Below are positions 1-29,068 of a stretch of 29,068 nt of DNA, piece by piece. The stretch spans positions 1 through 29,068 of the IMG/VR virus record IMGVR_UViG_3300033076_000152. One strand, written 5' to 3'. A model generated the notes under the pieces. That model saw nothing but the letters and a program-made list of their open reading frames with translations. It ran no database searches and was not told the DNA's origin. Position 1 is the first letter of the stretch, and every line of letters starts with the position of its first letter. The position numbers were made by a program, and so were the translations under genes. Source of the stretch: a virus. Lineage: Duplodnaviria > Caudoviricetes.

Positions 1-1217
1 TTTACTTTGTCCTTAGGTATTATTGCTTTCTTGCCGTCATTGTCTACCGACTTTTGTTTGACTTGCTCAAGTTCTTGAATAATCTTTTCTTTCATTGTGC
101 CACTTGCATTGATATACAATTTGCTATCATTTATTAATTCAGCTAACTTGTAATAACATTGTGATTTAAGGTTGTCAAAGTTTTCCTTCTGCCTTGTTAT
201 TGGGTTTTCTAATGGAGAACTATTATTGACAAATCCTTTGCAGCGTAGAATATCAACAACTCCACCACCAACCCCGTCTTCATCAACTACAATTTGAGAA
301 CTTGGTACTTGGTTTTCTATTTGAAAACTTTTAATGATTTCAGCCACTTCCACAACCGACTTGCCGTTGTACTGGTGCAACTTAACACGGAAGCCATCCC
401 AAACACCCACAACAGTACTATCATTCCCAAAACGTGCAACGTCGCAAGTAATATAGCGTGAACCAGTAGGTACAAAAGTGCTAGTAAAAGCGTCAATAAT
501 TTTATCATATTCAATTAGGGTTGAAGGATCATTTGAGTATTCCCAGTTACCGAATAACAAACGCTCCTTGCTAACTGTATCTAAGGTTAATAGGTTTTGT
601 TTGTAGTGCTTAGATATAAAAGGGTTATCGTCAATTAAAGACGGAATAAATCGCTTATTTTCTGGTATTGTGTTATCTATTTGTGGCTTGTAGAACTCGT
701 GATAGGTCCAATTCTTTGCAGGGTTGCAGGTATAAAGTACTTTAGGCACTAAATCGTTCTCGTCAAGTTGGTATCTAATCCTTGACTTAATGATATTTCT
801 TGCTTTGTCTTCTATTTGGTTTGCCTCGTCTATAAAAGCATCGGTAATTTCCAATGAACCCAATTCGTCAAAGTTAGGGTCACTTGGGTATGAGTAAAGG
901 TCTTTTAATAAAATAATTGAGCCGTTTATAAACTCTATTTGGCTCATTTGTGCGTTGTAGTTATAATGCTTGCCTTTTTCTAAACCTTGCATTTTAGCCA
1001 CTTGAAACAAAGAAACTAATGTAGTTTCCTTTAATGTCTTTAGCACCGCACGACCTATTAACCCACGAGTATTGGGATATTTTAAACGCTGCTTTAGTTG
1101 CCAATAACAACCCAATGCGGTCTTGCCACCACCTGCACCGCCACCAAATAAAACCTCGTTTGTTGTTTTATCCTCTAATAAATCAAGAGCAATAGTTTGT
1201 TTTATTGATAGTTCCAT
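1..1217 (-). CDS. terL: Terminase large subunit, N-terminal 405 codons (continues at 29068..28975)
   Basis: Missing from the ORF track because it runs off the edge. My translation from ATG 1217: MELSIKQTIALDLLEDKTTNEVLFGGGAGGGKT (Walker A) ... AFIDEANQ (Walker B) ... TCNP (coupling motif) ... TCDVARFGNDSTV (RNase H-like nuclease) ... VDEDGVGGGVVD ... IPKDKV. Lies directly downstream of terS. Confidence 0.96.
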   Translation of the reverse strand, partial: MELSIKQTIALDLLEDKTTNEVLFGGGAGGGKTALGCYWQLKQRLKYPNTRGLIGRAVLKTLKETTLVSLFQVAKMQGLEKGKHYNYNAQMSQIEFINGSIILLKDLYSYPSDPNFDELGSLEITDAFIDEANQIEDKARNIIKSRIRYQLDENDLVPKVLYTCNPAKNWTYHEFYKPQIDNTIPENKRFIPSLIDDNPFISKHYKQNLLTLDTVSKERLLFGNWEYSNDPSTLIEYDKIIDAFTSTFVPTGSRYITCDVARFGNDSTVVGVWDGFRVKLHQYNGKSVVEVAEIIKSFQIENQVPSSQIVVDEDGVGGGVVDILRCKGFVNNSSPLENPITRQKENFDNLKSQCYYKLAELINDSKLYINASGTMKEKIIQELEQVKQKSVDNDGKKAIIPKDKV

Positions 1218-1227
1218 AATAAAAGAT

Positions 1228-1286
1228 ACCATTTTTAAAGGACACAACCGAACGGGTACCCCATTCCAAAAATTGCTTTAAATGGT
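1228..1286 (-). promoter_or_regulatory. Long imperfect intergenic hairpin between terS and terL
   Basis: Minus strand: ACCATTTAAAG pairs with CTTTA(AA)AATGGT; inner stems CAATT/GGTTG and GAATGGG-GTA-CCCGTTC. Ends about 10 nt before the terL ATG. Confidence 0.5.
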
Positions 1287-1291
1287 CAAAC

Positions 1292-1639
1292 CTATAAGCT
1301 ACCAGTATTTCCTACATAAGTTTTCTTCTCCTCCCAAACAATATTCACTCCCCCAGTTAACTCAACCTCGCTTGTTTGCTTAGGTTTACCTTCTAATCGG
1401 TCAATGATTTCTTGGTATGCTCTTTGGTCGCCTTTTAACGCTTTCGCAATCATCTGCATATCCATTAACTCTAATACCGAAAATTCTTCTTCTTCTCCAG
1501 TAATAGGATTTTTTTTCTTTTGTACTAATTCAAGTAATCTTTTAAGTCTTGTCTTGCTATGTTCCGTTCCTTTTGGTTTACCAGCAGGATTTCCGCTTAC
1601 ACCTTTAGGGAATGGCTTTAAGTTTTGTTCGTTTGCCAT
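1292..1639 (-). CDS. terS: Terminase small subunit (probable)
   Basis: N-terminal NLKPFPKGVSGNPAGKPKG motif typical of DUF5681-like small terminases; KALKGDQRAYQEIIDRLEGKP; immediately upstream of terL. Confidence 0.8.
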   Translation of the reverse strand: MANEQNLKPFPKGVSGNPAGKPKGTEHSKTRLKRLLELVQKKKNPITGEEEEFSVLELMDMQMIAKALKGDQRAYQEIIDRLEGKPKQTSEVELTGGVNIVWEEKKTYVGNTGSL

Positions 1640-1661
1640 AACTCACTGAATTTTCATTGAA

Positions 1662-2096
1662 TTACAAAGATACGCCACAATTAGGGCAAATCTTCCCTTT
1701 CTTGGTATTGTCTATTTGTTTTGGTTCATCTATGGTCGGTATAAAGAAGTCTAAATTAACTCCCCAATCAGCTAAATCGTGCAAATCCAAATTGTCGTTA
1801 GCCAACATATCAAAGTCAAATTCTCCGTTATGAGTATTGTCAATGATTAGTAATTTATTGCGTTCTCTTTCGCTTAAATTCTCCATTCTGATAACTGGAA
1901 CGTCTTCTATCCCTAATTCTAAACACGCTTTATATCTTTGATGTCCGCCAAGAATTACATTGTTTTCATCTATGATAATTGGTTTAGCATTAAGAAGTTT
2001 TGGGTCTTCTTTGATAGATTTTAGTAACTTTTCATATTCATCTTTACTAATCTTTCTTGGGTTCTTTGGGTCTGGCTTTATTTCGTGTATTCTCAT
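1662..2096 (-). CDS. ParB/Sulfiredoxin-like N-terminal domain protein with C-terminal CPxC knuckle
   Basis: IKPDPKNPRKI...PIIIDENNVILGGHQRYKAC...DN motifs of the ParB-N fold; ends ICPNCG; this type of gene is common next to terS. Confidence 0.85.
   Translation of the reverse strand: MRIHEIKPDPKNPRKISKDEYEKLLKSIKEDPKLLNAKPIIIDENNVILGGHQRYKACLELGIEDVPVIRMENLSERERNKLLIIDNTHNGEFDFDMLANDNLDLHDLADWGVNLDFFIPTIDEPKQIDNTKKGKICPNCGVSL
1665..1672 (-). promoter_or_regulatory. Bacteroidota -7 promoter element (TATCTTTG) upstream of terS
   Basis: Matches TAnnTTTG about 25 nt upstream of the terS ATG; overlaps the last codons of the ParB-like gene. Confidence 0.5.
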
Positions 2097-2302
2097 TATG
2101 AAAGATTAATTCTAAGTTGTAAAACTTCTAAATAAGTCTGCATAGCACGACCTTGTATTGCTAATAAACCTTTAATTGTTTCGTCTAATTCTTGATAAAT
2201 TGGAGTATTTATAAAATCTAATAGTTTTTGTACTTTTTCTTGTAGTTCTACTTTTTCTACAATCATTCTTTCTACATGTGATTGTTTTAATTGATTTTCC
2301 AT
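2096..2302 (-). CDS. crAss001_48-like two-helix protein (candidate nucleotide-signal sponge)
   Basis: Pattern ERMxxEKxELxEKxxKLxxFI...LLxxQxxAMxxYLxVLxxRI matches my recollection of the crAss001_48-related family. Confidence 0.65.
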   Translation of the reverse strand: MENQLKQSHVERMIVEKVELQEKVQKLLDFINTPIYQELDETIKGLLAIQGRAMQTYLEVLQLRINLS

Positions 2303-2320
2303 AGTTTTAATTTTATTTAA

Positions 2321-2515
2321 TTATCTGTTTTTTGTTGGAGTTCTAATAGAAGCTACTTGGACCGCTGAAGCTGCCTTTAGATTGTCAATGGTCAATTCTT
2401 TGCCACATTGAAAGCAGTTTACCTTATGTTTAGCCAATTCAGACTGCCAAACGTAATCTTCAGTTAATCTTCCGCATTTACAAGTATATGTTCTTTTGCC
2501 GTATGTATCTTTCAT
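2321..2515 (-). CDS. Small zinc-ribbon protein (64 aa; start revised to ATG 2515)
   Basis: MKDTYGKRTYTCKCG...VNCFQCG has CxC and CxxC pairs. The upstream part of the tracked ORF is occupied by a separate gene in another frame. Confidence 0.7.
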   Translation of the reverse strand: MKDTYGKRTYTCKCGRLTEDYVWQSELAKHKVNCFQCGKELTIDNLKAASAVQVASIRTPTKNR

Positions 2516-2516
2516 A

Positions 2517-2636
2517 TTATCTGCCTTGTCCTCTATAAGCCTTTGGCTTGGGAGAGTGTTTGTTATAAGATTTCTTTGCTTTGCCGTTCTTTCGTTTACC
2601 AAAAGAAACTTTACCATTGCTACTTAGTTTCGCCAT
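2517..2636 (-). CDS. 39-aa highly basic microprotein ending YRGQGR
   Basis: My translation: MAKLSSNGKVSFGKRKNGKAKKSYNKHSPKPKAYRGQGR*. Its stop is 1 nt from the next ATG and it fills the gap between ninG and the Zn-ribbon gene. Confidence 0.75.
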   Translation of the reverse strand: MAKLSSNGKVSFGKRKNGKAKKSYNKHSPKPKAYRGQGR

Positions 2637-2994
2637 ACGTTTTGATTATGTTATTTAATTCTTCTCTTGACCATTTATAAACCTTTAGATTTGTCGCAAT
2701 TGTCTCTAATCCTCTTACCGCTTCCTCGCCTATTTTGTTTACTAATCCTATTCGGTACATTGCTTGGTTGCCGTGCTTGTACATATTGCACCCAGCACAT
2801 TGTAGGTTGATGTTCCATTCGTTAAACCTTAATGCTGAATGACCTTTTACTGGGAAATAATGTCCTGCTTGATTTGCATTAGGACTTCCGCATGATATAC
2901 AAGGCAACCCTTCATCTCTTTTGCGGATATAAAAATTCACTACTTTTTGCGTCTTTTCAAGCAATTTTGGTAATGGTATAAGTTTATTTTTCAT
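2620..2994 (-). CDS. ninG: NinG/Rap-family recombination endonuclease (start revised to ATG 2994)
   Basis: QKVVNFYIRKRD, CISCG, AGHY, ALRFNEWNINLQCAGCN, GN...YRIGLVNKIG are lambda NinG family hallmarks. Confidence 0.9.
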   Translation of the reverse strand: MKNKLIPLPKLLEKTQKVVNFYIRKRDEGLPCISCGSPNANQAGHYFPVKGHSALRFNEWNINLQCAGCNMYKHGNQAMYRIGLVNKIGEEAVRGLETIATNLKVYKWSREELNNIIKTYGETK

Positions 2995-3511
2995 AAGTCC
3001 ATTTGTAGCCATAAGATGTTGATTGAATCCCTTTAGCACATTTTATTATTGCAGACCTTTGATATCCCTGCTTGTGTGCATCAGTTATACAATCCCATTT
3101 TTTTACAAAGTTACCCATTAAATCATATTGAAAAATCATTTTTGCCAATTTCCTTGTTGGAACTTTAAGTTTATGCTTGTATGCATGTTTTTGATTATCC
3201 CCTGCTGAAACCCATTCAAGATTTGATATTCTATTATCATTTTTTATCCCGTTTTTATGATTTACTTGTAATAGATTATTTGGATTTTCTATAAATGTAT
3301 TTGCTATTATTCTATGTAATATTTTTTGACTTTTATTTATACTTACATAGCAATACCCTTTCATTATTGTAGGTTCTATAATTTTACCCTCAAATTTCCT
3401 TTTTAATCCTTTACCAGTAATCCATTCTCTATCTTTTCTGTAAACTCTTCCTAAATTTGATACCATTAGTAAATCTTCATAACCTTTAGCATCTTTCCAA
3501 ATTTCTTTCAT
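2984..3511 (-). CDS. NUMOD4-HNH-NUMOD1 homing endonuclease
   Basis: EIWKDAKGYEDLLMVSNLGRV (NUMOD4); LHRIIANTF...VNHKNGIKNDNRISNLEWVS (HNH); IFQYDLMGNFVKKWDCITDA...YGYKW (NUMOD1). Confidence 0.92.
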   Translation of the reverse strand: MKEIWKDAKGYEDLLMVSNLGRVYRKDREWITGKGLKRKFEGKIIEPTIMKGYCYVSINKSQKILHRIIANTFIENPNNLLQVNHKNGIKNDNRISNLEWVSAGDNQKHAYKHKLKVPTRKLAKMIFQYDLMGNFVKKWDCITDAHKQGYQRSAIIKCAKGIQSTSYGYKWTYEK

Positions 3512-3517
3512 ATATTT

Positions 3518-3724
3518 TTATGATTTATGTATTCTAAAGCATACAAGTCTCCCATTTACCTCAAAACGCTTCTTTGCTAATGGACTTAATCCAGTACGTA
3601 TTGCGTACTCAGGCACTTTTGTAGTTCTAACTGCGTATGCTATGCTTTTAAATATTGTTACTTCTTTGGTTTCTATGTCTATCATTTTAATTGGTCTTGC
3701 GTTCTCTGCACCACTCACTATCAT
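3518..3724 (-). CDS. Stand-alone NUMOD1-like DNA-binding protein
   Basis: RPIKMIDIETKEVTIFKSIAYAVRTTKV resembles the NUMOD1/IENR1 motif. Confidence 0.55.
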   Translation of the reverse strand: MIVSGAENARPIKMIDIETKEVTIFKSIAYAVRTTKVPEYAIRTGLSPLAKKRFEVNGRLVCFRIHKS

Positions 3725-3828
3725 TTTAAAATACGTTTTAGTTCAAATAATACATTAGCCGTTACAAATAGGATTATTCCTAAAGGAACACTAATTAAAA
3801 AGAATTTTGCAAATTGTAATATTTTCAT
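3721..3828 (-). CDS. 35-aa single-TM membrane peptide
   Basis: My translation: MKILQFAKFFLISVPLGIILFVTANVLFELKRILK*. ATGA overlap with the next gene; starts 2 nt after the MTase stop. Confidence 0.7.
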   Translation of the reverse strand: MKILQFAKFFLISVPLGIILFVTANVLFELKRILK

Positions 3829-3830
3829 AA

Positions 3831-4463
3831 TTAAAATAATTTTTTTTGCATTTGATGTTTTTTTAACCTATCTAATGCTTTTTCATAATATTCAGTATCT
3901 AATTCACAAGCAGTTAATTCAAATCCTAAATCGTGACAAGCTATTGCTATTGAACCAGAACCCAAATGAGTATCTAATATTTTATAACCTTTTTTCGCAT
4001 ATTTATCTAATAACCATTTATATAATTGAGGCGGTTTTTGTGTTGGATGTATTTTCTCACTTTTATTTTTATATGCAGAAAATCTAAAAATTTTATTTGC
4101 ACCACAAAAAGAAGTCCAAGCATATTCACAATCAGAAAATGATAAACCTTCTGGAATTTCTTTATCCCATATTATATATTTATTACATATTCCTAAATTA
4201 AAATAATTGCCGCCCCATATTATTTGATTTTTACTTACTTTGAAAAGTAAATCAAAATATTCTTTGTTTGGAGTATTTTTATCCCAGTTTTTTGGCTTCC
4301 ATTTTCTATTTTCTATTTTAGATGCTTTTGGACTTTTACCAATACCCATATTCATATTTGCTAAATCTAATCCATAAGGCGGGTCAACAATAGCTAAATC
4401 AAAGTATTTATCTTGATAACGTGCCATCATTTGCATATTATCTTCATTTGTAATTGTTATCAT
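3831..4463 (-). CDS. Beta-class N6-adenine/N4-cytosine DNA methyltransferase (start revised to ATG 4463)
   Basis: IVDPPYG (motif IV), HPTQKP and ILDTHLGSGS (motif I) in beta order; MITITNEDNM is a typical N-terminus. No cognate restriction enzyme. Confidence 0.92.
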   Translation of the reverse strand: MITITNEDNMQMMARYQDKYFDLAIVDPPYGLDLANMNMGIGKSPKASKIENRKWKPKNWDKNTPNKEYFDLLFKVSKNQIIWGGNYFNLGICNKYIIWDKEIPEGLSFSDCEYAWTSFCGANKIFRFSAYKNKSEKIHPTQKPPQLYKWLLDKYAKKGYKILDTHLGSGSIAIACHDLGFELTACELDTEYYEKALDRLKKHQMQKKLF

Positions 4464-4477
4464 AATTAATGTTTTAA

Positions 4478-4537
4478 AATCCCCCACCTTTTGACATAAC
4501 AAACACCACTTCGTTAATAATAAATTAGTGAGGGATT
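4478..4537 (-). promoter_or_regulatory. Long intergenic hairpin upstream of the MTase
   Basis: Minus strand AATCCCTCAC pairs with GTGGGGGATT; inner stem TAACGAA/TTTGTTA. Confidence 0.55.
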
Positions 4538-4541
4538 AATG

Positions 4542-5162
4542 TTATTTAAAGTTTGTTAGATATTGCTTCATAGCGTTTCGGTTAGCTTCTTTGTCCGTGT
4601 CGGTTGACATTCTGTTACTATCTCCCATTGATTTAAATTGAGCGTGTGCTTCCTCTTTTCCGTTTATGTATGCTAAATGCCTTTCATCACGATATTTTTC
4701 AAACATCTCAAAAAATGTTGGCATATCCATTCTATCATAAACTTTTCCGTATTTGTACTTTACCATACCATCTAAAAATAAAATTACATCTTGAATAGCT
4801 AACTGGTCGCTTTCGGATTCTGTTATTATTTCATAAGCAAGATTTGCAATTTGTTCAGAGTTCATACCAACCCTTAAATTGAAATTATTTAATGCCTTAG
4901 TTATTGCAACGCTTAAAACTCCAGCTATTTTATCAGTTCCGTACATTTTTGCTAATGCTGGTAATCTTTCACTAAGTGGTACTAATTCAATTACTTTCAT
5001 TGGCAATGCTTCCCCTTTTTCTTTATATCTGCACATCTCATTGTGCAATTCTCCTTTACTGCCTTTCACTAGCAAGTTTAATAACTGCTTGGAGTGACTC
5101 CCATTCGGTAACTTTTGGACTAATCCTTGATTGACTTGTTGTATTTCTTGTGATGATTTCAT
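4542..5162 (-). CDS. Putative replication accessory protein (helicase loader/inhibitor position)
   Basis: Directly follows and overlaps the initiator gene, as lambda P follows O. MNSEQIANLAYEII...DVILFL...KYGKVYDRMD resembles a Bacteroidota phage family recalled as DUF6633-like. Confidence 0.5.
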   Translation of the reverse strand: MKSSQEIQQVNQGLVQKLPNGSHSKQLLNLLVKGSKGELHNEMCRYKEKGEALPMKVIELVPLSERLPALAKMYGTDKIAGVLSVAITKALNNFNLRVGMNSEQIANLAYEIITESESDQLAIQDVILFLDGMVKYKYGKVYDRMDMPTFFEMFEKYRDERHLAYINGKEEAHAQFKSMGDSNRMSTDTDKEANRNAMKQYLTNFK

Positions 5163-5739
5163 CGTTGAAGCATTTTTGGTTTAAATATGTTGTTGGATGT
5201 TTTCTAAAAGTTTTATCTGGAGTTGACTCAACATATGCTTGAACTGTTTGTAAAGCTAAATCCTTTTCTTGTTCGGTCAAACTATTCCAAGACTTTTTTG
5301 CCTTTTCTTTTGATTTTTTGTAATCGTACCATAACCACCAATCTTCAAACTTTGCATCCAGTATTTCAGTTTTAGTTTTAGTTCTATTTTTAGTTATAGT
5401 TTCAGTTTCAGTTTCCATATGCTTAGCATATGCTTTGCTAGTGCTATTGTTTTTAAGTGATTTAGCGTTATTTCTCCTTGATTCTGAGAACTTTTGACGT
5501 CTAACAGTCTCATTGTACATTCTTTCGTTATAAAAAAACTCTCCATCTTTTACAAATTTGCTCCAAATGTCAACGTCATATGCTTTGCATATGCTTAGCA
5601 TATCCTTGTTAGTTAATTTGCCTTTTTGATGCTGCAAACAAAGTAAACGTATATACATCCCAACTTGTTCATTTGTCATTGTAAAAGTGCCACTCAAAAA
5701 ATCGCTTGTATAAAAAAGCACGGCTGGGTCTTTACTCAT
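5056..5739 (-). CDS. Replication initiator (DUF1376/YdaU-like N-terminus, O-like organisation)
   Basis: PAVLFYTSDFLSGTFTMTNEQVGMYIRLLCLQHQKG N-terminus, low-complexity ETETET linker, and C-terminal FEDWW..Y..KKSKEKAKKSW...HPTTYLNQ domain; internal iterons. Confidence 0.85.
   Translation of the reverse strand: MSKDPAVLFYTSDFLSGTFTMTNEQVGMYIRLLCLQHQKGKLTNKDMLSICKAYDVDIWSKFVKDGEFFYNERMYNETVRRQKFSESRRNNAKSLKNNSTSKAYAKHMETETETITKNRTKTKTEILDAKFEDWWLWYDYKKSKEKAKKSWNSLTEQEKDLALQTVQAYVESTPDKTFRKHPTTYLNQKCFNDEIITRNTTSQSRISPKVTEWESLQAVIKLASERQ
5361..5609. repeat. Iteron-like 11-bp repeats and AT-rich 6-mer run inside the initiator gene (probable origin)
   Basis: CATATGCTT(A/T)G at 5416, 5427, 5577 and 5588, degenerate at 5599; adjacent TTTCAG/TTTTAG run at about 5361-5415. 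Confidence 0.75.
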
Positions 5740-5740
5740 A

Positions 5741-5832
5741 AAATAAAAAAAGGGCTTCAGACTAAACAGGTAATGCGACTACCTGCCAATCTTCCACCCT
5801 AATAAGTTTATATTGATATGTCGCATATATCA
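5741..5832 (-). ncRNA. Structured cis-regulatory leader with complementary loops and U-tract
   Basis: Hairpin TGATAT-ATGCGAC-ATATCA; hairpin CAGGTA-GTCGCAT-TACCTG inside a longer stem closed by AGGG/CCCT and followed by a T-run. The two loops are exact reverse complements. Confidence 0.7.
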
Positions 5833-5835
5833 GTA

Positions 5836-5843
5836 CAAAAATA
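5836..5843 (-). promoter_or_regulatory. Bacteroidota -7 promoter element (TATTTTTG)
   Basis: TAnnTTTG match 3 nt upstream of the first leader hairpin. Confidence 0.65.
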
Positions 5844-6035
5844 CTAAACTATCCTATAACTTGCAAATGTTTTGCCGTCTTTAGTTACAATTTTAGTTGC
5901 AATATTTAAACCTTCTTTGCGTAGGTCATTTACTCTTGCAGCTAATCTAAAGCAGCCAAATTTATTTAATGCTTGTAAAGGAGTTATTGTTTTACCTTGC
6001 TCTAAATAACTTTTTATTTGTTGATTTTGTGTCAT
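5844..6035 (-). CDS. Small winged helix-turn-helix protein (HTH_39-like)
   Basis: TQNQQIKSYLEQGKTITPLQALNKFGCFRLAARVNDLRKEGLNI.T...ASY pattern. Confidence 0.8.
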   Translation of the reverse strand: MTQNQQIKSYLEQGKTITPLQALNKFGCFRLAARVNDLRKEGLNIATKIVTKDGKTFASYRIV

Positions 6036-6057
6036 AGTGTTAAAGTTTTGTTAATGT

Positions 6058-6339
6058 TTAGAAAGGCATATTATCTAGGTCTTCTTGTTCTTGTTTATTC
6101 GTGTTTGCATACTCTTTTTTAGCATCAAACTTGTATTCTTTGCCTCTGCCACAATAATTCTTTTTAGCTTTCTCGGCTCTTTCTTGTTGGCTTTGGTTAT
6201 TCCATACAGTTAATACATTTCCTTTATCGTCTGGCTCTTTTAAATAGTCAACTGCGATGTTAGCGTAATGCTTAACTCCAGATTTTGTTTGAACTGGCTT
6301 CCATTGGATGTCTTCTTGACAAATGTTTAATACTTTCAT
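6058..6339 (-). CDS. Putative single-stranded DNA-binding protein
   Basis: Short beta-rich protein with acidic tail EDLDNMPF; near the annealing-protein gene. Confidence 0.6.
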   Translation of the reverse strand: MKVLNICQEDIQWKPVQTKSGVKHYANIAVDYLKEPDDKGNVLTVWNNQSQQERAEKAKKNYCGRGKEYKFDAKKEYANTNKQEQEDLDNMPF

Positions 6340-6340
6340 T

Positions 6341-6535
6341 TTAATTGTTTTTATTGATTTGTGTTTGATTTATTTGGTCTTCCGTCTTTTGGTCTTCTAA
6401 TAATTCTTCTTCATCTTCATACTCCCAGTCGCAATGTTCCATACAATCTGGGCAAATTCCTACTTCTTCCATGTCGGTATATGCTCCGCAGCAATCTGAA
6501 TAAGGCATAATTTTAATTGTTTGAGTATTCTTCAA
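6341..6535 (-). CDS. Small Cys-rich zinc-finger protein
   Basis: SDCCGA...ICPDCMEHC followed by an acidic stretch. Confidence 0.7.
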   Translation of the reverse strand: MKNTQTIKIMPYSDCCGAYTDMEEVGICPDCMEHCDWEYEDEEELLEDQKTEDQINQTQINKNN

Positions 6536-6761
6536 ATTGTTCCGACCAGTCAGACATTCTAACTTGTACTTGTCTTTGTGGTGGAGTTGGTGGGATTAAT
6601 AAATGTGGCATAAATGTTTTTTTGTAGTCTTTTAGCACTTGCTTTGCATCCAATACTTTTTGTTGCATTTGTCGTGCTTCGCTTGGACTACAAGTATCAA
6701 ACTTATATTGCCAAAATTTAACGTTTTCTATTAATCCTTCTAATATAACGTAATGGTTCAT
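6513..6761 (-). CDS. Hypothetical protein
   Basis: 82-aa ORF tightly packed in the early operon. Confidence 0.7.
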   Translation of the reverse strand: MNHYVILEGLIENVKFWQYKFDTCSPSEARQMQQKVLDAKQVLKDYKKTFMPHLLIPPTPPQRQVQVRMSDWSEQFEEYSNN

Positions 6762-7384
6762 TATAAGTTGTTTTTTGCGTTAGTAAATAATTCAGCCAAT
6801 TTTTCTTTTTTGATTAAGTCTTGGTTCAGTTCGTAAAGATGCTTTAATTCTTGCACATTTTCGCAAAAGTCTATTGCAGTTGTTAAATCTTCTTTAGTAC
6901 TGTGCTTTTTAATGTAAGGTGCTGGTTCTTTAGCAAAGTCCATTTCTTCAGCTGGAGTCGCTTCAAACCCTGCCGCTTTCATAAGCCAACCTAATAAAAG
7001 TCTATAAGCTTTACCTTCGGCTCTTGTTTGTGCCATTGAGCAAATAGCGTACTCGTCAAAACTACGTTTGGTTCGTTCCTTATTGGAACATATAGCGTGT
7101 CCGATTGATACTACTTGACCAGTTGCGATATTTCGCACTTCACAAGTCGCCCAATACTTTAACTCGTTTTCTTTGCTTAGGTCTTTTACTTCGGTAATAA
7201 TTGGAATCAAGCCAATTGCCGCCCCAGCGTATCCCCAGCCCTCAACGTTAACAAACTGTTTACCTTGAATGTTGGTGCTTAGTTTTTTTTCTTTGATTAG
7301 ACTTGCCAACTCATTTGATAGACTCAAAAGCGAGTCTTTGTTAATAAGTTCATAGGTAGGTCTAATTTGTTGTAATTCACTCAT
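6761..7384 (-). CDS. Putative single-strand annealing protein (Rad52/Sak/ERF-like superfamily)
   Basis: GKQFVNVEGW...ATCEVRN...GHAICSNKE...SMAQTRAEGKAYR...TPAEEM core plus C-terminal helical domain; next to SSB-like gene. Confidence 0.6.
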   Translation of the reverse strand: MSELQQIRPTYELINKDSLLSLSNELASLIKEKKLSTNIQGKQFVNVEGWGYAGAAIGLIPIITEVKDLSKENELKYWATCEVRNIATGQVVSIGHAICSNKERTKRSFDEYAICSMAQTRAEGKAYRLLLGWLMKAAGFEATPAEEMDFAKEPAPYIKKHSTKEDLTTAIDFCENVQELKHLYELNQDLIKKEKLAELFTNAKNNL

Positions 7385-7437
7385 AATGCAGATTTAAGGT
7401 TATTTAATAATTAAAAGTAATACTATTTTGTGAATAA

Positions 7438-7776
7438 TCAAATAATATTTGAAAGTTTTTTTAGGTCTTCAAGCATATCGGTTTCGTAGTGTAATTCTCG
7501 TACTGTTTTAATGGTCTTTAAAGCGTGGATAATACTTGCGTGGTCACGATTAAATATATTGCCAATAGTTACCAAAGTAAATTCGGTCTTTTGCTTAATA
7601 AAGTAAATAGATATAAATCTTGCTTTTATTAATCGCCTTTCACGACATTTGCCAAGTATTTCATCCGTAGTTAATCCGTAGAATTTAGCTACTTTGCTGA
7701 TTATGCTTTGTGCCGCTTGGGTTTGTTGTTTTATGTCCAATCTTTCCTTCATTGCAGGTTTGGTCCAATAACTCAT
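7438..7776 (-). CDS. Stand-alone DnaA C-terminal (domain IV) HTH protein
   Basis: IISKVAKFYGLTTDEILGKCRERRLIKARFISIY...TLVTIGNIFNRDHASIIHA matches the DnaA domain IV signature (IGxxFxRDHxTVxHA). Confidence 0.88.
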   Translation of the reverse strand: MSYWTKPAMKERLDIKQQTQAAQSIISKVAKFYGLTTDEILGKCRERRLIKARFISIYFIKQKTEFTLVTIGNIFNRDHASIIHALKTIKTVRELHYETDMLEDLKKLSNII

Positions 7777-7882
7777 TTAATTTAGTTTTTAGGTCTTTAA
7801 TTTGTTTTCTAAGTAATTCGTTTTCTAATTCAAGTATTTGATTCATCTTGACCAAATAGCTTTTGTTGTCTATGTAACTCAT
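7685..7882 (-). CDS. Hypothetical coiled-coil protein
   Basis: ILELENELLRKQIKDLKTKLNELL heptads; the C-terminal part overlaps the next gene. Confidence 0.6.
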   Translation of the reverse strand: MSYIDNKSYLVKMNQILELENELLRKQIKDLKTKLNELLDQTCNEGKIGHKTTNPSGTKHNQQSS

Positions 7883-7884
7883 AG

Positions 7885-8187
7885 TTAAAAGTGTAAAAGG
7901 TTTACTGGTAGCATAAAATCTTCGGTAATTTCATACAAGTCCAAGATTAAAAAATGATACGACTTTAAGATACGCTTTTGGATTTCGTTCATACGAGCCA
8001 ACTTAATTAAGTAGTCGTCTTCGTATTTATTCATCAGCTTAATTGGTTCATCCCAAGTAGCTGCTCTCCATTTGTAAAGGTCGTTCTCAATCATTGTTTG
8101 GCGTGATTGTGCCTTTTTAAGCAACTCCAGTAAACATGTGGCACGTTTGTGTAGTTTCAGTTGTTTGCCTTGATGTGGTAAATTCAT
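7885..8187 (-). CDS. Hypothetical protein
   Basis: 100-aa ORF, tightly packed. Confidence 0.7.
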   Translation of the reverse strand: MNLPHQGKQLKLHKRATCLLELLKKAQSRQTMIENDLYKWRAATWDEPIKLMNKYEDDYLIKLARMNEIQKRILKSYHFLILDLYEITEDFMLPVNLLHF

Positions 8188-8192
8188 AGTTT

Positions 8193-8426
8193 TTAGTTTT
8201 TGTTATATGTTTTATTGAAATAATCAATTCCGCCTTCGTATTGAAATTGTTCATCCCTTTTGTTATTCCATACATTCATTTCTCCATCATCAAATGCTTG
8301 TCTTATATCGCATTTTTCAATAGGCAAATATTTTTCTTCTATAACTTTAATTAGTTGCTCTGGTAAAAATGTAAATGTATTGGCATTTTTTATATAATCT
8401 ATAAGTTGCTCTAATGCTGTTTTCAT
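8193..8426 (-). CDS. Hypothetical protein (MKTAxExL...EK..I..AF..G...YFNxTY type)
   Basis: 77-aa ORF; the pattern resembles a recurrent small protein of Bacteroidota phages. Confidence 0.7.
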   Translation of the reverse strand: MKTALEQLIDYIKNANTFTFLPEQLIKVIEEKYLPIEKCDIRQAFDDGEMNVWNNKRDEQFQYEGGIDYFNKTYNKN

Positions 8427-8437
8427 AATTTTAAGTT

Positions 8438-8533
8438 TTATAGGTTTTCTACTAATGCGGTTAAAATTAACGCACCTAATACAATTAAAAATGCGTACAA
8501 AGGTTTGATTGAGTCTTTTTGATACTGATTCAT
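8438..8533 (-). CDS. 31-aa single-TM membrane peptide
   Basis: My translation: MNQYQKDSIKPLYAFLIVLGALILTALVENL*. Fills the gap between 8537 and 8426. Confidence 0.7.
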   Translation of the reverse strand: MNQYQKDSIKPLYAFLIVLGALILTALVENL

Positions 8534-8536
8534 AGT

Positions 8537-8734
8537 TTAGTGTTTTACTTGAATAATAATTGATTTGGTAAATGTAGAAAAAGTAATGCTTTCTACTGTG
8601 AACATAATTGACTTAACTTCTTTCCCAAACATAACGATAACATTATCGCCTACTCTTGGAATTTGTGGTCCGTCAAATACTTGTTGATAGTCTGCTCCGT
8701 TCTCGGAGTAATAGATGGTTGTTTGCCAGTTCAT
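8537..8734 (-). CDS. Hypothetical beta-rich protein
   Basis: 65-aa ORF with IPRVGDNV...FTVESITF motif. Confidence 0.7.
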   Translation of the reverse strand: MNWQTTIYYSENGADYQQVFDGPQIPRVGDNVIVMFGKEVKSIMFTVESITFSTFTKSIIIQVKH

Positions 8735-8757
8735 ATTGATTTGTTTTAAAGGTTAAT

Positions 8758-8783
8758 GTGCGTTGAATAGTCGCACCCCTATT
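8758..8783 (-). ncRNA. Compact H-type pseudoknot in intergenic RNA
   Basis: AATAG-GG-GTGCG-A-CTATT-CAA-CGCAC: stem 1 AATAG/CTATT, stem 2 GTGCG/CGCAC. Confidence 0.6.
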
Positions 8784-8787
8784 TTAT

Positions 8788-8982
8788 TTAAAAGTTTATA
8801 AATAAAGTTCCGTTTGTAGTTGGATAATTTCCGCAACCACTTTGCCAAACTTGCCATACTATACCATTTACATTATAGTATGTATAATCGCCTATTGTAT
8901 TAATATAACAAGTTTTAATATTATTATAAATATAATTTGCAACTTCTTTTACTTCGATTGGGTGTGTGTAGATTGTTTTCAT
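8788..8982 (-). CDS. Hypothetical protein, first gene of the early operon
   Basis: 64-aa ORF directly downstream of the 9015-9045 promoter with an A-rich leader. Confidence 0.7.
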   Translation of the reverse strand: MKTIYTHPIEVKEVANYIYNNIKTCYINTIGDYTYYNVNGIVWQVWQSGCGNYPTTNGTLFINF

Positions 8983-9014
8983 AACTTTTGGTTTTATTGG
9001 TTTGTTTGATAAAT

Positions 9015-9045
9015 CAAAGCTATATCAACATAACTTACTAACAAA
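9015..9045 (-). promoter_or_regulatory. Full Bacteroidota sigma-A-type promoter (early)
   Basis: TTTG (9045-9042), N19, TAGCTTTG (9022-9015), matching the -33/-7 consensus TTTG-N19-21-TAnnTTTG. Confidence 0.8.
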
Positions 9046-9099
9046 ATTTATTTACAATTATTTTTACGCTTTAAGGAAATTTTAACATTTGCACAATAG

Positions 9100-9222
9100 A
9101 AGTTGCACTTTAATACAACTTTTGCTAAATATTTTAGCATTTGATCCGTTTATCGCTCATATTCGGCTCATTTATCGTTCATATTTGAGCCGTATTGATT
9201 GATTTTCTAAATAGATTAGAAA
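9100..9222. repeat. Cluster of palindromes and a 22-bp-periodic direct/inverted repeat
   Basis: AAGTTG/CAACTT (9100-9121); TGCTAAA-TAT-TTTAGCA (9123-9139); TGATCCG-[TTTATCGCTCATATT]-CGGCTCA-[TTTATCGTTCATATT]-TGAGCCG (9142-9192); TTTCTAA/TTAGAAA (9204-9222). Confidence 0.75.
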
Positions 9223-9238
9223 GTCCAGTTTTTTATAT

Positions 9239-9295
9239 AAAAAAAGGAGCGTAGAAACGCCCCTCGCTTGTAAAACCTTAGTCTGTCAATATGAA
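9239..9295 (-). ncRNA. Putative small RNA 2 (about 55 nt) with intrinsic terminator
   Basis: Preceded by TATCTTTG (9307-9300); body TTCATATTGACAGACTAAGGTTTTACAAGCG; terminator AGGGGCGT-TTCT-ACGCTCCT-TTTTTT. Confidence 0.6.
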
Positions 9296-9309
9296 TAGTC
9301 AAAGATAAT

Positions 9310-9363
9310 AAAAAACTCCCAGCTTTTTACACTGGGAGAAACCTAGAACTATGAAAAAACAAC
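9310..9363 (-). ncRNA. Putative small RNA 1 (about 54 nt) with intrinsic terminator
   Basis: Preceded by TATCTTTG (9375-9368); body GTTGTTTTTTCATAGTTCTAGGTTT; terminator CTCCCAG-TGTAAAAAG-CTGGGAG-TTTTTT. Confidence 0.6.
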
Positions 9364-9381
9364 ACTACAAAGATAAGACTT

Positions 9382-9651
9382 CTATTTTGAGCCGTCTTGA
9401 AGCAAATCCTTGTCGTGGTTGTCAACCCTTCTATAACCCTCTTTCCATAGTATTTTGGTTAGGGCAACGCTATTAGCTACTATTTGTTCTTCGCTATCTT
9501 CTTTATACAATACATGCAAAATTTCATGGATATATATCTCAAGCCTTTTTTTACCCTTTAAGCGTGGGTCTATATATATCGTGCCATCACTATCAGCTAT
9601 GCCGTGTGCTTTCTCTCTTCCAAGTTTCTTATGTATTATTTTAATTTTCAT
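9382..9651 (-). CDS. Minimal zincin-like HExxH metallopeptidase (ImmA/IrrE-like fold)
   Basis: AHG...GTIYIDPRL...LEIYIHEILHVL...EEQIV. Confidence 0.75.
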   Translation of the reverse strand: MKIKIIHKKLGREKAHGIADSDGTIYIDPRLKGKKRLEIYIHEILHVLYKEDSEEQIVANSVALTKILWKEGYRRVDNHDKDLLQDGSK

Positions 9652-9841
9652 CTTTTAGACTCAATAAATCCATTCTATCTATTTCTTTAGGAATATATTT
9701 GTGTCCTCCTCTAACTTTAGCCAATGCCTTTTTTATCTCGGTTTCTACTTCGTAAATTTCGTTTAGCTTATTCACTAAAATAGTTTCTTGCTCAAATAAA
9801 GTCATCTTGCTAAAGTTTTTTGGTAGTTTATATGTTGCCAT
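9641..9841 (-). CDS. Hypothetical protein
   Basis: 66-aa ORF overlapping both neighbours by a few codons. Confidence 0.65.
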   Translation of the reverse strand: MATYKLPKNFSKMTLFEQETILVNKLNEIYEVETEIKKALAKVRGGHKYIPKEIDRMDLLSLKDEN

Positions 9842-10019
9842 TTCTTATGATTAATAGTTTTTTCAAATATATGCAGAAATCCAAACTTTCTTCGTAAGCG
9901 TGCTGAAGCCATTGGTCTTGTGTAAGGTCTTGCCTATCCATTGTTGTGCCATAAGTTTCAATCCCTTTTAATTCTCGTTGTTGTATGTCGTTTATTACTT
10001 GTTCGGTTACTTGGCTCAT
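9828..10019 (-). CDS. Small all-alpha NTP-pyrophosphatase/MazG-like protein (putative)
   Basis: RELKGIETYGTTMDR.DL...WLQHAYEESLDFCIYL with EExxD acidic motif. Confidence 0.5.
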   Translation of the reverse strand: MSQVTEQVINDIQQRELKGIETYGTTMDRQDLTQDQWLQHAYEESLDFCIYLKKLLIIRNGNI

Positions 10020-11035
10020 TAGTAAACTTTGTTTTTTATTATGCGTTTGTTGTGTACTCTATAATCTCCGCTTTTTTCTTTCTCCAATACTGCAAACCCT
10101 TGATTATATTGGTCCACGTGTTTTGCGTATTCAACGTTGGGATGCATCAAATGCCCAGTAGTCCAGCAAGTAAATATTTCTCCATCAAATTGGTTTTTAG
10201 TTGTGTATTCGCTTGTTCTGTGAACGTGCGAAGCAATAGCTGACTGCTTAACTCTATCGTACAAAGTCTTAGCTGGACTTACACCGCTGCCACGTCTAAA
10301 AGTAGTATCTCCGTGTATTATTGGCAAATGCCCAAACTTAACGTGGTCAATATTCTTTAATGGCTTAATGTCAAATGCGTTTAGTTGCAAAATGTCCTCT
10401 ATTTCAAACAATTGTAACCCCAGCATTTCTGGAGCTTTAGTCCTCATGTACCTTTCGTATCGGAACTCGTGGTTGGCGTCTAAATTGTAATAGATTGTAA
10501 TATTTTGGAAGCACTTTCTTATATAAGCTAACATTTCAACAATGGCTTCGTGTTCTTCGTCAAACTTTCTTACTCTTGGGTCTTTCTGAAAATCGCTTAA
10601 TTGATAGAAGTCAACTAAATCGCCATTTATAAATAATGTGTCTATTCCTTCTTTTGTTAAGTATTCAAATGTAATATCAATTGCCTTAGGATCGTGGAAT
10701 GGTACTTGCAAATCACTTATAAAACCCATCTTCTTGATTCCAACTGGTAGTGAAAATACTACCTTTTCCTCTACCCACGTGGGCGGTTGAACAAAGTTTG
10801 AAGAGTGTCTTGTAAATTCTTCTTTGTATGTTTTATTTGTAAGTGAGTTTCTTTTTTTATCGCCTACCTTTCCTCTGTAATATCTTACTAAAGTTCTAAT
10901 CGCTTCTACATTATCAAAGTGATTTTTGTTTTCCTTAAATATTAGATGTGCTAAAGTATGCGATGGCATCCATTGTGGATACTTTTCTAAATAGTCAAGA
11001 ATAATCTTGGCTGACATTGTTGTTTTTCTGCCCAT
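10019..11035 (-). CDS. Calcineurin-like metallophosphoesterase with N-terminal extra domain
   Basis: ISDLQVPFHD, INGDLVD, DANHE, IHGD and SHVHR motifs in the canonical order. Confidence 0.88.
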   Translation of the reverse strand: MGRKTTMSAKIILDYLEKYPQWMPSHTLAHLIFKENKNHFDNVEAIRTLVRYYRGKVGDKKRNSLTNKTYKEEFTRHSSNFVQPPTWVEEKVVFSLPVGIKKMGFISDLQVPFHDPKAIDITFEYLTKEGIDTLFINGDLVDFYQLSDFQKDPRVRKFDEEHEAIVEMLAYIRKCFQNITIYYNLDANHEFRYERYMRTKAPEMLGLQLFEIEDILQLNAFDIKPLKNIDHVKFGHLPIIHGDTTFRRGSGVSPAKTLYDRVKQSAIASHVHRTSEYTTKNQFDGEIFTCWTTGHLMHPNVEYAKHVDQYNQGFAVLEKEKSGDYRVHNKRIIKNKVY

Positions 11036-11052
11036 TATTGTTCGGTTTTTGG

Positions 11053-11652
11053 TTAAACGCTATCTCGTACCAAATCTGCTTCAGCTTCTCTTCTAATTAC
11101 TAATCCGTCAAGTCCCTTCCCTTCCCACAATCTTTTGCTTTGCTCAATCTGTTCTGCAATCCCTTCGTAGTCTTTTTTAGCCACTAAATCAACTATTGCC
11201 TTCATTTCTTTGCGACTTTCTCCGTCAATCTTTGCACCTCTATTGTAAACCATAGAAACCAACGCACCACGAGTGTCCTCATTTAATTCATCTAATTGAG
11301 GATAAATCTTCTTTGTTAAAGCGTAGTATTTAGGAATTGACTTCTTAACAAAAACTTCGTACGCAATATTATACGGAATGATAACATTTAACACTTCGCC
11401 ACGCATCATTGTTTTAACCACTTCCCCTTTAATACCGCAGAATCTTTTAAGTGCATTTAAAAAGTTTAGGTTCAAACCTTGCCAATCCGAGAATAATTGT
11501 GTCTCTTTTACATAACCCACATCATAGCCAAGACCTATCGTAAGTCCAGAGTCGCCACCTGCCCAAATTGGTTTTTGATAGCGTTTCTCGTAAACCGCAC
11601 GACCACCAACTTCATGTTGGATAATTAAATCAATGGCTTTCTTGGAAATCAT
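11053..11652 (-). CDS. Endolysin, lysozyme-like (pesticin C-terminal/GH24-like)
   Basis: AIDLIIQHE...GDSGLTIGLGYDVG...GALVSMVYNRG...GLVIRREAEADL. Confidence 0.88.
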   Translation of the reverse strand: MISKKAIDLIIQHEVGGRAVYEKRYQKPIWAGGDSGLTIGLGYDVGYVKETQLFSDWQGLNLNFLNALKRFCGIKGEVVKTMMRGEVLNVIIPYNIAYEVFVKKSIPKYYALTKKIYPQLDELNEDTRGALVSMVYNRGAKIDGESRKEMKAIVDLVAKKDYEGIAEQIEQSKRLWEGKGLDGLVIRREAEADLVRDSV

Positions 11653-11735
11653 AGTAAGTTATATGCAAAGATAGTTATACAAGTAATCCAAAATACAATA
11701 CCAATTGCAAATGCTTGTTTTTCGTTATTTTTCAT
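11649..11735 (-). CDS. 28-aa single-TM peptide in lysis cassette
   Basis: My translation: MKNNEKQAFAIGIVFWITCITIFAYNLL*. ATGA overlap with the endolysin start. Confidence 0.6.
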   Translation of the reverse strand: MKNNEKQAFAIGIVFWITCITIFAYNLL

Positions 11736-11943
11736 TGTTGCTGAATTTATCAATAGTTGTTGATCCCATAGCCGAAATGCAAATAGCCATCACTGCGTTT
11801 ACAATGTTGTCCGAAAGTGCAACACCTTTAAAGGCATTAAGCAATAATGTTACACATAAAAAGAACGCACTCAACAAGGCGATAATTCGCTTTGAAGATA
11901 TACTTCCTCGCTCGTCTGATAAAAGATTGGCTATCCATTTCAT
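11725..11943 (-). CDS. Holin-like two-TM protein
   Basis: Two hydrophobic segments after SSKR; located in the lysis cassette. Confidence 0.65.
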   Translation of the reverse strand: MKWIANLLSDERGSISSKRIIALLSAFFLCVTLLLNAFKGVALSDNIVNAVMAICISAMGSTTIDKFSNNEK

Positions 11944-12480
11944 TTAAAACTTTTTATAAAAACCTAAAGAATATTGATTAGTTGTTGCGTTAAACAAAAT
12001 TAAGCCTTTTTTGGGCATATTATACACTAGGCCAACTCCTAACCCCACTTTGTTGTCAAATCGCCTTAAATCGCCTAAAAACCCCAAATAAATGGCATTC
12101 TTCTCTTTTTGGTATATATAGTTATTCCTTGTAATAGTTTTATAAGCAATTTCTGCTTGGAATCGCCTACTTAGAATTTTGTTCTGGAATATAGAATCTT
12201 GTATGTAAAACTTGCTGGAATCTTGCGTTATTGTGTCAGAATAGACTTTAATTGTATTGTAGTCTTTGATAATTGTAATCGTGTCGGTAAAAGTGTCCGT
12301 TAAAATTCGGTAAATCTCAAAAGGAATCTCTTTGCCTCGCTTAGTCTTTACTATTGTGTCAGTATGGTAAATAGTGTCCGTTTGGGTTACTATTATTGGC
12401 TTCTCGCCTATGTACTTTGACTTGTCAAATATAAAAAAAATCAGAACTGCTATTAGCAATGTAATAACAACTGACTTCAT
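11944..12480 (-). CDS. Membrane-anchored lysis accessory protein (spanin-like candidate)
   Basis: N-terminal TM segment, repeated DTI/DS beta-linker and C-terminal amphipathic beta strands ending in Phe. Confidence 0.55.
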   Translation of the reverse strand: MKSVVITLLIAVLIFFIFDKSKYIGEKPIIVTQTDTIYHTDTIVKTKRGKEIPFEIYRILTDTFTDTITIIKDYNTIKVYSDTITQDSSKFYIQDSIFQNKILSRRFQAEIAYKTITRNNYIYQKEKNAIYLGFLGDLRRFDNKVGLGVGLVYNMPKKGLILFNATTNQYSLGFYKKF

Positions 12481-12644
12481 TATTTTTTCTTTTTTAGCTG
12501 CTTATGTAAAGCCACCAAACCAGAAGCAATACCAACCAATCCTGCCGTAATCTGAACTAAAGGAACAAAATTGCCTAAGCTAATTAACGCTCCGCTTACA
12601 CTTAAAAATACGCTCAAAATCGGTTGGTTGCTATCGTGGTGCAT
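12480..12644 (-). CDS. 54-aa two-TM holin-like protein
   Basis: My translation: MHHDSNQPILSVFLSVSGALISLGNFVPLVQITAGLVGIASGLVALHKQLKKKK*. TAATG overlap with the next gene; basic C-tail. Confidence 0.7.
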   Translation of the reverse strand: MHHDSNQPILSVFLSVSGALISLGNFVPLVQITAGLVGIASGLVALHKQLKKKK

Positions 12645-12645
12645 T

Positions 12646-12789
12646 TTAATCTTCTTTTACTTCTTTAGTTTGTTCTGCTTGTAATTGACCAAAGAATTGA
12701 ATCAATGGTAATCCGTAAGCGGTCGGAATCGTATTGATGAACTTTACTAATTCCTCTAATTGCTCTTTTGTGATTTTTACTTCGTTCAT
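12646..12789 (-). CDS. 47-aa hypothetical protein
   Basis: My translation: MNEVKITKEQLEELVKFINTIPTAYGLPLIQFFGQLQAEQTKEVKED*. Follows a TAnnTTTG element. Confidence 0.7.
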   Translation of the reverse strand: MNEVKITKEQLEELVKFINTIPTAYGLPLIQFFGQLQAEQTKEVKED

Positions 12790-12803
12790 GGTATTATTTT
12801 TTA

Positions 12804-12811
12804 CAAATATA
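12804..12811 (-). promoter_or_regulatory. Bacteroidota -7 promoter element (TATATTTG) for the lysis operon
   Basis: Intergenic TAnnTTTG 14 nt upstream of ATG 12789. Confidence 0.65.
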
Positions 12812-12818
12812 TAATTAA

Positions 12819-13157
12819 TTATGGATTTGTGAAAGGTAGCGGCAACGTGATAACTGGCGGATTGATTAAATTCTCAATTGCTAAATCCAATCCTAAGTCA
12901 ATTTCGGTTACTGGTAAACCAGCGTCAAGCCAACCACAAACCATATCATAAGTAACTTCATCATAAGGTACAAAATCCGCTGGGTCTGGTGCAGGAACGT
13001 TTAATGCTCCATAAACATCAGTATAGTATTCTTTGCCGTCTACTATTGTAGTTGCAGTTCTTCTCCAATCTACAATACAAATTACATCTGTTAAATCATC
13101 TGCCGTTTTTGGATAAGATTGCATTGAACTAATTATCCATTGTTTTGTTATAACCAT
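12819..13157 (-). CDS. Tail-fibre-associated protein
   Basis: Follows the fibre gene; DVICIVDWR...DFVPYDEVTYDMVCGWL...NPPVITLPLPF is a pattern I associate with genes after S74 fibres. Confidence 0.6.
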   Translation of the reverse strand: MVITKQWIISSMQSYPKTADDLTDVICIVDWRRTATTIVDGKEYYTDVYGALNVPAPDPADFVPYDEVTYDMVCGWLDAGLPVTEIDLGLDLAIENLINPPVITLPLPFTNP

Positions 13158-13158
13158 T

Positions 13159-16100
13159 TTATTTATTTATTAGTGCTTTTAATTCTTCAATTTGTGCTTG
13201 TTGCTCTTGTATTGCTTTTACTAAAACTGGAACAAGTTTACCATAATCTACACCTTGTGTTTTTATCTCACCATTTTTTTCTAAACCATCTTTTTCTCCA
13301 TAAACAATATATGGTAAAACTTCTTGCAATTCGTGAGCAATTACACCATAGTTTCTTTCATCTCTATCTTTCCACTTAAAGTCGTATATTTTAATTGAAT
13401 TAAGAATATCTATTGAGTTATTAAATTCTTTTAAATCTTCTTTAAGTCTATAATCAGAGTTTACGTTAAATGCAGATGCAGCTATAGCAGTAAACCCATT
13501 ACCAGTTCCAAGACATCTAAATGTACTTCCAGTATTATCTATTCTGTTTACGCCACTTGCTTGACCAATAGTCCAACCATTACCATTACCTTCAAATGTA
13601 ACCCAACCCCCACTTGTAATCCTCATTCTTTCGGTATTACCATTAGTAGCAAAAAGAATGTTACCAGTATCATTTCTTAAACAAAAATCAGCATTTGTAC
13701 TTGTAGAAACAACATCACCAGAGCCATTTGGAATACCAATGTAAGAAGTTGCAGTTCCAGCAGCATTATAATAAGCTAATAAAGCATTTGCAGAACCTAC
13801 AATTTTCATACTTAATTGGAATCCTGGCGAACTTGTTCCAATACCTACATTACCAGTATTCTTAATTACTAAAGCAGGAGTACTAAAAGTTGTTCCACCA
13901 GCAGCAGTAGAAGGAGTAATTTCAAATCCATTACCAACATTGTATTGACCACCTAATAACCAGTTAGTGGTAGTAGCAGATGTTTTAATCATTAAACCAC
14001 TATTACCTCCAGTTGTTTCAGCAATTAAAGGAACAGTTGTAGCAGTTGTAAAAGTACCTTGACCACCTGCCATTACACTACTTGAGAATGTAGCAGCACC
14101 AGTTGCCCTTAATGTACCATTTACATCAAGTAAATAACCAGAATCAGTAGTTGTTCCTATCAATAATCTTCCATTGGTATTTAATCGCATTTTCTCAACG
14201 CTATTATATGCCCAAATAGTAGAACCAGTTTGACAAGATATTACAAAATCACCAGCAGCAGCACCAGTTGCAAATTGACCACTTGCAGTCGCTAAACCAA
14301 ACTTAGCTTGATATGTCGCACTTGTAGCCGTATCGCTTAATGATACTGAAGGAGCAGAACCATAAATTGCTAAATGATTGTCAGCCGTTGCAGAGTATAT
14401 GTTAAATAATCTTGCTCCATTTGTGTTGCCTACTGTTACGTTAGTGCCATTATCGTAAATCAAGCTATTCCCTATTGTTCCACTTGCAGTGAATTTAGAA
14501 AGATAGTTTGTTGTACCACTTCCTTGAACATATCCACTCAAAGATGGTATATCCGAAGTAAAAGCTAAAGTTCCACTTCCATCTTTTATATAGACGTTTC
14601 TATTAGCAGTTAATAAGTTTGTGTTTAACGTAAGGTTAAAAGAACCACTTGTATAAGTTATATAACCACCAGTTAAAGTAATTCCGTTACCAAATAATTG
14701 CTCATTTGAGAATGTTTTAATTCCAGATATAGTTTGGTTTGTATTTGTAGTAACATAGTTTGCTAAACTTGGGATGTCAGAAGTTAAAGCTAATGTGCCA
14801 GAAGCGTTTGGCATTGTATATGTTAATGTTGTCGCATCACTTAATCCATTAACATCAAATCTAAATCTTTTATATGTTGCAGTCTGACCAAAGCTAAAAT
14901 ATAAGTATCTATTTGTATATGCTTTTATTGATGTGTATGTTGTTGAATCTTCGCCACCAGTTATGGCACTTGCTTGATTCATCCATAACCCACCATCAGC
15001 CGTCGCAGAAGTAAATAAAGTTGTAGCCGTTAAGTTGTTTGAACCTAAACTAACTGAACTTGTTGCCCCAGTATATGGAACGTATCCACTTAAACTTGGA
15101 ATATCAGAAGTTAAAGCTAATGTACCAGATGCATTTGGAAATGTATATGTTCTTGTTGTGTTATTTGTTAAAGAACCAAAATCTAAATATGCTCTTTTAG
15201 AATTTACCGAAGAACCCCCATATGCTTCAAATCCATACTTGAACCCATTTGCAAATATTGAATTATATCCACTTAATAACCCAAATGAACTGTCTCCTTT
15301 TAAATATAGATAACCAGCCGCACCCGCTCCACTTTCTGCAAATATTCCAGCACTTTTTACCGAACCCATCACAAAATCTCCGTTTCCACTTAATCCATAA
15401 CTCCCTAAATTAACATTTGTAGTCGCTCCAGAATATGGAACATAACTTGTTAAATTAGACGTTAATGCTATAGTTCCGTTTGCGTCAGGAAATGTATAAG
15501 TCCTATCAGCCGTATTTAAGTTACTTGCTAAAGTAGTTATATAGTTATGGTCGTTTTTCCAAGCCATATTGCCATTTGTATCAGCGAACATAGTTGTAGA
15601 ACTTGCACTACCAGTTGGATTTCCGCTTTGATGCTTAAAATCAACGTGACCACTTCCAGCCGTTCCGTTTACTTTAATTCCTCTTGCATTCACATCAAAC
15701 GCCCCCATGTCTAAAGTCTGCGTAGCTCCAGTATAAGGCACAAAGCCAGTTAAACTTGGAAATGTAGTTAAATCCCCTGCACCATTTACGTATTGTGTAT
15801 TATCTCCAGTAAATCCGATGTTTATAGTTCCTGCCGTAGTAATAGGAGAGCCAGTAATAGAAATTGCATCGTTGCCAGTTGAAGTAACCGCTACGCTTGT
15901 AACTGTTCCATTTTGACCTGCTGATTTTTGCCATTGTGAGCCGTTATATATAACCCAATCGCCCACCGCAAAAGTAATAGGACCAGCACCGAAGTTTACT
16001 GTTCCTGCTACGTTACAAATATATAAATCGCCTACGTCTCCAGTTCCATTTGCAAGAGTCGGAGTGTTTGTCGCTGCGTTCCAAGTTCCCAAATATGTAA

Positions 16101-16269
16101 CAACTGAAGCTGGCAATTGGCTTAATGGAACTTTACCGCTACTATCTAAAGTAGCTACTCCGTTTGCACCGCCTAAAGGTACTGAACTAACAATACCAGC
16201 CGAGCCAGTTAATACACCTTCTAAACTTCTAACCTTTGCACCACTGGAAATAACTATCTGATTACTCAT
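13159..16269 (-). CDS. Tail fibre with C-terminal intramolecular chaperone (peptidase S74)
   Basis: G/T/S-rich 1036 aa; GVATLDSSGKVPLSQLP N-terminus; ERMRITSGG and GNVGIGT repeats; S|DYRLKE cleavage motif, YGVIAHELQEV, VDYGKLVPVLVKAIQE coiled-coil end. Confidence 0.92.
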   Translation of the reverse strand: MSNQIVISSGAKVRSLEGVLTGSAGIVSSVPLGGANGVATLDSSGKVPLSQLPASVVTYLGTWNAATNTPTLANGTGDVGDLYICNVAGTVNFGAGPITFAVGDWVIYNGSQWQKSAGQNGTVTSVAVTSTGNDAISITGSPITTAGTINIGFTGDNTQYVNGAGDLTTFPSLTGFVPYTGATQTLDMGAFDVNARGIKVNGTAGSGHVDFKHQSGNPTGSASSTTMFADTNGNMAWKNDHNYITTLASNLNTADRTYTFPDANGTIALTSNLTSYVPYSGATTNVNLGSYGLSGNGDFVMGSVKSAGIFAESGAGAAGYLYLKGDSSFGLLSGYNSIFANGFKYGFEAYGGSSVNSKRAYLDFGSLTNNTTRTYTFPNASGTLALTSDIPSLSGYVPYTGATSSVSLGSNNLTATTLFTSATADGGLWMNQASAITGGEDSTTYTSIKAYTNRYLYFSFGQTATYKRFRFDVNGLSDATTLTYTMPNASGTLALTSDIPSLANYVTTNTNQTISGIKTFSNEQLFGNGITLTGGYITYTSGSFNLTLNTNLLTANRNVYIKDGSGTLAFTSDIPSLSGYVQGSGTTNYLSKFTASGTIGNSLIYDNGTNVTVGNTNGARLFNIYSATADNHLAIYGSAPSVSLSDTATSATYQAKFGLATASGQFATGAAAGDFVISCQTGSTIWAYNSVEKMRLNTNGRLLIGTTTDSGYLLDVNGTLRATGAATFSSSVMAGGQGTFTTATTVPLIAETTGGNSGLMIKTSATTTNWLLGGQYNVGNGFEITPSTAAGGTTFSTPALVIKNTGNVGIGTSSPGFQLSMKIVGSANALLAYYNAAGTATSYIGIPNGSGDVVSTSTNADFCLRNDTGNILFATNGNTERMRITSGGWVTFEGNGNGWTIGQASGVNRIDNTGSTFRCLGTGNGFTAIAASAFNVNSDYRLKEDLKEFNNSIDILNSIKIYDFKWKDRDERNYGVIAHELQEVLPYIVYGEKDGLEKNGEIKTQGVDYGKLVPVLVKAIQEQQAQIEELKALINK
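14535..15770 (-). repeat. Internal modular repeats in tail fibre
   Basis: Linkers TYTFPDANGTIALTS, TYTFPNASGTLALTSDIPSLSG, TYTMPNASGTLALTSDIPSLAN and VYIKDGSGTLAFTSDIPSLSG; (F/Y)VPY(T/S)GAT three times. Confidence 0.85.
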
Positions 16270-16284
16270 CTATAAATTTTTTAT

Positions 16285-16971
16285 CTATTGAAATAATGCC
16301 CTTACATACTCCCCACTACCTAAAATGCGACTAAACGTTAAAACTCCAGTCGTTGCGTTCCACTTAACCTCTTCATCTATTGGAGTGCCACTTGTTATAA
16401 TATTTTGTACATCTATACCGCCACGAGAAACGTATAAACAAGTCTTGCCAATCATATCAGTCCAAGTAATTGTCGTTTCGCCACCTGCTGCCGTATATCC
16501 CTTAGAGTAAACCGAACCGCCGACGATAACAACCCCACTCGGAGAAATTGACGTTCCACTTGTTCCGTACGCTCCAGTACCTTGTAAGGTTACCGAATAT
16601 GTCGCTATGTCTTTATAAGGACCATTAATGCTTAAAGAAGTCAAGTTTGCGTTACCGCTTATTATAACTAAACCATCAACTCCATTGTCAATTACAAACT
16701 TAACCAAGATAGTTTCTCGGTTTTGTTGCTGCTCTAAAAGGAATAAATAACCATAGTTGTCTAAGGTTACCAATCCATCGCAAGTAACTTGCCAAGAAGC
16801 TATGTCGTTTCTATATTCACGATACCAAGCAGACGATTGAGAAGTAACTTCTTTTTGGTCTACGTTTACGCTAAAAGTTGCGTTTGTAGAACACGCAAAA
16901 GGAATGTCCGTTTCCGTTTCTGCGTCGTATCGGTATAACATTATATTCTTGCCAATTACTTTATCGCTCAT
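16285..16971 (-). CDS. Second tail-tube-like protein with C-terminal extension
   Basis: The first about 135 aa align by eye with the tail tube at 21390-21830 (KVIGKNIML/KVSGRDYIL; PFACSTNATFS/PVACLTTNSFT; VTCDG/FDCEG; ISG/YSG). Confidence 0.7.
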   Translation of the reverse strand: MSDKVIGKNIMLYRYDAETETDIPFACSTNATFSVNVDQKEVTSQSSAWYREYRNDIASWQVTCDGLVTLDNYGYLFLLEQQQNRETILVKFVIDNGVDGLVIISGNANLTSLSINGPYKDIATYSVTLQGTGAYGTSGTSISPSGVVIVGGSVYSKGYTAAGGETTITWTDMIGKTCLYVSRGGIDVQNIITSGTPIDEEVKWNATTGVLTFSRILGSGEYVRALFQ

Positions 16972-16977
16972 ATATCA

Positions 16978-16985
16978 CAAATTTA
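16978..16985 (-). promoter_or_regulatory. Bacteroidota -7 promoter element (TAAATTTG)
   Basis: TAnnTTTG overlapping the upstream stop codon, 6 nt before ATG 16971. Confidence 0.5.
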
Positions 16986-19181
16986 ACCATAAATTTCTAT
17001 AATTTGTCCTGCACTACTAATCTTGAACGCTGCAAAGTCTACTGGACCAGTTTGTATCTTCCACCAAAGGTTTGCACCATTAAACGGAGTGAAGAACTCT
17101 GCATCGTTATAGTAGTAATCGCCCACACTTGGAACTCCTATTGCTAAGTCGTTATAAACTAAGAATGTCGTATAAGGTGCAGCGTAAGCAGCTTCACGAG
17201 TCGTATATGCCGTTGACCTTAAATGTCCGTAACCAGTAACCGCATTACTTAACGTATTATCGCTATAAGTTGTAGTTAAAGTAGTTGCTATATTCTCGTT
17301 GTTTATATCCAATAAAGTCGCTTGAATTACATCGTTAAATAAATCTATTGTAGAATTACCTAAAATATACTTCTTATCGTTTACGCTTATTTGTGCAGGA
17401 TCGGAGTCAGCCGAAGTTAAACGCATCGCACCGCTTAATCTTCCGTTTGTAGTATTCATGCCCATAAAAGAAGCATCAATATTAATTACGTTCTTATTTA
17501 AGCAGTTTGAGTATTGCTTAACAATTAAATCACTCAAAGAACGATAAATGTCCGTTGGGTACTCGTATCTATACCACCCAATCAAATCTTGACCACTTGC
17601 GTTGCTCAAAAATCCTCTATAACTAAAATAACCTTCGTTGCTTGGGTTAAACCCTAAAGGCAAGTCTATTTCTAAAACGTATTCTTCAGTATCGTTTATG
17701 TAGCTTTCAGTCAAGAAAGAAGTAAACGCTGGGATAACTGCCATACTAAAGTTTTGAACCTCTACTGTTCCAACTGTTGATTTCCAATAAGAAGAAGTTA
17801 TGTCTGCTAAAACTAACTCAAAAAATAAATCTCCGTTATCTGGAGCAGGCGGCAAATCAATGCTAAAATTAGCTTTTGCGTTTGCAGGATCAAATGGATA
17901 AAAATAATAGTTTGAACCAGTATTCGCCCATTCTTTGTTTTCGTTTATGTAGTAAGTATAAGCCCCAGTTGTTAAAGTTATTTTTAATATAAACAAAGCA
18001 TCTGGACCACTTGCAGGAACACCAATACCAGCTATGTCAAACTTTATTGAAATTGTCTCGTTAATACCTATTTTTGGTAAATTGTCTGGATATACACCTA
18101 TATCATAAGGAGCAGCTATGCCGTTGCTCATTATAAAACTATTATACGCTTTATTTGGGTATTCCTTTACATAAATTTGTCCGTCAGTTTCTCTTCTTTC
18201 AGTCCAACCAAAAGCGTTTCCCTGCGTTGGAGAAATAATCTCAAACTTCTTTAAATTCCAGTTTGTAACGTAGTTATTAGGATATTCAACAGTCTTTTGA
18301 AATCTAATCTTGTTATATCCCTTTCTTAATATTTTTAATTGAGCATTATCAACGTAAAATAAACCACTTGTATTACCAGTATATCCTTGTATTTGACCAG
18401 TTAATGTTTTTGTTCCACTTGTTACTACTGCACCGCTTGGATTATATTCAGTAAAATAATAGCTTGATTGTGCAAACTCCGTTAAAGGAACAATGTACCA
18501 TTTACCTTGTGCTTGAAAGAACCTACTGCCAAATCCTCTTGATATGTCAGTAATAACTTTTAAAGCAGTATATGCTTCTTGGTTATCGTTTGTTATTGAA
18601 GCGTAGTTTAAGTAAGATTGACTTAATGGCTCATTAGCAGTATTTGCACCTCTATTAACCATATCGGTTGAATAAAAACTTATACCGCTTATCAAGTTTA
18701 AATCAAATCCAACACTACTTATTGCCGTTTGTAAAATATCTAAGCAAGTTGCTCTATCCACTAACGTATAATCAGTAGGCAAAGAATAAGGTATTCTTTC
18801 TAACATACCCAAGCCGTCAATAGCATTAAAAGCCATATTTCTACGACCAGTTGTATAAGACATTTGAACGTAATCGCTCAATGCCCAACCTTGCCATTCT
18901 AAAGTAGAATTGTAATATAGTTTGCATAAATACTTTCTATCATTAAGACTTGTAAAGTCTGGCATATTTGCTAAATCATCGGTAACGTCTATTAATACGT
19001 TTAATTGACTTGCGTAAATTGGCTCAAATATATCGTCTGATTTTGGCAAGTATTGTATTTGCAAACTTACTGCTGGATATTCAATTAAATCTCCAACATA
19101 GCCATCTTCAAGTAAATAAAGTGTTGATGTACTACCGCTTTTTGTAGCCATCGTTATTTTATATTTATTAGCGTATGCCAT
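16983..19181 (-). CDS. Tail tip/hub structural protein (putative)
   Basis: 732-aa beta-rich protein directly after the tape measure; WQGWALSD...AIDGLGMLE...FFQAQGKWYIV hub-like pattern. Confidence 0.65.
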   Translation of the reverse strand: MAYANKYKITMATKSGSTSTLYLLEDGYVGDLIEYPAVSLQIQYLPKSDDIFEPIYASQLNVLIDVTDDLANMPDFTSLNDRKYLCKLYYNSTLEWQGWALSDYVQMSYTTGRRNMAFNAIDGLGMLERIPYSLPTDYTLVDRATCLDILQTAISSVGFDLNLISGISFYSTDMVNRGANTANEPLSQSYLNYASITNDNQEAYTALKVITDISRGFGSRFFQAQGKWYIVPLTEFAQSSYYFTEYNPSGAVVTSGTKTLTGQIQGYTGNTSGLFYVDNAQLKILRKGYNKIRFQKTVEYPNNYVTNWNLKKFEIISPTQGNAFGWTERRETDGQIYVKEYPNKAYNSFIMSNGIAAPYDIGVYPDNLPKIGINETISIKFDIAGIGVPASGPDALFILKITLTTGAYTYYINENKEWANTGSNYYFYPFDPANAKANFSIDLPPAPDNGDLFFELVLADITSSYWKSTVGTVEVQNFSMAVIPAFTSFLTESYINDTEEYVLEIDLPLGFNPSNEGYFSYRGFLSNASGQDLIGWYRYEYPTDIYRSLSDLIVKQYSNCLNKNVINIDASFMGMNTTNGRLSGAMRLTSADSDPAQISVNDKKYILGNSTIDLFNDVIQATLLDINNENIATTLTTTYSDNTLSNAVTGYGHLRSTAYTTREAAYAAPYTTFLVYNDLAIGVPSVGDYYYNDAEFFTPFNGANLWWKIQTGPVDFAAFKISSAGQIIEIYG

Positions 19182-20704
19182 TAGTTGCCTCTTCTTATAT
19201 TTAAGTTATTGTTTGCTCTTGTTGTAGCTAAAACCAAATCAGAACCCTTTAAAACAAATTCTCCTAAGATACTACCTAAGCCGCCCATTCCACCACCTAA
19301 TCCAGATGCCGCTCCTGCTATCTCACTTGTGCCACCGGTAATTGCAGCCAATATTGTTTTAAATAACAATGCTTGTGCAATCATTGAGATCAACTGAATT
19401 ACTATTTGTTTAAACGATTGTTCCAATGCCTTGCCAATATCTTCTCCCATAACCATAGCACTAATTACGTTATCAAACGCAGGTGCTAAAGTATTTGTTA
19501 TATCTCTTGTTAACGCTAATTGTGCGTTAAATTCTTTTTGTCTTTGTATTGCAGCGTATTCCGCATCTGCTACTTGCGTAGTCGCCCAAGCTGGAACATC
19601 ATTTGGTAATCTTGTAGGAGTAGCTGCAGTAGGAGTAACGTTTGGTTGCTCTACAACTGTTGCCATTCCAACCTTTATAACTCTTGCTTGTTTGCCTAAT
19701 TTTTCAACGCTTTGACTTGCTTTGTCAGCTGCAGAACCTAATTGTTTTGCACCATTAGTAACATTATAAAATGGATTACTTGCAGCTCCTCGTATAGTTT
19801 CCATCAATGATTTATTCATTGATTGAATTGAATTATTTAGTTGTACTGCCTCGTTTGCTGCATCAATATATTTATCTTTTAGTCCAACAGTTGCGGCTGC
19901 TTGTGCTACAGTTGCGCTTACATATTGATTACCTAAATTTTTTGTGTTTTCTAATCCTTTGTTATATTCTTTTGCTGCTTCAATTGCTCTTTTATTTGCT
20001 TCAGCAAGTTTTATAGTCTTGTCAGCGATTTCATCTACATATCTTGAAGTTATTGCTTGTGCAATTAAAGATTGAGTATAAAGTTCAACTGCTTGTCTTG
20101 CTTGGTCTGTTGTTTTAATTGTAGCCGCATAAGAAGCGTTTACTTTTGATAATTCAGCTATAACAAACTTTAAAGCGTTTGCTCTTTTATTATCAGCTAA
20201 AGTTACATCGTCAGCTAAATTAATATATGCTTGCAGTTTTATTCCACTTTCACTTGCACTTGCTTTTGCCTTATTTAAACTTTCAGCAAATTTATCTTCT
20301 GCTTCTTTAGCACTATCAACGCCTTTTATAAAATTAGCAATCTTAGGACCAAATGCAACAATCAAAGAAGATACCGCACCTAAAGCCAATCCAATTCCTG
20401 CTGGGCCCATTAAGCCACTTGCCATTGCTTGTAAAGCAGATTTTGTTCCACCTGCTTCTTTTTGTAGTCTTTGGAAACTCTCTAATAAAGGGTTTAAGTT
20501 GTTGGCAATACCAATAAAGCCATACGGAGCATCTTGTGCGACTCTTGACAAGTTAGTCAAAGCGTTAGTCGCTGCACCACTTGTTTGAGGAATTTGACGG
20601 AACGCATTACCTAAGTTATTAGTAGCAGTTATCGTCTGGTTTATATTATTTACTGCGTCTTTATTGTCCGCAGTAATGGTAATTTTAAGCGTTTCTTGTG
20701 CCAT
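19181..20704 (-). CDS. Tail tape measure protein
   Basis: Ala-rich helical protein after the tail chaperone; LTNLSRVAQDAPYGFIGIANNLNPL motif; Gly-rich C-terminus. Confidence 0.88.
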   Translation of the reverse strand: MAQETLKITITADNKDAVNNINQTITATNNLGNAFRQIPQTSGAATNALTNLSRVAQDAPYGFIGIANNLNPLLESFQRLQKEAGGTKSALQAMASGLMGPAGIGLALGAVSSLIVAFGPKIANFIKGVDSAKEAEDKFAESLNKAKASASESGIKLQAYINLADDVTLADNKRANALKFVIAELSKVNASYAATIKTTDQARQAVELYTQSLIAQAITSRYVDEIADKTIKLAEANKRAIEAAKEYNKGLENTKNLGNQYVSATVAQAAATVGLKDKYIDAANEAVQLNNSIQSMNKSLMETIRGAASNPFYNVTNGAKQLGSAADKASQSVEKLGKQARVIKVGMATVVEQPNVTPTAATPTRLPNDVPAWATTQVADAEYAAIQRQKEFNAQLALTRDITNTLAPAFDNVISAMVMGEDIGKALEQSFKQIVIQLISMIAQALLFKTILAAITGGTSEIAGAASGLGGGMGGLGSILGEFVLKGSDLVLATTRANNNLNIRRGN

Positions 20705-20709
20705 CTTAT

Positions 20710-21024
20710 TTATTTAACTCCGTACATTTTTAAAGTCCTCATTAGTTGGTCTTGCGTTAGCTTAGGCGTGTCCTCGTCAATATCTTCTTTGTCGCTTGGT
20801 AATGGAAAGAACGCTTTTATGCTTTTAGGACTTTTATCTGTAGTATTTGACTTATAAATCAAATAAGCTATAGTCCTTGTTCTTTCCCACTCTTTGACTT
20901 GTCTATTGTCATAAGCGTATTTATATAATAAAAATTCTCGCCAAGTAAGTTGCCAAAACTCATTAATCGTTAAGCCAACTTCAATAGCGAGAATGATTAT
21001 TGAATCCCAACTATAAAAACCTAA
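20710..21024 (-). CDS. Tail assembly chaperone, -1 frameshift extension (gpGT-like)
   Basis: Open -1 frame of 104 codons with no early ATG: LGFYSWDSIIILAIEVGLTINEFWQLTWREF...EWERTRTIAY...FFPLPSD...MYGVK*, directly after the A10 run. Confidence 0.85.
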   Translation of the reverse strand, partial: LGFYSWDSIIILAIEVGLTINEFWQLTWREFLLYKYAYDNRQVKEWERTRTIAYLIYKSNTTDKSPKSIKAFFPLPSDKEDIDEDTPKLTQDQLMRTLKMYGVK

Positions 21025-21371
21025 TTTTTTTTTTCGTCAGTTGACTTACCTTTTAATTCTGGCACCATTGAATCTTGCATATACTTCATAAATTCAACAA
21101 GTTGTCCGTCTTTAGCAGTTAATCCACCAACTTCATCAATCCAATTGCAGACATCAAATTCCTCAAAATCTATTGGCTTTTTTAGGCTTTTATATCCACT
21201 CTCGGCTGCTGCTTGTACAATATGAACTATTGTGTCCAAGTTGTACACCCCAGAAGACAAAACGTTTATTAAGTCCATTAGAGTTTTATCCTCTAATTCG
21301 CAAAAACGCTTCATCGCCCAAGTTCCCCATCTCAAAGGAATTGTCGTTTCTTTCAGTTTTAGTTCAAACAT
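21021..21371 (-). CDS. Tail assembly chaperone (gpG-like)
   Basis: Between tail tube and tape measure; ends GAA AAA AAA AAT TAG (EKKN*). Confidence 0.85.
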   Translation of the reverse strand: MFELKLKETTIPLRWGTWAMKRFCELEDKTLMDLINVLSSGVYNLDTIVHIVQAAAESGYKSLKKPIDFEEFDVCNWIDEVGGLTAKDGQLVEFMKYMQDSMVPELKGKSTDEKKN

Positions 21372-21389
21372 AGTTTTTTGTTGTTTTTA

Positions 21390-21830
21390 TTATGCAGTTT
21401 CAGTTTGTGTTAACGGCGGAGTAGTTACCACGAAAGTAGCAGTAAATTTCACATCGTCAGCATCGTCTGCAGTTACAGCGAAGTCGGAAATGAAAACTTG
21501 TCCGCTATAAGTAATATCTCCAGCTGCAGGACTTGCCTTACCCATCTTCATATTGAATTGAGTTTTAGCAGCGTGTGCAGTATATAATTGTTGGTAGCTA
21601 TCTTTACTTGGAGTACCAGTTTCGTCAATTGCAAAACCTTCACAATCAAAAGACTGACTGAATACTGGACTTGGAGTGTAAGAGTTACCACATTTAGAAG
21701 TCGCATCAATTGTGTCGTTAGTTGATGTGAAAGAGTTAGTTGTTAGACAAGCAACTGGTTTATAAGTTCCGTCTCCGTCTATGTCTGCAAGTAGTATATA
21801 ATCTCTACCGCTTACTTTAGTTTCTGCCAT
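21390..21830 (-). CDS. Major tail tube protein (TP901-1-like)
   Basis: GRDYILL...CLTTNSFTSTNDTIDATSK...YSGQVFISDFAVTADDADDVKFTATF; position after the tail terminator. Confidence 0.88.
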   Translation of the reverse strand: MAETKVSGRDYILLADIDGDGTYKPVACLTTNSFTSTNDTIDATSKCGNSYTPSPVFSQSFDCEGFAIDETGTPSKDSYQQLYTAHAAKTQFNMKMGKASPAAGDITYSGQVFISDFAVTADDADDVKFTATFVVTTPPLTQTETA

Positions 21831-21835
21831 TGTAT

Positions 21836-22240
21836 TTAATTTTGAGTTATTATTATTTTATAAGTTATTATCGTTCTAAAAACATTATCTAAAGGGTTTA
21901 AGCCATCCAAGTTTCTAATCGCACTAACTATTAAACTTGACGCATAAAAGCCATTGTTAAGCGTTATTTGCGTGTTTGAGTTAATAGCCGTCAATATTGT
22001 ATCGCTTATATCTTCAGCTGCTTTATAGCCAAAGTTAGCATTTTTTGTAACAATATCAACGTTGATTGTTACTGGACTTGTAAAACCAGTTTTGCCTTCT
22101 TGTTGTTCACTTGACCTATCATCTAAAATAATATAAGGAGCGTTTGCGTTATCTGGAGCCAAGCCGTCGTAAACGTCAAATCCAAGTCCGTTTATAGTAG
22201 TATAAAACCACTTCTTTATTTCCCTATTTGGATTAAGCAT
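21836..22240 (-). CDS. Tail terminator/completion protein (DUF3168-like)
   Basis: VYDGLAPDNANAPYIIL motif; synteny. Confidence 0.75.
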   Translation of the reverse strand: MLNPNREIKKWFYTTINGLGFDVYDGLAPDNANAPYIILDDRSSEQQEGKTGFTSPVTINVDIVTKNANFGYKAAEDISDTILTAINSNTQITLNNGFYASSLIVSAIRNLDGLNPLDNVFRTIITYKIIITQN

Positions 22241-22649
22241 TGAATATCTTTTTTAATCTTTTCAATAATTGTGGCACTTCGTTCTCAAATGCAGGAATCA
22301 AAAATGGTCTTGCTCTTAGGTTTACCTTTCTAATTCCTTTACCTCTAAATATAGCAGCGTATTGTTCGTACCCTGCAGGAATATCAACCAAACCACCAGT
22401 TCCAAACTCTACATAAGGAGCATATTTTGCTCTTGCCTCTACGCTATAGGTCATTTCACTTAAAGGCATTAAAGCTATGCTATTCCTTAAAAATCCATTA
22501 TCTACAACCACATTCCTTTTTGCGTTACGCTGAATAGTTAAGGCAGACGCATTAATTTCATTAGCCACATCATCTTTTGACTGCTTAGATAATTTATCAA
22601 GTTTATCTTGTAAGTCCTTTAATCCGTCTAATCTTGCCGTTATACCCAT
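22233..22649 (-). CDS. HK97 gp10-like neck protein
   Basis: AKRNVVVDNGFLRNSI...YAPYVEFGT...ARPFLIPAF. Confidence 0.88.
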   Translation of the reverse strand: MGITARLDGLKDLQDKLDKLSKQSKDDVANEINASALTIQRNAKRNVVVDNGFLRNSIALMPLSEMTYSVEARAKYAPYVEFGTGGLVDIPAGYEQYAAIFRGKGIRKVNLRARPFLIPAFENEVPQLLKRLKKIFNA

Positions 22650-22990
22650 TAAGCATACATTTCAATTTCCCAAAATCTATGAGCGTTGTCAACATCCTTA
22701 ATAGAATGTATTGTAAAGCGTTGACCTTCAACTTCTAATTGATATGTATCGCTTATTTGCAAATCCCAACGGATAAACAATTTTGCATATCTATTGAAGC
22801 TTAATTGGCTTTCTTGGATTGCTCTGTTTTGTGGTTGTGGTCTATAATCGCCCCAAACTGTTGCTATCTTAGTAAACATTGTAGTAAACCCCCCTTCGCC
22901 ATCGCTGGTTTCGGTTGGTTGGTAAACGTCAACCAATCTTGTCATTGAGTTTGCGTCAACATAATTATCCTTGTGTAAGCCAATCCTCAT
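22649..22990 (-). CDS. Head closure/head-tail adaptor (SPP1 gp16-like)
   Basis: TSDGEGGF...IATVWG...IRW...FTIHSIKDVD; synteny. Confidence 0.82.
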   Translation of the reverse strand: MRIGLHKDNYVDANSMTRLVDVYQPTETSDGEGGFTTMFTKIATVWGDYRPQPQNRAIQESQLSFNRYAKLFIRWDLQISDTYQLEVEGQRFTIHSIKDVDNAHRFWEIEMYA

Positions 22991-23004
22991 TTGTTAAATT
23001 TTTG

Positions 23005-23535
23005 TTATAATATTGGACTTGTTCTGGTCCATCTTTGACATACTCTCCAAGTCTTTTCGCAAATGCCCATATCGTCTACATCCATGCCTCTATTCTCGTA
23101 GCCATAGTTTATTTGGTCTAAAATAGCTATTTTAAGTTCTTTTGGTACACTTGTCATGCCAGTTGTATAAACCGCAGTCATATTAGCGTATAAAGGCCAA
23201 TTAAGGTTAGGATATTGCCCACCGATTAACTTGTACACTCCACTAGGTACAACGTTGCCATTTTCATCCGTAAGGCTTGTAAATGATGTCATTGGTCCAA
23301 ATGGTAATTGAAAGTTACCAGCAAGGTTTGTGAACCATAAAGTAACTGTCTTAGGAGTGATGCTTATGTTAGCAGCCTTTTCAACCGCTTGTCTTGATTG
23401 CGTTATTAATTCAGCAAATAAATCATCTTCTACGTCATTAGAAACACGGCAATATTGTTTAGCCTCTTCAACTGTTACTGGCTCTGTAATAGTGCCTAAA
23501 TCCGCTTGAGTATAATCTATGATGAAATTGTACAT
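23005..23535 (-). CDS. Head-tail connector (gp6/gp15-like)
   Basis: EPVTVEEAKQYCRV...DDLFAELI...VPKELKIAIL...YENRG. Confidence 0.88.
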   Translation of the reverse strand: MYNFIIDYTQADLGTITEPVTVEEAKQYCRVSNDVEDDLFAELITQSRQAVEKAANISITPKTVTLWFTNLAGNFQLPFGPMTSFTSLTDENGNVVPSGVYKLIGGQYPNLNWPLYANMTAVYTTGMTSVPKELKIAILDQINYGYENRGMDVDDMGICEKTWRVCQRWTRTSPIL

Positions 23536-23548
23536 AAAACCTTTTTTA

Positions 23549-23556
23549 CAAATTTA
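23549..23556 (-). promoter_or_regulatory. Bacteroidota -7 promoter element (TAAATTTG) for the neck/tail operon
   Basis: Intergenic, just downstream of the capsid terminator and 13 nt before ATG 23535. Confidence 0.65.
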
Positions 23557-23569
23557 CATTAATTATAAT

Positions 23570-23602
23570 AAAAAACCCCACCGATTAAGGCAGGGTTCTT
23601 TT
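23570..23602 (-). terminator. Rho-independent terminator after the major capsid gene
   Basis: AACCCTGCC-TTAATC-GGTGGGG followed by TTTTTT. Confidence 0.85.
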
Positions 23603-23619
23603 ATTTAGATAGGTAAAGA

Positions 23620-24711
23620 TTAAGCAACGTTACCGAAATCTGCGAAGATAGCAGAACCAGTTTGCATTAAGTTTACATCTTCGTAACACTCAATACGAGC
23701 GGTTACTAAGTTTTGTTGGAAGTTACTAGCGTTCTCATAAGAGAATTCGATAGCTAATCCTTCAACTTCAACTCTTTCTGTGTAGTTGTTATCTAAGATT
23801 AACACCTTGTCATCAGCTACCCAAGAAGCAGCGATTACTGGTACACCCCAAATTGTAATACCACCATTAGGGTTAACAACAACTGAACCACTACCAGCGT
23901 AGTAACCAGCGTTGATTGTGTCTTTCAATAAACGACCCATTTGAGTAGGAGATACTACTGCGAAAGAAGCTACATAGTTAGCAGCTTTTTGGTTACCGAT
24001 ATAGTCAATCAATTGCTTTAAATCAGTTGTTTCAGCAGTTGTAGTTGAACCAGTTGCAGCACTAGATACAGTTGTATAGAAAGCAGCGTTTTCAGCTTTG
24101 TAGAAATCTCTAGTCAACATTCTTGGTAAAGTTGTAGACAAGAATGGTAAAGACTTAGCCATTTGCTTAGAGAAAGTAGAGAAACCTGCAATGTAGTCGT
24201 TTACTACTTTAACTTCACTTAAAGCGTAGTTATTTTGTCCTTTGTCAGCACCTTCTGTTTGAGCACCGATGTTGTTAGTTGTTGCAGTTTCTTTATAGAA
24301 TACATACAAACCACTTGCACTTCTTACTGTAGGGATTAAGTCACGGAAGTTAACCGCTTGACTTGGTAAGATAGCAGCGTTAGGAGCGTAAGACGCTTGA
24401 GCATCTCCAGTTAAAGAACCAGACAAAGTCATAGTCTTAACATCAGATAAATCTAAACGGAATTTACCGCCAGACTTCATTTCTTTCTCCATTAAATCCA
24501 TGTTACCATCAAGTTTCTCCATGATAACTTCGTCCATGAATTTTACTTGCTTAGAAGCCGCTTTCTTTTGAGCAGCGTTTTGTGCGTCGATTTGCTTTTG
24601 CATTTCGTCAGCAACAACTTTGATAGAAGTTTTTACTTCTTCAATTTGAGCAGATACGTCAGACTTAATGCCTTTTACGTTTTCTGCCATTTCGTTAATT
24701 AAATGTTCCAT
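23620..24711 (-). CDS. Major capsid protein, HK97 fold
   Basis: Coiled-coil delta-domain-like N-terminus; EGADKG, IAGFSTFSKQM, TIWGVPVI and NFQQNLVTARIE motifs; follows the protease. Confidence 0.93.
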   Translation of the reverse strand: MEHLINEMAENVKGIKSDVSAQIEEVKTSIKVVADEMQKQIDAQNAAQKKAASKQVKFMDEVIMEKLDGNMDLMEKEMKSGGKFRLDLSDVKTMTLSGSLTGDAQASYAPNAAILPSQAVNFRDLIPTVRSASGLYVFYKETATTNNIGAQTEGADKGQNNYALSEVKVVNDYIAGFSTFSKQMAKSLPFLSTTLPRMLTRDFYKAENAAFYTTVSSAATGSTTTAETTDLKQLIDYIGNQKAANYVASFAVVSPTQMGRLLKDTINAGYYAGSGSVVVNPNGGITIWGVPVIAASWVADDKVLILDNNYTERVEVEGLAIEFSYENASNFQQNLVTARIECYEDVNLMQTGSAIFADFGNVA

Positions 24712-24714
24712 TTC

Positions 24715-25482
24715 TTACTTTTTAAATAGATTGTTAAATTGTTTGATAGCTTTGAGAACTTGCTCATTATCTTCAGTCTTTTCTTCAGTAGTCGGCTCAA
24801 CTGCTAATGCGGGTTGAGTGATTTCTTTGATTACTTCAATTTCCAATAATTCAGCTTGGATTCTCTTTATTTCAATCTCTACTAAGCTAAACGTTTCGTC
24901 AGTAAATCTACCGCCTTTAAACGCTTTAATTAGCTTTTCAAGTCTGTCGCTCAATTGTTTTCTTTTGTCAGCCGCTTCCATTTCTCCTTTAAATCCTAAA
25001 GTTGGAGTTTCTGGATTAGCACCCCATAAAACCGCTGAACCTTCGTAAAGTTTCAATTCAGTAATGGTTCTAACACCTTCTTTGTTTACGTTTGACTTAA
25101 TCGTACTAAATCCGATTGAGTGTTGGTTAATTAAACCAGCTTCGTAAAGTTTTATAATGTCTTCGCCCTTTTCAGTTTCTACGATTGGAGTGATTGCAAT
25201 TAACATATCATTCTCAACGTATAACTGCTCTGGCTTACCAATAACATTGTTCATATCAGCACAATGGTCAACTAAAGACCAAACTAAGTTTTTGCCTTTT
25301 GGACCTCTTTCGCTAATAGTCTTAGTGAACGCTTCTGGTACGATAATGTCATTGTCTAAATCAACGTTGCCGCACATCGCCCATACCGCCTTTACTCGTC
25401 TTTGCTCACTATCAACATCCATGATGTTATAGCCAATATCTTGTTTCTCAACAAGTGTATTTTTAAGTTGCATTGTACTCAT
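24715..25482 (-). CDS. HK97-family prohead protease
   Basis: GNVDLDNDIIVPEAFTKTI...LVDH...HSIGF...ELKLYEGSAVLWGANPET. The true start may be the second Met (25473). Confidence 0.92.
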   Translation of the reverse strand: MSTMQLKNTLVEKQDIGYNIMDVDSEQRRVKAVWAMCGNVDLDNDIIVPEAFTKTISERGPKGKNLVWSLVDHCADMNNVIGKPEQLYVENDMLIAITPIVETEKGEDIIKLYEAGLINQHSIGFSTIKSNVNKEGVRTITELKLYEGSAVLWGANPETPTLGFKGEMEAADKRKQLSDRLEKLIKAFKGGRFTDETFSLVEIEIKRIQAELLEIEVIKEITQPALAVEPTTEEKTEDNEQVLKAIKQFNNLFKK

Positions 25483-25486
25483 GTAA

Positions 25487-25494
25487 CAAAGTTA
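25487..25494 (-). promoter_or_regulatory. Bacteroidota -7 promoter element (TAACTTTG) for protease/capsid
   Basis: Intergenic TAnnTTTG; the same octamer occurs before the portal. Confidence 0.65.
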
Positions 25495-25509
25495 TTAATT
25501 TTTTATTTA

Positions 25510-26412
25510 TTATTTTAACGCTTCAGCTATTAAGTTGCCTATTTCCATACCGACTACATTACCAAGCACTCCCCATATAAAACCAATATCGCCAACTGGT
25601 GGATTATTTTGTAATGTCTTTAGTTTCCCGTTTGCATCTCGCACCGCTTCAAATGCAACAGTACATCTACAATTACAAGTATTTGCCGCACTCGCTCCGC
25701 TATCGCATGGGTGCATCATTAATTCAACACCGCCTTCATGTATTCCACCTTTTGCCTTGTAACTAGTTGGAACTCTAAAAGGTTGGTCGTAATTTACTTT
25801 TACCCCATCCATAACTAAATGGTCTGCATAGCTTGGCGGCATACGTCTTGTCCTTGCATCTCTTGTAGCAATCCATTCTTTCATTGTAACCAATCCAGTT
25901 GCAGTTGCACCAACCATTGCACCTAAATTAGCCGCACGACCAGTTTCAGTTCTTGCTATTAACTCGGCTCTAAAGTCAGTTATGCCAGATTTTCTTAGTA
26001 ATGGGATAAGTTCATTTATTGTTAGGTTATTATCAAAACCTTTTTGTAAGTATTCGGCTATTTGCTTTGCAGTTGTGTTTGTGATTTCGTCTGCAATATT
26101 GTTTACACCTTGACGCTCCAAAAACTGAAGAATAACATAGGCATAAATATCGCTTTGACTCATTTTAACCTCAAATGGCTCATAAAACCCTTTTGTTGTC
26201 TTTTTAACGGACTTATTTGTTATTGTAGCCATCTTTGTACCCAAAGCCACATGAAGCTGCTTAATCGTCTTCGCTATGCCCTTAGAACTCATTGCGGAGT
26301 AATCTTGGGTACGACAAAACGTATCAACCTGCTTTTGTAGTTCTTTTTGGAACTTGGGCGAGTATTGTTTAAGTGCGTTATAGTAAAGTTGTTTGTATTG
26401 AGTCCAAACCAT
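25510..26412 (-). CDS. MuF/SPP1 gp7-like minor head protein
   Basis: RAELIARTETGRA...KEWIATRDARTR...DHLVMDG...HP.D...NTCNCRCT. Confidence 0.9.
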   Translation of the reverse strand: MVWTQYKQLYYNALKQYSPKFQKELQKQVDTFCRTQDYSAMSSKGIAKTIKQLHVALGTKMATITNKSVKKTTKGFYEPFEVKMSQSDIYAYVILQFLERQGVNNIADEITNTTAKQIAEYLQKGFDNNLTINELIPLLRKSGITDFRAELIARTETGRAANLGAMVGATATGLVTMKEWIATRDARTRRMPPSYADHLVMDGVKVNYDQPFRVPTSYKAKGGIHEGGVELMMHPCDSGASAANTCNCRCTVAFEAVRDANGKLKTLQNNPPVGDIGFIWGVLGNVVGMEIGNLIAEALK

Positions 26413-26798
26413 TATGCATCTATTTTCTCCAATAGTTTACCAGCAGCTTCAAATATTGCAGTTTCTTTATTTTGTCCCGCTCTTTGTCTTATAGCAATAA
26501 GTCCCGCTCTATCTATTGTTTTAAAGTCGCTTGTAAAGACATAAGTCCAATATCCTTTAGTTGTAGCTACTGTGCTATTATCAATACCTAAATGCCATTT
26601 GCCATACGCTTCAATACCTTCTTTCTCAATATAAGCGTTTTCTTCAGCTGCGGTTGGATGTTGCCAAGAATTAGGTTTAATTACTTTGCCGTCTGCAATT
26701 AGATTATTTGCAAAAGTGTAACCAGCTTTGTTTATACCAGTTGTAGCTTTTAACTCCTCAATAAGGGATAAAAACTTGTCAAAGTGTTTAGTTTCCAT
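26412..26798 (-). CDS. Conserved hypothetical protein
   Basis: A..LIADGKV...W..PTAAEENAYIEKEG...YGKWHLG.D...DF..I.R.GL.A..RAGQ resembles an uncharacterised bacterial family (recalled, not searched). Confidence 0.7.
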   Translation of the reverse strand: METKHFDKFLSLIEELKATTGINKAGYTFANNLIADGKVIKPNSWQHPTAAEENAYIEKEGIEAYGKWHLGIDNSTVATTKGYWTYVFTSDFKTIDRAGLIAIRQRAGQNKETAIFEAAGKLLEKIDA

Positions 26799-26803
26799 AT
26801 TAT

Positions 26804-27181
26804 TTATTTATTTGGGTTATATGCCCAGTTCTTTAAGCTAATATCTCTTTTAGAAGGGCAATCTTTTGATACTGGTTCGCCTTGCTCCATATTCTTCATT
26901 CTGCTAATAAAACTTATTGTCCTATTTGCTGACTTAACTTCATCTGCTCCCCAATCAGCTTTTTTCTTAGATAAAAGGTTTAAATTCCTATTTATTGGTC
27001 CTCTATCCAAACTTGCCTTTTTTGAGCAATCCGTTTCACTCCACGCTTTTAACTCTGAATAAGACATATTTACTAATCCATGATACTTTGCGTAAACTTC
27101 GTCAATAGTATCTTGTAGATTGAATTTTAACTGAACCTTTAAATCAAATAAATTGTCTATAAAATCGTCTATATTATTCAT
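26804..27181 (-). CDS. DUF3140-like protein
   Basis: LVNMSYSELKAW...S...KK.DW...ISFISRM...SLKNWAYNP matches the DUF3140 pattern (VNM...L..W ... SL.NWGHDP). Confidence 0.7.
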   Translation of the reverse strand: MNNIDDFIDNLFDLKVQLKFNLQDTIDEVYAKYHGLVNMSYSELKAWSETDCSKKASLDRGPINRNLNLLSKKKADWGADEVKSANRTISFISRMKNMEQGEPVSKDCPSKRDISLKNWAYNPNK

Positions 27182-27546
27182 TACTTCAATGTTAAAAGGT
27201 ATAAATGTCTTCCGATTAAAGCAGCGATTTCATCTACTTGATTTTGAATCCAAGTATCTTGATAAATTGTCTTTCTTTCTTTTTGTACGTACTCATATAG
27301 GTTCTTGTAGTACGTATATATTTGGTCACTACTTTGATAATTTTGTAAGGTAGCAACGGAATAGTTTTTAGGTCTTCCGTAAATTCCAGAAACGCTTTCT
27401 ACTAATCCATCGTAAAGGTCTGCTAAATTATCTTGGAACTTATCTAATGCCTTATGCTCTGCGTAACTTGTCGTTTGATTATGCCAAACAATAGTTTGTT
27501 CCTTTGCGTCTAATAGTGTACTTAAAAACTCTACAAATGTTGCCAT
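27181..27546 (-). CDS. Ferritin/Dps-like four-helix protein (DUF5856-like)
   Basis: WHNQTTSYAEHKALD...DLYDGLVES..GIYGR...IQNQVDEI...YLLTLK. Confidence 0.75.
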   Translation of the reverse strand: MATFVEFLSTLLDAKEQTIVWHNQTTSYAEHKALDKFQDNLADLYDGLVESVSGIYGRPKNYSVATLQNYQSSDQIYTYYKNLYEYVQKERKTIYQDTWIQNQVDEIAALIGRHLYLLTLK

Positions 27547-27547
27547 C

Positions 27548-28939
27548 TTAACTTATTTTATTTGTTCCGTCTGGAATTGTTAAAGGTTGGTATGTGTCTA
27601 ATGGTTGCAAATTAGAAGGAACGTAAATCTTCTCTAATTCAGTTGAATCAATGTATTCTGGTATTTTTATACCCAAAATTTCCATTTTTTGTTTTGGGCA
27701 TATATACCATGCCTTGTCTAACCAATCAACTTGCTCTGTCTTGTTTGCCTCAAGTTCTTGATATACTTGGATGTCATAACCTACATAAATATTCGTTCCT
27801 CTATAACCCCAATCGCTATGTAACTTTCTATTTAGGTTTTCTGTGATTGCATCTAACAAAGGAATAGCACAACGTAAAGTCAATGCCTTCTCGCCTTCTC
27901 TTTGGTTATTGTAAGTCTTATTATCTGCGTCGTTTAATAACTGGCTTGGCACTCCGTAAATATTACAAAGCGACTTCATGTCCCACTTCTCTGATTCAAT
28001 GATATTGAGTTCAACTGGACTCAAGCCGATTTGCTTCCAATCTACCTTGTACCCACTAACTGCAATAGAATTAAAGTTTGCCGAACCGCCTTTCTCGCTA
28101 ACTGCCTTTTTAAGTGCTTGTGCTTGTTGCGTTCCACTAGTAGGGTCAAATCTATCATCGTTCATAAATAAAACCCCTGCTGGTCCACCATTTTGGAATG
28201 ATGCAACCGCCGCCGTTTTAGCTTCATTAGAACGGGTTAAAGTTCTAGCTGCTGCCATAAGGGGAGATTGTCCGTACAACTCGTTACCAGTAACATTCCA
28301 TGCAGGGTTGAAGAACTTGTCGTGTAATATTTCCTTTGTGTCAAAGGTCCACATCTTTCCGTAGTAAAGCTGATATCCCACTCTAACTGGTGGGAACACC
28401 TCCACATTGGCAATGATAGCCATGTACTGTGCTGGTAGTGCGTATAATTCAAAAGGTTTGCCATCGTTTGCTCCACCTTCAATCATTTTAGCGTAAATAA
28501 ATGAGTTACCAGTAAGCAACTTAAAACCACACCATTGCTCAACTAAATCTCCCCAAGTATCTTCTCCGTTTGGATATTTTATTAATTCGTTTAATCTTGA
28601 ATCTCCAGTATATATTTCAAATGCTTTCTTGTGTAATTGTTTTACTTCATGCCAGTTTTCAATCTTATCTGGCTGCTTCATTAACGACTTGTATCTTTTA
28701 GCCGCAGCTTCATCAACTACCTTGTAAACGTGGAATGGTGCTAACTTTGCCTTATCTGAAATTAGTTTAATGATTGAATAAACTATATCATTTTGTTGAT
28801 AGCCATCACGAACGTATGCTTGGGCGTTTTGCCCTTGCCATGTTACAATTCCTTGTTGTATTGCTACTTGTGAACCTAAAGGATATGTAGGTAAAAGAGT
28901 GTTTACTTTCTTTTTGCTAAAGAAATCAAATAATCCCAT
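27548..28939 (-). CDS. Portal protein, HK97 family
   Basis: NDIVYSIIKLI...PN...LLTGNSF...YGQSPL...FQNGGPAGVL...LCNIYGVPSQLL...TYNNQRE; follows terL. Confidence 0.95.
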   Translation of the reverse strand: MGLFDFFSKKKVNTLLPTYPLGSQVAIQQGIVTWQGQNAQAYVRDGYQQNDIVYSIIKLISDKAKLAPFHVYKVVDEAAAKRYKSLMKQPDKIENWHEVKQLHKKAFEIYTGDSRLNELIKYPNGEDTWGDLVEQWCGFKLLTGNSFIYAKMIEGGANDGKPFELYALPAQYMAIIANVEVFPPVRVGYQLYYGKMWTFDTKEILHDKFFNPAWNVTGNELYGQSPLMAAARTLTRSNEAKTAAVASFQNGGPAGVLFMNDDRFDPTSGTQQAQALKKAVSEKGGSANFNSIAVSGYKVDWKQIGLSPVELNIIESEKWDMKSLCNIYGVPSQLLNDADNKTYNNQREGEKALTLRCAIPLLDAITENLNRKLHSDWGYRGTNIYVGYDIQVYQELEANKTEQVDWLDKAWYICPKQKMEILGIKIPEYIDSTELEKIYVPSNLQPLDTYQPLTIPDGTNKIS

Positions 28940-28955
28940 ATATGTACATTTATGT

Positions 28956-28963
28956 CAAAGTTA
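28956..28963 (-). promoter_or_regulatory. Bacteroidota -7 promoter element (TAACTTTG) for the portal operon
   Basis: Intergenic TAnnTTTG 16 nt upstream of the portal ATG. Confidence 0.65.
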
Positions 28964-28974
28964 GTTATTTTATA

Positions 28975-29068
28975 CTAAAAAACTGAAACTTGAAAACGAG
29001 GCGTATATTCAAACACCATTCGCATAGCCAAACAATCGCTAAAGTCTGGAGAACGACCTATCAATGCT
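28975..29068 (-). CDS. terL: Terminase large subunit, C-terminal end (joins to 1217..1)
   Basis: In frame across the junction: ...KDKV-K-ALIGRSPDFSDCLAMRMVFEYTPRFQVSVF*; GRSPDxxD is the last nuclease motif. Confidence 0.93.
   Translation of the reverse strand, partial: ALIGRSPDFSDCLAMRMVFEYTPRFQVSVF

Follow-up and report, generated by a model that had tools for sequence, protein, structure and literature searches.

In the attenuator of pT181 repC, an alternative antiterminator helix takes up an arm of the terminator. In the leader of IncI1/IncB repZ, according to the available text of PMC8053102, a loop-mediated pseudoknot acts on translation, and its action needs a leader peptide and the Inc antisense RNA. 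In the immunity system of phage P4 (CI RNA, seqA/seqC), pairing of the RNA leader of a replication gene is tied to premature termination, and a processed third element is antisense in the lysogen (PMC4825925, accessible part). For the guanidine-IV riboswitch (GGAM-1 or mepA motif), two kissing hairpins are proposed to stretch a linker so that the outer pairs of the terminator stay unformed, and highly conserved loop nucleotides are needed (Lenkeit et al., PMC7736828, accessible part); a single-molecule study of this riboswitch reports, in the portion available, that the linker becomes shorter as P2 elongates and that this elongation is in competition with kissing (PMC11611296). Finally, the motif DNAVirus_187 is presented in the accessible material of Fremin et al. 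2023 (PMC10690425) as an element of 49 nt with 122 sequences, 105 of them from freshwater, assigned to Caudovirales with a Bacteroidetes host for 2, located no more than 25 nt from DUF1376 (54) and DUF4373 (36) genes, having 3 covarying pairs and the RNIE verdict 'no'; the word 'kissing' is absent from the main text of that paper.

The locus compared with these systems here lies in a 29,068-base virus record, analysed over its full length (the window), with an estimated completeness of 99%. The window is a tailed phage of Bacteroidota type, and its gene set (portal, head protease, NinG, methylase, NUMOD4/HNH, endolysin) lies entirely on the minus strand. We infer a Bacteroidota host because TAnnTTTG promoter boxes are present and because the same leader occurs on two short Bacteroidota MAG contigs (L237 and L567), the sole carriers among the genome contigs scanned. 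Comparison with the INPHARED cultured phages gave no DNA matches and, for proteins, only distant ones.

The leader RNA, of ~90 nt, is encoded on the minus strand ahead of a DNA-replication gene (Table 1). Both hairpins, the U-run and the initiator ATG are present on that strand at the sites given in an earlier note on this DNA, and sequence comparison confirms that the two 7-nt loops are exact reverse complements. The promoter element that the same note had placed ahead of hairpin 1 is found as a box, with one amendment to the transcript: because the box is placed at −12 to −5, the position stated for the Bacteroidota −7 box in the available text of PMC9723704, the leader +1 is predicted at G5831, so that the first T of hairpin 1 would be untranscribed and P1 would have 5 bp. 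Loop L1 is closed by a U-A pair. The 227-aa reading frame behind the leader matches the phrog_270 replication initiation protein (E 1.7e-13) and Pfam DUF1376 (E 7e-4, under the curated cut-off). The stop codon of the upstream HTH_39 gene adjoins the −7 box, and read-through from upstream would therefore meet the leader too.

Table 1. Features of the leader and its flanking genes in the window
Feature	Position	Strand	Detail
Promoter-like site, Bacteroidota sigma-A type	5836..5867	-	TTTG 5867-5864, 20-nt spacer, TATTTTTG 5843-5836
Hairpin P1	5814..5832	-	TGATAT 5832-5827, loop L1 ATGCGAC 5826-5820, ATATCA 5819-5814
Single-stranded linker	5801..5813	-	ends in AACUUAUU at 5808-5801
Hairpin P2, terminator-like	5751..5800	-	P2a 5 bp, 3x3 internal loop, middle stem, P2c 6 bp, L2
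P2 5' arm		-	AGGGT 5800-5796, AGATT 5792-5788, CAGGTA 5785-5780
Loop L2	5779-5773	-	GTCGCAT (GUCGCAU)
P2 3' arm		-	TACCTG 5772-5767, AGTCT 5763-5759, GCCCT 5755-5751
U-rich tail, predicted termination tract	5740..5750	-	U6-A-U4; the 11 nt preceding the start codon
Replication initiator, 227 aa, lambda O/DnaD-like, DUF1376-like N-terminus	5056..5739	-	first gene under the leader
Upstream HTH_39 gene	5844..6035	-	Pfam HTH_39 E 1.4e-12

The fold z-score against shuffled sequences is −2.96 for the minus strand and −1.37 for the plus strand, and a kissing-hairpin detector run over the window reports one site only, the leader. Kissing pairs in which both stems have at least 6 bp occur in 0/30 Markov-simulated windows, in which pairs with stems of at least 4 bp arise 0.6 times per window.

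Loop complementarity, the loss of which in homologs had been set out beforehand as the refuting result, is kept in homologous leaders. We collected 69 initiator loci from IMG/VR, 56 of which have a start codon and upstream DNA; the linker lies directly upstream in 39 of these 56, and 38 of the 39 have complementary loops. In the single exception (L029, 909-1018) P2 is retained, but the promoter and P1's 5' half are missing, either by natural deletion or as an assembly artefact; its leader is joined to a truncated HTH gene. In L011, L037 and L039 the leader is shifted upstream by one gene. Pattern scans gave 169 matches (some contigs double-counted) and 63 distinct cores, a set that is itself selected for complementarity. 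With loop 1 set free (N7), complementarity is found in 108/108 matches that have the promoter box and the U-run with ATG, and in 5 of the remaining 14, which lack the full architecture (9 are not complementary). With P1 left free and the pattern anchored on linker, loop 2 ends and tail, 240 loci were obtained, 71 of which have a real P2 hairpin and a U-run, and all 71 have a complementary upstream loop.

Eight loop pairs occur (loop 1: GTAGGAT, GTCGCAT, GTCGTAT, GTCGTTT, GTCGGAT, GTCAGAT, GTGAGAT, ATGCGAC), one of them dominant (72 of 122 matches). In a model-made alignment of 63 distinct rows, changes on both sides are seen in 22/25 pairs, including 4/5 in P1, 6/6 in P2c, 5/5 in P2a and 6/7 in the kiss, counts that overstate the number of independent events, the rows being related and the alignment biased towards the stems of the model. 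The loop-loop covariation asked for in the earlier note is thus seen as compensatory change in all but one of the kissing pairs. The aligned loops are 94.7% paired, vs. 37-46% for slid controls. The loop-closing pairs are U-A in 63/63 and A-U in 61/63, and because such pairs cannot lengthen the helix the kiss ends at 7 bp; loop positions U2 and A6 are invariant.

In the window's class, each loop is the reverse complement of its counterpart in the L005 class (L005:1398-1496), and the basal stem is common to both classes. The difference has the look of two hairpin-loop microinversions; no single-inversion intermediate between the two classes was seen. One further sequence (L079:1143-1247) has a kiss-like GCCGCAT/ATGCGGC pair at the spacing of the family and lacks a clear promoter, terminator and start codon; it is counted among the 63 distinct sequences, was excluded from alignments A2 and A3, gives no model match, and is either a distant member or a chance occurrence. 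Complementary loops or 5' seeds were also noted in initiator leaders of Bacteroidota MAGs (L288:1340-1500, L284:1370-1500, L275:1360-1500, L258:590-730, L277:775-906), with complementary words of 8, 6, 7 and 12 nt in L288, L284, L275 and L277, respectively, none of which matches the model; L288, L284 and L275 are single leaders ahead of DUF1376-like genes. A loose pattern run over genome contigs gave chance-level matches; of its 120 loci, 100 were searched with the model, and none matched.

The order of parts is the same across the family: promoter-like box, P1, linker of 14-16 nt, P2 of 47-50 nt, U-run and AUG. A TAnnTTTG box stands ahead of P1 in 62/63 distinct leaders, with the predicted +1 4-6 nt before loop 1, and TTG at −33 is present in only 31/61. 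With a pattern that does not require the linker, AACTTATT is found in 94/103 kissing leaders and variants of it in the other 9. The distance from the end of P1 to L2 is 34-36 nt in 68/68 distinct sequences, which suggests an intramolecular (cis) geometry, and the 5' arm of P2 (linker end to L2) has 20 or 21 nt in 63/63. In most classes P2 carries 3x3 and 4x4 internal loops, the latter consisting of U-G-A-A opposite G-(G/A)-A and swapped for wobble pairs in the window's class. Within 8 nt past the stem there are 6-7 U in 62/62 leaders, with an interrupted U-run in some members (L102, L153, L086, L182), and the stem-to-ATG distance is 8-12 nt in 62/62. In the window, the 12 nt before the initiator ATG are 92% U, vs. 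at most 50% at 43 other listed starts; the other starts are A-rich upstream, whereas the leader tail is U-rich, much like those of two plain terminators (9338-9316 and 9265-9244). From its composition, the leader U-run is most readily interpreted as a termination tract. A simple terminator scan of the window did not list P2, the stem of which is interrupted.

The genes behind the leader are of several kinds. Besides at least five initiator types, among them DUF1376-like, Lin1244_N (which we take to be the former DUF4373), HTH_36 and two others, it precedes methylase, HNH and GIY-YIG nuclease genes. The earlier note's proposal that the leader controls the replication initiator would therefore apply to its position in the window, where it sits before that gene, and not to the family, which includes methylases, HNH/GIY-YIG nucleases and a copy between terL and portal. 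Initiators 87-88% identical to that of the window carry different loop pairs, and contigs aligned to the window have near-identical flanks in which the joint 5748-5834 is filled by 81 other letters. The GTGAGAT class stands ahead of a NUMOD4-HNH gene in 5/5 records examined (L568:7430-8002, L569:5580-6152, L570-L572), with terL upstream in the 3 scanned for it and a portal homolog downstream in four; in two of these records (L568, L569) the initiator is preceded by a second leader, which bears a different loop pair. The leader/HNH insert is absent from the terL-portal junction of the window (28940-29068). P2 of the terL-portal copy is the weakest (−10.6 kcal/mol); by its position this copy must pass late transcription, which we count for a read-through model. 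Judged by this distribution, the leader is a portable expression module that in the window heads the initiator operon, and the reuse of the leader by an HNH cassette is a case of modular movement of a phage regulatory RNA.

Comparison with the systems described above changes the parallel first drawn for this locus. The defining parts of the IncI and pT181 systems (antisense promoter, conserved leader peptide, classical antiterminator helix) were not found here as conserved features, and, judged by predicted topology, the guanidine-IV riboswitch is the closer match. In both, as far as the accessible guanidine-IV texts describe it, the loop of a 5' hairpin kisses the loop of a terminator hairpin (here on comparative evidence), read-through is proposed to arise by linker stretching, and the element occurs before several non-homologous genes. 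However, there is no sequence match between the two, and the kissing bases vary here in 6/7 pairs and are inverted in one class. Moreover, guanidine-IV responds to guanidine and precedes guanidine export genes (mepA, sugE) of Firmicutes, whereas the phage leader has no known ligand and precedes initiators, methylase and nucleases of Bacteroidota-type phages. With respect to pT181 repC, the phage leader differs in having no conserved antiterminator helix. With respect to IncI1/IncB repZ as presented in the text available, it conserves neither a leader peptide nor, as far as promoter boxes tell, an antisense RNA, and its kissing partner sits in the terminator loop. With respect to phage P4, likewise as presented in the text available, it has two sites only, joined by a strict 7-bp loop-loop pairing; a third complementary element (seqB-like) was sought, and the own 7-mer is not repeated in G002, G003 and G004, while the extra copies in G000, G001 and G005 lie inside ORFs and have stems no longer than 3 bp.

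DNAVirus_187, matched solely by length, habitat and downstream genes as given in the accessible material, is probably the P2 half of the leader: its 49 nt fits the 47-50-nt P2 but is too short for both leader hairpins. A search of the window against Rfam 15 gave 0 matches at gathering and 2 chance-level matches (E 3.1 and 5.5); nine variant loci gave 0 at E<=1, and nine further loci gave tRNA only. The leader is undescribed in the literature searched, in which coverage of subscription papers was thin. The suggestion of an undescribed structured RNA class is supported only as far as a covarying 5'-leader element with a terminator-like hairpin has no Rfam match. We conclude from the comparative evidence that this is a real kissing-loop terminator leader, uncatalogued or only half-catalogued, which appears to gate replication genes in abundant uncultured freshwater phages without a recognised repressor.

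For the function of the leader, the reading that we favour, and regard as somewhat probable, is a cis attenuator in which L1-L2 pairing would keep the base of the terminator open and so permit read-through into the replication gene. Transcription would start at G5831, and P1 would be the first element to fold and would present L1, with which L2, emerging ~59 nt on, would pair. P2 would then zip from its tip towards the U-run, and with the kiss in place the linker of 14-16 nt would have to reach across ~20 bp of P2 as well as P1 and the kiss itself, so that the strained 5-bp P2a would tend to stay open and polymerase would read through; if the kiss came too late, P2a would close and an RNA of ~88 nt would be released. 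By default this would be a ligand-free kinetic valve that limits initiator dose and is set by polymerase speed, Mg2+ and temperature, and a closed P2a 8-12 nt from the AUG would also dampen translation of read-through RNA. In predicted folding of the growing transcript, the L1:L2 helix is the minimum-free-energy structure at lengths of 59-65 nt, and the terminator takes its place once 81 nt is reached. Leader-peptide candidates (uORFs from P1) run from 1 to >50 codons in mixed frames across classes, with none conserved; the best duplex that P1 plus linker can make with the 3' arm of P2 has energies between −4 and −14 kcal/mol, with no value conserved; and an opposite-strand TAnnTTTG box is present in 13/63 leaders at scattered places. 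Since antiterminator helix, leader peptide and antisense promoter are thus not conserved, the kiss is the only conserved alternative contact left. Closing P2a gains −6.4 to −14.1 kcal/mol, and a worm-like-chain estimate, a rough one on assumed parameters, gives an extra strain, for a P2a closed under the kiss, of 2.3-8.2 kcal/mol when the bend is 60 degrees and 1.2-3.5 kcal/mol when it is 90 degrees, with higher values for a straight stack; the terms are of one order, and the estimate does not fix the sign. The strain at a 90-degree bend being small, the full terminator could form with the kiss in place, in which case the kiss might not work against termination. Nor does a purely geometric model account for the conserved linker AACUUAUU. 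Freely varying loops combined with the guanidine-IV topology make the family a natural, probably ligand-free test of the proposed mechanism in which the terminator is opened by a kiss that stretches the linker, and nature supplies eight orthogonal loop pairs for such tests.

The conserved linker bears on a different reading, in which a ligand or a phage or host protein would bind the linker and the loop-closing bases and steady the kiss, much as guanidine does in the guanidine-IV riboswitch. Retention of the linker in nine-tenths of leaders though their stems are wholly replaced, invariance of the U-A closing pair and of loop U2/A6, and a tandem G-A-type internal loop in most classes all speak for such an input; yet linker variants occur, the bases at the centre of the kiss are free to vary and the window's class has the whole 7-mer inverted, whereas guanidine-IV needs conserved loops, and the downstream genes share no metabolite theme. 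We consider an input-gated switch unlikely. The exchange of leader cassettes between near-identical flanks, the two records having two copies with different loops, and the precedent of the P4 CI RNA (PMC4825925, accessible part) favour an action in trans, whereby L2 of released ~88-nt leaders would bind L1 of new transcripts, block the cis kiss and force termination. Against this, kissing pairs vary less than the apical stem (78/441 vs. 118/378 changed cells), the dominance of one loop code is not that of a diversifying address, the own 7-mer has no further copy in three relatives, and the constant spacing indicates cis geometry; in addition, integrase or repressor matches number 0 among 64 ORFs scanned (non-structural ORFs of G001 and G003 and 8 window ORFs), a set drawn mostly from those two complete relatives. 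Self-sensing in trans is therefore quite improbable in our estimation; if true, it would count genomes per cell or exclude phages of the same loop code. Equally doubtful is an elaboration in which the 88-nt product of a portable valve would bind the 5' loop of new transcripts through a 7-letter code, count genomes and shut replication at high copy number or upon superinfection by the same code, the valve being swapped as a cassette and borrowed by homing endonucleases; if true, this would constitute protein-free density sensing in apparently non-integrating phages.

Two other readings dispense with switching of termination by the kiss. If the U-run were no terminator, P2a beside the AUG could set how ribosomes load and be either opened or locked by the kiss. 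The uniform stem-to-ATG distance is consistent with such translational control, as are the RNIE verdict for DNAVirus_187 (PMC10690425, accessible part) and initiation independent of Shine-Dalgarno in Bacteroidota (PMC9723704, available text), but the 92% U tail differs from the A-rich sequence before other starts and is like the tails of two plain terminators, and no helix that conservedly pairs with the AUG region was found across leaders. We hold translation-only control to be very unlikely. Alternatively, the kiss might merely compact and stabilise either a leaky terminator or a short RNA produced by termination, without switching, the function residing in the small RNA; its own promoter-like box, P1 at +1 and a terminator make the leader a self-contained unit, and a 90-degree bend accommodates the kiss together with a full P2. 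That the leader always lies 8-12 nt before a start codon and moves with unrelated genes, as a cis element would, and that a second 7-nt target site is absent from G002-G004, makes a purely stabilising kiss highly improbable.

Several further candidates were rejected. DNA-level recombination sites (a 7-bp core with inverted arms) are disfavoured in that the two sites do not share the same arms and, in the window's class, one strand gains from wobble pairs (−23.5 vs. −15.8 kcal/mol), while over all classes the sense strand is favoured in only 38/62. A reading of the linker, taken backwards, as an antisense −7 box was rejected, the required TTTG being present in just 6/63. Autoregulation by the initiator is unlikely, with unrelated proteins following the same leader class. 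HK022 put is a processive antiterminator; a put-like function was rejected, Rho aside, on finding that from the leader down to position 1 only a single terminator, a weak one, is predicted on the minus strand. A replication origin or primer was rejected because the iteron-like repeats lie within the initiator gene and one leader copy lies in a late operon.

The repeats within the initiator gene are palindromic and form clusters at 5412-5446 and 5573-5607 (a 24-nt family with spacing 11, 150, 11), one of which codes for a conserved AYAKHM motif; they are possibly iterons of a lambda-like origin. A stand-alone protein with a DnaA C-terminal HTH is encoded at 7438-7776 and is kept upstream in the relatives G001 and G003, as is the HTH_39 protein, and the two proteins are candidate regulators of the leader promoter. 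Further upstream, the two plain terminators noted above lie in tandem on the minus strand and are followed by a Bacteroidota-type promoter-like site at ~9000-9044 (minus strand); terminators and promoter-like site together (9338 to ~9000) likely mark the start of an early operon. A TAnnTTTG-type box lies at ~9374-9367, just ahead of the first tandem terminator.

Follow-up and report, generated by a model that had tools for sequence, protein, structure and literature searches.

Two conserved promoter-terminator cassettes, back to back on the minus strand of a siphovirus genome, probably encode trans-acting small RNAs that would damp translation of the early gene class, likely at the early-to-late transition. 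The anatomy of the two units, their conservation and their class-specific complementarity to early gene starts are established. Transcription of the units, pairing in the cell and repression are what we infer from these features.

Genome setting and anatomy of the units

The window, i.e. the whole stretch of DNA analysed, is a virus record of 29,068 bases with an estimated completeness of 99%. All annotated genes of the window are on the minus strand, in the order portal, head, tail, lysis and metallophosphoesterase genes, then a run of small genes, followed by replication genes and the terminase. Early and late labels were assigned by gene position, both in the window and in relatives. The phage is a 29-kb siphovirus with an AT content of ∼66%, in which no integrase was found. 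Neither an integrase nor a CI-like repressor family was matched among 50 ORFs compared with PHROGs and 28 window ORFs compared with Pfam; domains present include a winged helix (5844-6035) and a DnaA C-terminal helix-turn-helix (7438-7776). Among cultured phages, the nearest to this one are Flavobacterium phage 11b (terminase 52%, capsid 37%) and Cellulophaga phage phi10:1. Many window genes are preceded by TAnnTTTG boxes, which points to a Bacteroidota host. When bacterial genomes were searched with the capsid, the single match was on a 3.8-kb contig, and plasmid searches gave no Bacteroidota match among the matches listed.

Both units occupy the gap that separates the last late gene from the early promoter, and each has a −7 box, an anti-AUG block, a GGUUU block and an intrinsic terminator. 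The initial annotation had described two tandem minus-strand units of box, CAT-containing segment and terminator, and these are indeed present, with boxes at 9375-9368 and 9307-9300 and terminator stems at 9338-9316 and 9265-9244. The last late-region gene (9382-9651, minus strand), which encodes 89 amino acids and belongs to no family, has its stop 7 nt before box 1 and was used as the locus anchor. Box 1, TATCTTTG (9368-9375, minus), has no TTG 17-23 nt upstream. This promoter box has been placed at −12 to −5 (PMC6847099; PMC9723704), and RNA starts are therefore predicted at 9363 and 9295. The sigma-70 promoter scan does not cover promoters of the −7-box type.

Predicted RNA1 is ∼55 nt in length (9309-9363, minus; fold z −3.7). 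It consists of an open 5′ part, an anti-AUG block with CAU at 9353-9351, a GGUUU block (9343-9339) and terminator 1, which has an 8-bp stem (9338-9316) and a U-run (9310-9338 in all, minus). Box 2, also TATCTTTG (9300-9307, minus), follows immediately after this U-run. Predicted RNA2, ∼57 nt (9239-9295, minus), carries its anti-AUG CAU at the extreme 5′ end (9293-9291), a AAGGUUUU block (9279-9272) and terminator 2, with a stem at 9265-9244 and a U-run (9239-9265 in all, minus). Each unit has one terminator hairpin, with the pairing blocks in the 5′ tail, and the predicted RNAs contain no ATG. The spacer had been described as unstructured; RNA1 has the open 5′ part, but RNA2 forms a weak internal hairpin that partly covers its GGUUU block. 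Three minus-strand terminators are called across the whole window, and two of these belong to units 1 and 2. A contig from one sequencing run is identical to window positions 9239-9471, and this run may represent the sample from which the record came.

Downstream, a likely early promoter, consisting of TTTG, 19 nt and TAGCTTTG (9015-9045, minus), precedes the first small gene. Its box (9015-9022) has a G at −10 and deviates from TAHHTTTG, the revised consensus; the usual box in relatives is TATCTTTG or TATCTTTA. The first early gene (8735-9011) is exchangeable in that contigs from three sequencing runs skip it, and in relatives the slot holds different genes, usually with a leader matching the RNAs. 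Between the cassette and the early promoter, the spacer (9040-9235) has short repeats, TTTATCGC/TTCATATT and TTTGAGCCG. Among relatives it varies in length and is a mosaic of blocks. Possibly it is an origin or a protein-binding region.

Conservation and pairing with early gene starts

Of 32 loci anchored by the 89-aa gene, 30 have the cassette, with the unit-1 signature behind the last late gene, as do 69/69 loci anchored by the phosphoesterase; at least 700 nt of downstream sequence was needed for this count, 11 shorter loci were dropped, the two anchor sets overlap, and the unit-1 signature was built after inspection of loci. Two loci, L105 and L110, have no cassette behind the homolog of the 89-aa gene. 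The early leaders of L105 are still A/C-rich, and its RNA may therefore lie elsewhere or have been lost. Among 49 more distant loci anchored on a 207-aa early gene, the tandem cassette is present in four and was not seen in the other 45.

Across an alignment of 32 cassettes there is almost no variation in the CAUAG of unit 1 or the GGUU of unit 2. The terminator stems of these cassettes change in both arms or are replaced as a whole, and they still fold; in clade C the terminator 2 hairpin is replaced entirely and the upstream blocks are kept. A box 2 is called in 79/84 distinct cassettes, and 77 of the 79 fit TAHHTTTG (the call in L021 is actually the early promoter). Box 1 is present in 26 of the 84 and missing in 58, mostly because unit 1 there forms the 3′ UTR of the last late gene, as in clade C, where it directly follows the stop codon. 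Unit 2 keeps its own box across relatives, with CAU fixed at +1/+2. The 48 clade C cassettes are variable at positions −4 to −2 behind box 2 (1.2-1.6 bits), whereas positions −1 to +9 vary in 1/480 cells. Conservation thus sets in at −1/+1, which matches the published box position. Relatives keep the box and the anti-AUG block, not the terminators alone; what the initial annotation termed an array is better described as a conserved pair, with one or two units per phage.

Insertions are seen in a few relatives. In L031 an extra box-to-terminator-like unit of unrelated sequence lies between units 1 and 2, and a further hairpin comes after. L070 and L077 carry, just behind terminator 2, an inserted gene that has a −7 box of its own and looks HNH-like by eye.

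The predicted targets, from cofold energies, are the initiation regions of the first eight early genes (7370-9007, minus), whose ATGs are at 8982, 8734, 8533, 8426, 8187, 7882, 7776 and 7384. Early leaders are A/C-rich and often have AAACC and ACU-AUG-A. The sRNA1 identities given in the initial annotation are exact: 16/19 to 8420-8438 and 15/19 to 8976-8994, the differences being two G-U pairs plus one and two mismatches. The shared blocks it listed are also found, TTCATAGTT at 8533 and 8187, TCATAGTT at 7882, and TTCATATTGA together with AAGGTT at 8734. Its range of six early genes was drawn too narrowly, as matches extend to 7384, 6761 and 6035.

RNA1 pairs with the first six early starts at a mean of −12.98 kcal/mol, compared with −8.0 and −8.4 for two kinds of shuffles of 1000 each (p = 0.001 and 0.002). 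On the 27 late starts it is ordinary relative to shuffles (p = 0.59 and 0.76). Early pairing thus exceeds both shuffles and late starts, the comparison that the initial annotation had proposed. When the first eight early starts are compared with the 27 late starts by cofold energy, p is 1.4e-4 for RNA1 and 6.5e-4 for RNA2. The advantage of early starts, 13 of them against 27 late ones, is also seen when full-length RNAs are used and folding costs are counted (p = 0.005 for RNA1, 0.010 for RNA2). Single-site energies are modest, and of the top 27 among the 553 AUG contexts in the genome, 22 and 25 are internal, i.e. non-start; for these two reasons individual targets are not nameable with confidence. 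The pairing signal is a property of the gene class, not of single sites.

Of the six coding-strand copies of ACUAUGA, four are at early starts, one is at the endolysin start and one is internal. At 11630-11673 (minus), the endolysin gene has its own TATCTTTG box and, alone among the late genes, ACUAUGA at its start. The pairing energy of either RNA there is about −9 kcal/mol, and lysis timing might therefore also be affected. This context is absent from the clade A relatives examined.

The class preference extends to relatives. Each of 12 RNAs, drawn from four clades, pairs more strongly with its own early starts than with its own late ones (p from 0.03 to 2.5e-6). Shuffles that keep CAT, applied to 25 starts sampled per class, match the early value in 0/100 for 11 RNAs and in 3/100 for one; on late starts 11 of the 12 RNAs are ordinary by this measure, the exception being one RNA at 4/100. 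RNA1 looks generic and RNA2 looks tuned to the leaders of its own clade. Own-clade early starts score best for six of eight RNA2s, with the other two best on another clade, and the RNA1s of clades A, B and C have no own-clade preference. RNA2 of clades A and C mostly reads CAUAUUG. CAAUAUG starts occur in 17/75 gene families of clades A and C and in 0/48 of clades B and D (p = 1e-4), a comparison of four related clades whose statistics ignore shared descent. CUAUG is commoner in B and D (20/48 families) than in A and C (12/75). The expectation that spacers co-vary with early gene starts thus holds for CAUAUUG/CAAUAUG at the clade level and not for AGGUUU/AAACCU versus UGGUUU/AAACCA; the latter contrast, 13:4 versus 18:9 on clustered leaders, fails per gene family (p = 0.25) and was rejected.

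These properties suggest how the units might work. The host polymerase would most likely make short RNAs, or a late mRNA would end in one. CAU(A) would pair with AUG, and GGUUU with the AAACC/AAAAC tract of early leaders, such that the open 5′ part would cover the AUG and the A-rich tract around −12. Initiation in Flavobacterium is favoured by adenines at −3, −6, −12 and −13 and by low structure (PMC6847099), and pairing over a start codon is repressive in the GibS RNA of the same phylum (PMC7366714). Early-class translation would then be lowered as a whole, most likely at the shift from early to late expression. Timing is the weakest step of this reading. Boxes 1 and 2 have no upstream TTG, in which they resemble five late-gene boxes and differ from the early box; this and the frequent occurrence of unit 1 as a late 3′ UTR suggest late timing. 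A lone −7 box, however, is normal for host promoters (PMC6847099), and RNA synthesis could therefore begin as soon as infection does, and a role as timer or in immunity is possible. The central proposal of the initial annotation, small RNAs antisense to the phage's own early starts, is well supported by the conservation, the class pairing excess, the clade co-variation and the recurrence in independent families; transcripts, repression and the candidate roles (early shut-off, carrier state or superinfection exclusion) are its predicted part.

Units in cultured phages and more distant loci

Phage 11b has a single, unannotated unit (NC_006356, positions 30326-30400) with a box, UUCAUAG, UUUGGUUU and a terminator. 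It is situated behind the phosphoesterase gene and before a promoter box and small genes. Shuffles equal the pairing of the 11b RNA with 25 early starts in 1/300 and with nine accessory genes of the late region in 0/300. There is no excess on 26 structural starts (48/300 shuffles), and early versus structural starts, compared directly, give p = 0.065. Several small genes inserted among the 11b structural genes carry a matching AAACCAAAU leader.

The phi10:1 unit (19968-20044, minus) is on the strand opposite to the genes. Its second block differs and reads GGUUAGUUAGUUUU, which is matched by AAACUAAC-type leaders. For this RNA, shuffles reach the observed value in 2/100 on non-structural starts and in 40/100 on structural starts. 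Two further loci, L292 and L298, also have the unit on the strand opposite to the genes. A candidate unit in Polaribacter phage P12002L was negative (54/100 shuffles).

A pattern search that did not use the terminator (box, TCATAGTT, GGTTT) gave 52 distinct matches, and a terminator follows 28 of them, compared with 2/520 random sites and 1/20 matches to a scrambled pattern. The 28 form six groups, with 23 in one family. A second pattern is followed by a terminator in 4/40 matches versus 4/400 in the control. Most pattern matches lie between long upstream genes and short downstream genes. CAU is found 5 or 6 bases behind the box in 24/32 matches, and downstream starts pair better than upstream starts in 18 of 22 loci. 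Three pattern matches (L213, L267 and L326) and L021 have no pairing excess on downstream starts; L108 has just two downstream genes. GU-rich tails before terminators at five of the 45 more distant loci without a visible tandem cassette gave mixed results, with no consistent pairing excess. In four loci (L141, L168, L173, L185) such tails have no CAU, and two of these share a GTTTCTAC loop with terminator 2.

It is nearly as likely as not, and we offer it tentatively, that an RNA-only class switch is widespread in Bacteroidota siphoviruses. Early leaders would carry a shared tag, and one or two terminator-tailed RNAs with a 5′-terminal anti-AUG would silence the whole class and so replace a protein repressor. 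Tag and RNA would co-evolve in each lineage, and newly acquired accessory genes might enter the regulon once they take on the tag, a route suggested by those within the 11b late region.

Alternative readings, known RNAs and significance

An unlikely alternative is that the RNAs are produced constantly and serve as immunity, either to keep a resident genome quiet in a carrier state or to block incoming related phages. The RNA1s of clades A, B and C pair equally well or better with the early starts of other clades, the −7 boxes fit the host primary sigma consensus, the ORFs scanned matched neither an integrase nor a CI-like repressor, and the P1 c4 RNA is an immunity RNA (PMC5320573), all of which would suit such a role. 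Yet unit 1 is often merely a late-operon 3′ UTR, RNA2 is tuned to its own clade, and there is no sign of a maintained state, the 3.8-kb contig being the sole match in bacterial genomes. It is quite improbable that the RNAs are really directed at certain host mRNAs that have A-rich leaders and AUG-AAA starts, and that the likeness to early leaders is a by-product. From 2 to 12% of 100 Bacteroidota chromosomal starts do reach the top-quartile energies of early starts, which amounts to many genes per genome, and action on host mRNAs is known from phage sRNAs, for example PreS (PMC12197685). However, none of the 12 RNAs is clearly above shuffles on these host-like starts (best 3/40), which were called from 150 kb of a Prevotella replicon and are a phylum-level proxy, not the true host. 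AAACC is scarce in the host-like leaders (4/100) compared with early leaders (68/206). The initial annotation had named host mRNAs as alternative targets, and this proxy disfavours a general silencing of them.

Action in cis has a still smaller probability. Here, read-through of the terminators would let late transcripts fold onto the first early starts and block their translation. The single-strand gene layout, the position of the cassette directly upstream of the early operon and the frequent lack of a promoter at unit 1 would permit this, but unit 2 retains its own box with CAU fixed at +1/+2, and the units of phi10:1, L292 and L298 are on the strand opposite to the genes. Hardly probable, too, is an absence of RNA function, the units being relics of an inverted gene start, mini-ORFs of the opposite strand, or a DNA site beside two ordinary terminators. 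The plus-strand reading of each unit does resemble an early leader with its ATG, a 41-aa ORF begins at 9351, and the genome is AT-rich at ∼66%. Against this, conservation begins at the predicted +1, and the GU-rich pre-terminator tails of the five more distant phage loci have no consistent excess. Mini-ORFs were rejected as the function, as the opposite-strand ORFs range from 4 to 74 aa (unit 1) and from 1 to 54 aa (unit 2), and no single peptide is common to the clades. The preferred reading thus remains that of trans-acting RNAs directed at the early class.

By their sequence features and conservation, the units have a putative intergenic promoter and an intrinsic terminator, a conserved single-stranded seed complementary to initiation regions (the second block of RNA2 is partly paired), and no conserved coding capacity. 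They would work like trans-encoded, initiation-blocking sRNAs. GibS of Bacteroides thetaiotaomicron, of the same phylum, is likewise trans-encoded, with a long single-stranded 5′ seed and two seed regions; it pairs over the start codons of mRNAs without a Shine-Dalgarno sequence and represses them, as is predicted for the units (PMC7366714). GibS is chromosomal and has two metabolic targets, whereas the units are phage-borne, ∼55 nt and match a tag of their own gene class. No sequence or Rfam link between GibS and the units was found.

The c4 RNA of P1/P7 (RF01695) controls one antirepressor operon. The units have many predicted targets, one terminator hairpin and an open 5′ anti-AUG seed, whereas c4 RNA has three stem-loops, is cut by RNase P, pairs through loops and acts in temperate immunity (PMC5320573; PMC2864571). 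The likeness is that c4 is a phage trans antisense RNA with two pairing elements, for the initiation site and upstream, and that its specificity changes between phages (PMC5320573; PMC2864571). The RF01695 covariance model has no match in 7000-10500 at E up to 5, and on this ground and that of structure the units were rejected as c4 RNAs. Other Rfam models gave four chance-level matches below the gathering score in 7000-10500 and none at the gathering score in 10 related loci.

Lambda OOP, aQ and P22 sar likewise come from phages, prevent translation of phage genes and influence development, but each is described as cis-antisense to one target gene (PMC12197685). The units do not overlap early genes, and their predicted pairing is imperfect and extends to many of them. 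An identity as cis-antisense RNA was rejected: the units share a strand with the early genes, the nearest start of which is at least 250 nt away, and the best match is 16/19. PreS, VpdS and DicF are phage-encoded base-pairing sRNAs as well; they are proteobacterial, Hfq-linked and largely directed at host mRNAs, and the portions of this source consulted describe none that matches a tag at the start codons of the phage's own early class (PMC12197685). Six putative non-coding RNAs reported in a supplement for Cellulophaga phage phi38:1 (PMC5335546) may bear on the units. No description of such units was found in the literature covered, most subscription papers and supplements being outside that coverage.

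Early-gene shut-off in small phages that have neither their own polymerase nor an obvious repressor is understood mainly from a few models. The units offer a concrete and testable mechanism that is consistent with Shine-Dalgarno-free translation in Bacteroidota. Similar single units in two cultured phages with named hosts, 11b and phi10:1, make the mechanism testable there. If the reading is true, these would represent a class of phage sRNA without an Rfam match here, and early regulons would be readable from sequence. The ∼55-nt units might also provide a knock-down scaffold for Bacteroidota.
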